Part shown: positions 1 through 33,774 of the stretch, one piece after another | Layout: the number at the start of each line of letters is the position of its first letter | Position numbering within the stretch: position 1 is the stretch's first letter | From: Minisyncoccota bacterium | Lineage (GTDB): Bacteria > Patescibacteriota > Minisyncoccia > 2-02-FULL-40-12 > GWA2-44-9 | Length of the DNA stretch: 33,774 bases | NCBI GenBank assembly: GCA_040899895.1 | Contig: JBBDZW010000023.1 | Coordinates: 1-33,774, forward strand | Direction of reading: 5' to 3' | Made by a program: the position numbers and the translations under genes | The notes under the pieces: model-generated | Told to the model about the DNA's origin: nothing | The model's input: the letters and a program-made list of their open reading frames with translations, nothing else | Database searches by the model: none

Positions 1-49
1 CGTTCGTTGACATTTTTTCGTCCCGCTTAGTGGGACGGGGAGGACAGAA

Positions 50-802
50 ATGAGAAGCAAGTTCGTCTTCTTTTTCGTTCTCGTCGCCGTTTTTGCGGCG
101 ACGGGATGCGCGACCGGGGGATACCTCGGTCCTCGACCCTACGGGGGGCCACTTGGTGAAGTCGTGGCGGGCAACCTCGCGTTGACCTGCCCCGGCGACG
201 TGTTCGTCGGATCCCCGATCAACAGTTGCCTCCGGCAGCTGGCCAACATCGGTCCGCATTTCGCGGGTTTCCCGATGTACGCAGGCGGCCGTGGTGGTCG
301 CCAGCTCTCACGCACCGAGAAGGTTGCTATCGTCGGCGGCATCGGCGCCGCTGTCGGTGGAGCCGTCGGTGGATGGAAAGGCGCCGCCATCGGAGGCGTA
401 GCCGGAGCGGTTATCACGACAGTGATGACCCGCGGTGGTGGACAACAGCCACAGCAACAGCCGACGACTTCGCAGTCGCCAGTCGTTCAACCCCAGGCCC
501 AGTCGGGTTTGTGGGGGCCAGGCGCGCCGTTCAGCGGCCGTCCGAACTGCATGCAGGTTCTTGGCAGGGAAGTGACCCTTCAGAATCTGACGGCTGACCC
601 CCTCAAGATTTTCTTGGAGGGACAGTACCAGAATCCGGTTGCTGTTATCCAGCCGAGGGAATCGGCATGTGCCGACCCCAATCTGCGCTACGAGGCGCAA
701 GTGCTCCAGACGGCGGTTTCGGCCAACGGCTGGGTCGGTGGAACTCAACATCAGCCTCGGAAGCCCGAGGCGAGGCCAGGACTCATCCTGGTTTGGAGGT
801 AG
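50..802 (+). CDS. Putative lipoprotein with a glycine-zipper segment
   Basis: N-terminal signal MRSKFVFFFVLVAVFAATGC has a lipobox-like ATG|C. The Gly/Ala-rich AIVGGIGAAVGGAVGGWKGAAIGGVAGAV resembles glycine-zipper (17-kDa surface antigen-like) domains. A GGGGAGG RBS lies upstream of the ATG. The ORF sits in a ~65% GC block. Confidence 0.55.
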   Translation: MRSKFVFFFVLVAVFAATGCATGGYLGPRPYGGPLGEVVAGNLALTCPGDVFVGSPINSCLRQLANIGPHFAGFPMYAGGRGGRQLSRTEKVAIVGGIGAAVGGAVGGWKGAAIGGVAGAVITTVMTRGGGQQPQQQPTTSQSPVVQPQAQSGLWGPGAPFSGRPNCMQVLGREVTLQNLTADPLKIFLEGQYQNPVAVIQPRESACADPNLRYEAQVLQTAVSANGWVGGTQHQPRKPEARPGLILVWR

Positions 803-804
803 TG

Positions 805-1284
805 ATGGCAACAAGGGCAGAGACGGAAGCCCGGATTGTTCAACTCCAGGCGGAGTTGAACAATCCGCAGGCCGGGTTGACCGGCGCGGCGCTGGCGGCA
901 AGAAACGGCCGTCTTCAGCGAGAAATCACTGAAGCTCGCGCCGAATTGAATCGGCCGGCGACAGCGCCGGTCGCTACCATCGGCGGAACCACTCCGATTA
1001 CGCCGACGACACCTCCTCCGTGTCCGTCGCCGCAACCTTCATCGGGAATCGGTTGGGGGTGGTTCGTCGTCGTACTGGCGATTCTCATGCTCATCGTGAG
1101 TATGATATCGCTTGGCCGGAAAGAATCGACGGTGCAATACGCGCCACCGACGCCGGTGGTCAAAACACCACCACCGACAACTCGTCAACCCGAACAACAG
1201 TTCCGGTCATTCCGGGACTGCATGTTCGCCTACGGCGAGCGCAGAGAGCTCGCCGACGGGAGGTGCGACCACCTCTCGCGATAG
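805..1284 (+). CDS. Hypothetical single-pass membrane protein (coiled-coil N-terminus, Pro-rich linker, one TM)
   Basis: The ATG at 805 lies 2 nt after the upstream TAG stop. MATRAETEARIVQLQAELNN is a coiled-coil-like heptad sequence. The TM segment is GWGWFVVVLAILMLIVSMISLG. GC-rich codon usage matches the upstream ORF. Confidence 0.5.
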   Translation: MATRAETEARIVQLQAELNNPQAGLTGAALAARNGRLQREITEARAELNRPATAPVATIGGTTPITPTTPPPCPSPQPSSGIGWGWFVVVLAILMLIVSMISLGRKESTVQYAPPTPVVKTPPPTTRQPEQQFRSFRDCMFAYGERRELADGRCDHLSR

Positions 1285-1310
1285 TTCCCATCAGGGCCAG
1301 TCTTGGCCCG

Positions 1311-1336
1311 AACCGCGGTTCCCACCGCGGTTTTTT
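1311..1336 (+). terminator. Rho-independent terminator
   Basis: AACCGCGGT (1311-1319) pairs with ACCGCGGTT (1324-1332) across loop TCCC, followed by a T-run at 1333-1336. It lies 27 nt after the stop at 1284. Confidence 0.6.
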
Positions 1337-1338
1337 GT

Positions 1339-1371
1339 CCCCCATAACGACACTCGATGTCGTTATGGGGG
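1339..1371. repeat. Perfect 14-bp inverted repeat (hairpin/palindrome) at the GC-content boundary
   Basis: CCCCCATAACGACA (1339-1352) and TGTCGTTATGGGGG (1358-1371) flank loop CTCGA. A second palindrome, TAACGACCT/AGGTCGTTA, lies at 1393-1414. Confidence 0.6.
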
Positions 1372-1448
1372 ATTTGTTGATAACCTGTGGACTAACGACC
1401 TTCAAGGTCGTTAATTGAATAAAAAGCGGAAAATGGTTAAAATGGGCC

Positions 1449-1925
1449 ATGATTGTTTATTCTAATAGTCCACAAGAAACTCAAAAACTGGCCATAAAAA
1501 TGGCCAAAGAAACGAAATTTGGAATTATCGCTTTAGAGGGGGAACTCGGTGCTGGAAAAACGACTTTCGTCCAGGCATTCGTTAAGGCGCTGGGCATCAA
1601 GGCAAGGATAAAAAGTCCAACATTTACTTTGATAAAGAAATATAATATTTCTTTATCAAAGAAATCCGAAATCCTAAACTCTAAACTCGAAACAAACTCA
1701 AAACCCAAAACTCAAAATCCCCAATTTATAATACATATAGATTGTTACCGTGTTCGGGACCACCGTGATTTAATCCCGCTTGGGATAAAGGAAATTTTTG
1801 CCGATCAGCGAAACATCGTTTTGATAGAATGGGCGGAGAGGATAAAAAAGATATTGCCCAAGAAGCTCACGCGGGTACACATAGACCACATAGACCAAAA
1901 TAAGAGGAAAATAACGATATTTTAA
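1449..1925 (+). CDS. tsaE: tRNA threonylcarbamoyladenosine (t6A) biosynthesis ATPase TsaE
   Basis: Walker A GELGAGKTTF, SPTFTL motif, HIDCYR and LIEWAE motifs are typical of the TsaE/YjeE family. It carries a low-complexity insertion at aa 66-93. Confidence 0.85.
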   Translation: MIVYSNSPQETQKLAIKMAKETKFGIIALEGELGAGKTTFVQAFVKALGIKARIKSPTFTLIKKYNISLSKKSEILNSKLETNSKPKTQNPQFIIHIDCYRVRDHRDLIPLGIKEIFADQRNIVLIEWAERIKKILPKKLTRVHIDHIDQNKRKITIF

Positions 1926-2007
1926 TTTTCCACTTATCATTTTCAGAAATGTTTCAATGGAAAAATGGTAAATTATTGGCAAATGATAAATGTTAACTGG
2001 TAAATTT

Positions 2008-4692
2008 ATGAAAAAGCTTGTTTTAATAGACGGCCATGCGTTGGTGCACAGGGCTTTTCACGCCTTGCCCCCGTCAATGAGCTCTCCCAAGGGCATTCCA
2101 ACTAATGCCGTTTATGGTTTTGTCTCGGTTCTAATTAAAATAATAAAAGATTTAAAGCCGGAATATATAGTGGCCACTTTTGACTTGGCCGGTCCAACCT
2201 TTCGCCACGAAGAGTTCGCCGAATACAAGGCTCATAGGGAAAAAGCCCCCGATGATTTGCATGTTCAGGTTCCACTAGTAAAAGAAATTTTAGTCGCCTT
2301 CGGAATTCCAATATATGAAAAAGCGGGTTTTGAGGCCGATGACCTTATCGGTTCTATTGCCGAGCTCACCAAAAAGCACAAAAGTATTCAAACAATAATT
2401 GCTACCGGTGACTTAGACACCCTTCAGCTTGTTGATGGCGATAAAGTGGTTGTTTTGACTTTAAAAAAAGGCGTGACCGATACGATTTTATATACCCAAA
2501 AAGAAGTGGAGGAAAGATATGGGTTACCGCCGGAACAGATGATTGATTTTAAGGGATTAAAGGGCGACCCTTCCGACAATATTCCCGGTGTTCCCGGAGT
2601 GGGGGAGAAGACTGCATCGGCTCTCATACAAAAATTCAAGAGTATTGAACTTTTGTATGAGGCAATTACCAAAAAAGGGAAGACAAAAATTCAACCGCCG
2701 CTTTCCGAAAAACTCATCCAAAAATTACTTGAGAACAAAGATATGGCCTTTTTCTCCAAAAAATTGGCCACAATAATCCGCGATGTTCCCATAGAGTTTG
2801 ATGTTAAAAATGCCGATTGGAAGAAGAATATGAACAAAGAGGAGCTTGGAAAAATACTTCAGGGTTTGGGTATTTACAGTTTAATTAAAAGAATAAATGA
2901 ATTAGATGGTTCTGTGGTCGGTGTTGTTACCGATGCTGAACCGCAAAAAACTTTGTTTGATAAAGATGAAATCGTCGTTAAATCTACAGAAGAAAAAACT
3001 GAGATAAAAAAAATAATCAATGACATATTAGAAAAAGGGGAGTTCGCTTTTGATGTTGCAATGAACCCCGATTCCAAGATTCCGAGCCATTTAGTCTTTG
3101 CTTTGGAAGGTAAAGAAACCCAAGCTATTCCCTGGGTTTTACTGGAAAGCGAAAAAGAAACTTTCAAAGCCATAAAGTCTATTTTTGAAGACGAAAAAAT
3201 AAAAAAAACAGGACACGACCTAAAAGAGTTATCAAAATTTCTTCTGTCAAAAGATATACGAATATCGGGTCTTGATTTTGACACCAAATTGGCCGCTTAT
3301 CTCATAAATCCTGATTTAAAAGATTATGCCCTGGACCACATTTATTTTACAGAATTTGGCCAAAACATAGACCCGAACCCGCTTAAGAAGTCAATTTACT
3401 TAAATGAGCTAAAAAAAGCTCAATGGGAGAAAATGAAATCCCTCGGTCTTTTAGATGTGTTTGAAAAAATAGAAATTCCTCTGGCGCCGGTACTGGCAGA
3501 GATGGAAACTAAGGGCCTCAAAGTTGATTTGAAGGCCATTTCCGATCTTTCCAAAAAATTAAATGAACAGATAGGAGACCTTGAAAGAAAAATATATAAA
3601 TTATCAAAAAAAGAATTTAACATTAATTCACCCCAGCAATTGTCGGCCATACTTTTTGAACTTCCGCCCAAAGGATTGGGAATAAAAGGCAAGGTAAGAA
3701 AAACAAGCAAGGGCGCCACATCAACGGCGGCTTCGGAGTTGGAGAAGCTTGTGGACGAACATCCGATTATTGATTTAATTCTTAAATACAGAGAACTTCA
3801 GAAGCTTAAAACCACTTATATTGAACCGTTTCCGAGTTTGGTTGGTAAGGACGGCCGTTTAAGAACAACGTTGAATCAAACCGGTACGGCTACGGGCCGT
3901 TTGGCGAGCCAGAATCCCAATCTTCAAAATATTCCGGCTCGTAGTGAGCTTGGCCAGGAATTCAGAAGAGCTTTTGTTGCCGCAAACGGAAAAGTTCTTC
4001 TTTCTCTTGATTATTCTCAGCTTGAATTGCGTATTGTGGCCCATTTAGCACAAGATAAAAAAATGTTGGACATTTTTAGAAGAGGAGAAGACATTCACAA
4101 CAGAACTGCCGCAGAAATATTTAGGGTTAATCCGGCGGATGTAACGCCAAATATGAGGAGAGATGCCAAAGCTCTCAACTTCGGAATTATTTACGGGATG
4201 GGAGTTAAAGGTTTCCAAAGGGCGGTTGGTAAATCCAGAGAAGAGGCTCGGGAGTTTATAGACAGATATTTGGAGGAGTTTTCAGGCGTTGCAGAATACA
4301 TTAAAAAAGCAAAACTAAAAGCCCGCCGAGACGGCTATGTGGCCACAATGATGGGCAGACGAAGACCATTGCCGGAAATAAAGTCCGGGATACCAATGCT
4401 CGTGGCTCAAGCGGAGAGAATTGCAATTAATATGCCTATTCAAGGAGCCGCCGCGGATATTATAAAAATTGCGATGATTGAAACAGTGGATCTTCTAAAT
4501 AATGAATATGAAGGAAGGGCGGATATGTTGCTTCAGGTTCATGACGAACTGCTGTTTGAGGTGGATGAAAAATATGTAAGAGAATTGGCAGTTAAAATTA
4601 AAAAAATAATGGAAAGCTCTCTTAAATTAGACGCCCCTTTGGTCGTGGAAGCCAAAATGGGTAATAATTGGGAGGAAATGGACAGGATATAG
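2008..4692 (+). CDS. polA: DNA polymerase I
   Basis: N-terminal 5'-3' exonuclease domain (LIDGHALVHRAF, GDPSDNIPGVPGVGEKTA). Pol motifs A (DYSQLELRIVAHL), B (RRDAKALNFGIIYG) and C (QVHDEL). The start is chosen at MKKLVLIDG; the ORF opens at 1990. Confidence 0.95.
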   Translation: MKKLVLIDGHALVHRAFHALPPSMSSPKGIPTNAVYGFVSVLIKIIKDLKPEYIVATFDLAGPTFRHEEFAEYKAHREKAPDDLHVQVPLVKEILVAFGIPIYEKAGFEADDLIGSIAELTKKHKSIQTIIATGDLDTLQLVDGDKVVVLTLKKGVTDTILYTQKEVEERYGLPPEQMIDFKGLKGDPSDNIPGVPGVGEKTASALIQKFKSIELLYEAITKKGKTKIQPPLSEKLIQKLLENKDMAFFSKKLATIIRDVPIEFDVKNADWKKNMNKEELGKILQGLGIYSLIKRINELDGSVVGVVTDAEPQKTLFDKDEIVVKSTEEKTEIKKIINDILEKGEFAFDVAMNPDSKIPSHLVFALEGKETQAIPWVLLESEKETFKAIKSIFEDEKIKKTGHDLKELSKFLLSKDIRISGLDFDTKLAAYLINPDLKDYALDHIYFTEFGQNIDPNPLKKSIYLNELKKAQWEKMKSLGLLDVFEKIEIPLAPVLAEMETKGLKVDLKAISDLSKKLNEQIGDLERKIYKLSKKEFNINSPQQLSAILFELPPKGLGIKGKVRKTSKGATSTAASELEKLVDEHPIIDLILKYRELQKLKTTYIEPFPSLVGKDGRLRTTLNQTGTATGRLASQNPNLQNIPARSELGQEFRRAFVAANGKVLLSLDYSQLELRIVAHLAQDKKMLDIFRRGEDIHNRTAAEIFRVNPADVTPNMRRDAKALNFGIIYGMGVKGFQRAVGKSREEAREFIDRYLEEFSGVAEYIKKAKLKARRDGYVATMMGRRRPLPEIKSGIPMLVAQAERIAINMPIQGAAADIIKIAMIETVDLLNNEYEGRADMLLQVHDELLFEVDEKYVRELAVKIKKIMESSLKLDAPLVVEAKMGNNWEEMDRI

Positions 4693-4709
4693 AGTAGATA
4701 ATTAATCCA

Positions 4710-5600
4710 ATGCCCGAATTACCAGAAGTTGAAACAATCGTGAGGGAGTTGAGAAAAAAAATAACAGGTTTAAAAATAACCGATGTTTGGGTTGATTGGC
4801 CCAAAACAGTCAAACAAGCCGGTGGTATCAAAAGTTTTAAAAGGCAGGTTAAGGGCAAAAAAATATTAAGTGTCAGGCGCCGGGCAAAATATATCATTAT
4901 GGATATAGAGGGGAAAAAGACTCTTTTTATTCACCAAAAGCTGTCGGGCCACCTGCTTTATGGAAAGTGGCAGTTCTTGAATGGTGTTTGGGAAAGCATA
5001 ATTCCGGGGCCGATGAAAAATGACAGACAAAACGGCTATATTCGGTTTATATTATTGCTGAACAACGGCTATCAGCTTGGACTTTCGGATTTGAGGCGTT
5101 TTGGAAAAGTCATTCTGGTGGACGATGATAAGGTTAAAGATCTTAAAGAAATAAGCGGCTTGGGCCCGGAACCTTTGGAGATAAATTTCAGCCAATTTAA
5201 AAAATTATTTGAATCCGACGGCCGGCGGAAAAAAGGCCGTTTGAAGCAGGTGCTGATGGATCCAAAATTTATTGCGGGGATTGGAAATATTTATGCGGAT
5301 GAAATATTGTGGGCCTCCGGACTTCATCCGTTTTCCCGCGTAGAAAATCTAAACACCAAAGACCTAAATAAAATTTATACTTTTATGGTTAAAATACTTA
5401 AAAAAGCCATAGAATATAAGGGCTCAAGTATGGATGATTATCGCATTCCGTCAGGAGAAAAAGGAAGATTTCAAGAAATTCATAATGCTTATCAAATGAC
5501 AAGAAAAAAGTGTAAAAAGAGGGACGGAGGAGTTATGCAACGGCTAAAGCTTAGTGGCCGTTCGGCTCACTTTTGCTCAAAGCACCAAATACTGAAGTAA
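4710..5600 (+). CDS. mutM: Formamidopyrimidine-DNA glycosylase
   Basis: The N-terminal MPELPEVE catalytic motif and the H2TH region (GIGNIYADEILW) are present. The C-terminal zinc-finger ligands are only partly conserved. Confidence 0.9.
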   Translation: MPELPEVETIVRELRKKITGLKITDVWVDWPKTVKQAGGIKSFKRQVKGKKILSVRRRAKYIIMDIEGKKTLFIHQKLSGHLLYGKWQFLNGVWESIIPGPMKNDRQNGYIRFILLLNNGYQLGLSDLRRFGKVILVDDDKVKDLKEISGLGPEPLEINFSQFKKLFESDGRRKKGRLKQVLMDPKFIAGIGNIYADEILWASGLHPFSRVENLNTKDLNKIYTFMVKILKKAIEYKGSSMDDYRIPSGEKGRFQEIHNAYQMTRKKCKKRDGGVMQRLKLSGRSAHFCSKHQILK

Positions 5601-5685
5601 AATCCAAATGACAAAATCCAAAATTTGGTTGTTTGAGCTTTAGATTTGATTTGACATTTGAGCTTTGAAATTTGTCATTTATAGT

Positions 5686-6690
5686 ATGAAATTCAATCTG
5701 AACAAAATATTAATATTAATTGGCTCAATAGCACTTATATTTGTGGTATCGTTCTTCGTTTGGTGGAACAATGAAATAATCATAACTAAGGACGGAATAA
5801 AAGTTGATTCAAGGGGTGCGGGATTAAAAAGCTCAATAAGCGGAATTGAGTGTGAAAACGCTAGTCGTCGACCGGTGGCGGTGATATTGGCCGGGGATCC
5901 TGAAACCATGCCACTATCAGGTATCGGTCAGGCCGATTTGGTTTTTGAGATGCCTGTCACACCCAACATCACGCGCCTAATGGCTGTTTTTCAATGCGAA
6001 GAGCCGGGAGAAATAGGTTCAATCCGGTCGGCGCGGGAAGATTTTATTCCTTTGGCCGCCGGACTGGGCTCCATATTTGCTCATTGGGGAGGGGAAAAGG
6101 ATGCTCTGGCCAGACTTGATAGCGGAGTTATAGATAACATTGATGCATTAAAATACGAGGGTACGGTATTTTACAGAAAAAATTCTCTGCCCCGACCCCA
6201 TAATGGTTTTACTACAATTGACCTTTTGCTAAACAAGGCCAACTCTTTGGATTATGAAATTGCCGATACTTTTTCCGGGTATCCTCACAGCGATAATAAC
6301 GCCAAAAGAAATCTTTCAAATTTGGTATCCACTATAAATATAAATTATCCTGGCCAATACAAAGTTCAGTGGCAATATGATGAATCGACTAATCTGTACT
6401 CACGTTTCCGGGGTAATCTTAAAGAAAAAGACAGAAACTCGAGTAAGCCTATTGTGGCGGGAGTGGTTATTGTAATGAAAACTTCCTCGCGAATTTTAAA
6501 CAAGGATTACATAAGTGTTAGTGTGGCAGGGGAGGGAGATGTTCTTGTTTATCAAAATGGCTCAACAATAACCGGAAAATGGAAAAAAGATCCGGCTAGG
6601 CTTGATTCAAAACTGTATTTTTATGATAACAACGGTCAAGAAATCAAGTTTTTACCGGGAAAGATTTGGATTGAAATAATTACCAATTAA
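5686..6690 (+). CDS. DUF3048 domain-containing membrane-anchored protein
   Basis: N-terminal TM ILILIGSIALIFVVSFFVWW. PVAVILAGDPETMPLSGIGQADLVFEMPV...TRLMAVF resembles the DUF3048/YerB family. The ATG at 5686 is preferred over the TTG at 5665. Confidence 0.7.
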   Translation: MKFNLNKILILIGSIALIFVVSFFVWWNNEIIITKDGIKVDSRGAGLKSSISGIECENASRRPVAVILAGDPETMPLSGIGQADLVFEMPVTPNITRLMAVFQCEEPGEIGSIRSAREDFIPLAAGLGSIFAHWGGEKDALARLDSGVIDNIDALKYEGTVFYRKNSLPRPHNGFTTIDLLLNKANSLDYEIADTFSGYPHSDNNAKRNLSNLVSTININYPGQYKVQWQYDESTNLYSRFRGNLKEKDRNSSKPIVAGVVIVMKTSSRILNKDYISVSVAGEGDVLVYQNGSTITGKWKKDPARLDSKLYFYDNNGQEIKFLPGKIWIEIITN

Positions 6691-6691
6691 C

Positions 6692-7570
6692 ATGACAATT
6701 TTTATTTATGGGCCGGATACCTACAGATTGCGACAGGGACTGGAACAGGTCGTGGCCGCGTATAAGAAAAAATATTTCAGTGGTCTGAACTTTTTCTCTT
6801 TTGATTTATCCAACGATGAGCAACTGATTCAATTTGAAGATTCACTGAAAACAACATCGTTTTTTGAGGAGGCCAAACTTATTGTCGTCAGAAACTCCTT
6901 TGCTTCAAAAGAAATATCAGAGCGTTTGAATGATTTTTTGAAGGATCAAGCAATAGACAAAACCAAAGATATAATTGTTGCAGTAATAGAACCTCTGCCG
7001 CAAAAGGAGCTGGAAAAAATAAATATCGGATTATTCAAACATCTTTTGTCAACATCAAAAACAGTCAGGGATTTTGACTATCTCAAGGGGGCCAAATTGC
7101 TGAATTGGATAAAAACCGAATTTGTTTCCAGAAATATTTCCATAGATACGGCATCGGCCGAATTCTTGGCCGGACTTACCGGAAGCGAAAGCTGGCGATT
7201 GGCGAATGAAATACAGAAATTAGCCAATTATAAACAGAACGGAGTTATTACCACGGAAGATATCGTCGCTCTGGTTTCAGGTAAAGAGGAATTAAATATT
7301 TTTCATCTCGTGGACGCGGTCGTTTCCCGGAACCGGACAAAAGCTTACGAGCTTCTTTACCGTGAAATTAAGAACGGAAGAGACCCTTATTATTTGTTGG
7401 CGATGATTACCTACAGCTTCAGAAAAATGCTCATGGCTGATAAATCAAAATATTCCCCGGAAGAACTCAAGAATTCTTTCGGCAAACTGCTTGAAATAGA
7501 CACTTTCTCCAAAAACGGAGCCACAAATTTGGTGGATTCTCTCTTTGAATTTGTGTTAGTCGGTAATTAA
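6692..7570 (+). CDS. holA: DNA polymerase III delta subunit
   Basis: The 292-aa length, the N-terminal IFIYGPDTYRL and the helical C-terminal domain fit HolA. The start lies 1 nt after the preceding stop. Confidence 0.7.
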   Translation: MTIFIYGPDTYRLRQGLEQVVAAYKKKYFSGLNFFSFDLSNDEQLIQFEDSLKTTSFFEEAKLIVVRNSFASKEISERLNDFLKDQAIDKTKDIIVAVIEPLPQKELEKINIGLFKHLLSTSKTVRDFDYLKGAKLLNWIKTEFVSRNISIDTASAEFLAGLTGSESWRLANEIQKLANYKQNGVITTEDIVALVSGKEELNIFHLVDAVVSRNRTKAYELLYREIKNGRDPYYLLAMITYSFRKMLMADKSKYSPEELKNSFGKLLEIDTFSKNGATNLVDSLFEFVLVGN

Positions 7571-7571
7571 A

Positions 7572-7593
7572 AAGCGCCCCCTTTCGGGCGCTT
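7572..7593. terminator. Bidirectional terminator hairpin between convergent holA and spoVR
   Basis: AAGCGCCC (7572-7579) pairs with GGGCGCTT (7586-7593) across loop CCTTTC. It is flanked by A-rich sequence on the left and T-rich sequence on the right. Confidence 0.6.
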
Positions 7594-7597
7594 GACG

Positions 7598-9112
7598 TTA
7601 TTTCTCCGTCTTTATTTTTACTTGTTTACCTTCCATCTCACAAGCGACAAGGGTGTCTTTTCTATCTACCATTGTTTCAAGCAAAACCTTTCTTCCCCAG
7701 AGTTGGAAAATATTGGCAAGAGTGGCGTTGCGATAGGTTGGATCCAAATCAGACCCCGTGAATATGTGCTTCAGATACAGATGGCCATTTTGATTATGAT
7801 TTCCATTTTCAACCTTGACTATCGGTATGCCGTATGTTGACATTAGCGCTTTTAATTCTTTCCTGATTTCTTCTGGGTCGTCTTCTCCGATTACATAGAT
7901 AATTTCGTTGCCGTCGGGTACGCCGACCCAGATGTATAACTTTTGTTCACGGATAAAGTCGTCGGTAAAGAACTCTTCCACGGCCATCCGGTCGGAGTAG
8001 AAACTTCTTATTTCAAATATTTTTTGCCTGCCTAATCCGACGTTTGTGTCCCAGGAAAGACGCTTTGCGTGATTGCGTTCCTGGTCATATTCTCTGCCGA
8101 ATCTGCCTTTATTCCATCTCTCTTCCACGTCTTCCAGCAAAACAAGGCCGATGCGGTACCAGTTGAACTGTCTCTTGTTTTCGTGTGTGACTCCGGAGTG
8201 GAAGTCGTTAAATACCCCATGCTCTTTTTCGGTAAGCATCTTTTCTTCAAAAAGCCGTCTCATTATTCTTACGTGCCAGTATGTGGCCCAGCCCTCATCA
8301 AGCATCTTGGTTCTACGGTTAGGGCTTAATGCCCTGGATTGATTTCGGATCACTGTCAGAACGTCAACCATCCACGGCTTTAGGGGTTTTGGCGATTTTT
8401 TTGTGATGTAGTTAAGAATATCGTATGTTGGTTCAGGGGGGGTCTTTGACGCAAGCCATTCAAGTCGGCGTTCGGCTTTCTCTATTTCTTTTTGTGTTTC
8501 TTTCTTTTTGAATTCCGACTTTAAATCCCTGAATCTCTCCAATTTGGCTCTCTCCAAAGCCAGGAGCTGTTCGCGAACCGTTTCCTCATCCTGTTCCTCG
8601 AAAAATGGGTCGGGATGTTGGTGCCATCTTATTGACATTCCTGCGTCTATAATCCTTTCAACCGCTTTTTCCCCGTATTTCTCTTCGTATTTGGCAAATC
8701 GAGCTGCTGCGTTCCTGGCTTCTTCAGCGACATACGACATTGAACGGCCATGTTGGAGATATCGGCTTCCCAGAAAGAAATCCACGTGGCCGTAGACATG
8801 AGCAATAACCATTGCGTTCAAGGCAAGCGGGTTTGTCTCTACAAGGAATGCACGAGGGACATCAAAATTCCAAACCTGCTCATAGGGAATGCCGCGGCCG
8901 GTATTTTCATAGATAGTCCTGTATTTTTCGTAGTCTCGGCCGAAAGACCAATGAGAAAAGTTGGTCGGAAATTCATAAGCCATTCCTTCAAGAACTCGCT
9001 GGGCCGTCACTACTTCAAAAATGGTCTCGGTTGTAAGGAGTCCCCATTCAATCGCTATTTCGCGGACCCTATTTTCTATCTCGTCAAGCCGTCGGAGTTC
9101 TTGTTTTGTCAT
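7598..9112 (-). CDS. spoVR: SpoVR family protein (YcgB-like)
   Basis: FSHWSFGRDYEKYRTIYE, HVYGHVDFF and DEGWATYWH motifs are typical of SpoVR/YcgB. The ATG at 9112 overlaps the upstream TGA as ATGA, indicating translational coupling. Confidence 0.9.
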   Translation of the reverse strand: MTKQELRRLDEIENRVREIAIEWGLLTTETIFEVVTAQRVLEGMAYEFPTNFSHWSFGRDYEKYRTIYENTGRGIPYEQVWNFDVPRAFLVETNPLALNAMVIAHVYGHVDFFLGSRYLQHGRSMSYVAEEARNAAARFAKYEEKYGEKAVERIIDAGMSIRWHQHPDPFFEEQDEETVREQLLALERAKLERFRDLKSEFKKKETQKEIEKAERRLEWLASKTPPEPTYDILNYITKKSPKPLKPWMVDVLTVIRNQSRALSPNRRTKMLDEGWATYWHVRIMRRLFEEKMLTEKEHGVFNDFHSGVTHENKRQFNWYRIGLVLLEDVEERWNKGRFGREYDQERNHAKRLSWDTNVGLGRQKIFEIRSFYSDRMAVEEFFTDDFIREQKLYIWVGVPDGNEIIYVIGEDDPEEIRKELKALMSTYGIPIVKVENGNHNQNGHLYLKHIFTGSDLDPTYRNATLANIFQLWGRKVLLETMVDRKDTLVACEMEGKQVKIKTEK

Positions 9113-10443
9113 CGCGCCCACCTGTCTTTTTTGAGAAATGTCTTAAGCGCAGGAAGGATGTGTTCGCGCGACTCTATCAAGACGCATAACAAGGGAAGTT
9201 CATCAGTAACCATTATCTCCATATCAGCGGACTGCTTCAGTTTAAGTTCTTTGAGAGAAAAATTTTCCTTAAAAACGTCCCACAGATCATTGGGTCGTCT
9301 TGGACGTGATGAATATCCTTCTTCCGGTTTTATTTCGCCGTAACCGACCATATTAACTCCTTTTGCCAGAAGTTTTCTAAGTTCTTCAACCGTTTTTCCC
9401 GTATCCCAGTCCTCGCCGTCGGAAAAGTGCCAGACGTATATGTTCCAGCTTTCCGGCGGATACTCCGATTCAATAAGTCCGTTTGCTTTTTCGTAAGCGG
9501 TGTAACAGGATGTGCCCCCGCTTTCCACGATTCCGAAAAAATCTTCTTCTGAAACAACTCTTGCAATAGTGTGGTGGGCGATAAATCTTATTTTAACTTG
9601 CTGATACTTGTTTTCCAAGAATCTTACCAACCACCAGAGCATTGAACTGGCAAGATACTTCTTAAGTTTTCCCATTGAACCGGAAACATCCATCATCGCT
9701 ATAATTACGGCCCGCGACTGCTCCTGAACATCTTCTTTTATCTTCCGATAGCGAAGATCTTCGTTTGTAAAGATAGGAAACGGCTCAACTTTATCCGATT
9801 GGGCACTGATTTGATCGTTGCGAATCAGTTCGAGCGCTTCGTCCAGAATTCCGCCGGACTGTTTCAGCGCCTTAAAGCATGTAAGCTCGTCTTGACTGGT
9901 TTCCGATTCAAGAAATCGCAAAAAACTCCAGAATCTTTTCATTCCTTCTTTGGCCGTGGCGCGACTGTCCAAAAGCGGCCAAATTCCCGATTTGCTTTTT
10001 CCCGCGATCTTCCAACCGAGCTCAATGGTTATGTTTTCAATCTCTTTTTCTTCAAGACGGGGAAGGCCCAAGTCCTCAAGCATCATCTCTATCAACTCTT
10101 CTATGGGGATTTCGGTTTCAATATAATCCTCGCCTGGCTCTTGGCCGGCTTCTCCCGGTTCGCCTCCGTTGGGAAGTTTCTTTTTACCGATAATATCGCC
10201 CATGCTACCGTCGCCCTGGCCCATGCCGGACGGCAACTCGTCGCCAGTACCGGGCTTGAAATGGGGGATATCTATGCTTCGAATCGGAATTTTGACGACC
10301 TTCCCTTTTCTTTGAGTAATGATTGACTCGTTTGAGATTATTTCCGGCAAGCGGTCTTTTATGGCTTCTTTTTGCTTTTCCCTGTGCCGGCGGGCATCCT
10401 TCCTGCCGCGTTCACCGGTAGACTCGGAAACAATGATTGGCAT
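9109..10443 (-). CDS. DUF444 family protein (YeaH/YhbH-like, vWA-like domain)
   Basis: The N-terminal basic region is RGRKDARRHREKQKEAIK. The vWA-like core is AVIIAMMDVSGSM...YVWHFSDGEDWD. The start is chosen at MPIIVSE (ATG 10443), which has a GGAGA RBS. Confidence 0.85.
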   Translation of the reverse strand: MPIIVSESTGERGRKDARRHREKQKEAIKDRLPEIISNESIITQRKGKVVKIPIRSIDIPHFKPGTGDELPSGMGQGDGSMGDIIGKKKLPNGGEPGEAGQEPGEDYIETEIPIEELIEMMLEDLGLPRLEEKEIENITIELGWKIAGKSKSGIWPLLDSRATAKEGMKRFWSFLRFLESETSQDELTCFKALKQSGGILDEALELIRNDQISAQSDKVEPFPIFTNEDLRYRKIKEDVQEQSRAVIIAMMDVSGSMGKLKKYLASSMLWWLVRFLENKYQQVKIRFIAHHTIARVVSEEDFFGIVESGGTSCYTAYEKANGLIESEYPPESWNIYVWHFSDGEDWDTGKTVEELRKLLAKGVNMVGYGEIKPEEGYSSRPRRPNDLWDVFKENFSLKELKLKQSADMEIMVTDELPLLCVLIESREHILPALKTFLKKDRWAR

Positions 10444-10484
10444 AATTTTCTCCTGATTGTGAAATTTCTGAGGCAAGAATAACA

Positions 10485-10511
10485 ACAAAAAAGACCCTCG
10501 TAAAGAGGGTC
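10485..10511 (-). terminator. Intrinsic terminator/attenuator between prkA and the DUF444 gene
   Basis: On the minus strand GACCCTC-TTTAC-GAGGGTC is followed by TTTTTTGTTGTT. It starts 9 nt after the prkA stop. Confidence 0.55.
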
Positions 10512-10519
10512 CATGGTAG

Positions 10520-12562
10520 CTACTCACTCAAAAATTCAGCCGTTTTTTCCACGACTTCCTTGGAGCATATCTCGCAGAAACCGGGGCCGTCCAATCTGGT
10601 TAGTTCGGAGAAAAGATCGTCAGCTCTTTTTCTTGCTTCACTGTCTTTTGGCTTATCACTGGCCAATATCAACGTGAGCGTGGCGCGGGAGTCGGCTAAT
10701 AGTTTTTCTTCTACAGCTCTGGCAAGGGGGGTATAGGTGTCGTAACCGAAGTTTGGATTTGAAGCCGCATACTCCAATATTTCGCCACGGAAAGTATCTG
10801 CTTCCGATTCGGCTATTGGAACGTGTTCTTCAATTGACCTCATCAGTTTATTGTCGGGCTCTTTCGGTCGCCCCGACAGATCTTCGCGGACAATGTCCAC
10901 GTGGCCACGGACGTGCTTTCTTTTCTGTTCCCGGTAAAATTTGACTTCCTTAACATAACGGTTGAAAAGCTCGCGGGCCAAGTCGATATAGGCTTTAAGA
11001 TATGCTTTACTGACGGATCTTATGCAGAATTCTTTGAATTCCGTAATCACACTTCCACCTTCGCCGGCGGAGAGAAGTTCTTTGAACCCCTTAATCTCCT
11101 CTGGACTGTAGCCCATTCTATGCTCAAACAGATCTCGCAGAGCCCTGATAACCGTAAGCGGCGTGAGACAGCCGTTGTTCTTTTTGACCAACGCAGTGTT
11201 AATAGCCGCCAGAACATCCCGCGAACTCAAGCCAAACATTCCTTCGCGCTTCATAATGTCGTCCGAGGCCTGGCCTTCTTCCAGAAGTTCTCTGACGTCG
11301 ATTGGCTTTTTGTCTTTATCCCTGATCTCCGTAATGGCGCGGTCGCCGTTGTATATCTTTGCCTTTGTCAGGACATCAACTCCCATTTGGGAAGAAGTAA
11401 GGCGAGTAAGAACCGCGAACAAAGCGGCAAGTTCCAGTGAACCCGGAGCAATGTGGCTCTTTGAGAGCCGGCCGAAATCGCTCTCTTGCTCAATCAGCTT
11501 TCTGTATATTTTCACCTCTTCCTGTATCTTTAGCGGATAAGGGAATTGCACGACGAATATTCTGTCATGCAGGGCTTCATTCTCTTGTTTTGTTGAGAAC
11601 TTTTTATATTCAGTCAGATTTGTGTGCCCAATAACCACCGTGTCAATATGGAGGTGGGGGAAATTTGAGCCCTGAACTTTTATTTCTTTTTCCTCGGCCA
11701 CGCTGATGAAGACCCAAAGGATTTTCTCGTCGGCTTTGATAAGTTCTCGACCCTCGCAAACGCCGCGGTTGGCTTTTTCAAGTTCGCCGGACAAAGAGTA
11801 AGCAAGGGGATGGTCAGGACCTTTTGTGGAAGAGATGGCGATATTCTCTCTGCCTACGAGTTCGGTGACGTCCTGAGATTTTTCATCTGACGGTTCAAAA
11901 GAACCAATGCCTCTGGTTCCCTGAATGGAGAAGGTAAATGTTTTTACCGGCACATCATACCACCGGATAACTCCGTCTGCTTCGGTGAATCCTTCTTTTA
12001 ACTTATGCCTGCAGACCGGGCAGAGATCGCCTTCAATTCGAACACCCAGTTCTTTCTCAAACTCTGTCCGCAAATGGCGGGGCAAAAGGTGAAGCGGCTC
12101 TTCCAGCATCGGACAGCCGTCAATGGTGAACACTTGTCTTGTGTCGTATCTCTCCAATGCCTTTTTCAGGATGTTCACAAAAGTGGACTTTCCACTGGCT
12201 GTTGGTCCAACTAAAAGAAGAACCTGCTTGCCGGTGGAAAGACGATTTGCTCCGGCTTTAAGATATTTGACTACCTGAAAGACCGGCTTGTCTACGCCGA
12301 AAAGACGTTCAGCAAAAAGATTATACTTGATCGAAACCGCCTCGCCGTCATCTAACGACCAGCGTTCGTCCGGAGGTATTTCTGTGGTTTTGTGACTCAG
12401 AACCACTTCCAGCAATCGCGCCGGAGAATTCTGGGCGATTGTCGGGTCTTTTTTCAACAGTTCAAGGTAGCCCTTGAAAATCAAGGTTTTTTCATCTTTC
12501 TTTTTCGCGCGCTTTCGTTCAGCGTCATTTTTAATGATGCCATTGAGGTCCATTGGTTCCAT
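10520..12562 (-). CDS. prkA: PrkA family serine protein kinase (YeaG-like AAA+ protein)
   Basis: Walker A LVGPTASGKST and the ~680-aa length fit the family, as does the conserved linkage to DUF444 and SpoVR genes. The start is chosen at MEPMDLNG (ATG 12562), which has an AGGGAG RBS. Confidence 0.9.
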   Translation of the reverse strand: MEPMDLNGIIKNDAERKRAKKKDEKTLIFKGYLELLKKDPTIAQNSPARLLEVVLSHKTTEIPPDERWSLDDGEAVSIKYNLFAERLFGVDKPVFQVVKYLKAGANRLSTGKQVLLLVGPTASGKSTFVNILKKALERYDTRQVFTIDGCPMLEEPLHLLPRHLRTEFEKELGVRIEGDLCPVCRHKLKEGFTEADGVIRWYDVPVKTFTFSIQGTRGIGSFEPSDEKSQDVTELVGRENIAISSTKGPDHPLAYSLSGELEKANRGVCEGRELIKADEKILWVFISVAEEKEIKVQGSNFPHLHIDTVVIGHTNLTEYKKFSTKQENEALHDRIFVVQFPYPLKIQEEVKIYRKLIEQESDFGRLSKSHIAPGSLELAALFAVLTRLTSSQMGVDVLTKAKIYNGDRAITEIRDKDKKPIDVRELLEEGQASDDIMKREGMFGLSSRDVLAAINTALVKKNNGCLTPLTVIRALRDLFEHRMGYSPEEIKGFKELLSAGEGGSVITEFKEFCIRSVSKAYLKAYIDLARELFNRYVKEVKFYREQKRKHVRGHVDIVREDLSGRPKEPDNKLMRSIEEHVPIAESEADTFRGEILEYAASNPNFGYDTYTPLARAVEEKLLADSRATLTLILASDKPKDSEARKRADDLFSELTRLDGPGFCEICSKEVVEKTAEFLSE

Positions 12563-12600
12563 AGAAGCGCTCCCTAAATTGGTAAAGTGCAATTTAGGCA

Positions 12601-12628
12601 ATTTTAAACGAATGGCTAAAACTGTCAA
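12601..12628 (-). promoter_or_regulatory. Candidate sigma70-type promoter of the prkA operon
   Basis: On the minus strand: TTGACA (12628-12623), a 16-nt spacer, then TAAAAT (12606-12601). It lies about 40 nt upstream of the prkA ATG. Confidence 0.4.
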
Positions 12629-12633
12629 ACAGA

Positions 12634-12664
12634 ACTAAAAATAAAAGGCCGATATTTAATCGGC
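12634..12664 (-). terminator. Candidate intrinsic terminator (minus strand) just downstream of the IR-bounded element
   Basis: On the minus strand GCCGAT-TAAAT-ATCGGC is followed by CTTTTATTTTT. Confidence 0.45.
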
Positions 12665-12667
12665 GCT

Positions 12668-12939
12668 AGGAGAGCAGGATTCGAACTACTCTTCACTTGA
12701 GCGGAGCCAATTTTGCTCATATTCAAGGCGTTGAGGAGCGATGCGTACTTAATGTACGTGAACGACGAACAACACAGAAGATGAGTAAAATTGGTTCGCC
12801 CTTCAGGGAAGTTCAAAAATGGCTGATTTCTTTGTTGCTCCTCCTCAATGTGGTTTAAACCACACTTTCGTCGTCACGCCGCGAAATCATCTCATTTTTG
12901 AACTTCTCAATTTGAAGATAGTTCGAATCCTGCTCTCCT
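12668..12939. repeat. 272-bp element bounded by a perfect 21-bp inverted repeat; candidate structured ncRNA or MITE-like element
   Basis: AGGAGAGCAGGATTCGAACTA (12668-12688) is the exact reverse complement of 12919-12939. Inside are two long hairpins: 12704-12720 with 12781-12797, and 12808-12821 with 12893-12906. An apical 14-nt palindrome, GTGGTTTAAACCAC, lies at 12850-12863. Confidence 0.5.
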
Positions 12940-13133
12940 TAATGCGGTTTTATGTCTTGAATGTCAAAAGAGGAAAAAGAACGGTTGCCTAAATTGATTA
13001 TTTCTTCGCAATTAACAACCATTAGCCCGTATACGACGGTTCCGTTTTTTAAATGTACATCAACAATGTGATAACCCATTCCTGATTCCGGCAATGCTAT
13101 CAGTTTGACTATCCATTTCTGGCTTAAACGCAT
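12939..13133 (-). CDS. Small hypothetical protein (64 aa)
   Basis: The ATG at 13133 is preceded by a GAGGGAAG RBS. The ORF reads MRLSQKWIVKLIALPESGMGYHIVDVHLKNG... I recognise no family. Confidence 0.45.
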   Translation of the reverse strand: MRLSQKWIVKLIALPESGMGYHIVDVHLKNGTVVYGLMVVNCEEIINLGNRSFSSFDIQDIKPH

Positions 13134-13225
13134 TCTTCCCTCGCAGTATCGTTGGTTAATTTTATTTATACCACACACGGTTTTTTATTGCAAAAATGCC
13201 CGAAACGGCGTAAGATTTATACATC

Positions 13226-14800
13226 TTGGAAAAAGATTATCTCCACATAGGGCGGGCTTCTGACGTTGAAGACCCTGTCCTTAGGCGCACTTATCGTTTA
13301 TTTGAAATTCTACCCGGATTTTTGGCGTGGGCAACATTGTTTTTGGTTGTTCTTCTATCGACCACAACACCAGTTTTTGCGGCGGTTTTCATAATCGCTT
13401 TTTCTGTCTACTGGCTCATAAAAACAATTTATTTGTCTCTCCATTTAAGAGTTTCTTTCAATAAACTTAAAAGTAACCTTAAAATCAACTGGCTTGAACG
13501 GCTGGAAAAATTTCAAACCGCGGATTACAAACTACGGAGCATCAAATCATGGCAAGATGTTTATCATTTGATATTTCTTCCGATGTATCAGGAAGATTAC
13601 TCAATAGTTTCGGGAACCCTGGAGGGTTTGATTAAAGCCAATTATCCTAAATCAAAAATGATAGTCGTGCTTTGCTGGGAAGAGAGGGGCGGAGCCCGGA
13701 CAGAAGAAATAGCCGGAGAAATTCAAAAAAATTACGGGAATAATTTTTTTGAATTCATTAGCATTAAACATCCGGACGGTTTGCCGGGAGAGATGAGTGG
13801 CAAGGGCTCAAACGTTTCTTATGGAGCAAGATTCATTAAAGATAACATCGTTGATTTGAGGGGGATTCCGTATGATCACATTCTGGTTTCCAATTTTGAC
13901 GTTGATACTGTTATTTCCCCGGAATATTTTGGAGTTTTGACGCATACTTTTCTTACGACAGACAAACCCCTGAAATCTTCGTACCAGCCGGTTCCCTTGT
14001 ATGTAAATAATATTTGGGAAGCTCCTTCAATCGCCAGAGTTGTCGCTTTTTCTGCGACATTTTGGCACACAATCAAACAGGAGAAGCATGAAACGGCTAC
14101 TACTTTTTCTTCCCATTCTATGCCGTGGCAGGCGTTAGTAGATGTTGGTTTTTGGCAGAAAAATATGGTTTCCGAGGACTCAAGAATATTTTGGCAATGT
14201 TTCCTGCGTTATGACGGCGATTACCGGGTCGTACCGCTTTATTATCCGGTCTCAATGGATGCGAATGTTGCCCCGACGGTTTGGAACACTCTGAAAAATA
14301 TATACAAACAGCAAAGACGGTGGGCTTATGGAGCGGAAAACATACCGTATTTTCTTTTTGGGTTTATGCGCAATAAAGCGATCCCACGATTTAAAAAATT
14401 ATATTTTGGTTTTGTTGCGGTTGAAGGAAATCATTCTTGGGCCACTAATGCCATAATCATCTTTGCTCTAGGCTGGTTGCCGGTCATTTTGGGCGGTTCA
14501 GAATTTAATCGTTCTGTTTTGTCATTTAACCTTCCGTATTTGGTCAGAATGATAATGACGCTTGCTATGTTTGGACTAATATCTTCTGCCGTTATATCAA
14601 TAATCCTTCTTCCGCCCCGACCGCCGAAATACGGTAAATTTAAATATTTCTGGATGGTGGCGCAATGGATTCTTTTTCCCATTACAACAATATTTTTAGG
14701 TTCTATCCCGGCATTGGACGCCCAAACCCGATTAATGCTGGGAAAGTATCTGGGTTTTTGGGTTACGCCTAAAAACAGAAAGATTACTCAAAATGGGTAA
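13226..14800 (+). CDS. Membrane-bound family 2 glycosyltransferase (processive, cellulose/chitin-synthase-like)
   Basis: DxD-like FDVDT, the SEDSRIF motif and the Q(Q)RRW motif (QQRRWAYG) are flanked by multiple TM helices. The only in-frame start near the ORF opening is TTG at 13226. Confidence 0.75.
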   Translation: MEKDYLHIGRASDVEDPVLRRTYRLFEILPGFLAWATLFLVVLLSTTTPVFAAVFIIAFSVYWLIKTIYLSLHLRVSFNKLKSNLKINWLERLEKFQTADYKLRSIKSWQDVYHLIFLPMYQEDYSIVSGTLEGLIKANYPKSKMIVVLCWEERGGARTEEIAGEIQKNYGNNFFEFISIKHPDGLPGEMSGKGSNVSYGARFIKDNIVDLRGIPYDHILVSNFDVDTVISPEYFGVLTHTFLTTDKPLKSSYQPVPLYVNNIWEAPSIARVVAFSATFWHTIKQEKHETATTFSSHSMPWQALVDVGFWQKNMVSEDSRIFWQCFLRYDGDYRVVPLYYPVSMDANVAPTVWNTLKNIYKQQRRWAYGAENIPYFLFGFMRNKAIPRFKKLYFGFVAVEGNHSWATNAIIIFALGWLPVILGGSEFNRSVLSFNLPYLVRMIMTLAMFGLISSAVISIILLPPRPPKYGKFKYFWMVAQWILFPITTIFLGSIPALDAQTRLMLGKYLGFWVTPKNRKITQNG

Positions 14801-16925
14801 GTTTTTGAAAATACTCCAGACGTTTTTTCAGTAAAGGATAGTTGTTGAGAGACGGATTTTCTTTTAGCAATAATCTGGCTTCTATTCTGGCTTTTTTTAT
14901 TAATTCAACATTAGACAGGGAAGCCATGGCTAGATCAGGGAGTCCTGATTGACCGGTGCCGAAAAATTCGCCCGGTCCGCGAATGGCCATATCTTTTTCG
15001 GCAAGGAGAAATCCGTCATCTATTGCAACCAGCGCCTTGAGGCGCTGGTTGCTTGTTTTTTCGGCGCCGGAGGTGAAAAGAAAACAGTAAGATTGATGCT
15101 TATCGCGTCCAATGCGTCCTCGGAACTGGTGGAGCTGGGCCAGACCAAAATGCTCTGCATTTTCAATCATCATAATGGTGGCATTTGGCACATCTACCCC
15201 GACTTCAATAACGGATGTGGAGACCAAAATATCTACGAGACCATCTTTAAATTGACTCATTATTTCCGTTTTTTCTTTTGATTTCATTCTTCCGTGAAGC
15301 ATTGAAACCTTTAGGTCGGGAAATATCAGTTCCGAAAGTTTTTTATATTCTTCTTGGACGGCTTTCATGTCGGCCCAAAGGAGTTTAGAGCTAAGGGTCA
15401 ATTGTCCAGAGCTTTTGTTCTTTGGCTCTTGGCTTGGCATTTCAATGCGGGGACAAATAACGAATACTTGTCTGCCGGATTTTACTTCAGAACGGATGGA
15501 TTGATAGGCTGCTTTTCGGCCTGATGGGGATATTATTTTTGTAATTATTTTCTGTCTGTTTTTAGGTTTTTCTTTTATGATGGAAATATCCAGGTCGCCA
15601 TATATTGTGAGAGCGAGAGTTCGGGGGATAGGCGTGGCCGTCATAGACAGAAGATGGGGTACTTGTTCGGCAGTTGCCGGATTGTTTTTGACTAATTTAG
15701 CGCGTTGGTTTACGCCAAAGCGATGTTGTTCGTCAATTATTACCAGGGCAAGTTTATCAAATTCAACATCTTTTTGAATGAGAGCATGAGTGCCGATTAT
15801 AATCTTTGCGTTGCCACAAGAGATCCTTCTTTTTATTTCACTTTTATTTCCCAGGCTGTAGTTGCTCCAAGCGGTTGAACCCGTTAATAGGGCAACTTCC
15901 AAATTGGTGTGAGCTACGAGTTTACGAATTGTTTCCATATGCTGATGGGCCAGAACTTCGGTTGGGGCCATGAACACCGTTTGATATCCCGCTTTTGCCG
16001 CTTGAATGGCGGCGATAACGGCAACAACGGTTTTTCCGGAACCGACATCTCCTTCCATGAGCCGATTCATCGGATAAGATTTTTCCAGATCTTTTAATAT
16101 TTCCCAGGCGGCTATTTTTTGATCTTTGGTCAATTCAAAAGGTAGTTTTTTTATAAAATCAGTGATTAAATCTTTATCAAACGGTATGGCCGGTGATTTG
16201 AGTTGGTTAATTTTTCGGCGTTCAAGCAGGGCTTTAATTTGGAATAATAGAAGATCATCAAAGGCAAGTCTTGTTTTTGCTTCTTCCGCTTCGGCGACGG
16301 TCAGGGGATAGTGAATTTTTTGGATAGCAGTCAGGAGGTTTGTTAAATTATTTCTTTTGCATACTTCAGTTGGCATATAGTCTTCCAGTTTCAACTGAGA
16401 CAAGAGGGGCTTAATAAGAAAGCGAAGATATTTGGAGGTTATGCCTTCGGTCTCGGGGTATATGGGAATAAGTCCTCCGGTATGGGTAAGATTTGTTTTT
16501 TTTATTCCAAAATCCAAATCATTTATTTTTTCATAGGTCGGGCTGGCAAGATAAAGACCATGCTTATCCAAGTTAACTTTTCCGGCTAAACTCACGAACG
16601 ATCCCTCCTGAAGAGAGTTCGCTACATAGGGCTGGTTGAACCAGACAGCATTTATCGCTCCGGATTCATCTTTAATAAACGCTTGGGTAATAAACATTCT
16701 TTTGGGGAAAAGTCTCTTGTTCACGATTTTCAATACTTCTCCTTGAACATTGAACTTTCCTCCGGCTTGGACATCGGCAATGGGAACTATGTTTGAATAA
16801 TCTTCATAACGGACAGGAAAATGCCAAAGCAAGTCTTTTATGGTTTTGATGCTTAGCTTACTCAATCGGGGCAGATTCTTTGACCCGACATTTTTCAGAT
16901 TTTCTATTGGCGAAAAGATGTCCAT
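14784..16925 (-). CDS. recG: ATP-dependent DNA helicase RecG
   Basis: An N-terminal wedge/OB region is present. Helicase motifs are GDVGSGKT, DEQHRFG, SMTATPIPRT and QLHQFRGRIGR. Confidence 0.95.
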   Translation of the reverse strand: MDIFSPIENLKNVGSKNLPRLSKLSIKTIKDLLWHFPVRYEDYSNIVPIADVQAGGKFNVQGEVLKIVNKRLFPKRMFITQAFIKDESGAINAVWFNQPYVANSLQEGSFVSLAGKVNLDKHGLYLASPTYEKINDLDFGIKKTNLTHTGGLIPIYPETEGITSKYLRFLIKPLLSQLKLEDYMPTEVCKRNNLTNLLTAIQKIHYPLTVAEAEEAKTRLAFDDLLLFQIKALLERRKINQLKSPAIPFDKDLITDFIKKLPFELTKDQKIAAWEILKDLEKSYPMNRLMEGDVGSGKTVVAVIAAIQAAKAGYQTVFMAPTEVLAHQHMETIRKLVAHTNLEVALLTGSTAWSNYSLGNKSEIKRRISCGNAKIIIGTHALIQKDVEFDKLALVIIDEQHRFGVNQRAKLVKNNPATAEQVPHLLSMTATPIPRTLALTIYGDLDISIIKEKPKNRQKIITKIISPSGRKAAYQSIRSEVKSGRQVFVICPRIEMPSQEPKNKSSGQLTLSSKLLWADMKAVQEEYKKLSELIFPDLKVSMLHGRMKSKEKTEIMSQFKDGLVDILVSTSVIEVGVDVPNATIMMIENAEHFGLAQLHQFRGRIGRDKHQSYCFLFTSGAEKTSNQRLKALVAIDDGFLLAEKDMAIRGPGEFFGTGQSGLPDLAMASLSNVELIKKARIEARLLLKENPSLNNYPLLKKRLEYFQKLTHFE

Positions 16926-16967
16926 TTCGGCAATATTTTAACATTCGCGCCAGGAAAGCGAAAGTTC

Positions 16968-17007
16968 ATAAACCAAACGGCTCACCCATGTGAGCCGTTT
17001 GGTTTAT
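16968..17007. terminator. Perfect 18-bp stem hairpin between tRNA-Arg and recG
   Basis: ATAAACCAAACGGCTCAC (16968-16985) pairs with GTGAGCCGTTTGGTTTAT (16990-17007) across loop CCAT. It lies immediately 3' of the minus-strand tRNA-Arg. Confidence 0.5.
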
Positions 17008-17011
17008 GTTT

Positions 17012-17086
17012 TGGTGCCCTCGAGAAGAATCGAACTTCTATTACGGGAACCGCAATCCCGTGTCCTATCCGTTGAACGACGAGGGC
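17012..17086 (-). tRNA. tRNA-Arg (anticodon GCG), CCA encoded
   Basis: The reverse complement folds as GCCCTCG-TC-GTTC-AACGGATA-GGAC-A-CGGGA-TTGCGGT-TCCCG-TAAT-AGAAG-TTCGATT-CTTCT-CGAGGGC-A-CCA. This is a full cloverleaf with A20 present. Confidence 0.85.
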
Positions 17087-17101
17087 TTAGGTTAGGCAAT
17101 G

Positions 17102-17731
17102 TTATATCCCAAGCTTTCTGGCTATAAAATCTACGAGCGATTGTTCATGAATTTTTTCCGGAACGAAATTTACCATTAAAGAGCGGATTTCTATCGGGTC
17201 TTCCTTCTCTAACGATACTTTGATGTGCGGTAAATACCAATTTTTAGACTCAAGGCTTATCTCTTTGAGTCCATTAGGATTATAGTCTATCCAGAAAGAT
17301 TTGAGCTCTTTATAATAATATGTTTTTTCGTTAATTGAAACCCCGGCCTGGTCAACCTTGACCTTCGAAATATCCGGCCTCTTGTTGGCATACAGAACCA
17401 GCACTAAGGACGATAGCATCAGGAATATGGCCAGAAGCATGTCTTGGTGATAGGAAAGAAGCGTCACCGCTCCAGCCACAAGGGCGATTACAATCATTGC
17501 CAAGTATTTTTTCTGGGGATTGTAGTAAAAAGATGGGGCTTCCCAGAGGAAGCTTGGAGGGGACTTGGCGAAATCCGGTTCCGGCGGCGGGGTCGGTTCG
17601 ATTATTTCCGCCCGAGGCGCTTCTGCTACTGTCGGAGGCGGGGTGACGACCTTTGGAGCGGTCTCCTCGGCCACCTTTGTAGGTTCCTCCGCCTTTTTTT
17701 TGTGCTTTTTTAGGTCTACTATGTAGGTCAT
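17102..17731 (-). CDS. Hypothetical membrane protein (Pro-rich N-terminus, two TM helices, C-terminal globular domain)
   Basis: The ORF has TM segments YLAMIVIALVAGAVTLLSY and LLAIFLMLSSLVLVLY. I recognise no family. Confidence 0.55.
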   Translation of the reverse strand: MTYIVDLKKHKKKAEEPTKVAEETAPKVVTPPPTVAEAPRAEIIEPTPPPEPDFAKSPPSFLWEAPSFYYNPQKKYLAMIVIALVAGAVTLLSYHQDMLLAIFLMLSSLVLVLYANKRPDISKVKVDQAGVSINEKTYYYKELKSFWIDYNPNGLKEISLESKNWYLPHIKVSLEKEDPIEIRSLMVNFVPEKIHEQSLVDFIARKLGI

Positions 17732-17762
17732 TGAAGTTGGACTTAAACTTGGCGGTGTTTTT

Positions 17763-17852
17763 TGGCGGAGAGGGTGAGATTCGAACTCACGGTAGGGTTA
17801 CCCCTACGCCGCATTTCAAGTGCGGTGCGTTAGACCACTCTGCCACCTCTCC
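17763..17852 (-). tRNA. tRNA-Ser (anticodon UGA), CCA encoded
   Basis: The reverse complement is GGAGAGGTGGCAGAGTGG...CCGCA-CTTGAAA-TGCGG, followed by the long variable arm CGTAGGGGTAACCCTACC, then GTGAGTTCGAATCTCAC-CCTCTCC-G-CCA. Confidence 0.9.
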
Positions 17853-17901
17853 AGCAGTCATTTTACCAGTTTTGGGGGCAAATTTCCAGATGAGAACTGA
17901 T

Positions 17902-17992
17902 TGGCGGTGAGGGTGGGATTCGAACCCACGGGCCCCTTGCGGAGCAAATCGCTTTCGAGGCGATCCCGTTATGACCACTTCGGTACCTCACC
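17902..17992 (-). tRNA. tRNA-Ser (anticodon CGA), CCA encoded
   Basis: The reverse complement is GGTGAGGTACCGAAGTGG...ATCGC-CTCGAAA-GCGAT, followed by a long variable arm, then GTGGGTTCGAATCCCAC-CCTCACC-G-CCA. Confidence 0.9.
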
Positions 17993-18213
17993 AACTAACA
18001 CAGTAAAGCTGACATATTATAACATTAAGCCGGCTTCTTATCCACACCTGATCATTGCTGAAACAGTTCAAACTCGAGTAAAATTAATGTATATGAATCC
18101 CGAACGAAGTCGCCCTAACGGGTAAAACGAGCGGGATACGAGATAAATTAACTATGGCTGTTCTGCGCACATAACGGTCGTTATGAAACTGCGCAGCAGC
18201 TACTTCGTACGGG

Positions 18214-18690
18214 ATGAAAAAAAATCAATGGCTCCTTTTGTTAGTAGTCGCGTTGGTGGCAGCTCTTGGATACTGGTTAATGGTAAAAGGGGATAAGTTG
18301 AGTGATCTGGGATCTTCTGCAACTCCTTCTGTGTCGGTGGGTCCAACTAAGGCTCCCGCAAAAGTAGGAGCTACGGCTTCTCCTGTAGCTGGTTCAACCA
18401 AGTCTTACACCGAATTGGTCAAGGAATACGATGGCAGAAGGATACAGTTCAACCAGGACTGCGCAGCCATTCCCAATTACATAACATATAAGAACGGAAC
18501 AAGCATTATGATTGATAATCGTTCCGGTGATGCCAGAATCGTTAAGGTGGGCAGTAATTCTTACAGTTTGCAGGGCTATGGTTATAGAATAATAACTCTT
18601 TCCAGCAATTCATTACCGCAAGAACTATTTTTAGACTGCGGTTCAGCGGTTAACGTCGGTAAGATACTCTTGCAAGCCAAGCTGTACTAA
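18214..18690 (+). CDS. Hypothetical secreted/membrane-anchored protein
   Basis: It has an N-terminal signal/anchor WLLLLVVALVAALGYWLMV and a Ser/Ala/Pro-rich linker. I recognise no family. Confidence 0.55.
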   Translation: MKKNQWLLLLVVALVAALGYWLMVKGDKLSDLGSSATPSVSVGPTKAPAKVGATASPVAGSTKSYTELVKEYDGRRIQFNQDCAAIPNYITYKNGTSIMIDNRSGDARIVKVGSNSYSLQGYGYRIITLSSNSLPQELFLDCGSAVNVGKILLQAKLY

Positions 18691-18706
18691 GCTTAGGCAA
18701 TTAAAA

Positions 18707-18722
18707 ACGGCCTTTTGGCCGT
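18707..18722. terminator. Short bidirectional hairpin between convergent genes
   Basis: ACGGCC-TTTT-GGCCGT is flanked by an A-run upstream and T-rich sequence downstream. Confidence 0.4.
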
Positions 18723-18744
18723 CACCCGTTTTGTTAAAACGGTG

Positions 18745-18945
18745 TTAGATTTTTTCTGCGCAACTCTTACAAAGCTGGCCGCATCCCTCAATATAGTTTT
18801 CTCTTTCGTCAATTGGTGTGGTTTTAAGGTAGGGGGTTGGTCCATTGCACATAACGCAGAATTCAATCATTGGTTCGTCGGTCTTTTTGTGGTGTTCTTG
18901 GCAATCCACACAGAAACAATGGATGCCGTGGTTTGGCAAAGGCAT
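18745..18945 (-). CDS. Small Cys-rich (zinc-ribbon-like) protein, 66 aa
   Basis: Eight Cys residues include the CxxC pairs CVDC, CVMC and CKSC. Its start shares nt 18945 with the stop of the upstream ORF. Confidence 0.45.
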   Translation of the reverse strand: MPLPNHGIHCFCVDCQEHHKKTDEPMIEFCVMCNGPTPYLKTTPIDERENYIEGCGQLCKSCAEKI

Positions 18946-19196
18946 TAGATTTTCTTGTCTCTTTTTCTGCGGGCAGTTTTCTTTTCCAAAAGTGTTAGAT
19001 GTTCTTCGTGTGGTTCAAGAGTACCCGCTTCATTGTGGGCCAATCCAAGAAGTCTCATAACGGCTTCCAACTCGTTGACGGCGAATTCTCCAAGAGACAT
19101 GCTTTTTATCTTTTTTCTCAATTCCGCTCTACGATGCAATTTTCTGTCATGTTTTTCAGCCCCGGCGGGGTCCATTTCTCTCCAGTAGTGGCCCAT
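18945..19196 (-). CDS. Small basic helical protein, 83 aa
   Basis: The ORF has a highly basic C-terminus (KKTARRKRDKKI) and is translationally coupled to the Cys-rich ORF. I recognise no family. Confidence 0.45.
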   Translation of the reverse strand: MGHYWREMDPAGAEKHDRKLHRRAELRKKIKSMSLGEFAVNELEAVMRLLGLAHNEAGTLEPHEEHLTLLEKKTARRKRDKKI

Positions 19197-19386
19197 ATTT
19201 GTACTCTCATTGGTAATTAACTACCAAGCAAAATACACCAATAGTGTGTATTTTGCAAGAATACCAAATGAGTCCGGCAAAGTATGTTTATGTTGGCCTT
19301 CGACAAGCGCTTCGTCGTGAGCTCAGCACCGAACGGCTCAGGCCACTTCGCCTCGGCTCGCACTGAGCGAGCGAAGCGAGTCGAAG

Positions 19387-19406
19387 TGTTGCGGGGGTGG
19401 GATTCG
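19387..19406 (-). repeat. Inverted 20-nt copy of the tRNA-fMet 3' end (T-loop to discriminator)
   Basis: The reverse complement of 19387-19406 is CGAATCCCACCCCCGCAACA, identical to 20422-20441. Confidence 0.85.
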
Positions 19407-19407
19407 G

Positions 19408-20088
19408 CTACAACCTCGGTATTGTTAAAAAACGGTCGGTTAAGGCATTCAATTTATATAATAAATTTGTGCTCTTTTTGATTCGAAAATCCATAGTTCC
19501 ATAATAAGTATTGTGGTTTTCGTATTTCTTGGCTGGCCTTGTTTTAACATATCTAATATTCGTAAAATTCTTTGGTTTTGTTCTTAGATATCGTCTCCAG
19601 AAAGAAACTATTTCTTTCTCGCGGTTTTTGTGTATGGCATTGATATGTATAGAGAACTTAATGTCCATATTATTTATATTATAAAAACGGCGAAACCAGT
19701 CTATCATAAATCTAATAATCTTTTTGTTACTATTAGTAAATTGAACTGTTCCGTATGTCTTTGTGCCTTCCGCAAGATACAAGGCCAATCCTGTCATAAA
19801 GAATTCCCTTTCAGATAATTTATTAAGTTTCTTTGCCTCTTGAACTGCTATTTTTATCGCATTTATTCTTTTCATTTTCTGAAAATTAGCGCCCTTTAAT
19901 CGTCCCTGCAAAATCAAATGCCCCTTTTCGCTTAAGATCTTATTTAGTTGCTGCTCAGTTAACTTGATATCTCTGCACCAGAGGCTAATAGTACTTTGGG
20001 ATACTCCTATTATCTTGGATATGTCTTTGACGCTTTTCCCTGAACTTCTTAATTTCCGAGCCTTAATTTTTAAATCCGATTTAGCCAT
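19408..20088 (-). CDS. Free-standing HTH plus single-LAGLIDADG-motif homing-endonuclease-like protein
   Basis: The N-terminus has a resolvase-type HTH (GKSVKDISKIIGVSQSTISLWC). The central LAGLIDADG-like motif is FFMTGLALYLAEGTK. The ORF lies 79 nt from the intron-containing tRNA-fMet, on the opposite strand. Confidence 0.7.
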   Translation of the reverse strand: MAKSDLKIKARKLRSSGKSVKDISKIIGVSQSTISLWCRDIKLTEQQLNKILSEKGHLILQGRLKGANFQKMKRINAIKIAVQEAKKLNKLSEREFFMTGLALYLAEGTKTYGTVQFTNSNKKIIRFMIDWFRRFYNINNMDIKFSIHINAIHKNREKEIVSFWRRYLRTKPKNFTNIRYVKTRPAKKYENHNTYYGTMDFRIKKSTNLLYKLNALTDRFLTIPRL

Positions 20089-20127
20089 ATGTAGTTATAC
20101 TACATTATACGGCAATTGCTTTTTATT

Positions 20128-20157
20128 TTGAAGTTGCGATTTGTTTATAAGTATAAT
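20128..20157 (+). promoter_or_regulatory. Candidate promoter for tRNA-fMet
   Basis: TTGAAG (20128-20133), an 18-nt spacer, then TATAAT (20152-20157). The tRNA 5' end is at 20168. Confidence 0.45.
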
Positions 20158-20167
20158 ATTATTAAAT

Positions 20168-20439
20168 CGCGGGGTAGAGCAGCGGCAGCTCGTCAGGCTC
20201 ATAATCAAATTGTGACCTATCATAGTAATATGATATGGAAAACTCTCTAAACTGCTGGAAACCCTAATTCACATGAATGGGCAATCAGCAGCGAAATCCT
20301 GAGTTAACCGAAGGAGACGTTCAGAGACTATAATGGGAGCATCCGCCGGTCGGCGGATGATGGTATAGTCCGACACTGTCAGTAATGGCAGCCAACAGTC
20401 AGAACCTGGAGGTCGTGGGTTCGAATCCCACCCCCGCAA
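20168..20439 (+). tRNA. Initiator tRNA-fMet (anticodon CAU) interrupted by a group I intron; CCA not encoded
   Basis: Exon 1 is CGCGGGGTAGAGCAGCGGCAGCTCGTCAGGCTCAT. Exon 2 is AACCTGGAGGTCGTGGGTTCGAATCCCACCCCCGCAA. The joined exons closely resemble E. coli tRNA-fMet, including the C1xA72 mismatch. Confidence 0.9.
20203..20402 (+). ncRNA. Group I intron (IC3-like, ORF-less, 200 nt) in the tRNA-fMet anticodon loop
   Basis: The 5' exon ends in U (CAU|) and the intron ends in G (20402). A GTGAC internal guide candidate lies at 20212-20216. The motifs GGAAACCCTAA, TCAGAGACTA and ATAGTCCGAC parallel cyanobacterial tRNA introns. GACTA and TAGTC can form P7. Confidence 0.8.
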
Positions 20440-20516
20440 CATTCGGAACCCAAAATCCCCATAATGGGGACTTTGGTTTCATTGCCAATTCACCGGATTA
20501 GATTTAGATTTAGGAT

Positions 20517-20816
20517 ATGGAAAAACCGATACCGCTTTCTGAAGAGGAGATATTGGCCAGACTGAAAACTCTGCCTGGCTGGACCTATGCCGATAACAAA
20601 ATAAAAAAGGAATTCAAATTCCCCGATTTTATGAACGGTCTGAATTTTATAAATAAGATGGCCCCATATTTCGAGAAAATGGACCACCATCCGGATATGC
20701 ACATTTTTTACAACAAGATATTGTTCGAACTCCAGCGTTTTGATATCGGCGGAAAGGTGACCGACAAAGATTTCGAAGTCGCCGCCGAGATCGAGCACGA
20801 ATACAGCCAAAAATAG
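20517..20816 (+). CDS. phhB: Pterin-4-alpha-carbinolamine dehydratase
   Basis: The ~99-aa length fits. The motifs LPGW, F.F.DF..(A/G).F...(V/M)A...E...HHPD match the PCD/DCoH family. Confidence 0.85.
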   Translation: MEKPIPLSEEEILARLKTLPGWTYADNKIKKEFKFPDFMNGLNFINKMAPYFEKMDHHPDMHIFYNKILFELQRFDIGGKVTDKDFEVAAEIEHEYSQK

Positions 20817-20818
20817 CG

Positions 20819-20847
20819 TTGACTACGACCCGTTTTGAGTGTATGAT
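20819..20847 (+). promoter_or_regulatory. Candidate promoter for tRNA-Met
   Basis: TTGACT (20819-20824), a 17-nt spacer, then TATGAT (20842-20847). It lies 26 nt upstream of the tRNA. Confidence 0.4.
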
Positions 20848-20873
20848 TTTTAGGTTAATTATCTAAATATCAG

Positions 20874-20946
20874 GTCGGCGTAGCTCAGTGGTTAGAGCGG
20901 AGCCCTCATAAAGCTCAGGTCGCAGGTTCAATCCCTGCCGCCGACA
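20874..20946 (+). tRNA. tRNA with CAU anticodon (elongator Met, or Ile2 if lysidinylated); CCA not encoded
   Basis: It folds as GTCGGCG-TA-GCTC-AGTGGTTA-GAGC-G-GAGCC-CTCATAA-AGCTC-AGGTC-GCAGG-TTCAATC-CCTGC-CGCCGAC-A. Pair 1-72 is a standard Watson-Crick pair, so this is not an initiator. Confidence 0.85.
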
Positions 20947-20953
20947 CAATTAA

Positions 20954-22237
20954 ATGGAAAAAAATTTATTCGACTACAAATTCTATCAACTCGACTCCGG
21001 TCTGCGTTTGGTTTGCGTTCCAATGAAAGGAACAATGACGGCCACGGTAATGGTAATGGTCGGCACGGGTTCAAAATATGAGTCGAAAGACATAAACGGC
21101 ATATCCCATTTCCTTGAGCATATGATGTTCAAAGGTACGACCAAAAGGCCTGGCAAGCTCGATATTTCCAGGGAACTGGAATCTATCGGCGCCCAGTTCA
21201 ATGCGATGACAAGCAAGGAATGGACCGGATATTACGCCAAGGCCAGCGCCGCAAAAGTTGATGTCATAATGGATGTCGTATTCGACATATTCCTGAACTC
21301 CAAATTCAACGAAGAGGCGATACAAACAGAAAGGCATGTCATCGTTGAAGAGATAAATATGTACAATGACGATCCGCCCAGGTATGTGGGGGAGAGGTTC
21401 GAGAAGCTTCTTTACGGGGATCAGCCGGCTGGATGGGACATAGCCGGCGAAAAAGAGACCGTCCTCAATTTGAAGTGCGACGATTTTGTCCGCTACTTTG
21501 ATACTCATTATATTGCCGAGAACACGGTGGTGGCCGTTGCCGGCAACATCGACCCGGAAGTCATAAAAAGAAAAGTTGCCGGACATTTTGAGCAGATAAG
21601 GCACGGAAAGAGATTTGGGAAACCTGCGGTTATAGAGAAGCAGGATGGCCCGGCGCTTGATATAATCTACAAAGCTACCGACCAAACCCATTTTGTCTTG
21701 GGTTTCCGTTCTTTCGATATGTTCGACGAGCGGCGTTATGCCTTGTCGGTTTTAGGAAGCGTGCTTGGCGGAGGTATGAGCTCACGCCTATTCGACGAGG
21801 TGAGAGAGAAGCGAGGCCTGGCCTATTATGTTTCAGCCGGCCAGCAGCCCTATACGGACAGCGGTTATTTTGCCGTTAGTGCCGGAGTTAATAATGAACG
21901 CGCTCTCGAAGGAGTCCAAGTTGTGCTTGACGAGATAAGAAAGGTCAAAAAAGAGGGGATAACCCCCACAGAGTTGCAGCAGGCAAAAGATAAAGCGGTC
22001 GGCAGGACGGCTTTGGCTCTTGAGCACTCCGATTATATAGCCGAAACGGTTGCCGAAAGCTTGATATTCCACGGCAAAATTTTGACACCAGAAGAGGAGC
22101 TCGATAAAATTAAGAAAGTCACCCTTGCGGATGTAATGCAGGTGGCATCCGATATCTTTGACGTCTCAAGATTAAATCTCTCCCTGATCGGCCCGTTCAA
22201 AGAAATCGAGCCGTTTAAGAAGATTTTGAAATTATAA
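20954..22237 (+). CDS. M16 family (pitrilysin/insulinase-like) zinc peptidase
   Basis: The inverted zinc motif HxxEH is present (HFLEHMMFKGT). The ~427-aa two-domain layout fits the family. Confidence 0.9.
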   Translation: MEKNLFDYKFYQLDSGLRLVCVPMKGTMTATVMVMVGTGSKYESKDINGISHFLEHMMFKGTTKRPGKLDISRELESIGAQFNAMTSKEWTGYYAKASAAKVDVIMDVVFDIFLNSKFNEEAIQTERHVIVEEINMYNDDPPRYVGERFEKLLYGDQPAGWDIAGEKETVLNLKCDDFVRYFDTHYIAENTVVAVAGNIDPEVIKRKVAGHFEQIRHGKRFGKPAVIEKQDGPALDIIYKATDQTHFVLGFRSFDMFDERRYALSVLGSVLGGGMSSRLFDEVREKRGLAYYVSAGQQPYTDSGYFAVSAGVNNERALEGVQVVLDEIRKVKKEGITPTELQQAKDKAVGRTALALEHSDYIAETVAESLIFHGKILTPEEELDKIKKVTLADVMQVASDIFDVSRLNLSLIGPFKEIEPFKKILKL

Positions 22238-22238
22238 T

Positions 22239-23288
22239 ATGGCAGAACACGGACACATTCACATAGAAATAAACACCGGGACTATCATCAGGACTGTTTT
22301 GGTCATACTTTTCTTTGTGTTTCTTTACATTCTTAAAGATGTTTTTATTATTTTCCTGTTTGCTTTGATAATCGCATCGGCAATCTCTCCTTTTGCAAAT
22401 TGGCTTGAAAGTAAGGGTTTTCCGCGCTTGTTTGGCGTGCTGTTGTTGTTTCTGATCGTTCTGGGTTTGGTGGTCTTTCTCCTGTCTCTTATAGTTCCTT
22501 TCATTTCCCAGGAGGTTAGCCAACTTTTGGTTGCTCTTCCCGAAACTTTGGCCAAAGTTTCATCTTCTTTGGAACAAGCCCAGGCGGGCGCGCCCAGTTA
22601 TTTGAATTTTGTGAGCGAGATACAGAACATCTTGGAAGGCTTCTCCTCATATCTCCAGCAATCGGCCCAATCGGGTGTGGGTTTGGTTGTCAGCATTTTC
22701 GGCGGAGTGATGTCGTTTGTCGCCATATTAATAATTTCTTTCTACCTTTCGGTGACCAAGAATGGTATCCAGAATTTCCTTGGCTCTATAATTCCTGAAA
22801 AATACGAATCCTATGCCGTTGATTTGTGGAAGCGATCAGAGATTAAGGTCGGTCGTTGGCTGCAGGGCCAGCTTCTACTTGGGCTTATAGTGGGCCTTGT
22901 CGTATATGTCGGTCTTTCTCTTATGGGAGTAAAGTACGCTCTGGTTCTTGGCCTGCTGGCTGCCATATTGGAGATAGTTCCGATTGTTGGGCCTGTCCTC
23001 GCTGCCATTCCTGCCGTATTCTTGGCATTTCTCCAAGCGCCATCTTTTGGTCTTTGGGTGCTATTATTTTATGTTGTGGTCCAACAGCTTGAGAACCATT
23101 TGCTGGTACCGCTGGTTCTGGGGAAAATAGTCGGCCTTAACCCCGTCGTTGTTATTATCGCTCTTCTTGTCGGCCTGCAGCTCGCCGGAATTCCAGGCAT
23201 GATCCTCTCCGTCCCATTGGCAACGGTCATTGTTGAGATGTTGGATGATTTTGCCCGGCAAAAAGAATCTCGCCGTCTCTCCGCTTAA
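22239..23288 (+). CDS. AI-2E family transporter (UPF0118/PerM-like permease)
   Basis: About eight TM helices are present. The C-terminal conserved region EIVPIVGPVLAAIPAV...QQLENHLLVPLVLGK fits the family. Confidence 0.85.
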   Translation: MAEHGHIHIEINTGTIIRTVLVILFFVFLYILKDVFIIFLFALIIASAISPFANWLESKGFPRLFGVLLLFLIVLGLVVFLLSLIVPFISQEVSQLLVALPETLAKVSSSLEQAQAGAPSYLNFVSEIQNILEGFSSYLQQSAQSGVGLVVSIFGGVMSFVAILIISFYLSVTKNGIQNFLGSIIPEKYESYAVDLWKRSEIKVGRWLQGQLLLGLIVGLVVYVGLSLMGVKYALVLGLLAAILEIVPIVGPVLAAIPAVFLAFLQAPSFGLWVLLFYVVVQQLENHLLVPLVLGKIVGLNPVVVIIALLVGLQLAGIPGMILSVPLATVIVEMLDDFARQKESRRLSA

Positions 23289-23291
23289 ATC

Positions 23292-23963
23292 ATGCTCTAT
23301 ATCGTCGCTACTCCTATCGGCAATTTGGAAGATATTTCACTGCGGGCAATAAGCGTTTTAAGCAATGCGGATTTAATTTTGGCCGAAGATACGAGGGTAA
23401 CAAAAGTTCTGTTAGATAGATACAACATTAAAAAAGATGTATTAAGCTATCACGAACATAGCGGGTTGAAAAAGTTAGACAAAATAATCGAGCTGTTAAA
23501 GAATAACAAAAATCTTGCGCTGGTTACCGATGCAGGCACTCCCGGAATAAGCGATCCGGGAAGTTATTTAATCAGTGAAGTGCTCAAGTATCTGCCTGAT
23601 CTTAAAATAGTTCCTGTTCCAGGCGCAAATGCCGCGATAGCAGCTTTATCTATTAGCGGTTTTTATTCCGACGAATTTGTTTTTTTGGGTTTTCCTCCGC
23701 ACAAGAAAGGCCGCCAGACATTTTTTAAAAAAATAGGCAAAACACCCGAAACAATTGTTTTTTATGAATCAAAGCATAGAATACTGAAAGCACTTCAAGA
23801 ACTTAAAGAAATATCAGAAACAGGAGACAGACCGATTGTAGTTGCTCGCGAACTGACTAAGCAGTTTGAAACGATATATAGAGGAACAGCCGAAGAGATT
23901 TTGGAAAAATTAAATAAAACACAAGTTTTAGGAGAGTTTGTGGTAATAATAAGGGCTAAATAA
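23292..23963 (+). CDS. rsmI: 16S rRNA (cytidine1402-2'-O)-methyltransferase
   Basis: The N-terminal LYIVATPIGNLEDISLRA...AEDTR and DAGTPGISDPG motifs belong to the tetrapyrrole-methylase-fold RsmI family. Confidence 0.9.
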   Translation: MLYIVATPIGNLEDISLRAISVLSNADLILAEDTRVTKVLLDRYNIKKDVLSYHEHSGLKKLDKIIELLKNNKNLALVTDAGTPGISDPGSYLISEVLKYLPDLKIVPVPGANAAIAALSISGFYSDEFVFLGFPPHKKGRQTFFKKIGKTPETIVFYESKHRILKALQELKEISETGDRPIVVARELTKQFETIYRGTAEEILEKLNKTQVLGEFVVIIRAK

Positions 23964-23964
23964 T

Positions 23965-24753
23965 ATGTTTGAAAAACTGACAACACAAGAGGAAAAGCCA
24001 GTTGAAGCAGAAAAAGAAATTCGACTTGAAGAGGTGGCCGAATTGGAAAAACCAATAAAGAAAATAATAGAGAAGATAAAAGACAGGATTGAGAATGGCG
24101 AATACGGATTAATTATAGGCGATGATGCTTCGGGCAGAATTCCAGCAAGGATTTTGGGAGATTTTATTAGAGAAATTTCAAAAATCAAGGGACTTTATCA
24201 GCCTAATACCATATTTATACCGAGTAAATTACAAAAAGGAGGGTGGTTTTTCAAAGAGAAAGAAAATCAACAAGATAAATTTGAGCAGCATATTTCAAAA
24301 TTCGGTGCTGTGCCAAACAAGAAGATTTTGATAATCACGGATACGGTTTTCTCGGGAGAATCTCTTAAGGTATTAACCAGTTTAATCAGAAATGCCGGTT
24401 ATGATTTGGACATAGCTACAATCGGCCAAGAGTTTGATGGTCCTTTGGGCCGTCCCGACGCTTTTCCGGAAGAAAATTTAAGAGGAGCCCAAATAATTTC
24501 CGGAGAGTTTGAGATGTCAGAAGAACAAAAACAAAAAACAGGATGGGCTCACACCCCCAAAATATACGCGAATAAAAAAATGAGCGGAGTTTTTAAATCC
24601 GGTTTTAAGTCAAGAAAATTAGCTGATAGTAATTATACTTCGGATTTGGAGCGCGACCAAATTCAATATAGTATTGAACAATCAAGAGTAGATGCCAAAA
24701 AAATGACAAACAGACTTGTGGACTGGTATCTACAATTACAAAATGAAAAATAA
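23965..24753 (+). CDS. Phosphoribosyltransferase-like protein (function unknown)
   Basis: The PRPP-loop-like KILIITDTVFSGESL and the N-terminal LIIGDDASGRIPA resemble a type I PRTase fold. Confidence 0.5.
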   Translation: MFEKLTTQEEKPVEAEKEIRLEEVAELEKPIKKIIEKIKDRIENGEYGLIIGDDASGRIPARILGDFIREISKIKGLYQPNTIFIPSKLQKGGWFFKEKENQQDKFEQHISKFGAVPNKKILIITDTVFSGESLKVLTSLIRNAGYDLDIATIGQEFDGPLGRPDAFPEENLRGAQIISGEFEMSEEQKQKTGWAHTPKIYANKKMSGVFKSGFKSRKLADSNYTSDLERDQIQYSIEQSRVDAKKMTNRLVDWYLQLQNEK

Positions 24754-26236
24754 ATTTTATATTACAACCGCCATACTTTATACAAATGCCCCCGTGCACA
24801 TTGGCTTTGCTTTAGAATTACTGCAAGCAGATGTACTTGCGAGGTATCGCCGACTGATAGGCGATGATGTTTGGTTTTTGACCGGAACCGATGAGCACGG
24901 AGCAACAGTAGTCAAAGGAGCAGAGAAAGCAGGCAAGGGTGTGAAAGAATTTGTGGATGAAATGGCAGACAAGACTTTAGAGCTAACCAAAGTATTAAAT
25001 ATTTCGAACGACGATTTTATCAGAACATCTGACCAAGTGAGGCATTGGCCGGGTGCCCAAAAGTTTTGGAGAGAACTTGCCGGCAAGGGCGACTTATATA
25101 AAAAAAATTATGAAGGCTTATATTGCGTGGGACACGAAGCCTTTATTAAAAAAAGCGATTTAGTAGATGGCGTGTGTCCATTGCATAAAACTGAACCGGA
25201 AAAAATAAAAGAGGAAAACTGGTTTTTCAAACTGACAAAATATAAAAATGAAGTTAGAAAAAAAATTGAGAACGACGAACTCAAGATAGTTCCAGCGTCC
25301 CGCAAGAACGAAATCTTAAATTTATTTGACGATGCTGAAGATGTGAGTTTCTCCCGACCCTCTAAAGATTTGAAGTGGGGGATTCCTGTTCCTGGAGATG
25401 ATACTCAAACGATGTATGTTTGGGCTGATGCCCTTACCAACTACATAACAGCTTTGGGATATGCCGATCCGGCAACTGCCGGAGAAGATAATTTCAAGAA
25501 ATACTGGCCTGCGGACGTGCATCTGGTTGGAAAGGATATTTTGAGGTTTCATGCGATGATTTGGCCCACCATGCTTCTTTCTGCCGAGCTTCCTTTGCCT
25601 GAGGCTATTTACGTCCATGGCTTTATTACCGTGGATGGTGAAAAGATGTCCAAAACAGTAGGTAATGTCGTAGATCCTTTTGGCTTGGTAGAAAAATATG
25701 GAAGTGAAGTTGTCAGATATTTTTTACTGCGCGAAATTCCTTCCGGAGATGACGGCGACTTCTCATACAAAAAACTTGAAGAGCGTTATAACGGCGATCT
25801 GGCCAACGGTTTGGGCAATCTTATCCAAAGAGTTGCCACGCTTATAGACGATAAAATGGATGGGGAACTGATATATGAAAACGAGAAGTGTAAAGTAAAA
25901 AGCGTAGAGCGGAAGAATTATATAAATGCGGTAGAGGAATTCAGATTACATGATGCCTTAGGTGAGATATGGAAATTGATTGCCGAAGCCAACAAATATA
26001 TAGACGACAGGAAGCCTTGGGTAGAAGCTAAAGAAAATCCGGACGGATTTTTAGAAACAATGACCGGGTTGGTTTATCTTATTCATCACATTTCCTGGAT
26101 GTTACAACCCTTTTTACCCCAAACTTCAGAGAGAATATTTGGAATATTTGGCGATGAAAAATCTCACTCCATCTCGGATGGCTATAAATTCCTTGTAAAA
26201 AGAGGAGAGCCGTTGTTCCCTCGGTTAGTTGGCTAA
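24743..26236 (+). CDS. metG: Methionine--tRNA ligase (short form, no C-terminal tRNA-binding domain)
   Basis: A HIGH-region variant (PVHIGFALE) and KMSKT are present. The start at MKNKFYITT overlaps the upstream stop. Confidence 0.95.
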   Translation: MKNKFYITTAILYTNAPVHIGFALELLQADVLARYRRLIGDDVWFLTGTDEHGATVVKGAEKAGKGVKEFVDEMADKTLELTKVLNISNDDFIRTSDQVRHWPGAQKFWRELAGKGDLYKKNYEGLYCVGHEAFIKKSDLVDGVCPLHKTEPEKIKEENWFFKLTKYKNEVRKKIENDELKIVPASRKNEILNLFDDAEDVSFSRPSKDLKWGIPVPGDDTQTMYVWADALTNYITALGYADPATAGEDNFKKYWPADVHLVGKDILRFHAMIWPTMLLSAELPLPEAIYVHGFITVDGEKMSKTVGNVVDPFGLVEKYGSEVVRYFLLREIPSGDDGDFSYKKLEERYNGDLANGLGNLIQRVATLIDDKMDGELIYENEKCKVKSVERKNYINAVEEFRLHDALGEIWKLIAEANKYIDDRKPWVEAKENPDGFLETMTGLVYLIHHISWMLQPFLPQTSERIFGIFGDEKSHSISDGYKFLVKRGEPLFPRLVG

Positions 26237-26297
26237 ATAGGCTGATTTTTAGCACAATACTTGGATTTTGACCATAGTTTAAATTAACGAAACACCG

Positions 26298-27083
26298 ATG
26301 TCCAACCCATTTGATACTCATTGTCACCCCCAGTTTCCTCACTACGATGCAGACCGAGAAGAGGTAATTCGCCGTGCTATCGAACAAGGTGTGTCCATGA
26401 TCTGTGTCGGGACCGATCTGGAGATGTCCAGAAAGGCAATTGAACTTTCAAAAGAACACAAAAACATCTGGGCTGCTGTCGGTGCTCATCCGAATGATCT
26501 AAATAATTTGATCTTGGATGATTTCGTCCACCTGATGAATCATGAAAAAATTGTAGCAGTCGGTGAAGTGGGTTTGGATTATTATCGGACCAAAAGGGAA
26601 GACCAACAAAAAAAGCAAAGAGATGCATTTGAACAATTCATCAATCTTGCTTATCAATATAAAAAACCGCTTATCCTGCATTTGCGAGATGCCCACAAAG
26701 ATGCAATTGAAATATTAAAATCAGCCAAAAATATTTTATACGGCGGAGTGGCACATTCATTTACTGGTACATTAGAAGAAGCAAGAGAGTATTTGAACTT
26801 AGGATTTCATCTGGGCTTCAATGGCATTATTACTTTCCTGCCTGCCGGCAGGCAGGTGCGAGGACAATATGATGAGATAGTCATTCACACTCCCTTGGAC
26901 AAGATACTTCTGGAAACCGATGCCCCGTACCTAACCCCGGAACCGTATAGAGGTAAGAGAAATGAGCCGGCTTTTGTTTGGGAAGTAGCCAAAAAGATAG
27001 CCGAACTTAAAAATATTTCAACAGAAGAGGTAATTGAAAAAACGAATCAAAACGTTATAAAACTATTCAAAATTAGTATATAA
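26298..27083 (+). CDS. tatD: TatD family metal-dependent hydrolase/DNase
   Basis: The N-terminal FDTHCH, GEVGLDYY, ILHLRDA and ETDAPYLTP motifs fit the family. Confidence 0.9.
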   Translation: MSNPFDTHCHPQFPHYDADREEVIRRAIEQGVSMICVGTDLEMSRKAIELSKEHKNIWAAVGAHPNDLNNLILDDFVHLMNHEKIVAVGEVGLDYYRTKREDQQKKQRDAFEQFINLAYQYKKPLILHLRDAHKDAIEILKSAKNILYGGVAHSFTGTLEEAREYLNLGFHLGFNGIITFLPAGRQVRGQYDEIVIHTPLDKILLETDAPYLTPEPYRGKRNEPAFVWEVAKKIAELKNISTEEVIEKTNQNVIKLFKISI

Positions 27084-27195
27084 ACCTACATAAACATAAA
27101 TACTATTTTGAAACCGCACGGGCTCTTAGAGGATTCTCTTTTTTCTAAGTTTTGATTTATGCATTTAATTTTTATATAGTTAAACTCATCAAGCT

Positions 27196-29628
27196 ATGTC
27201 CAAATATAATCCAATAAAAACCGAAAAGAGGTGGCAGAAAAACTGGGAATCAAAGAAACTTCATCTTGCCCCTGATTTCTCAAAAGAAAGAACTAATTTT
27301 ATGCTGCTTGCCGAATTCCCTTATACTTCCGGGAACCTCCACATGGGCCACTGGTTCACATATTCTATTGCAGATATTTATGCGCGCTATTTGAGGATGA
27401 ACGGGAAGAACGTCATGTATCCGATCGGTTTTGACGCATTTGGTTTGCCGGCAGAAAATGCGGCCATAAAACACGGCAGTACGCCATATGCATGGACCAA
27501 GCAGAATATCCGAAACATGACCAAGCAGTTAAAGAGCATCGGCGCTACATTTGACTGGCCTCGCGTCGTGGATACCAGCGATCCCGACTATTACAAATGG
27601 ACCCAGTGGATATTTCTTAAACTTTACGAAAAAGGCCTGGCATACCGAGGCGAAACAATGGTTAATTGGTGTCCAAAAGATAAGACCGTGCTTGCCAATG
27701 AGCAGGTGGTGAACGGCTGTTGTGAAAGATGCGATATCCCTGTTGAACAGAGAAAACTAACGCAATGGATGTTTAAGATCACAAGTTTTGCGGACGCCCT
27801 GGTAAATGACCTTAAAGACCTTGATTGGCCGGAAGATACTAAAGCCGCCCAAGTTAATTGGATAGGCCGTTCGGAGGGCGCATTAATTAAATTTCCAATT
27901 TTAAATTTTAAATTTTCAAAAGGCGGACAGGAATATATCGAAGTGTTTACCACGCGGGCCGATACCTTATTCGGCGCTACATATCTTGTGCTTGCTCCGG
28001 AGCATCCGATGCTGATGAAGCTTACATCCGACGAGAACCTGAACAAAGTAAACCAGTATCTCGAAGAGGTAAAAAAGAAGACAGAATTGGAAAGGGTTCA
28101 CACAGATAGATCAAAGACAGGAGTTTTTACCGGAGGATATGTTTTAAATCCCATTAATAATGAAAGGGTGCCTGTCTGGGTAGCTGATTATGTTTTAGGT
28201 CATTATGGAACCGGAGCGGTAATGGCTGTTCCTGCACATGATGAAAGGGATTGGGAGTTCTCTAAGAAATTTGGCTTGCCGATAAAAATGGTGGTTTGTC
28301 CAAATTATCCAGAGGAAACATGTCCCGTTTTGAATAATGCTTATATCGGAGAAGGGCACTTGGTTGCGTCAGAAGAATTCGATGGCATAAGATCGAGCGA
28401 GGCAAAAAATAAAATTGTTGAGAAACTTAGAGAGAAAGGTTTAGCCGAATTTAAGAAAATATATCGTTTGCATGATTGGATACTTTCGCGCCAGAGATAT
28501 TGGGGAGCGCCGATACCGATGATCCATTGCCCTAAATGCGGTTATCAGCCCGTGCCGGAAGCGGATCTGCCCGTGAAGCTTCCCGAGCTTACCGACTTTT
28601 TGCCCGTCGAGGGAGGCAGGTCGCCGTTAGCCAGAGCCAAAAGTTGGGTTAAGGCGAAATGTTCGAAATGCGGAGGCCAGGCCGAAAGGGAAACCGATAC
28701 CATGGATACTTTTGTGGATTCATCTTGGTATTTTCTGCGATACACCGACCCGAAGAACAAGAAAGAATTTGCTTCAAAAGATAAAATGGCCAAGTGGCTG
28801 CCGGTACCATTGTATATCGGCGGTCGGGAGCACAACACTATGCATCTTTTGTATGCGAGGTTTGTTACCAAAGCTTTAAACAAACTTGGCGCGGTTGAGT
28901 TTTCAGAACCATTCCTGTCGCGGCGCAACCACGGCGTGATTATGGGCCCCGACGGCAAACGCATGTCCAAGTCGCGCGGTAATGTGGTGGACCCGGATGC
29001 CGAGGTGGCCAAGTACGGTGCCGATACTGTGAGGATGAATTTTGCGTTTTTGGGGCCGTTCGAACAGGACTATGCCTGGAATTCGAACAGCCTAAGCGGC
29101 ATCTCCAGATTCTTAAATCGGGTCCGGGGTTTTATCGGTAAACTGGAAAAGCCAAAAAGGGGTGACGAATCTGTTGACCAGATACTTAATAAATACACAA
29201 AAGAAATAGGGGACGATATTAAAGATTTGAAATTCAACACCGGTGTCAGCGGATTGATGAAATTGCTCAATGTTTTAGAGGACAAATGGCTTACAAAAAA
29301 ACAATACGGAACCTTTTTGAAACTTCTCGCTCCATTTGCTCCGCATCTCGCGGAAGAATTATGGCAAACCGTGCTCAAAAATAAAAGGTCGATCCATAGT
29401 GAATCGTGGCCGAAATATGACGAAGCACTGCTGGCCGAGGAACTTATCACCTTGGTTCTGCAAGTCAACGGAAAATTACGCGACAGCGTAAAAGTTAAAA
29501 AAGGCTTATCTGAAGATGAAGCAAAAAGCATTGCCCTGGCTAATGAGAGTATTAAGAAGCACCTTGGGGGTAAGGAGCCGGTGAAGTATATATATGTGAG
29601 AGACAGGTTGATTAATCTGGTTATATAA
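27196..29628 (+). CDS. leuS: Leucine--tRNA ligase
   Basis: The HIGH variant (NLHMGHWFTY) and KMSKS (RMSKSRGN) are present. A CP1 editing domain is present (TTRADTLFGATYLVLAPEH), along with Zn-cluster cysteines. Confidence 0.95.
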   Translation: MSKYNPIKTEKRWQKNWESKKLHLAPDFSKERTNFMLLAEFPYTSGNLHMGHWFTYSIADIYARYLRMNGKNVMYPIGFDAFGLPAENAAIKHGSTPYAWTKQNIRNMTKQLKSIGATFDWPRVVDTSDPDYYKWTQWIFLKLYEKGLAYRGETMVNWCPKDKTVLANEQVVNGCCERCDIPVEQRKLTQWMFKITSFADALVNDLKDLDWPEDTKAAQVNWIGRSEGALIKFPILNFKFSKGGQEYIEVFTTRADTLFGATYLVLAPEHPMLMKLTSDENLNKVNQYLEEVKKKTELERVHTDRSKTGVFTGGYVLNPINNERVPVWVADYVLGHYGTGAVMAVPAHDERDWEFSKKFGLPIKMVVCPNYPEETCPVLNNAYIGEGHLVASEEFDGIRSSEAKNKIVEKLREKGLAEFKKIYRLHDWILSRQRYWGAPIPMIHCPKCGYQPVPEADLPVKLPELTDFLPVEGGRSPLARAKSWVKAKCSKCGGQAERETDTMDTFVDSSWYFLRYTDPKNKKEFASKDKMAKWLPVPLYIGGREHNTMHLLYARFVTKALNKLGAVEFSEPFLSRRNHGVIMGPDGKRMSKSRGNVVDPDAEVAKYGADTVRMNFAFLGPFEQDYAWNSNSLSGISRFLNRVRGFIGKLEKPKRGDESVDQILNKYTKEIGDDIKDLKFNTGVSGLMKLLNVLEDKWLTKKQYGTFLKLLAPFAPHLAEELWQTVLKNKRSIHSESWPKYDEALLAEELITLVLQVNGKLRDSVKVKKGLSEDEAKSIALANESIKKHLGGKEPVKYIYVRDRLINLVI

Positions 29629-29685
29629 TGTATAGTATCTATCAAACAAAGGTCGAAAAGAAATAAACAAAACCAGCAAGAAATC

Positions 29686-30000
29686 ATGGAAAGAGACCAA
29701 GAATTTGTAGAATTTATAATCAAGTCAATCGTGAATAATCCGGACACGGTTCAGGTTGCCAGAACGGTTGACGAGCTCGGCGTCTTGCTCTCGGTCAAGG
29801 TTGCCCCGGATGACATGGGACTCCTGATCGGAAGAAGCGGTTCTACCGCCAAGGCAGTCAGGACTTTGGCCAGAATAGTCGGAATGAGGAATAATGCCAG
29901 AGTGAACCTCCGGATAGAAGAGCCGGAAGGAAGCATGAGAGTCAAGCCGGAAGGCAAGACCAAAGACATCGAGGATGTCGTCGGCGAGTTGAATATGTAA
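29686..30000 (+). CDS. KH domain RNA-binding protein (UPF0109/YlqC-like) with C-terminal extension
   Basis: It has LLIGRSGSTAKAVRTLARIV (GxxG KH motif). The position upstream of trmD is typical of the rpsP-KH-rimM-trmD cluster. Confidence 0.8.
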   Translation: MERDQEFVEFIIKSIVNNPDTVQVARTVDELGVLLSVKVAPDDMGLLIGRSGSTAKAVRTLARIVGMRNNARVNLRIEEPEGSMRVKPEGKTKDIEDVVGELNM

Positions 30001-30080
30001 GTAGTGGCCTGTGCGTAGCACAGCTGCCAATACTTATCCCGAGGAGTCCCGACGAGGGATTGCGTTAAAAATCTCAATCA

Positions 30081-30103
30081 GAAAACCCCGAACAGGGGTT
30101 TTC
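30081..30103 (+). terminator. Intrinsic terminator between the KH gene and trmD
   Basis: GAAAACCCC-GAACA-GGGGTTTTC forms a 9-bp stem and is followed by T-rich sequence. Confidence 0.55.
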
Positions 30104-30120
30104 TGTGTTAAAATTTCGAA

Positions 30121-30786
30121 ATGCGTTTCGATATCATCACAATTTTCCCTAATTTATTTGACGGCTTTCTTTCCGAGTCCCTTTTGGCGCGGGCGCAGAA
30201 GAAAAAAATTATAAAGATCGGTGTTCACAATTTAAGAAAATGGACCATCGATAACCACAAAACTGTGGATGACAGGCCTTACGGAGGAGGAGCGGGTATG
30301 CTCTTGAAAATAGAACCTATTTTCAGAGCAGTTAAAAGTTTAAAGTTAAAAGTGAAAAACAAAAGAAGCAGAGTGATTTTGTTGTCGGCGAAGGGAAAGA
30401 CCTTTACCCAGAAAGATGCGCGCCGCTTGGCAAAATACGACCAGCTTGTTTTTATCTGCGGCCGATATGAAGGTGTGGATGAAAGAGTTGCCAAACATGT
30501 TGCTGACGAAGAAATATCCGTCGGTAATTATGTTTTGTTTGGCGGAGAGGTTCCGGCGATGGTTATTATTGAAGCGACGTCCCGCTTGATACCCGGCGTT
30601 ATAGCCAAGCCAGAATCAATAAAATACGAGAGTTTCTCCGACAAAGGGGCAAAAATAAAGGAATACGTCCAATATACCCGTCCCGAAGTTTTTGTTTTGA
30701 ACGGCAAAAAACTGAAAGTACCCAAGGTCCTCCTTTCCGGCGACCACAAGAAGATAGCGGAGTGGCGGAAACAGCGCTCAAAATAA
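30121..30786 (+). CDS. trmD: tRNA (guanine37-N1)-methyltransferase
   Basis: MRFDIITIFP, DDRPYGGGAGM, ICGRYEGVDERV and SGDHKKI motifs are present. Confidence 0.95.
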   Translation: MRFDIITIFPNLFDGFLSESLLARAQKKKIIKIGVHNLRKWTIDNHKTVDDRPYGGGAGMLLKIEPIFRAVKSLKLKVKNKRSRVILLSAKGKTFTQKDARRLAKYDQLVFICGRYEGVDERVAKHVADEEISVGNYVLFGGEVPAMVIIEATSRLIPGVIAKPESIKYESFSDKGAKIKEYVQYTRPEVFVLNGKKLKVPKVLLSGDHKKIAEWRKQRSK

Positions 30787-30791
30787 TCCAC

Positions 30792-30819
30792 TTGACTTCA
30801 GTTTGGAAAAGAATACAAT
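30792..30819 (+). promoter_or_regulatory. Candidate rRNA operon promoter
   Basis: TTGACT (30792-30797), a 16-nt spacer, then TACAAT (30814-30819). It lies about 270 nt upstream of the 16S 5' end. Confidence 0.45.
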
Positions 30820-30867
30820 GAGAACAACATGTGGGATGATTAATTAAAATATCCATATATACGGTTG

Positions 30868-30915
30868 TATAACCACGATTGTCCTTCGAGCAGCCTCAGG
30901 ATAATCGTGGTTATA
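30868..30915 (+). promoter_or_regulatory. rRNA leader hairpin (13-bp perfect stem)
   Basis: TATAACCACGATT (30868-30880) pairs with AATCGTGGTTATA (30903-30915). It is followed by the GCGCC/GGCGC hairpin at 30923-30936. Confidence 0.4.
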
Positions 30916-31570
30916 TTATTGAGCGCCGCAGGGCGCGAAATACTGAGGCCAGGAGGCTGAATGTATTGAGTCCCGAGAGGGACAATATCTCAAGCCAATT
31001 TTTGCGAATTCCTAGGGCGAAGGATATTAAACTCCAAGTATAACCACTAGTGAACCTTCCCAATTTTATATACTTAACCAGCTTATTTTTAAGAGAGTTT
31101 GATTCTGGCTCAGGATGAACGCTGGCGGCACCGATAAGTCATGCAAGTCGAACGGTCCCTCCCCAGTTTCGCAAGAAACTGGGGAGGGATAGTGGCGAAC
31201 GAGTTAGTAACACATTGGTATCTACCTTAAAGTCGGACACAACTAATCGAAAGATTAGCTAATTTCCGATAGTCTCGTAAGAGTAAAGGAGCAATCCGCT
31301 TTGAGAGGAGCCTATGTCCTATCAGCTTGTTGGCGGGGTAACGGCCCACCAAGGCTATGACGGGTAGGGGGTGTGAGAGCACGACCCTCAACGACGAAAC
31401 TGAGACACGGTTCGTACACCTACGGGTGGCAGCAGACGAGAATATTCGACAATGCACGAAAGTGTGATCGAGGGATGCCGCGTGCAGGAAGAAGTCCTTC
31501 GGGATGTAAACTGCTTTTGTCAGGGAAAAATTTTGATTGTACCTGAAGAATAAGGGGTTGCTAACCTCGT

Positions 31571-32492
31571 GAATTTTCTATCGCCTCCTCGGGCGATAGC
31601 GCGAGCCCTCATAGGAATATGAGGTGTAAAATACTTGGCTTATATGCTGGAAAACCTAGTTAATAGTTTAGTACCGCTTGCGGTGACAATCTAAACTAAA
31701 TTATTGTTGATTTAGTCAATAATAATGCTGGAAAATCAGCAGGGAAGCTGGTATAATGAGAGTAATGAATCTGGATAAAAAGACACAAGATATCATAGTA
31801 GGTTTACTTCTTGGTGACGGAAGTTTTGAGAAGAAATCAGATACAATTGGAATTCGATTGCAGATAAAACAGCAGTCGAAAGCAAAGGAATATGTTGAGT
31901 GGCTCTATGGTCATCTCAAGGATTACTGTCTTTCCGAGATAAAACTTAGGAAAGACTACAATCAATATTATTTTAGCACCAGATATTTGAGAGAATTTCA
32001 GAACCTGTATAAGATCTTTTATAGAAATGGAAAGAAAGTTATTCCATCGAATATAAAAGAACTATTGACTTCACCATTAAGTTTGGCCATATGGTATATG
32101 GATGATGGATCTTTAGATTTTAGACCTAAGGACCACTATGCTTTTTATTTAGCGACAAATTGTTTTACGGTTACAGATTCTCAGCGGCTTCAAAAAGCTT
32201 TGCAAGAGAATTTCGGAATATCTTCCGCCGTATATAATAATTTGTGTAGAGGAAAAAGATATTCAAGAATATGCATTGGGTCGAAAGGCAGAGATCAATT
32301 CTGCCGCTCGGTCCGACCACATATTTTAAAATGTTTTTCCTACAAGTTGCCTCAATATACTTAGCCCCCCAGAGACTTGGTTCTAAACGAACCGGATAGC
32401 AATTTTTTAGTTGCTATAAGACGCCGAGCACCCGACCTCATTATGAGTGGGTGGTGATATAGTCCAAAAACGATTGATTCAATTGTTATATG
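31571..32492 (+). mobile_element. Group I intron 1 in 16S rRNA (between E. coli-equivalent GT and GCCAGCAG, ~position 514)
   Basis: A 922-nt insertion splits ...CTAACCTCGT | GCCAGCAGCAGCGG. The 5' exon ends in U and the intron ends in G. The motifs CAGAGACTT and GATATAGTCC (the P7 halves) flank the end of the embedded LAGLIDADG ORF. Confidence 0.8.
31756..32364 (+). CDS. LAGLIDADG homing endonuclease (double-motif), intron-encoded
   Basis: The two motifs are IIVGLLLGDGSF and LAIWYMDDGSL. The ORF lies entirely within 16S intron 1. Confidence 0.9.
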   Translation: MRVMNLDKKTQDIIVGLLLGDGSFEKKSDTIGIRLQIKQQSKAKEYVEWLYGHLKDYCLSEIKLRKDYNQYYFSTRYLREFQNLYKIFYRNGKKVIPSNIKELLTSPLSLAIWYMDDGSLDFRPKDHYAFYLATNCFTVTDSQRLQKALQENFGISSAVYNNLCRGKRYSRICIGSKGRDQFCRSVRPHILKCFSYKLPQYT

Positions 32493-32520
32493 GCCAGCAG
32501 CAGCGGTAATACGAGGACCC

Positions 32521-32551
<31 letters not shown>

Positions 32552-32764
32552 AGTGAGTAGCCGGTTTTATTAGTCTGATGTTAAATCCCATGGCTTAACT
32601 GTGGGGCCGCATTGGAAACGGTAAGACTAGAGCGGCTGAGAGGCAAGCGGAACGTGCGGTGTAGGGGTGAAATCCATTGATATTGCACGGAACACCAAAA
32701 GCGAAGGCAGCTTGCTAGCGGTATGCTGACGGTCAATCACGAAAGCGTGGGGATCAAAAAGGAT

Positions 32765-33654
32765 TGGCAAGGGTACCAAACTAATGGTAAAATTAGATTT
32801 GGTTAGCTAGTCCCATCTTATAGCGATATAAGAACGTAAACTTGGCTATTTCGGTGAAAATCCACAGACACTAATGTGGAAAATACCGAGGGAAGTTGCG
32901 GAGACTTATATTTGTACTTGGTGAACATCTTACATAGAGATAAAAAGGTTAATTTTCGATTTTCAGCTCGTCAAAGATCTATTCTTATCGGCTCCTTGCT
33001 TGGTGATGCTAACATCAACAAGAGAGGAAATTGTCATAGAGTGTTGTTCAAGCACTCCGAGAAACAAAAGTCGCTCCTGATATGGAAGCGACAAGAATTT
33101 GATTCTATCACGGGAATGGATATCAACTATTTTCAGCAGGTGGTTAAGGGAAACATCTATGGCTTTTGCCAGTTTGTCACCCTTACTCATCCTGAATTTT
33201 CTGATATCTATAAAAAGTTTTACACCGCCAGAAGAGGTAAAATAATTCCCGTGGATATTACCAGACTTGTCAAAGACCCTTTGTCTTTAGCGGTTTGGAT
33301 CATGGATGACGGAGCAAAGGATAATGTGGGGATGACTATTCAGACCCATAGTTTTAGCAAGACCGAAGTCGAAAGATTAATTAAGACATTAAAAATAAAT
33401 TTTAAACTGCTCTGTACGATGCGTAAAAATAAAGGGAAATTTATTATATATTTTCCTAAGACAGAGATACCAAGATTATGGAAGCTCGTGAGAGCATTCA
33501 TATTGCCGGAGTACAAATATAAGTTTCCGTTAACCCCGTAGAGACTACACGCCGAGGCTGTCTCAGACAGCATGATATAGTCCGACCTGCATAGTAATAT
33601 GCAGAGCATACCAGAAATGCGTGTGCCATCCATTTAAAAGGATAGTAACAATTG
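32765..33654 (+). mobile_element. Group I intron 2 in 16S rRNA (within GGAT|TAGATACCC, ~E. coli position 788)
   Basis: An 890-nt insertion. The 5' exon ends in U (32764) and the intron ends in G (33654). The motifs TAGAGACTACACG and GATATAGTCCGACC match the tRNA-fMet intron core. Confidence 0.8.
32876..33541 (+). CDS. LAGLIDADG homing endonuclease (double-motif), intron-encoded
   Basis: The two motifs are ILIGSLLGDANI and LAVWIMDDGAK. The start is GTG at 32876, as there is no upstream in-frame ATG. The stop codon TAG is part of the intron-core TAGAGACTA. Confidence 0.85.
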   Translation: MENTEGSCGDLYLYLVNILHRDKKVNFRFSARQRSILIGSLLGDANINKRGNCHRVLFKHSEKQKSLLIWKRQEFDSITGMDINYFQQVVKGNIYGFCQFVTLTHPEFSDIYKKFYTARRGKIIPVDITRLVKDPLSLAVWIMDDGAKDNVGMTIQTHSFSKTEVERLIKTLKINFKLLCTMRKNKGKFIIYFPKTEIPRLWKLVRAFILPEYKYKFPLTP

Positions 33655-33774
33655 TAGATACCCTTGTAGTCCACGCCCTAAACTATGCAGATTAGCTATT
33701 GGGAGCATCGACCCTTCCAGTGGCGTAGCTAACGCGTTAAATCTGCCGCCTGGGAAGTACGAGCGCAAGCTTAA

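Follow-up and report, generated by a model that had tools for sequence, protein, structure and literature searches.

A small repeat with tRNA-like inverted termini and a conserved folded interior, probably mobile, in Parcubacteria

A 272-bp stretch at positions 12668-12939 of the window, by which we mean the whole 33.8 kb of DNA analysed here, is one copy of a previously undescribed repeat family that is small, non-coding and probably mobile. As far as sampled, the family is confined to Parcubacteria/Paceibacteria of the Candidate Phyla Radiation (CPR), and the genome that contains the window is related to Candidatus Yanofskybacteria. The explanation that we favour, and hold to be likely though far from certain, is a MITE-like non-autonomous mobile repeat of about 270 bp that lacks coding capacity and is moved in trans by an enzyme. 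Judged by sequence identity, its ends are a clear bacterial example of repeat ends derived from the 3' end of a tRNA, and a predicted three-way-junction fold of the element is strongly supported by compensatory changes.

The element is closed by an inverted repeat whose two halves, 12668-12688 and 12919-12939, complement each other without a mismatch over 21 nt, and this complementarity lengthens to 34 nt at 82%. No further match to the terminal repeat with up to 3 mismatches was found in the whole window (none is expected by chance either), and the window contains a single copy only. The standard orientation of the family corresponds to the window minus strand. The window-left repeat (12668-12688) is therefore the 3' terminus and the window-right repeat (12919-12939) the 5' terminus, the last base of the latter also opening the stop codon of a small ORF on the minus strand. 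Read on the minus strand, the left repeat is TAGTTCGAATCCTGCTCTCCT, which corresponds to the T-loop, the 3' strand of the T-stem and the 3' acceptor strand of a tRNA, and it constitutes the most conserved block of the family. As sequences bounding an element, the family termini are TAGGAGAGCAGGATTCGAAC...GTTCGAATCCTGCTCTCCTA.

Inside the terminal repeats the closing stem continues imperfectly as P1b (12689-12703 with 12906-12918, the partner strand being defined by complementarity and the family alignment). This helix (helix 2) is 99% paired in the family alignment, with double changes in 6 of its 10 pairs. Two arms follow, each with a covarying lower stem, a large internal loop and an apical hairpin. 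Arm B (H1 of a preliminary description; 12704-12797, minus strand) has the apical hairpin CGTAC..GTACG and a stem pairing 12704-12724 with 12777-12797, in which two G-T pairs on the plus strand become A-C on the minus strand; changes on both sides were seen in 12/16 pairs of its lower stem (helix 10). Arm A (H2; 12808-12906, minus strand) has the apical hairpin GTGTGG-TTTAAA-CCACAT and a perfect 14-bp stem (12808-12821 with 12893-12906) plus an extension, and 10/20 pairs of its lower stem (helix 3) carry double changes. A mini-hairpin, CCC-TTCA-GGG (12799-12808, helix 8), lies at the junction of arms A and B. The minimum free energies of the plus and minus strands are -118 and -119.4 kcal/mol compared with about -66 for shuffled sequences (z = -10.6 and -10.3).

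The internal loop of arm A is purine-rich on the minus strand, with GACGACGAA on its 5' side (12867-12875) and GAGGAGGAG on its 3' side (12838-12846), and that of arm B is pyrimidine-rich on the same strand, with TTCGTCGTTCA on its 5' side (12759-12769) and CGCTCCTC on its 3' side (12733-12740). Both loops are conserved in sequence, and the conservation of the four boxes equals that of the termini. The two 5' boxes are complementary to each other, as are the two 3' boxes: on the plus strand TGAACGACGAA (12759-12769) can pair with TTCGTCGTC (12867-12875) and GAGGAGCG (12733-12740) with CTCCTCCTC (12838-12846), and both complementarities are conserved across the family. The 5'-5' loop-loop helix (helix 5, 8 pairs) is 97% paired over 13 copies and is maintained in divergent subfamilies, and the 3'-3' helix (helix 7, 6 pairs) is 88% paired. 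Given that the boxes match 5' with 5' and 3' with 3', this arrangement cannot be produced by palindromic ancestry. Compensatory double changes were observed in 45 of 102 tested pairs as compared to 21 in shuffles, and 0 of 500 shuffles attained the observed value. The structural claims of the preliminary description, namely the perfect 21-bp closing repeat, its imperfect extension, H1 with two G-U pairs on the plus strand only, the perfect 14-bp stem of H2 and complementarities interleaved between the two hairpins, were borne out, and the last of these are real and shared by the family.

About 30 distinct relatives, full or partial and 60-96% identical, were found in Yanofskybacteria, Harrisonbacteria and other Parcubacteria. 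Exact-word scans followed by nhmmer profile searches of CPR contigs gave 13 distinct copies of full length and a further 20 or so that are partial or shortened. Two copies are present on one contig in both L004 and L037, and a Harrisonbacteria genome carries at least 8. Members of a subfamily that are 91-96% identical reside at non-orthologous sites, and copies sharing a contig can be just 76-83% alike. Every copy is intergenic, all orientations were seen, and 30 flanking genes are unrelated housekeeping genes (e.g. ftsZ, fusA, metK, gatC, pth, efp, comEC and rmuC); clustering of 429 ORFs revealed no recurrent neighbour. The search for further copies that had been proposed earlier thus returned many, dispersed in related genomes and with no syntenic conservation. 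The ends of at least 13 metagenome contigs fall within the element, which is expected where assembly runs into a repeat.

Copy lengths across the family are 52-356 bp, and a terminal inverted repeat of 18-23 bp is conserved in all of them. Deletion derivatives of 52-70 nt consist of the terminal repeats only, with or without a linker, and the 70-nt form is near-identical at at least 4 loci of one genome. These short forms have spread without arms, which indicates that the arms are conserved for a reason other than bare mobility, and the interior may have a role as RNA or as a single strand. No reading frame is open across the copies and no Pfam match lies in the element, so that a coding element was rejected. 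A conserved sigma-70-type promoter inside the element was not found in either orientation, nor a conserved terminator among the copies, and homology is lacking among the flanks of the other copies. No match to the element was returned by distant BLASTN against INPHARED and PLSDB, and IMG/VR contained no copy of it, only tRNA-type matches to an 18-mer of the termini and chance matches to a 16-mer; a phage or plasmid origin was rejected on these grounds. With Rfam 15 at the gathering score, neither the window nor any of 10 related loci was matched, and searches at E up to 10 gave only sub-threshold eukaryotic miRNA, snoRNA and lncRNA noise. A known RNA family was accordingly rejected, in agreement with the preliminary description, which had recognised none. 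Full-text searches of the published literature found no such repeat described for CPR bacteria. At least two further types of palindromic repeat were also noticed in CPR intergenic spacers.

The 18-nt core of the termini, GTTCGAATCCTGCTCTCC, matches the 3' end of a phage tRNA-Tyr (L100) at 18/18 positions, and the identical sequence recurs in Flavobacterium and phage contigs in what are probably att remnants; in Flavobacterium it adjoins excisionase-like HTH_17 genes. The termini also match the 5' T-stem of tRNA-Tyr type if one G is deleted (TAG-TTCG vs TAGGTTCG). The would-be T-stem cannot form, positions 51-52 and 62-63 being unable to pair, and ARAGORN returned no tRNA or tmRNA, consistent with the earlier statement that no tRNA cloverleaf can be built. 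The dinucleotide TA was present at 28/38 termini, compared with a background of 6% (P about 1e-26), and in oriented copies it was found at 13/13 3' flanks and 7/13 5' flanks (Fisher P = 0.015). Because TA is itself palindromic, duplication of TA is indistinguishable from extension of the repeat. The earlier remark that no target-site duplication is visible holds for the window copy and is refined for the family as a whole, in which the termini, inverted repeats of 20-23 bp, are bounded by TA.

The small ORF beside the window copy (12942-13133, minus strand; 64 aa, or 79 aa from a GTG start) is of interest as context only: it has no family match and no Pfam or PHROGs annotation, and no homologue was found by tBLASTN beside other copies. 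Its stop codon, TAA at 12939-12941, lies on the element boundary, as had been described, and the terminator and prkA promoter reported to follow on the minus strand are there as well. The former is an intrinsic-terminator-like hairpin (12664-12648) with a T-run, together 12638-12664, directly after the element and outside the repeat; the latter is a near-consensus promoter, TTGACA-16-TAAAAT (12628-12601). Given the position of the terminator directly after the element, co-transcription of the small ORF and the element is implied, and the window copy is probably transcribed with the ORF as a passive passenger. The neighbours in the window encode PrkA, a family-2 glycosyltransferase and RecG and include no reverse transcriptase, and an association with a retron or reverse transcriptase was accordingly rejected.

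The spacer between prkA and the glycosyltransferase gene is 663 bp here compared with 121 bp in the nearest relative. The element is absent upstream of prkA in close relatives and also beside rmuC and ftsZ in relatives whose proteins are 88-96% identical. A base-exact empty site was not obtained at prkA, rmuC or ftsZ, where the relatives have diverged or rearranged and give no alignable junction, nor from the comparison of L007 with L037, where divergence is too high.

Terminal inverted repeats, small size, lack of coding capacity and several dispersed copies per genome are all features of a MITE. Among the three possibilities raised in the preliminary description (ncRNA, 3'-UTR element or MITE), the MITE fits best given the dispersed copies, the lack of synteny, the derivatives that keep the terminal repeats and the match of the termini to a real tRNA 3' end; the 3'-UTR element is not supported, and the ncRNA is retained as an alternative. 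It had been argued that a MITE would be disfavoured if other copies and a transposase related to the terminal repeats were both absent. Other copies exist, but no such transposase was found: the roughly 450 kb of CPR sequence examined yielded neither a transposase nor a recombinase with matching termini. A search for an autonomous element, with paired termini sought up to whole-locus distance, returned only one locus (L027), at which two 70-nt forms in direct orientation flank a 3.3-kb restriction-modification cassette.

In the mechanism that we propose, an enzyme supplied in trans would recognise the termini and move the element. A candidate would be a DDE transposase of the IS630/Tc1-mariner type that duplicates TA, and a recombinase crossing over at the TA dinucleotide would be equally possible. 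The interior would fold into a three-way junction, either as single-stranded DNA or as part of a read-through transcript, and the fold would be preserved in propagating lineages, so that stems would covary between subfamilies and single copies would gather strand-neutral mismatches. Counting against this explanation, the interior is under much tighter constraint than that of ordinary MITEs.

This constraint bears on the alternative that the element is a multi-copy structured ncRNA, or a structure of single-stranded DNA, that has its own function and for which the terminal repeats serve as vehicle or closing helix. We consider this unlikely, and it is the alternative that survives best. The complementarity between the loops of arms A and B would here drive intramolecular kissing or head-to-tail dimerisation. 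Covariation is very strong, the stems vary across the family and the loops stay the same, and the loop-loop complementarity is present in all subfamilies, including L014, in which the order of the arms between the termini is reversed. Within the 8-bp loop-loop helix, nearly all one-sided changes preserve wobble pairing on the window minus strand (6 G-U vs 1 A-C) and mismatches common to several copies are biased towards G-U on that strand (25 vs 7 cells), although these strand-bias counts come from few independent events. A clear polarity was also seen in the profile search (about 300 bits for one strand and about 70 bits for the other), the short forms show that the arms are dispensable for spread, and stem-loops with tandem spacers are a published precedent for the two-arm layout (PMC12045711). 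However, neither promoter, terminator nor orientation relative to flanking transcription is conserved, and no gene for a Nop/Tas protein, DEDD recombinase or reverse transcriptase is associated. The loops, constant and not variable, match neither the element ends nor the flanks, and a box C/D-like UG...CCA frame is not conserved. Over all mismatches, 43 are G-U and 34 A-C, far from the excess of an RNA gene, and those found in single copies are strand-neutral (11 G-U, 15 A-C), which is expected if inserted copies decay neutrally and is not expected of RNA genes under purifying selection.

A more specific reading, which we regard as distinctly improbable, is that the interior is a functional two-arm RNA or folded single-stranded DNA carried on tRNA-mimicking mobile termini, with loops that either pair or act as fixed tandem guides. 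In this reading, pairing of the A and B loops within or between molecules would build a core of two four-way junctions or a head-to-tail multimer. By analogy with bridge RNAs or TIGR units, the loops could instead guide a recombinase or nuclease encoded in trans. An IS110-type bridge RNA as such was rejected, given that there is no DEDD recombinase, that the loop boxes match neither termini nor flanks and that the flanks are unconserved beyond TA. A TIGR array was also rejected, the element having two arms only, constant loops and no Nop-domain gene (compared with PMC12045711). If the two-arm reading is true, the family would represent a new class of selfish structured RNA or DNA in CPR bacteria.

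We are still more doubtful about a site-specific recombination site, either an inverton flipped between the 21-bp repeats or an attachment site capturing cassettes, in which the tRNA-like termini would be integrase core sites. The size of the element and the length of its repeat are typical of invertons such as fimS and the switches of Bacteroides and Clostridioides. The 18-mer is the sort of site that integrases use, a tRNA 3' end, with HTH_17 neighbours in Flavobacterium and occurrences in phage contigs. The cassette between two direct 70-nt forms at L027 and the reversed arm order of L014 would also fit, and one copy adjoins a large serine recombinase and a tRNA-Tyr gene. Against this, 17 of the 18 contexts examined contain no linked recombinase gene, the position upstream of genes is inconsistent among copies, the layout of L027 could come from homologous recombination, and inversion alone explains neither dispersal to many loci nor the deletion derivatives. 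An inverton promoter switch was rejected since the inverted repeats are present but a promoter-like site at a conserved internal position is absent in both orientations.

A locus-specific, cis-acting 3'-UTR or terminator element of the small ORF, acting as a stabiliser of its mRNA or as an insulator in front of the prkA promoter, is very improbable. The window copy does lie exactly between the stop codon of the ORF and a same-strand terminator, and long hairpins, as in REP/BIME and ERIC, can shield 3' ends. However, the ORF has no homologue beside any other copy, copies occur in all orientations to their neighbours, a same-strand gene precedes only 5/13 of them, and prkA and the glycosyltransferase gene of relatives are expressed without the element. 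Hardly credible, despite the 18/18 match to a tRNA-Tyr-type 3' end and the 5' T-stem match with one G deleted, is the view that a tRNA or tmRNA gene has decayed here, or that integrative elements left two tRNA fragments behind, and that nothing more is involved: a tRNA or tmRNA gene is ruled out by negative results with ARAGORN and the Rfam tRNA/tmRNA models, there is no cloverleaf or T-stem, the two fragments are inverted and not direct, and a remnant is contradicted by dozens of unrelated loci that show this architecture again, conserved interior included.

The genomes of CPR/Parcubacteria are tiny (<1 Mb) and commonly regarded as streamlined, yet their short intergenic spacers, synteny breakpoints and sites beside cassette insertions harbour this family and at least two other palindromic repeats. 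Once catalogued, the family would account for the assembly breaks that recur in CPR metagenome bins, supply markers for strain tracking and point to a mobilising enzyme. If the loop complementarity is functional, the element would also be an accessible model, about 270 nt long and with many natural variants, of a new RNA or single-stranded DNA architecture.

Among known systems, IS110 bridge RNAs and TIGR units are stem-loop guides with a covarying stem, a two-sided internal loop and an apical hairpin, and the element shares with them two stem-loops and internal loops of about 9-12 nt per side (PMC12045711). It differs from them in having no DEDD recombinase or Nop/Tas gene nearby, constant loops, no UG/CCA frame and no tandem arrays. 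With tRNA genes and attachment sites at tRNA 3' ends it shares the 18-nt core, but the fragment occurs twice and inverted, closes a helix that is not a T-arm and has no adjacent integrase.

Correia elements of Neisseria (CREE/NEMIS) are likewise small and non-coding (100-155 bp compared with 270 bp here) and end in inverted repeats of about 20-26 bp with TA at their borders. They are also dispersed, intergenic, near gene ends and co-transcribed with their neighbours as long hairpins, and to our knowledge a cognate transposase is known neither for them nor for the CPR element. The sequences are unrelated, however, and Correia elements lack tRNA-like termini and a conserved multi-arm interior, whereas the IHF sites and promoter boxes that they carry were not found in the CPR element. 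MITEs derived from IS630/Tc1-mariner elements resemble the element in that TA borders both ends and in the length of the terminal inverted repeats, about 20 bp; the element differs in that no autonomous partner is known and that TA is asymmetrically conserved.

The bcr1 repeats of the Bacillus cereus group, the ERIC/IRU repeats of enterobacteria and REPINs are interspersed palindromes whose single-strand fold is kept by compensatory substitutions, and for all of them both mobile-DNA and RNA-level roles have been argued. REPINs have a linked RAYT gene, whereas none was seen for the CPR element. These three kinds of repeat are single long hairpins, whereas the CPR element is predicted to form a three-way junction with conserved, mutually complementary internal loops.

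The perfect 21-bp inverted repeat at 12668-12688 and 12919-12939, with its imperfect extension to 34 nt, was confirmed in the sequence, and both internal hairpins claimed in the preliminary description were present: H1 (12704-12724 with 12777-12797), whose two wobble pairs in the window copy fall on the plus strand as had been stated, and H2 (12808-12821 with 12893-12906, plus an extension). The folding energy of the element was about -118 kcal/mol on either strand compared with -66 for dinucleotide shuffles (z about -10.5). ARAGORN called four tRNAs elsewhere in the window and none at the element, and a scan against Rfam 15 gave no match at the gathering score and sub-threshold noise alone at E ≤10. 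The structured 272-bp element noticed earlier is thus real, and the statement that it contains no tRNA and belongs to no known RNA family held. On the minus strand the element starts at the TAA of the small ORF (12942-13133) and is followed at its end by a terminator-like hairpin (12664-12648) and a near-consensus promoter ahead of prkA (12628-12601), in the order originally described. The window was rescanned with the 21-mer allowing up to three mismatches and no further match was found (chance expectation none). The window contains a single copy of the family.

The search for other copies by BLASTN and nhmmer that had been proposed was run and many related copies were found in CPR genomes and metagenomes. 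In a scan covering one genome per species, the 21-mer matched CPR metagenome-assembled genomes of Candidatus Harrisonbacteria (four contigs), Candidatus Yanofskybacteria, a Parcubacteria-group bacterium and an unclassified "bacterium" bin, as well as two Flavobacterium genomes, and 41 more loci were obtained from a metagenome scan with a 20-mer. The CPR matches were homologous across the whole 270 bp (BLASTN and nhmmer profile). Thirteen distinct full-length copies (282-356 nt) share 60-96% mutual identity, the window copy being 66-84% identical to the others, and about 20 partial or shortened copies were found besides. In the orientation of the window minus strand the profile scored about 300 bits, versus about 70 bits in the other, indicating that the family has polarity. 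Several copies were found within single genomes or contigs; those residing together can differ in subfamily (76-83% identity), and members of the same subfamily (91-96%) were seen at unrelated sites. At least 13 metagenome contigs start or end within the element, the signature of an assembly-breaking repeat. The nearest relatives of the window PrkA are Yanofskybacteria proteins, and the same is true for the neighbours of two other copies. We consider it probable that the element belongs to a new family of palindromic repeats in Parcubacteria that are small, non-autonomous and probably mobile and have tRNA-derived ends; a literature search found no account of the repeat family in CPR bacteria.

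Every copy was intergenic, in all orientations relative to its neighbours and often 0-15 nt from a gene end. Clustering of 429 flanking ORFs revealed no recurrent partner gene, and 30 immediate neighbours assigned by Pfam were ordinary housekeeping genes (including ftsZ, fusA, metK, gatC, pth, efp, comEC and sodA, with AAA proteases and glycosyltransferases further represented), the sole exception being a large serine recombinase that adjoins a tRNA-Tyr gene. The spacer between the divergent glycosyltransferase and prkA genes is 121 bp in the closest relative (PrkA 88% identical) compared with 663 bp in the window, where it holds the promoter, the terminator, the element and the small ORF. The element was absent at the prkA locus in this and two further relatives, upstream of rmuC in relatives (88-92%) and downstream of ftsZ in relatives (92-96%), and is therefore not syntenic. 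No base-exact empty site could be aligned at prkA, rmuC or ftsZ, the relatives being rearranged at that very point or too diverged. Among the options offered in the preliminary description a MITE fits best; that of a 3'-UTR element is disfavoured, as the small ORF was found beside no other copy, and a non-coding RNA stays as a rival, though an unlikely one.

Several individual sites were of note. In element-free relatives, other long palindromes of 230-300 bp lie right after the ftsZ stop codon (L115 3140-3400; L116/L118 3137-3440), flanked by TCGCTC-type direct repeats and in L116 adjoined by an rve-family transposase; the ftsZ 3' flank, also a synteny breakpoint, appears to be a hotspot of multiple repeat families. 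One copy begins 1-2 bases past the discriminator base of a tRNA-Thr gene (L018 around 1040-1120, and L020), and another (L042) sits just upstream of a tRNA fragment, of a gene for tRNA-Tyr and of a large serine recombinase. At L034 (4028-7014) a copy separates an ORF with ComEC Competence/DUF4131 domains from one with a metallo-beta-lactamase domain; since these domains form a single ComEC protein in many bacteria, this copy may lie in or at a split comEC gene.

All forms retain the repeats GGAGAGCAGGATTCGAAC and GTTCGAATCCTGCTCTCC. The 52-55-nt forms are made up of the terminal repeats and a short linker hairpin, and a 70-nt form that keeps one stem strand was near-identical at at least four loci of a Harrisonbacteria genome and in a second genome. 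Given that short forms without the arms have spread, the termini are enough for spread and the arms dispensable for it. The dinucleotide TA flanked the copies in 28/38 cases compared with a TA frequency of 6% in the same loci (P ~1e-26), and each insertion had TA on at least one side. Among oriented copies TA was present at 13/13 3' ends versus 7/13 5' ends (P = 0.015). A TA duplication looks the same as a 2-base extension of the repeat, TA being identical to its reverse complement. Mobilisation could proceed through TA duplication by a DDE enzyme or through a TA crossover by a recombinase. At L003 (6949-6990) a degenerate second 5' end (AGGAGGATAGGATTTAAACTT...) directly follows a full copy with TA common to both, an arrangement resembling tandem insertion of two elements. 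At L027 (2138-5807) a 3.3-kb cassette lies between two copies of the 70-nt form that point the same way, and on the inner side of each of them stands a 117-bp perfect inverted repeat. The cassette, a restriction-modification island that either inserted at the repeat or was captured by it, codes for an Mrr_N protein, a NucS-like endonuclease and an N6/N4 DNA methylase.

The terminal 18-mer is identical to the 3' end of an ARAGORN-called tRNA-Tyr on a phage contig (L100), comprising its T-loop, 3' T-stem strand and first five acceptor bases, and with one G deleted the match reaches into the 5' T-stem strand (TAG-TTCG versus TAGGTTCG). A CPR tRNA-Tyr adjoining one copy shares the T-stem CCTGC. 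As the T-loop sequence is fully paired with its inverted copy, no T-arm can form, and the resemblance therefore concerns the origin or the recogniser of the ends and not the fold. The 18-21-mer also adjoins HTH_17 excisionase-like genes in Flavobacterium and metagenomes, with no other similarity to the element, and occurs in phage tRNA regions; we interpret these occurrences as leftover attachment sites with no relation to the CPR element. The 21-mer was present once per locus, again with no other similarity, in seven loci of Flavobacterium and related bacteria (L001, L005, L017, L036, L032, L045 and L049), often with an HTH_17 excisionase-like ORF alongside. These loci probably carry remnants of tRNA-3'-end attachment sites used by integrative elements. 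In four IMG/VR contigs (L099, L102, L105 and L106) GTTCGAATCCTGCTCTCC ends sequences within phage tRNA arrays that ARAGORN did not call and that may be unusual tRNA-like genes.

The consensus fold of the 13 copies (RNAalifold) was a three-way junction of P1 (terminal repeats and linker), arm A (H2), a CCC/GGG mini-hairpin and arm B (H1). Covariation was counted explicitly for 102 pairs of the family alignment, with column shuffles and slid partners as controls: 94.8% of cells were paired compared with 86.0% in shuffles and about 40% with partners slid, and 45 pairs had changed on both sides versus 21.4 in shuffles (0/500 shuffles reached 45). The covariation was mostly in the lower stems (arm B 12/16 pairs, arm A 10/20). 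Both arms are built alike, with a variable stem, a two-pair clamp, a sequence-conserved internal loop of about 10 + 11-14 nt and a 5-6-bp apical hairpin. The loop segments, read on the minus strand, are purine-rich in arm A (GACGACGAA, GAGGAGGAG) and pyrimidine-rich in arm B (TCGTCG(C)TC, CTCCTC); the 5' segments are complementary over 8 bp (97% of cells paired) and the 3' segments over 6 bp (88%). This complementarity is kept in divergent subfamilies and made tighter by some changes: in L030 and L002b loss of a bulge extends the second helix to 9 bp. In L014 (937-1216) arm B precedes arm A between the same termini with the complementarity intact, which implies that the arms underwent rearrangement or inversion with respect to the frame. 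In combination with the stems, the loop-loop helices would form two four-way junctions joining the arms, or would hold two molecules together in a head-to-tail manner. Neither descent from a palindrome nor hairpin-templated repair yields this pattern, because an inverted duplicate would reverse the order of the conserved loop segments.

The conserved, mutually complementary loops make room for a function beyond that of a passive repeat, and some RNA or single-strand function of the interior is conceivable but doubtful. Mismatches limited to one copy were balanced (11 G-U, 15 A-C), as neutral decay after insertion predicts; this speaks against purifying selection on every copy as an RNA gene. 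Over all pairs in the family orientation there was no marked excess (43 G-U versus 34 A-C cells). Mismatches common to several copies favoured G-U on the window minus strand (25 versus 7 cells, at 6 versus 3 positions), a weak hint, given the few independent events behind it, that a single-stranded form with this polarity is under selection in the propagating lineages. That the interior is a functional single-stranded RNA or DNA in its own right, riding on mobile tRNA-mimicking termini, seems improbable. An inverton is weakened as a reading by the finding of no conserved promoter inside the element; likewise, no reading frame was conserved across copies.

Other features of the window were also recorded. 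A perfect 20-bp palindrome, CCTGCCTGCCGGCAGGCAGG (26837-26856), lies in frame within a TatD-like ORF (26298-27083, plus strand). With up to two mismatches the palindrome recurs at three other sites: within an insertion that the L003 copy carries in its arm A loop, beside the L002/L033 copy, and in L027. Such recurrence may reflect a second, tiny palindromic repeat family common to CPR genomes. The 16S rRNA gene (31095-32532) carries a 930-nt insertion with a 202-aa ORF inside (31756-32364), and a group I intron (20193-20392) is followed by an apparent 3' half of a tRNA (region 20193-20440). Such 16S rRNA insertions and group I introns are typical of CPR genomes.

In layout the arms recall IS110 bridge RNAs and TIGR stem-loop units, both of which have two-sided guide loops (PMC12045711), but membership in either was ruled out, since no DEDD or Nop-domain gene lay nearby and neither variable or target-matching guides nor box C/D frames nor tandem arrays were found. 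The bcr1, ERIC and REPIN-type repeats, whose folds are kept by compensatory change, are also near. The best functional analogues of the family are the Correia elements and IS630-type MITEs, which are intergenic and co-transcribed and have TA-bounded terminal repeats.

Follow-up and report, generated by a model that had tools for sequence, protein, structure and literature searches.

Flip-flop inversion between inverted repeats accounts for the isomers of plastid genomes and for bacterial inversions mediated by rrn, IS or tRNA sequences, and a comparable exchange operates in the Hin/Gin invertase switches. Nucleases associated with RNA genes have been described separately. In phages T4 and T6, SegB is a free-standing GIY-YIG homing endonuclease encoded inside a tRNA gene cluster (PMC2330249; PMC13096335). 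The T4 enzyme recognises DNA encoding the T-psi-C stem-loop and cuts within tRNA genes (PMC2330249), and SegB drives recombination-dependent rearrangement of the tRNA locus, including segmental amplification (PMC13096335). LAGLIDADG endonucleases are found in rRNA insertions of CPR bacteria (PMC11270868), and cyanobacteria have group I introns in tRNA-fMet genes with their own endonuclease, I-Ssp6803I (cited in PMC3984707, refs 104-105).

The locus described here lies in a 33,774-nt stretch of DNA from a Minisyncoccota bacterium (contig JBBDZW010000023.1), referred to below as the window. A segment at 19387-20441 is bounded by two inverted copies of the end of its own tRNA-fMet gene (Table 1). 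Among related Ca. Yanofskybacteria contigs (numbered with the prefix L), this cassette is found either way round between the same flanks; its breakpoints fall within the repeat arms, the orientation has switched several times, and the arms show identity and co-variation with the tRNA gene across deep divergence. The arms are probably the recombination joints of a flip-flop cassette.

Table 1. Features of the tRNA-fMet cassette and its surroundings in the window
Feature	Position	Strand	Remarks
Hairpin, 11-bp arms	19228..19256		homologue directly 3' of tRNA-fMet(-) in orientation-B L085 and L087
GC-rich insert (~65%), 90 nt	19297..19386		terminal CTTCGAC/GTCGAAG; between left arm and ancestral flank
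Left arm	19387..19406	-	copy of the last 20 nt of tRNA-fMet, 1 nt past ORF stop; exact match
HTH + single LAGLIDADG-like ORF, free-standing	19408..20088	-	226 aa
Spacer, AT-rich, 78 nt	20089..20167		back-to-back promoter-like sites for ORF and tRNA
Promoter-like site (ORF side)	20132-20104	-	TTCAAA-17-TATAAT, 10/12; consensus match only
Promoter-like site (tRNA side)	20128-20157	+	TTGAAG-18-TATAAT, 10/12; consensus match only
tRNA-fMet 5' exon	20168..20202	+	CGCGGGG acceptor strand, three G-C anticodon-stem pairs, CAU at 20200-20202
Group I intron, ORF-less	20203..20402	+	200 nt, after anticodon; full-length RF00028 match
tRNA-fMet 3' exon	20403..20439	+	positions 37-73; from sequence
Right arm	20422..20441	+	3' end of predicted functional tRNA-fMet gene; exact match
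Terminator-like hairpin	20456..20470	+	3' of tRNA; equivalent flank 3' of fragment in orientation-B relatives
Elongator tRNA-Met	20874..20947	+	in most of the ORF family directly follows, and is overlapped by, the ORF

The sequence CGAATCCCACCCCCGCAACA is present exactly twice in the window, once on each strand with zero mismatches, and the pair is the top inverted repeat of the region. It found no chance match in 100 dinucleotide-preserving shuffles, even with three mismatches allowed; no exact 20-nt inverted repeat is expected by chance. The initial annotation had described a 20-nt inverted duplication of the tRNA-fMet 3' end, and both copies lie where it placed them. The right arm spans the gene from C56 of the T-loop to the discriminator A73 (20439) plus 2 nt, and the left arm begins 1 nt after the TAG stop codon (19410-19408, minus strand) of the ORF, each as first described. 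The same junction of ORF stop and tRNA fragment is present in relatives with 58-85% ORF identity. A T-loop-like repeat near 12668 had been offered as a second case of the same kind. That repeat, whose arms lie at 12668-12688 and 12919-12939 (not from 12939 onward), is indeed T-loop-like and strongly structured, but no tRNA gene or relative ties it to an inversion mechanism, and the parallel, as worded there, is not borne out.

Together with its GC-rich neighbour, the left fragment has no Rfam match even at E <=10, and its fold is no better than that of shuffles (z = -1.3); the fold contains no T-arm because the 5' strand of the T-stem is missing. By reading of the sequence, the 5' half of a disrupted tRNA was not found at 20089-20167, upstream of the ORF, or past the right arm. 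The 90-nt insert itself is absent at the equivalent position in relatives, gives no Rfam match, and has no repeats within the window or the compared loci.

The tRNA-fMet gene (20168-20439) escapes ARAGORN, since it is interrupted behind the CAU anticodon by a group I intron. Exon and intron boundaries were placed by eye, and the intron ends in G. The Rfam model for group I introns, RF00028, matches 20193-20392 with 94.4 bits (E 2.6e-23, gathering score 50), and the U.G pair of P1 in the Rfam alignment falls at U36; core match and P1 pairing to the 5' exon thus identify the insertion as a group I intron, putatively self-splicing. Homologous introns occur in 11 of the 18 contigs scanned, where RF00028 scores 57-100 bits, and in L169 the intron holds a canonical LAGLIDADG ORF in antisense. 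The 3' exon aligns with the intron-less tRNA-fMet genes of relatives (e.g., L189 3607-3679). Genomes with such a split gene, invisible to ARAGORN, may look as if they had no initiator tRNA.

What does the ORF encode? Pfam recognises only the N-terminal HTH, and no Pfam LAGLIDADG domain matches any of 31 family members. The assignment comes from a PDB profile search, in which I-DmoI is matched at E=0.002-0.007 and LYLAEGTKT aligns with LYVAEGDKT in the second LAGLIDADG domain. Within the motif GLALYLAEGTK, residues E107, G108 and K110 are invariant across the 31 sequences, and E107, by the offset of the alignment, is presumably the counterpart of the I-DmoI catalytic residue E117. A LAGLIDADG motif helix with a conserved acidic, putatively catalytic residue is therefore predicted. 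With respect to the alpha-beta-beta-alpha-beta-beta-alpha fold typical of LAGLIDADG domains, the AF2 model (pLDDT 89) alternates helices and strands at 93-222, and a whole-protein Foldseek search of the PDB returned many I-DmoI chains with probability 0.5-0.75 but weak E values of ~0.3-1. The HTH and LAGLIDADG-like identity first proposed for the ORF is thus borne out, at the level of a weak profile match. The gene has a dN/dS of 0.08-0.13 and a GC content of ~30%, against ~44% in its surroundings.

Inversion was one of several explanations that the initial annotation had put forward, along with a search of relatives for the opposite orientation, and that orientation was found. Here, orientation A is that of the window and B is the inverted cassette. 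Compared with L088, the window has colinear flanks (17116-17992 and 20481-23888) around an inverted 19387-20442. In L173 and L172 the cassettes are 83.5% identical in the same sense, whereas the flanks (82% and 72%) are in the opposite sense, and the overlap between the alignments is the 25-nt arm; the window gives a like picture against L161 and L163. In L172 and L088 the left-flank terminator (aaaactaaaccg.cttttggcgg) comes after the tRNA, in L173 after the fragment, and the sequences part directly after GGGATTCGA. Relatives thus carry the 1.05-kb segment inverted between conserved, colinear flanks with junctions inside the repeats, as in inverted-repeat-mediated inversion. The hairpin homology with L085 and L087 shows that the left arm sits where a minus-strand tRNA-fMet gene once ended.

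Orientation A is found in five lineages and B in ten, the calls for the L174 group and L169 being based on one flank only. The relatives closest to the window by their ORF (84-85% identity: the L161 group and L191) have orientation B. On a neighbour-joining tree of the endonuclease, a single 226-aa protein, A and B are interleaved, which implies three to five flips; Fitch parsimony gives five orientation changes, with four or five in 196 of 200 bootstrap trees. Mixed orientations within a lineage were not seen across eight contigs of the L161 group, six of L174-179 and three of L169-171. This uniformity gives no sign of fast ongoing switching, though a minority form would not show up in short-read assemblies. 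A 100% identical contig, L184, found by searching with the neighbouring M16 peptidase, ends before the cassette.

How might an essential gene tolerate such inversions? The cassette comprises the endonuclease-like gene, the body of the intron-split tRNA-fMet gene and, between them, the spacer, whose divergent promoter-like sites would make it a self-contained unit. Recombination between the arms would invert it, and the arm now beside the tRNA body would complete the gene, leaving the other to abut the endonuclease stop codon. Since each arm corresponds to the final 20 nt of the gene, the initiator tRNA would survive in either orientation. The exchange is probably homologous recombination or double-strand-break repair between the arms. 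Points that speak against the flip-flop reading are that 20 bp lies close to the lower limit for RecA-type recombination, and that arms are missing from some lineages of both orientations (L001/L081, the L161 group and L085-87), where secondary loss is required. Flipping is likely to be slow, on an evolutionary time scale, and not a programmed switch. By analogy with phage T4 SegB, the trigger may be cleavage of tRNA genes by the endonuclease in or close to the T-loop. The second arm could have come from the repair of such a break, or from a second tRNA-fMet copy, at the 3' border of the endonuclease gene. Candidate origins that the data do not tell apart are a break with staggered ends, a duplication by fold-back or inversion, microhomology between the T-loop and the downstream tRNA, and a second gene since lost.

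Is the left arm instead the last remnant of a second tRNA-fMet gene that is decaying in place without a role, the inverted placement of the two copies being incidental? The fragment has eroded in some relatives: it reads CCGAATTCTATCCCCCCCCGCAACA in L088 and L172, has a 19-nt insertion in L083 and extra Cs in L174-179, and is strongly diverged in L180 and L191. In the window, weaker tRNA similarity goes on 5' of the arm (GAGGTTGTAG-C against GGAGGTCGTGGGTT in the tRNA, as read from the sequence). Simple decay is, however, at odds with a fragment that is identical at 20 of 20 positions in the window, L169, L173 and L082 despite ORF dS values of 0.55-1.2 or saturation, and that follows the T-stem variant of its own lineage (CCCAC; CCTGC in L182/L084; CCCGG in L185), changes that matter only in a folded tRNA. 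Identity at saturated dS and T-stem co-variation indicate that the arm is kept or refreshed. The fragment also always abuts the ORF stop, and the inversion breakpoints map to the fragment. The refuting case set out in the initial annotation, in which a second gene decays independently of the ORF, does not match these loci; we regard this reading as quite improbable. A mobile cassette with terminal inverted repeats that is inserted anew or copied either way round, through homing or through inverted duplication and loss of one copy, would account for several loci in which a second, gutted cassette of opposite orientation lies beside the active one, each with its own arm pair (gutted copies at L174 2449-2603 and L169 1992-2160; a remnant TTGTAG-GCGAATCCCGGCCCC in L185). 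It would also fit the presence/absence polymorphism of the ORF, of the sort expected of a homing endonuclease gene, at a fixed site in otherwise syntenic genomes: L189 and L190 have tRNA-fMet(-), a 75-nt spacer and tRNA-Met(+) with neither ORF nor intron, the same site is occupied by the ORF in L161, and only a 3' ORF remnant is left in L185. Such movement is nevertheless unlikely to explain the two orientations, because the divergence of cassette (83.5%) and flanks (82% and 72%) between L173 and L172 is congruent, both flanks are kept on each side, the junctions lie within the arms with no target-site duplication, there is no transposase, and one 20-nt homology cannot integrate a linear copy. 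Further scars, consisting of ORF 3' ends with arm remnants and of hairpin-inserted arm copies, in L169, L174, L001/L081 and L185 suggest duplications besides simple flips.

An inverted-repeat-bounded segment in both orientations also recalls phase variation, that is, a programmed, fast switch in which a dedicated recombinase, or else the HTH-LAGLIDADG protein, acts on the arms. For 21 of the 31 family members, the N-terminal HTH gives a score against the resolvase-type HTH_7. Such a switch is very improbable: a serine or tyrosine recombinase domain was found neither in the sole ORF of the cassette nor in the five neighbouring ORFs tested, both predicted promoters lie inside the cassette, so that a flip alters no obvious expression, each lineage is monomorphic across samples at the contig level, and the flips separate lineages at dS >=0.5. 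There is hardly any room for the attachment site of an integrative element, or for a chance or assembly artefact. Although tRNA 3' ends are classic integration sites, and L190 does have a direct 18-nt duplication of its tRNA-Met 3' end flanking a 152-nt GC-rich insert, the repeats here are inverted, not direct, with no integrase, and a repeat not expected by chance recurs in the same arrangement in independent assemblies. Orientation and recurrence already refute this reading.

The ORF of the cassette belongs to a very large protein family (about 7,700 clusters at 50% identity), whose members nearly always lie in tRNA loci. In most of 160 family loci a tRNA gene, mostly elongator tRNA-Met, lies at or overlaps the ORF stop, and among the 139 non-redundant loci with sufficient flanking sequence, 92 have a tRNA-fMet gene upstream. 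Homologues in phages are placed within tRNA arrays; those on viral contigs are only 25-30% identical. The flip-flop arrangement was not found in the wider family (35-47% identity), where a complete elongator tRNA-Met, tRNA-Gln or tRNA-Lys comes after the ORF and where loci differing in tRNA-fMet orientation have no flanking inverted repeat. Within the clade of at least 50% identity, the intron is present at all loci with the endonuclease and missing from both relatives without it (~15 lineages with both, two relatives with neither).

In its setting the locus resembles that of SegB, a free-standing endonuclease or endonuclease-like gene lying among tRNA genes in both; the junction of ORF and fragment here falls within the T-loop, and the segment from the T-loop to the 3' end forms the joints of the rearrangement. 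It differs in its LAGLIDADG-like fold with an N-terminal HTH, in its mainly cellular host (Patescibacteria), in that cleavage here is predicted, and in an inversion that regenerates an essential tRNA gene instead of tandem amplification. An endonuclease-like gene beside an intron-bearing gene, with perfect co-occurrence in the clade of at least 50% identity, is reminiscent of collaborative homing, which pairs a free-standing endonuclease with an ORF-less intron. However, 51 of the 92 tRNA-fMet neighbours in the whole family are intron-less, and the known cases are in phages and involve other nuclease families. As in the cyanobacterial cases, the initiator tRNA gene here is interrupted in its anticodon loop by a group I intron. 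The cyanobacterial I-Ssp6803I, a PD-(D/E)XK enzyme, is encoded inside the intron, whereas the ORF here is LAGLIDADG-like, lies outside the intron and is divergently transcribed.

As in flip-flop and Hin/Gin systems, a segment bounded by inverted repeats is found in two orientations through repeat exchange. Here the repeats are only 20 nt long and form part of one essential tRNA gene, so that a flip swaps the copy that completes it; unlike Hin, Gin and Fim, the cassette has no dedicated recombinase and its flips are rare on population time scales. The LAGLIDADG proteins of CPR rRNA insertions come from the same phylum and nuclease superfamily but have canonical double motifs, whereas the present family consists of free-standing genes with one motif and an HTH, occupies tRNA loci and is missed by the Pfam LAGLIDADG models. 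The window also contains two LAGLIDADG ORFs in its own 16S gene.

A more far-reaching proposal, which we hold only tentatively and think doubtful, is that the HTH-LAGLIDADG-like protein acts as an endonuclease on the near-palindromic T-arm of tRNA genes, that its breaks gave rise to the inverted arm bordering the 3' side of its gene, and that they still drive flips, scars and duplications, its SegB-like specificity having evolved independently on a homodimeric LAGLIDADG scaffold. If so, the cassette and its intron-bearing tRNA-fMet would be a selfish unit resembling cleave-and-rescue elements, in which resident tRNA-fMet alleles would be damaged or replaced while a working copy is supplied in either orientation. 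A like logic would then apply to thousands of uncharacterised relatives in Patescibacteria and in some phage tRNA loci.

The locus indicates that a single-copy essential gene can remain intact inside a segment that inverts, as the repeat is supplied by the end of the gene itself. The cassette is a compact natural system for asking whether breaks made by homing endonucleases drive inversions. More broadly, the ORF belongs to a large, unrecognised endonuclease-like family in the tRNA loci of ultrasmall bacteria, and carries the picture drawn from phage SegB, of nucleases remodelling tRNA loci, over into cellular genomes and a different nuclease fold.

The 20-nt inverted repeat described in the initial annotation is real. 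The 20-mer CGAATCCCACCCCCGCAACA, at the 3' end of a tRNA-fMet gene, has an exact reverse complement in the window and no further match there with up to three mismatches; no match occurs in 100 shuffles, and the pair is the top inverted repeat of the region. The right arm has the extent proposed for it, reading from C56 of the T-loop through the discriminator and two more bases, while the left arm (hereafter the fragment) starts one base past the stop codon of a homing-endonuclease-like ORF. ARAGORN calls no tRNA at the right arm because a group I intron splits the gene, which is the sole initiator tRNA gene seen in the window. The arms thus bound a cassette consisting of the ORF, a spacer and the split tRNA gene.

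Coordinates of the cassette and of other features (window positions unless a related locus, L-number, is named)
Feature	Position	Strand	Remarks
Left arm (fragment)	19387-19406	-	reverse complement of CGAATCCCACCCCCGCAACA
Right arm	20422-20441	+	CGAATCCCACCCCCGCAACA
ORF	19408-20088	-	226 aa
tRNA-fMet gene	20168-20439	+	
tRNA-fMet 5' exon	20168-20202	+	CGCGGGG acceptor strand; CAU anticodon 20200-20202; read from sequence
tRNA-fMet intron	20203-20402	+	final base G; read from sequence
tRNA-fMet 3' exon	20403-20439	+	read from sequence
Rfam group I intron match	20193-20392		RF00028, 94.4 bits
Hairpin	19228-19256		
GC-rich insert, window	19297-19386		terminal CTTCGAC/GTCGAAG; single copy in window
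GC-rich insert, L190	~205-355		
GC-rich insert, L185	~112-260		
Structured intergenic element	12664-12943		arms 12668-12688 and 12919-12939
16S rRNA gene	31095-33774		
16S insertion ORF	31756-32364		IIVGLLLGDGSF
16S insertion ORF	32876-33541		LIGSLLGDANI
Intronic ORF, L169	2347-2770	+	MTDVAYLAGLIDGEGH...; tRNA-fMet is (-)

The ORF has ~30% GC against ~44% in its surroundings. Pfam recognises only an N-terminal helix-turn-helix (HTH) in its family, but a profile from 31 homologues matches I-DmoI in its second LAGLIDADG domain (E=0.002-0.007) and pairs LYLAEGTKT of the ORF with LYVAEGDKT of I-DmoI; E107 is invariant in the family. With a confident AlphaFold model (pLDDT 89), Foldseek also returned I-DmoI, weakly. 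We call the product a putative nuclease with an HTH and a single LAGLIDADG-like domain. A dN/dS of 0.08-0.13 among relatives shows strong purifying selection on it. Two promoter-like sites lie back to back in the 78-nt spacer that separates the ORF start from the tRNA 5' end, which gives the cassette the look of a self-contained divergent transcription unit.

Has this cassette been inverted, as the initial annotation suggested among other readings? In the clade with ORFs 50-100% identical to that of the window, the arm-bounded segment lies between the same neighbours in either orientation. Against the related locus L088, 17116-17992 and 20481-23888 of the window are colinear and 19387-20442 aligns inverted. 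The L173 and L172 cassettes align in the same sense (83.5% identity) and both flanks in the opposite sense (82% over 2.2 kb and 72% over 1.3 kb); the overlap between the alignments of cassette and flanks is the 25-nt arm. The window shows the same pattern against L161/L163. The left-flank terminator is joined to TGTTGCGGGGGTGGGATTCGA in L172 and L173 alike; past this point the sequence runs on into the tRNA T-stem in L172 but into the ORF stop codon in L173. The trailer 3' of the tRNA in one orientation lies 3' of the fragment in the other. A homologue of the window hairpin directly follows the 3' end of a minus-strand tRNA-fMet gene in L085 and L087; the left arm therefore lies at the former end of such a gene, and the 90-nt GC-rich insert now separates this arm from the hairpin. 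The suggested inversion is borne out, and we consider it quite likely that the feature is a flip-flop cassette whose joint is a tRNA 3' end.

The orientation of the window (A) is shared by L173, L180, L001/L081 and L174-179, and the inverse (B) is found in L161-168, L191, L169-171, L172/L088, L082, L083, L182/183, L085, L086 and L087. Orientation B is probably ancestral, given its resemblance to the wider family and to the empty site; the closest ORF relatives of the window (84-85%: the L161 group and L191) also have it. The two orientations are interleaved on a neighbour-joining tree, on which parsimony counts five changes; over 200 bootstraps, the count was four in 110 trees, five in 86 and three in 4.

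The fragment that follows the ORF stop agrees at 20/20 positions in the window, L169, L173 and L082, among which synonymous divergence of the ORF is 0.55-1.2 or saturated. Moreover, the fragment and the tRNA-fMet of the same genome share a T-stem variant, which is CCCAC for the window's group, CCTGC for L182 and L084, and CCCGG for the L185 remnant. Nothing would make a free fragment track compensatory T-stem changes, which argues that the arms exchange sequence, either by the flips themselves or by gene conversion. Judged from these sequences, the fragment is maintained and is not simply drifting freely. Each flip swaps which arm serves as the working tRNA end. Elsewhere the fragment has diverged (L088/L172; strongly in L180 and L191), gained a 19-nt insertion (L083) or extra Cs (L174-179), or is absent (L001/L081, the L161 group, L085-87). 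Such decay or loss would lock the orientation.

By what process do the flips arise? A programmed switch lacks evidence: lineages with several contigs from different samples have one orientation each, flips divide lineages at dS >=0.5, no recombinase gene was found near the cassette, and both promoter-like sites lie inside it. Most simply, the arms recombine with each other on rare occasions. A less probable alternative is that an inverted copy of the cassette was made and one of the two was then lost. In favour of such copying, some loci carry gutted second cassettes: L169 and L174 have a fusion of a minus-strand arm to the final codons of an ORF (TGTTGCGGGGG.TGGGATTCGG-CTACAAC); L169, L174 and L001/L081 have arm copies with small hairpin insertions just past the tRNA terminator; and L185, whose ORF is gone and whose tRNA-fMet is intron-less, keeps TTGTAG-GCGAATCCCGGCCCC upstream of tRNA-Met. 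These scars indicate duplications and deletions around the arms besides clean flips.

If recombination between the arms is the route, breaks made there by the putative endonuclease may trigger it. In every lineage, ORF and fragment meet at T-loop positions 53-56, and the T-arm DNA GTGGGTTCGAATCCCAC is nearly palindromic, the kind of site that a homodimeric single-motif LAGLIDADG enzyme could recognise. T4 SegB, a free-standing endonuclease encoded in a tRNA cluster, recognises the T-psi-C stem-loop motif (PMC2330249). It cleaves inside tRNA genes at a motif resembling the T-loop and causes the locus to rearrange in a recombination-dependent manner (PMC13096335). By this direct precedent, it is plausible that endonuclease-induced breaks at the arms drive the flips.

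The ORF family has more than 500 relatives in genome collections and more than 500 in metagenome collections, both lower bounds, and comprises 7,729 clusters at 50% identity (E <=0.001). Its hosts are Patescibacteria, and the genes neighbouring the window cassette match Ca. Yanofskybacteria. In 160 loci the ORF is almost always directly upstream of a co-oriented tRNA gene, usually elongator tRNA-Met with tRNA-Asp after it. Of 139 non-redundant loci with sufficient flank, 92 have a tRNA-fMet gene ~80-100 nt upstream of the ORF start, on the same strand (+) as the ORF in 39 loci without an intron and 8 with one, and on the opposite strand (-) in 12 without and 33 with. Viral contigs from IMG/VR (L192-L198) encode 25-30% identical homologues within large tRNA arrays. 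Each of these genes immediately precedes a co-oriented tRNA, for example tRNA-Val or tRNA-Lys, which extends the association with tRNA genes beyond Patescibacteria. In most of the family (e.g., L005/L093, L003, L091, L002), the ORF stop lies inside the apparently intact tRNA-Met, with overlaps of 9, 20-22 or 36-38 nt; one example is a TAA within the anticodon loop CTCATAA. If ORF and tRNA are co-transcribed, RNase P cleavage would remove the stop codon, which may limit endonuclease expression.

Is the ORF linked to the intron? The ORF-less loci L189/L190 have an intron-less tRNA-fMet(-), a 75-nt spacer and tRNA-Met(+), and L161 has the same site with both ORF and intron, a presence/absence contrast such as a free-standing homing endonuclease gene should produce. 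In the >=50%-identity clade, every ORF-bearing locus has the intron (Rfam confirms 11 relatives) and both ORF-less relatives lack it, which fits collaborative homing (reviewed in PMC3984707). About half of the wider family has an intron-less tRNA-fMet beside the ORF, however, so the link may hold for this clade alone or reflect common descent. In L169, a canonical LAGLIDADG ORF lies antisense inside the group I intron of tRNA-fMet and coexists with the free-standing gene; longer tRNA-fMet genes in L001, L094 and L010 may have similar inserts.

The cargo between the ORF (with fragment) and tRNA-Met varies by lineage. The window and L172 have a pterin-4a-carbinolamine dehydratase gene there, L182 has NifU and L191 has two unknown ORFs, while L161 and L185 have no cargo at all, a pattern suggestive of a hot spot of gene insertion or loss. 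At tRNA 3' ends, this clade has GC-rich inserts (90-170 nt) with many GAGCGAAGCGAG-like motifs; that of L190 (152 nt, between 18-nt direct repeats of the tRNA-Met 3' end) resembles the footprint of an integration event. A second inverted repeat in the window (perfect, 21 bp, enclosing ~230 nt of a divergent intergenic region) had been likened to a tRNA 3' end. Its core is T-loop-like (GGATTCGAAC), but no tRNA was called there, and neither a tRNA gene nor a relative ties it to the tRNA-fMet cassette. The element has no Rfam match and no copies among the relatives' loci compared. It folds into a Y shape (MFE -120 kcal/mol, z = -10.4), with a hairpin and T-run, seen by eye, just downstream on the minus strand; a gene for a structured RNA and a miniature inverted-repeat element are both possible identities. 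The 16S rRNA gene of the window, whose Rfam match ends at model position 546, has a ~930-nt insertion after position ~510; the two ORFs in the inserted stretches have canonical LAGLIDADG motifs, as is typical of CPR rRNA genes (PMC11270868).

Group I introns in tRNA-fMet genes, free-standing endonucleases beside intron-containing genes, endonucleases in tRNA clusters and inversion between inverted repeats are already known. For CPR, introns in tRNAs receive a passing mention (PMC8172020) and LAGLIDADG genes have been described for rRNA insertions (PMC11270868). The literature search turned up no account of the HTH-LAGLIDADG-like family, of its association with tRNA-fMet/tRNA-Met loci, or of a cassette that inverts between repeats formed by the end of an essential tRNA gene. 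Where tRNA-fMet is split by an intron, automatic annotation of such genomes can falsely report it as missing.

What the first reader, a model, noticed from the sequence alone, without database searches (positions are those of the whole stretch)
19408..20105. Free-standing HTH plus single-LAGLIDADG protein beside an ORF-less intron
The tRNA-fMet intron has no ORF. A 226-aa protein with a resolvase-like HTH and one LAGLIDADG-type motif (GLALYLAEGTK) is encoded divergently 79 nt away. This resembles the trans arrangement of free-standing homing endonucleases that mobilise or exclude neighbouring introns. Alternatively it could be a domesticated DNA-binding regulator.

Its ATG is directly abutted by a 7-3-7 palindrome, ATGTAGT-TAT-ACTACAT (20089-20105), which overlaps a TATAAT-like box on the minus strand. 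That suggests autoregulation and a near-leaderless transcript.
Basis: partly seen in the sequence, partly recalled or inferred. Interest (0 to 1): 0.6.

Follow-up and report, generated by a model that had tools for sequence, protein, structure and literature searches.

The report
Stand-alone endonuclease gene beside split tRNA
Beside the intron-split initiator tRNA gene of this ultra-small (CPR/Patescibacteria) bacterium sits a 226-codon gene for a DNA-binding, LAGLIDADG-type nuclease-like protein. It belongs to a large family I could not find described. The family parks against tRNA genes and comes and goes like a selfish homing-endonuclease gene; cutting has not been shown.

Summary
There is a 226-aa ORF (19408-20088, minus). 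It lies 79 nt from, and divergent to, a tRNA-fMet gene split by an ORF-less 200-nt group I intron, and a perfect 7-3-7 palindrome abuts its ATG.

The protein has an N-terminal HTH and one LAGLIDADG-like core:
- Glu107 and Lys110 are invariant.
- The family profile hits the second motif of I-DmoI (E 0.002).
- Structural Z is 6-8 to LAGLIDADG domains.
- A symmetric dimer is modelled through the motif helix.
- No Pfam LAGLIDADG model matches.

The family is large (7,806 cluster representatives). It is multi-copy in this order, with 5 copies in this genome, and usually sits directly upstream of a tRNA gene.

At the fMet locus the gene is a ~700-nt optional insert between divergent fMet and Met tRNA genes. 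Fifteen relatives have an empty site and a congener has a decayed copy. It co-occurs with the intron (8/10 against 7/35 genomes), but each also occurs alone. Two relatives carry the same nuclease core inside an fMet intron.

A 20-nt inverted copy of the tRNA 3' end follows the ORF, and the ORF-tRNA module is inverted between relatives.

Best reading: a free-standing homing endonuclease loosely partnered with the intron. This scan has noted the family on other genomes before.

The parts
19408..20088 (-). 226-aa ORF with an N-terminal HTH and a single LAGLIDADG-like core (protein P0001)
19957..20088 (-). Residues 1-44: three-helix HTH of resolvase/transposase type
   Evidence: Pfam matches below threshold. 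VIA gives Z 4.6-6.1, rmsd 1.1-2.6 A over 40-44 residues.
19423..19812 (-). Residues 93-222: LAGLIDADG-like alpha-beta-beta-alpha-beta-alpha-beta-beta-alpha core
   Evidence: AF2 model with pLDDT 89.6. VIA hits to TliVMA intein HE, WhiA, I-DmoI, E-DreI and I-Vdi141I at Z 6.1-8.0. I-DmoI profile hit, E 0.002.
19759..19791 (-). Motif GLALYLAEGTK; Y104, E107, G108 and K110 are invariant in 38 homologues
19387..19406 (-). Inverted 20-nt copy of the tRNA-fMet 3' end (CGAATCCCACCCCCGCAACA), 1 nt after the ORF stop; left boundary of the invertible module
20422..20441 (+). Matching arm: the true 3' end of tRNA-fMet plus 2 nt
20089..20105 (.). Perfect 7-3-7 palindrome ATGTAGT-TAT-ACTACAT between the -10 box and the ATG
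   Evidence: conservation
20104..20132 (-). Promoter-like site for the ORF (TTCAAA-17-TATAAT), giving a leader of about 9 nt with no Shine-Dalgarno sequence
   Evidence: The -10 box is conserved in all relatives.
20128..20157 (+). Promoter-like site for tRNA-fMet (TTGAAG-18-TATAAT); its -35 box overlaps that of the ORF
20168..20202 (+). tRNA-fMet 5' exon, ending in the anticodon CAU
20203..20402 (+). ORF-less group I intron at position 36/37
   Evidence: RF00028, 94.4 bits; ARAGORN i(36,200)
20403..20439 (+). tRNA-fMet 3' exon; C1-A72 mismatch, no encoded CCA
20446..20480 (+). Terminator-like hairpin after tRNA-fMet
19294..19386 (-). GC-rich ~90-nt hairpin directly after the tRNA-end copy; presumed terminator of the ORF
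   Evidence: -45.6 kcal/mol; 58% GC against 43% for the window; unique in the genome
20874..20947 (+). Elongator tRNA-Met, the tRNA that overlaps the ORF stop codon in sister lineages

Best explanation
The ORF is a free-standing homing-endonuclease gene of a large LAGLIDADG-like family that I could not find described.

Shown:
- The protein has an N-terminal HTH and one LAGLIDADG-type core with an invariant Glu/Lys pair.
- It is modelled as a symmetric homodimer through the motif helix.
- The gene is an optional ~700-nt insert in the short spacer between the divergent tRNA-fMet and tRNA-Met genes.
- It is under purifying selection where intact and decayed in a congener.
- It does not follow host relatedness.
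- It is enriched beside intron-bearing fMet genes.
- Its nuclease core also occurs inside an fMet intron in two relatives.

Inferred:
- The dimer cuts a (pseudo)palindromic site in or next to the tRNA-fMet/Met pair of genomes that lack the insert.
- Repair from a filled donor then copies the gene in, often dragging the nearby intron along by co-conversion.
- The intron and local sequence changes keep the carrier's own tRNA gene uncut.

The 20-nt inverted copy of the tRNA 3' end is a rearrangement scar. It now lets the ORF-tRNA module flip by recombination without harming either gene. The palindrome between the -10 box and the ATG may be an operator for self-repression.
For: Fold and motif:
- E107, G108 and K110 are invariant in 38 homologues down to 24% identity, and the Glu is kept in nearly all paralogues.
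- The family profile matches the second LAGLIDADG motif of I-DmoI (GLYVAEGDKT) at E 0.0018-0.0026.
- The top VIA matches are LAGLIDADG domains: 7qsu Z 8.0 (rmsd 3.4, 83 aligned), 8dy9 WhiA 6.9 (3.1, 85), 2vs8 I-DmoI 6.5 (3.0, 81), 1mow 6.3 (3.3, 87) and 3e54 6.1 (2.6, 78).
- An Atlas cluster named as a LAGLIDADG homing endonuclease matches at TM 0.57/0.60.

Dimer model:
- The score is 0.67 against a best control of 0.00. That mark was reached by 20 of 30 proteins solved as pairs of one chain and by 1 of 23 solved as single chains.
- The runs agree in at least 95% of contacts and partner pLDDT is at least 82.
- The interface is residues 88-107, with E107 facing E107.
- Like homodimers (I-CreI, I-MsoI) are solved, so this pass may come from memory and shows likeness only.

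Mobility:
- The empty site, fMet(-) and Met(+) 69-212 nt apart, is seen in 15 relatives; filled sites are seen in 10 of the 45 surveyed relatives.
- G002, a congener, holds a pseudogene with N-terminal and internal deletions.
- 52 of 61 relatives hold 1-9 family copies.
- ORF identity to G000 is 75% in another genus (G015) but 67% and 45% in congeners G003 and G001. The AI-2E-type transporter (AI-2E_transport, PF01594) encoded ~2 kb downstream of the ORF gives 76%, 84% and 84% for the same three genomes.
- dN/dS is 0.05-0.16.

Intron link:
- The intron is present in 8 of 10 genomes with the ORF and in 7 of 35 without it (odds ratio 16, Fisher p 0.0009; the genomes are related, so this overstates).
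- G039 and G043 carry the family core, without the HTH, inside an fMet intron (E about 1e-18).

tRNA docking:
- 25 of 44 assessable family loci have a co-oriented tRNA within -64 to +63 nt of the ORF end, and the stop codon is often the tRNA's U8-A9-G10.
- In this genome the figures are 3 of 5 family members against 9 of 480 other frames.
Against: - No cleavage data exist and no target site is known.
- No Pfam LAGLIDADG model matches the window's protein even at E <= 10, nor any of 38 family members at E <= 0.01. Foldseek against PDB found nothing. Z values of 6-8 lie in the range where unrelated folds can appear.
- Strong purifying selection, conserved synteny and up to 9 intact copies in 0.5-1 Mb genomes would also fit a useful host function.
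- Two intact copies sit beside unsplit fMet genes (L011/G001, L034/G006). The enzyme therefore cannot simply cut every unsplit fMet gene.
- The fMet intron of L006 carries an unrelated canonical LAGLIDADG_1 ORF, so the intron has other means of mobility.
Confidence: 0.55

Rival explanations
1. Strict collaborative (trans) homing. The enzyme recognises exactly the intron insertion site (36/37) of unsplit tRNA-fMet genes. The ORF-less intron depends on it for mobility and in turn protects the carrier genome, as with F-CphI and the psbA intron or MobE and the nrdB intron in phages.
For: - The ORF lies 79 nt from an ORF-less intron.
- All 10 loci of the window's subfamily have the intron.
- Co-occurrence has an odds ratio of 16.
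- The anticodon arm is a DNA palindrome centred within 2 nt of the insertion site, which would suit a homodimer (read from the sequence; inference).
- The model itself is described in the review PMC3984707.
Against: - Intact ORFs sit beside unsplit fMet genes in G001 and G006.
- Seven genomes have the intron with no free-standing ORF.
- Most paralogues flank tRNAs without introns.
- The L006 intron carries its own, unrelated LAGLIDADG gene.
Confidence: 0.2
2. A domesticated DNA-binding factor, WhiA-like in principle. It binds the divergent promoter region or the tRNA genes and regulates tRNA or its own transcription, with no mobility.
For: - dN/dS is 0.05-0.16.
- The position is syntenic across genera, and each paralogue group keeps the same tRNA partner.
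- The palindrome lies between the -10 box and the ATG.
- WhiA is among the best structural matches, at Z 6.9.
Against: - The catalytic Glu and Lys are invariant, whereas WhiA has lost its catalytic residues (the WhiA point is from my own knowledge).
- Related genomes have empty sites, and a congener carries a pseudogene.
- Similarity does not follow host relatedness.
- The same core is found inside introns.
- The palindrome is not kept as a palindrome in relatives.
Confidence: 0.15
3. A trans-acting maturase that helps the ORF-less fMet intron fold and splice, as some LAGLIDADG proteins do for their own introns.
For: Adjacency to and co-occurrence with the intron. LAGLIDADG maturases are known (my own knowledge).
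Against: The intron exists without the ORF in 7 genomes and the ORF without the intron in 2. Most family members flank unsplit tRNAs. The HTH and the conserved catalytic pair point to DNA.
Confidence: 0.05
4. A dedicated inversion system. The protein acts on the two inverted tRNA-end copies to flip the ORF-tRNA segment as a switch.
For: - Perfect 20-nt inverted repeats bound the module exactly.
- Both orientations are seen among relatives.
- The N-terminal domain is a resolvase-type HTH.
Against: - There is no recombinase catalytic domain.
- Both genes carry their own promoters and terminators in either orientation, so nothing obvious is switched.
- The repeat is decayed or absent in 7 of 10 subfamily loci.
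Confidence: 0.03

Closest known systems
Collaborative (trans) homing in phages: F-CphI with the psbA intron of cyanophage S-PM2, and MobE with the nrdB intron (Zeng et al. 2009 and Bonocora & Shub 2009, as cited in review PMC3984707)
   Same: [quoted passage not shown] The gene and intron are separable but tend to occur together. Relatives exist in which an endonuclease ORF sits inside the intron, which is the end state that model predicts.
   Different: Here the setting is a bacterial chromosome and a tRNA gene, not a phage protein-coding gene. The enzyme is LAGLIDADG-like with an added HTH. The target is unknown. The ORF also occurs beside unsplit copies, and most of its family has no intron nearby.
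I-DmoI (archaeal rRNA-intron LAGLIDADG endonuclease), C-terminal domain
   Same: It is the only solved protein found by sequence profile (E 0.002). It shares the motif type xLYxAEGxK, with Glu and then Lys three residues later, and it gives a structural match (Z 6.5, rmsd 3.0, 81 aligned).
   Different: I-DmoI is a two-domain monomer encoded in an intron. This protein has one core, is predicted to be a homodimer like I-CreI, carries an N-terminal HTH, and is free-standing.
Phage T4 SegB, a free-standing homing endonuclease in the T4 tRNA gene cluster (from my own knowledge)
   Same: An endonuclease gene is wedged between tRNA genes. tRNA genes are its likely conserved target and its homology arms.
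   Different: SegB is a GIY-YIG enzyme in a phage. Here a LAGLIDADG-like family is multi-copy in a cellular genome and often overlaps the tRNA 5' end.
WhiA (two degenerate LAGLIDADG domains plus an HTH; transcription factor)
   Same: It combines the LAGLIDADG fold with an HTH, and it gives a structural match (Z 6.9 / 5.7).
   Different: WhiA has two cores in one chain, a C-terminal HTH and no catalytic residues, and it is a conserved single-copy gene. None of these holds here.

Membership tests
LAGLIDADG homing endonucleases (single-motif, homodimeric type) | Motif helix ending in a conserved acidic residue followed by Gly | tested here: met
   GLALYLAEG; E107 and G108 are invariant in 38 homologues and kept in most paralogues
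LAGLIDADG homing endonucleases (single-motif, homodimeric type) | alpha-beta-beta-alpha-beta-beta-alpha core fold | tested here: inconclusive
   The AF2 secondary-structure order fits. The top VIA hits are LAGLIDADG domains, but only at Z 6.1-8.0. Foldseek against PDB gave no match.
LAGLIDADG homing endonucleases (single-motif, homodimeric type) | Match to curated family models (Pfam LAGLIDADG_1/2/3) | tested here: not met
   No hit for the window's protein even at E <= 10, for its core at E <= 1, or for any of 38 members at E <= 0.01. The only link is the family profile against I-DmoI, E 0.002 over 51 residues.
LAGLIDADG homing endonucleases (single-motif, homodimeric type) | Dimer formed by packing of the two motif helices, bringing the acidic residues together | tested here: met
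   In silico only: score 0.67 against a best control of 0.00. The mark was reached by 20 of 30 proteins solved as pairs of one chain and by 1 of 23 solved as single chains. Runs agree in at least 95% of contacts and pLDDT is at least 82. The interface is residues 88-107. The pass may reflect memory of solved homodimers.
LAGLIDADG homing endonucleases (single-motif, homodimeric type) | Site-specific double-strand cleavage leaving 4-nt 3' overhangs | not testable with these tools
   Needs purified protein and substrates
LAGLIDADG homing endonucleases (single-motif, homodimeric type) | Selfish-element population pattern: optional insert at a fixed site, decay, incongruent spread | tested here: met
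   Empty sites in 15 relatives; a pseudogene in congener G002; identity ranking at odds with host ranking
Collaborative (trans) homing pair | [quoted passage not shown] | tested here: met
   79 nt apart; the intron has no ORF
Collaborative (trans) homing pair | [quoted passage not shown] | not testable with these tools
   Indirect evidence is mixed. Two intact ORFs lie beside unsplit fMet genes.
Collaborative (trans) homing pair | Gene and intron inherited together | tested here: inconclusive
   The intron is present in 8 of 10 genomes with the ORF and 7 of 35 without it, but both single states exist and the genomes are kin
WhiA-like domesticated LAGLIDADG regulators | Catalytic acidic residues lost; two cores in one chain; C-terminal HTH; ubiquitous single-copy gene | tested here: not met
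   E107 is invariant; there is one core; the HTH is N-terminal; distribution is patchy and multi-copy
Serine invertase systems (Hin/Gin type) | Serine recombinase catalytic domain next to a segment bounded by inverted repeats | tested here: not met
   Only the HTH resembles resolvase (HTH_7, E 0.008); there is no catalytic domain

The most novel reading that the evidence does not exclude
These genes would form a distinct class of chromosomal parasite of tRNA genes in ultra-small bacteria. The class would be a diversified endonuclease family in which each lineage is matched to one tRNA gene pair. Each gene docks so tightly that the tRNA's own U8-A9-G10 serves as its stop codon. tRNA 5' processing of a shared transcript would then remove the stop codon and so throttle enzyme production. 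The family would also seed introns with endonuclease genes, and would create inverted tRNA-end copies that let whole tRNA modules flip.
Probability: 0.15. Interest if true: 0.75.

Novelty: new variant of a known kind. Interest (0 to 1): 0.55.

Why it matters
Free-standing endonucleases that cooperate with ORF-less introns are known from a few phage genes. They are the favoured model for how mobile introns arise.

Here the same stages appear side by side in cellular genomes at one tRNA locus:
- empty site
- intron alone
- endonuclease gene alone
- both together
- an endonuclease core inside the intron
- a decayed copy

That makes the model testable on natural variation. It also gives a working annotation to thousands of 'hypothetical' or 'XRE-family regulator' genes in Patescibacteria, and it helps explain why their tRNA genes are so often split and rearranged. 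If the enzymes are active, they would be a pool of new tRNA-gene-specific nucleases.

Tried and rejected
- Foldseek against PDB gave only weak OmpA/MotB-like rows (E >= 0.012) and no LAGLIDADG hit.
- Pfam and NCBIfam gave no LAGLIDADG model; they returned only weak HTH and transposase-HTH hits.
- hhalign of the family against the canonical LAGLIDADG_1 ORF in the L006 intron found nothing.
- The search for related loci with the 38-sequence alignment failed for lack of a conserved stretch. A 22-sequence subset worked.
- dS was saturated in most pairs, so dN/dS rests on 6 pairs.
- I considered the tRNA-end copy as an attachment-site duplication of an integrated element. I rejected this because the copies are inverted, not direct, and no integrase is present.
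- I considered it as a tRNA-like 3' minihelix on the mRNA. I rejected this because the 5' strand is missing and it stays unpaired in the fold.
- I tried to derive the scar from a single inversion between fMet and Met. That would leave chimeric tRNAs, which are not seen, so the origin is unresolved.
- The GC-rich hairpin has no other copy in the genome or in the fetched loci.
- Four literature searches found no description of this family.

Full report
**Observation**

The 226-aa ORF at 19408..20088 (minus) is real. It lies 79 nt from, and divergent to, a tRNA(CAU) gene. That gene has a 5' exon at 20168-20202, a 200-nt group I intron at 20203-20402 (RF00028, 94.4 bits, E 3.9e-24) and a 3' exon at 20403-20439. 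The C1-A72 mismatch marks it as an initiator tRNA.

The intron has no ORF. The 7-3-7 palindrome at 20089-20105 is perfect. About 5% of simulated spacers of this composition contain such a palindrome. Promoter-like sites for the ORF (TTCAAA-17-TATAAT, ending at 20104) and for the tRNA (TTGAAG-18-TATAAT, 20128-20157) lie back to back. This places the palindrome between the -10 box and the ATG and leaves a leader of about 9 nt.

**The protein**

Pfam sees only sub-threshold HTH matches and no LAGLIDADG model, even at E <= 10. The same holds at E <= 0.01 for all 38 aligned homologues.

Four lines of evidence nevertheless point to a LAGLIDADG-type core:
- In the alignment, Y104, E107, G108 and K110 of GLALYLAEGTK are invariant down to 24% identity.
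- A profile of the family hits only I-DmoI among solved structures. The match is to its second LAGLIDADG motif, GLYVAEGDKT, at E 0.0018-0.0026 over 51 residues.
- The AlphaFold model (pLDDT 89.6) shows an HTH, a long helix, and then an alpha-beta-beta-alpha-beta-alpha-beta-beta-alpha core.
- An exhaustive VIA comparison puts LAGLIDADG domains on top: 7qsu Z 8.0 (rmsd 3.4 A, 83 residues aligned), WhiA 6.9 (3.1, 85), I-DmoI 6.5 (3.0, 81), E-DreI 6.3 (3.3, 87) and I-Vdi141I 6.1 (2.6, 78). Residues 1-44 match resolvase, transposase and ParB-type HTHs.

These Z values are modest, and Foldseek against PDB found nothing. The fold assignment therefore rests on the agreement of motif, profile and structure. 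An Atlas cluster named as a LAGLIDADG homing endonuclease also matches (TM 0.57/0.60, 146 residues).

A two-copy model of residues 88-226 passed its test. The score was 0.67 against a best control of 0.00. That mark was reached by 20 of 30 proteins solved as pairs of one chain and by 1 of 23 solved as single chains. The runs agree in at least 95% of contacts, and partner pLDDT is at least 82. The interface is the motif helix, with E107 next to E107. Like homodimers are solved, so this shows likeness and not binding.

**The family**

The family profile finds 7,806 cluster representatives at E <= 0.001 and 1,325 at E <= 1e-30. Atlas clusters are unnamed and mostly from CPR phyla. Among 61 relatives, 52 hold 1-9 copies, and this 0.48-Mb genome holds 5.

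The members sit against tRNA genes. Of 44 assessable loci, 25 have a co-oriented tRNA starting -64 to +63 nt from the ORF end. In many of these the stop codon TAG is the tRNA's own U8-A9-G10. In this genome the figures are 3 of 5 members against 9 of 480 other long frames (Fisher p 1e-4).

Each subgroup keeps the same tRNA partners across genera: Arg(tcg)-ORF-Lys(ctt), Phe-ORF-Gly(gcc), ORF-Gln(ttg), and fMet-ORF-Met.

**The fMet locus**

I located the fMet gene in 48 relatives and cross-checked each against intron hits, family hits and fetched sequence. Three loci are cut by contig ends, which leaves 45 assessable genomes:

| State | Genomes |
|---|---|
| ORF and intron | 8 (one of them a pseudogene) |
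| Intron without a free-standing ORF | 7 |
| ORF beside an unsplit fMet gene | 2 (G001, G006) |
| Neither | 28 |

The odds ratio is 16 and Fisher p is 0.0009. The genomes are related, so this overstates the association.

In 15 genomes without the ORF, fMet(-) and elongator Met(+) form a divergent pair only 69-212 nt apart. In filled sister loci the ORF occupies that spacer and its stop codon lies in Met. The gene is therefore an optional ~700-nt insert.

Further points bear on mobility:
- Congener G002 holds a copy that has lost its N-terminus and an internal segment.
- ORF identity to the window's copy is 75% in another genus (G015), but 67% and 45% in congeners G003 and G001.
- The AI-2E-type transporter (AI-2E_transport, PF01594) encoded ~2 kb downstream of the ORF gives 76%, 84% and 84% for those same three genomes.
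- Where dS is not saturated, dN/dS is 0.05-0.16.

**Link to introns**

In G039 and G043 the fMet gene carries a longer group I intron at a different site (U33|C34). That intron encodes, on the antisense strand, a protein with the family's nuclease core but no HTH (E about 1e-18 to the family profile). The fMet intron of L006, which lies next to a 79%-identical free-standing copy, instead carries an unrelated canonical LAGLIDADG_1 ORF. About 17 of roughly 165 family hits in the 61 genomes lie within 300 nt of a group I intron.

**The inverted tRNA-end copy**

A perfect 20-nt copy of the tRNA 3' end (19387-19406) starts 1 nt after the ORF stop, inverted relative to the real end at 20422-20441. 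Among the ten loci of this subfamily, the copy is perfect or near perfect in three (window, L006, L012). It is decayed in five and absent in two.

The ORF-tRNA module has one orientation relative to the M16 peptidase gene (Peptidase_M16, PF00675) downstream of tRNA-Met in the window, L008, L009, L012 and L032. It has the opposite orientation in L001, L002, L011, L031 and L033. Inversion across these repeats explains the window's layout exactly. Both genes keep their promoters and a terminator in either state, so I read the repeat as a scar that permits flipping, not as a switch. Its origin is unresolved.

**Reading**

The best-supported explanation is a free-standing LAGLIDADG-type homing endonuclease gene that lives in the fMet-Met spacer and often travels with the fMet intron. 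The pairing is loose, so strict collaborative homing (review PMC3984707) is only one possibility. Cleavage, the target site and self-repression are all inferred.

A domesticated regulator is less likely. The catalytic pair is invariant, sites are empty in relatives, a congener has a pseudogene, and the core also occurs inside introns.

**Previous work**

I found no paper that describes the family. This scan has noted it on at least 54 other genomes. Two of those notes say the gene is never found beside unsplit copies, and my survey contradicts that.

Noticed in passing
window 19294-19386 (minus): A GC-rich ~90-nt hairpin (-45.6 kcal/mol; 58% GC in a 43% GC window) lies directly after the tRNA-end copy. 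It is unique in the genome. Relatives have ordinary terminators at this place.
   Followed up: partly
G000 contigs C9:1373-1655, C28:3282-3505, C42:7527-7782: Three more tRNA genes of this genome are called with insertions: Asp(gtc), Lys(ttt) and Thr(ggt). The Asp insertion is confirmed as a group I intron (RF00028, 52.3 bits).
   Followed up: partly
L006:1829-2272 (+): The 640-nt fMet intron of a relative carries a canonical single-motif LAGLIDADG_1 ORF (LAGLIDGEG) antisense to the tRNA. It sits alongside the free-standing HTH-LAGLIDADG gene.
   Followed up: partly
L087:1552-2415 and L088:1506-2296 (G039, G043): In these two relatives the fMet group I intron sits at U33|C34 rather than 36/37. 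It encodes, antisense, the family's nuclease core without the HTH.
   Followed up: partly
L016:2372-2441 (= G002:C49): A second fMet-like tRNA (Rfam 43.6 bits, not called by ARAGORN) lies about 470 nt downstream of the decayed ORF and is co-oriented with it.
   Followed up: no
proteins P0085, P0098, P0104, P0110, P0112: Some family representatives are 500-576 aa long with two or three full-length matches. They are either tandem fusions or merged calls of adjacent paralogues.
   Followed up: no
G000:C31:1249-1983 and loci L047-L053: A paralogue subgroup has the motif LYWRE(G/R) instead of LYWAEG. It has no tRNA gene directly downstream.
   Followed up: no
G000:C47:2290-3090 (-), 135-944 (+), 37107-37724 (-): Three paralogues in this genome sit directly upstream of tRNA-Lys(ctt) (stop codon inside the tRNA), tRNA-Gly(gcc) and tRNA-Arg(cct).
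   Followed up: partly

Follow-up and report, generated by a model that had tools for sequence, protein, structure and literature searches.

A compact group I intron splits an initiator tRNA gene in a CPR bacterium and belongs to a patchily distributed intron family

Can an initiator tRNA gene that is interrupted beside its anticodon still serve translation, and if so, what removes the interruption and where does it come from? These questions are raised by a locus in a 33,774-nucleotide stretch of bacterial DNA (the window, meaning the whole stretch that was analyzed), for which a preliminary description had proposed a tRNA-fMet gene split by a 200-nt group I intron directly 3′ of the CAU anticodon. 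Bacterial tRNA genes have been recognized as hosts of group I introns since the early 1990s, namely those for tRNA-Leu(UAA), tRNA-fMet, tRNA-Ile(CAU) and tRNA-Arg(CCU) (PMC1995217, PMC4033280). When introns were allowed, ARAGORN placed a tRNA-Met(cat) at 20168-20440 and, following its position 36, a 200-nt intron; in its default mode the program missed the gene at 20168-20439. Direct reading of the sequence agreed with the proposed boundaries exactly. The exons at 20168-20202 and 20403-20439 join to a 72-nt initiator tRNA, and only this joining restores the CUCAUAA anticodon loop. The features of the locus are collected in Table 1. The locus is best explained as an initiator tRNA gene that very probably functions in its CPR host and in which a compact group I intron, devoid of an open reading frame, separates U36 from A37.

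Table 1. Features of the split tRNA-fMet gene in the window. Window coordinates are obtained by adding 20202 to the intron position (i); helices P1-P9 were drawn by hand, guided by the Rfam alignment.
Feature	Position	Strand	Details	Basis
Promoter-like site	20128..20157	+	TTGAAG, 18-nt spacer, TATAAT; 10/12 matches	consensus scan; putative function
5′ exon of tRNA-fMet	20168..20202	+	35 nt, ends CAU; CGCGGGGTAGAGCAGCGGCAGCTCGTCAGGCTCAT; acceptor 5′ strand CGCGGGG; D arm with A11:U24; anticodon-stem 5′ strand; C32 U33 C34 A35 U36	ARAGORN with introns allowed, direct reading
P1 hairpin	20199..20215	+	exon U33-U36 and intron AAU (A1-U3) with guide AUUGUGA, 20209-20215 (A7-A13)	Rfam alignment
Group I intron	20203..20402	+	200 nt, no ORF	RF00028, family model R1, fold z-score
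P2	20218..20235	+	7 bp, GUAA (GNRA) tetraloop; i 16-22 with 27-33	covariation, MFE
P3 5′ strand	20243..20247	+	CUCUC; pairs with 20335-20339 (GGGAG); i 41-45 with 133-137	
P4	20253..20290	+	20253-20258 with 20285-20290; i 51-56 with 83-88	Rfam alignment, pair counts
J4/5 and P5	inside P4	+	J4/5 AAA; P5 20262-20281; i 60-62 with 77-79, plus distal stem	
P6 and P6a	20291..20320	+	i 89-118	covariation
P7 5′ strand	20324..20330	+	G-(A bulge)-GACUA; pairs with 20366-20371 (UAGUCC); i G122 and 124-128 with 164-169; A123 bulged	
P8 hairpin	20340..20359	+	8 bp; i 138-145 with 150-157	covariation, MFE
P9	20376..20391	+	6 bp, GUAA tetraloop; i 174-179 with 184-189	covariation
Terminal G (omega-G)	20402	+	last intron base; i 200	sequence
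3′ exon of tRNA-fMet	20403..20439	+	37 nt, ends with discriminator A73; AACCTGGAGGTCGTGGGTTCGAATCCCACCCCCGCAA; A37 A38; anticodon-stem 3′ strand; variable loop; T arm; acceptor 3′ strand CCCCGCA; A73	ARAGORN
Terminator-like hairpin	20456..20480	+	hairpin 20456-20470, TCCCCA-TAA-TGGGGA, then T-rich CTTTGGTTTC	consensus scan; putative function
Neighboring genes			upstream, HTH protein; downstream, elongator-type CAU tRNA, M16 peptidase, AI-2E permease	

The nature of the interrupting sequence was assessed with the Rfam group I model RF00028, a search that had been proposed as a check in the preliminary description. The match extended over the whole model (positions 1-253) at 20193-20392 and reached 94.4 bits (E 2.6e-23) against a gathering score of 50 bits, which is far beyond chance. 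A covariance model built from the intron family, R1, gave 228.9 bits for the window copy. Minimum free energy folding of the single sequence recovered P2, P4/P5, P6a, P7, P8 and P9 with an energy of -59.6 kcal/mol compared to -45.7 ± 4.4 kcal/mol for shuffled sequences (z = -3.17). The sequence hallmarks noted initially all find a place in this structure. The U that precedes the 5′ splice site (U36, 20202) forms a wobble pair with G20212 (G10), the intron ends in G at 20402, and the guide-like GTGAC at 20212-20216 lies within the guide itself. The three core blocks cover the end of P4, J4/5 and P5 (GGAAACCCTAA, 20257-20267), J6/7 and the 5′ strand of P7 (TCAGAGACTA, 20321-20330), and the 3′ strand of P7 and J7/9 (ATAGTCCGAC, 20365-20374). 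P7, which forms a pseudoknot with P3, is the predicted guanosine-binding helix. The guide residues U20210 and U20211, which pair with intron A1 and A2 in P1, could also pair with exon A37 and A38 in a putative P10.

The structure was examined by covariation among homologues. Fourteen copies were aligned with MAFFT without regard to structure (alignment A1), in which the hand-drawn helices were 92.0% paired versus 33-40% when the 3′ partners were slid by 1-3 columns. Double changes were present at 24 pairs, and the observed values were reached by none of 500 shuffles. RNAalifold applied to A1 alone recovered P1, P2, P3, P4, P5, P6, P8 and P9. Model R1 was built from A1, and a further alignment comprised 40 full-length copies (A3) in which P7 and the tRNA anticodon stem were scored even though both are absent from R1. 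Here 93.5% of cells were paired, compared to 31-42% when slid, with compensatory changes at 32 pairs. P1 cells were 98% paired across the 40 copies and the splice-site U·G was kept in 39. Compensatory changes affected all seven pairs of P2, three of the five pairs of P3, all four pairs of P6a, three pairs of P8, the basal five pairs of which were 99.5% paired, and four of the six pairs of P9 (99.6% paired). The P4 pair 54/85 is a C·A mismatch in 14 of the 40 homologues, the window copy not being among them, and a proposed P9.0 was dropped from the structure as it was paired in only 51% across the family. P7 with its bulged A was 100% paired with two compensatory changes, and P3 was 98.5% paired. 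The group I assignment is borne out by the Rfam model, by covariation first among 14 homologues and later among 40, and by the single-sequence fold.

The homologues were collected in two scans. Among species-representative genomes (GTDB), a pattern consisting of G followed by the initiator 3′ half was found at 98 loci. At 16 of these the corresponding initiator 5′ exon lay 187-640 nt upstream, or the sequence broke off within an intron. These 16 were all metagenome-assembled genomes (MAGs) labelled Patescibacteria, Yanofskybacteria, Paceibacterota or Saccharibacteria, and 13 of them passed RF00028 independently (57.8-83.3 bits). Most of the 98 hits were false, being either tRNA-Arg genes with xCG followed by AACC or duplicated initiator 3′ halves beside unrelated DNA in Actinobacteria and other groups, which probably are integration-site repeats. 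A widened pattern applied to a metagenome collection matched at least 120 loci and added at least about 37 family contigs. In total the same intron occupies the same site at no fewer than 54 loci including the window (at least 53 other contigs), with at least 42 unique sequences. Among the unique introns listed, 38 are 187-319 nt in length and four are 640-666 nt. The insertion site between CAU and AA and the guide AAUUGUGAC are common to all family copies listed. The terminal G is present in all homologues but was required by both search patterns and so is not independent evidence. The labelled intron carriers among the matches listed are CPR/Patescibacteria.

The four long copies (L070, L135, L145 and L149/L210) owe their length to ~440 extra bases inserted in P6, which in L070 follow GCAGCCAAGG. 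The insert encodes a 141-aa protein that starts MTDVAYLAGLIDGEGH and is encoded antisense to the tRNA, with a shortened version of 100 aa in L145. The 141-aa protein scored 23.2 bits against the Pfam family LAGLIDADG_1 (PF00961; cut-off 23.1 bits), and its best PDB match was the single-motif enzyme I-MsoI (E 3.5e-06). The window copy has no endonuclease gene, and most other family members listed also lack an ORF.

A route from this gene to a mature initiator can be modelled on established group I chemistry. The promoter-like site, which stops 10 nt short of the tRNA 5′ end, and the terminator-like hairpin suggest a one-gene transcription unit, and the gene would be transcribed as such from 20128-20157 to 20456-20470. 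The intron would fold into P1-P9 with U33-U36 of the exon paired to the internal guide and U36 placed in the U·G wobble. Free guanosine bound in P7 would attack after U36, following which the terminal G would occupy the guanosine site and A37 and A38 would pair with two guide U residues in P10. Attack by the 3′-OH of U36 after the terminal G would then join the exons and reconstitute the anticodon loop. The 3′ exon does not encode CCA. RNase P, the CCA-adding enzyme, MetRS and formyltransferase would complete the initiator.

We infer that splicing proceeds autonomously. The intron might instead be genuine but dependent on a host or intron-encoded protein, either a maturase or a chaperone, which we regard as unlikely although it fares best among the alternatives. 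Many group I introns need proteins in vivo, the intron is very small with few peripheral stabilizing elements, and the proposed P9.0 is weak. Moreover, some relatives encode LAGLIDADG proteins, which can act as maturases in other systems. However, the core is strictly conserved even though the window copy and most members are ORF-less, and both GNRA tetraloops (L2 and L9) are retained, as a self-sufficient tertiary fold would lead one to expect. In addition, Tanner and Cech reportedly found in 1996 that the similarly small Azoarcus tRNA intron self-splices well.

An autonomous intron in a living gene is favored also over the view that the gene is dead, in which the intron no longer splices and a second, intact initiator copy serves the cell. 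The 33.8 kb of the genome to which our view of initiator genes is confined leaves room for a second copy and, if an intact one exists, splicing of the window copy need not be essential. Nevertheless, a dead gene is improbable. The exons are intact, and the invariant core and covarying helices in 40 independent contigs denote purifying selection. The tRNA anticodon stem likewise is 96% paired across the 40 homologues, with a compensatory change at 29-41 that is A-U in 20 and G-C in 18. Because compensatory changes affect both the fold and the anticodon stem, selection has acted on the ribozyme and on the tRNA alike, which argues against a dead gene. Furthermore, work on closing CPR genomes noted that some tRNAs in these organisms contain group I introns and hence are hard to detect (PMC8172020). 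tRNAscan-SE is stated to be unable to detect such introns (PMC8450103). Thus, carrier CPR genomes will appear to be devoid of an initiator tRNA because default tRNA finders miss the gene. Should there be only one copy of the gene, translation in these organisms with minimal genomes would rely on RNA catalysis for an essential step.

Whether the split gene specifies an initiator was judged from the joined exons. ARAGORN folded these into a cloverleaf, tRNA-Met(cat), in which C1 and A72 are unpaired (C20168 faces A20438), in agreement with the mismatch and the CUCAUAA loop described previously for this gene. The D stem GAGC/GCTC includes A11:U24. The observation that only two of the usual three G-C pairs are present in the anticodon stem also was correct: of the three consecutive pairs that characterize initiators (29-41, 30-40 and 31-39), G30-C40 and G31-C39 are present and 29-41 is A20195-U20407. 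This au/GC/GC form is shared by half of the intron-bearing relatives and is a documented natural variant of initiators in alpha-proteobacteria and some mycoplasmas, although an A-U as the first of the three pairs lowers initiation efficiency in E. coli (PMC5389676). The CAU anticodon is common to initiator tRNA, elongator tRNA-Met and lysidine-modified tRNA-Ile2, and group I introns are known in tRNA-Ile2 (PMC8450103). The split gene therefore might be one of the latter two, like the CAU-tRNA genes with introns in Azoarcus, Acidovorax and Burkholderia, but this is very improbable in view of the C1×A72 mismatch, A11:U24, G30-C40 and G31-C39, and of an acceptor stem identical to that of E. coli tRNA-fMet. 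Moreover, a separate CAU tRNA is located 430 nt downstream at 20874-20947, and ARAGORN shows that its G1-C72 end is paired and that consecutive G-C pairs are lacking, which marks it as a non-initiator. Finally, that the assembly joined two tRNA halves around unrelated sequence is scarcely credible. The assembly is of metagenome type, and in one relative (L003) a run of N at this locus betrays faulty scaffolding, but more than 50 independent contigs, drawn from many samples, show this architecture with precise splice boundaries and conserved neighboring genes.

An initiator gene with a splicing-competent intron thus being the preferred reading, the history of the intron can be considered. The flanking genes are common to several relatives at 65-77% nucleotide identity. 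As the named peptidase homologues derive from MAGs of the Parcubacteria group, the window was assigned to CPR/Patescibacteria and no finer. The 'Saccharibacteria' labels of some relatives were set aside, as their protein neighbors point to Parcubacteria (Yanofskybacteria/Paceibacterota). Relatives were sampled regardless of the intron by means of homologues of the neighboring peptidase, which provided five loci with an initiator gene nearby. Four of these are uninterrupted (L222, L223, L224 and L226) and one contains the intron (L225; 174.8 bits with R1). The exons of the intron-free L223 and L224 are identical to those of the intron-bearing L044, L081 and L166, and the relatives are syntenic; intron-free L222 differs from the exons of these three at one D-loop base. 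Since the intron is missing from close relatives whose exons are identical, it has been gained or lost within the group. The intron family is widespread yet patchy in CPR bacteria.

The presence and absence of the intron, together with an endonuclease in some copies, would fit the cycle of homing, decay and loss that is usual for group I introns, here within this bacterial group, in which the family may spread or persist by means of the LAGLIDADG homing endonuclease of some of its members. The preliminary description had taken the intron as a sign of lateral spread. This stands insofar as the identical-exon alleles and the endonuclease ORFs in some copies indicate that the intron has moved, or has been lost, within CPR bacteria. 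No evidence was found that it came from cyanobacteria or proteobacteria, the likeness being limited to the shared core. No cyanobacterial copy was recovered among the 98 loci of the genome scan and none was recognizable among the metagenome matches listed with the widened pattern; cyanobacterial exons probably differ at a base that the genome pattern fixed. BLAST with the intron gave one marginal hit in a phage collection and no hit in a plasmid collection. A more ambitious reading, which we hold only tentatively and consider somewhat short of an even chance, is that the introns represent an undescribed, CPR-wide lineage of unusually small ribozymes (187-200 nt, no larger than the Azoarcus intron) in the only initiator tRNA gene of these reduced genomes, mobilized by an antisense single-motif LAGLIDADG enzyme and with relatives in protein-coding genes of phages (L219). 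If that reading is true, all translation initiation in these bacteria would depend on a guanosine-dependent ribozyme reaction.

The nearest known counterpart by host gene is the tRNA-fMet intron of cyanobacteria. This intron is reported to have been described by Biniszkiewicz and colleagues in 1994 and Paquin and colleagues in 1997 from Synechocystis PCC 6803, Scytonema, Dermocarpa and Gloeobacter. It resembles the CPR family in the initiator host gene and anticodon-loop location, and differs in the host phylum, which here is CPR/Patescibacteria. Both also are sporadic, with a homing-endonuclease ORF in some copies and none in others (PMC1995217, PMC4033280, PMC8450103). The Synechocystis intron is 655 nt long, compared to 200 nt for the window copy, and encodes the PD-(D/E)XK enzyme I-Ssp6803I (PMC1995217), whereas the long CPR copies carry a single-motif LAGLIDADG gene in antisense orientation and no PD-(D/E)XK enzyme.

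The intron in tRNA-Ile(CAU) of Azoarcus sp. BH72 belongs to subgroup IC3 and is ~205 nt in length. In a comparison that is to be taken as a lead, it shares with the window intron the location after CAU, a GUG guide, a very compact form and GNRA tetraloops on P2 and P9. The core also matches, with AGAGACUA in the 5′ strand of P7, AUAGUCC in its 3′ strand, and AAA in J4/5 followed by CC(C)UAA. The host tRNA differs, and several CPR copies (187-189 nt) are shorter still. A sequence-only nhmmer profile of 40 family members did not hit a non-database version of the Azoarcus sequence, so any relationship would be distant. [quoted passage not shown] Against an Anabaena sequence that likewise did not come from a database, the profile gave a weak match of 7.4 bits, in the 3′ half and confined to P7-P3′-P8-P7′. 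Host tRNA and insertion position differ, that of the tRNA-Leu(UAA) intron being between anticodon bases 34 and 35. Taken as a lead, similarity by sequence alone to the Anabaena and Azoarcus introns is limited to the catalytic core. In cyanobacteria and plastids, the tRNA-Leu(UAA) intron is passed on vertically (PMC4033280).

With regard to subgroup, the window intron comprises P1-P9 only within its 200 nt. Introns of subgroup IC3 reside in tRNA anticodon loops and possess a compact core without P2.1, P5abc, P7.1/7.2 or large P9 extensions. The modelled architecture fits IC3 in that it is compact, carries GNRA loops on both P2 and P9, has a bulged A in P7 and occupies a tRNA anticodon loop.

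The arrangement at this locus is genuine and of a kind already known, but in CPR bacteria it has hardly been described before. The family is sizeable and previously was barely noted, and some of its members harbor an antisense LAGLIDADG gene. With this family, the range of tRNA group I introns, which covered cyanobacteria, plastids and proteobacteria, comes to include Patescibacteria, for which systematic intron surveys so far have concerned rRNA only. For ribozyme research, the family is a source of dozens of natural and highly compact variants (187-319 nt), rich in covariation, that are useful in studies of structure and folding.

Introns in the rRNA genes of CPR bacteria share the host group and the ribozyme class with the tRNA-fMet intron, but differ in that they reside in rRNA, are 0.7-1 kb in length and carry the endonuclease on the sense strand. 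Brown and colleagues are said to have noted group I introns with LAGLIDADG ORFs in these genes in 2015. The rRNA-gene introns have been catalogued in a survey (Tsurumaki et al., 2024; PMC11270868) that does not extend to tRNA genes and in which the word 'tRNA' occurs 0 times. The 16S rRNA gene in the window itself contains two insertions of the group I intron and LAGLIDADG type.

The family-specific 19-mer CAGAGACTATAATGGRAGC from the introns that interrupt tRNA-fMet in CPR bacteria also was present in a viral contig from IMG/VR (L219; IMGVR_UViG_3300001533_000408). No tRNA was present in this contig. Matches to the group I models alternated with a pair of LAGLIDADG-type ORFs, of 160 and 202 aa, and an ORF that appears to specify a phage structural protein was located upstream of both. 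The arrangement looks like a phage protein-coding gene that is interrupted by group I introns related to the tRNA-fMet family. Besides the intron in tRNA-fMet, a groundwater contig (L152) possessed another group I intron that is more distantly related. The host gene was assigned by ARAGORN as tRNA-Asp(GTC), with the insertion in the anticodon loop. To our knowledge, tRNA-Asp(GTC) has not been reported previously as a host for a group I intron. Within the family itself, the P1 loop, which separates the splice site from the internal guide, was enlarged in two members (L006 and L225) by a hairpin-like insert of ~45–55 nt; among the remaining copies inspected, this loop comprised 3–4 nt and frequently was GAAA.

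Insertions that bear ORFs are typical of rRNA genes in CPR bacteria. The 16S rRNA gene of the window is broken by two such insertions, each containing a single LAGLIDADG_2 ORF. The first is ~860–930 nt and disrupts the gene near model position 510–519. The group I signals beside the ORFs were weak.

Coordinates and scores of features in the window and in related loci (R1, covariance model built from 14 copies of the intron family; RF00028, Rfam group I intron model with a gathering cut-off of 50 bits)
Feature	Location	Strand	Details
16S rRNA gene	window 31095-33774		incomplete, runs off window end; two large insertions
LAGLIDADG_2 ORF, first 16S rRNA insertion	window 31756-32364		143 bits
LAGLIDADG_2 ORF, second 16S rRNA insertion	window 32876-33541		148 bits
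Weak group I signal, 16S rRNA gene	window 31584-31841		R1, 28 bits
Weak group I signal, 16S rRNA gene	window 33387-33616		R1, 20.7 bits
Weak group I signal, 16S rRNA gene	window 33432-33604		RF00028, 31.2 bits, below cut-off
Gene directly upstream of split tRNA	window 19408-20088	minus	226-aa product
Second CAU tRNA	window 20874-20947		G1-C72; elongator Met or Ile2 type
Family intron, enlarged P1 loop	L006 2019-2260		
Family intron, enlarged P1 loop	L225 2332-2600	minus	
Second group I intron of L152	L152 259-608	minus	R1, 56.9 bits
Region with group I matches	L219 4543-6495		R1, 102.5, 51 and 28 bits; RF00028, 60.8 bits

The 3′ half of initiator tRNA (AACCCGAAGGTCG...CCCCGCTA) recurred in Actinobacteria and other phyla as isolated copies adjoining unrelated sequence (loci L005, L018, L020, L022, L033, L043, L050, L064, L072, L084, L090 and others). 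A full initiator-type 5′ half lay ~2 kb upstream of the 3′ half in L018 and in a second match in L013. Rather than introns, the isolated copies resemble attachment-site repeats of elements that have inserted into the tRNA-fMet gene. Uninterrupted initiator-type tRNAs with a CAG anticodon in place of CAT were observed in Dethiobacteria, Acidimicrobiia and Clostridia MAGs and in one metagenome contig (L007, L013, L096, L125), and read CGCGGGG...GGGCTCAGAACCC...CCCCGC[A/T]A.

The sole match for the product of the gene immediately upstream of the split tRNA was a weak one to an N-terminal helix-turn-helix (IS630-type transposase N-terminus, E 5e-4). The gene also adjoins the split tRNA in three further loci (L003, L070, L091) with nucleotide identity of 72–77%. 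Positions 1-2000 of the window were markedly higher in G+C (0.54) than the remainder (0.40–0.48), contained numerous overlapping ORFs on both strands, and matched no Rfam family. In the second CAU tRNA of the window, the basal position of the anticodon stem is mismatched (C31xA39). Syntenic relatives retain a mismatch at this position, identical (C31xA39) in L221, L225 and L227 and A31xC39 in L222, L223 and L224; L226 possesses a normal G31-C39 pair.
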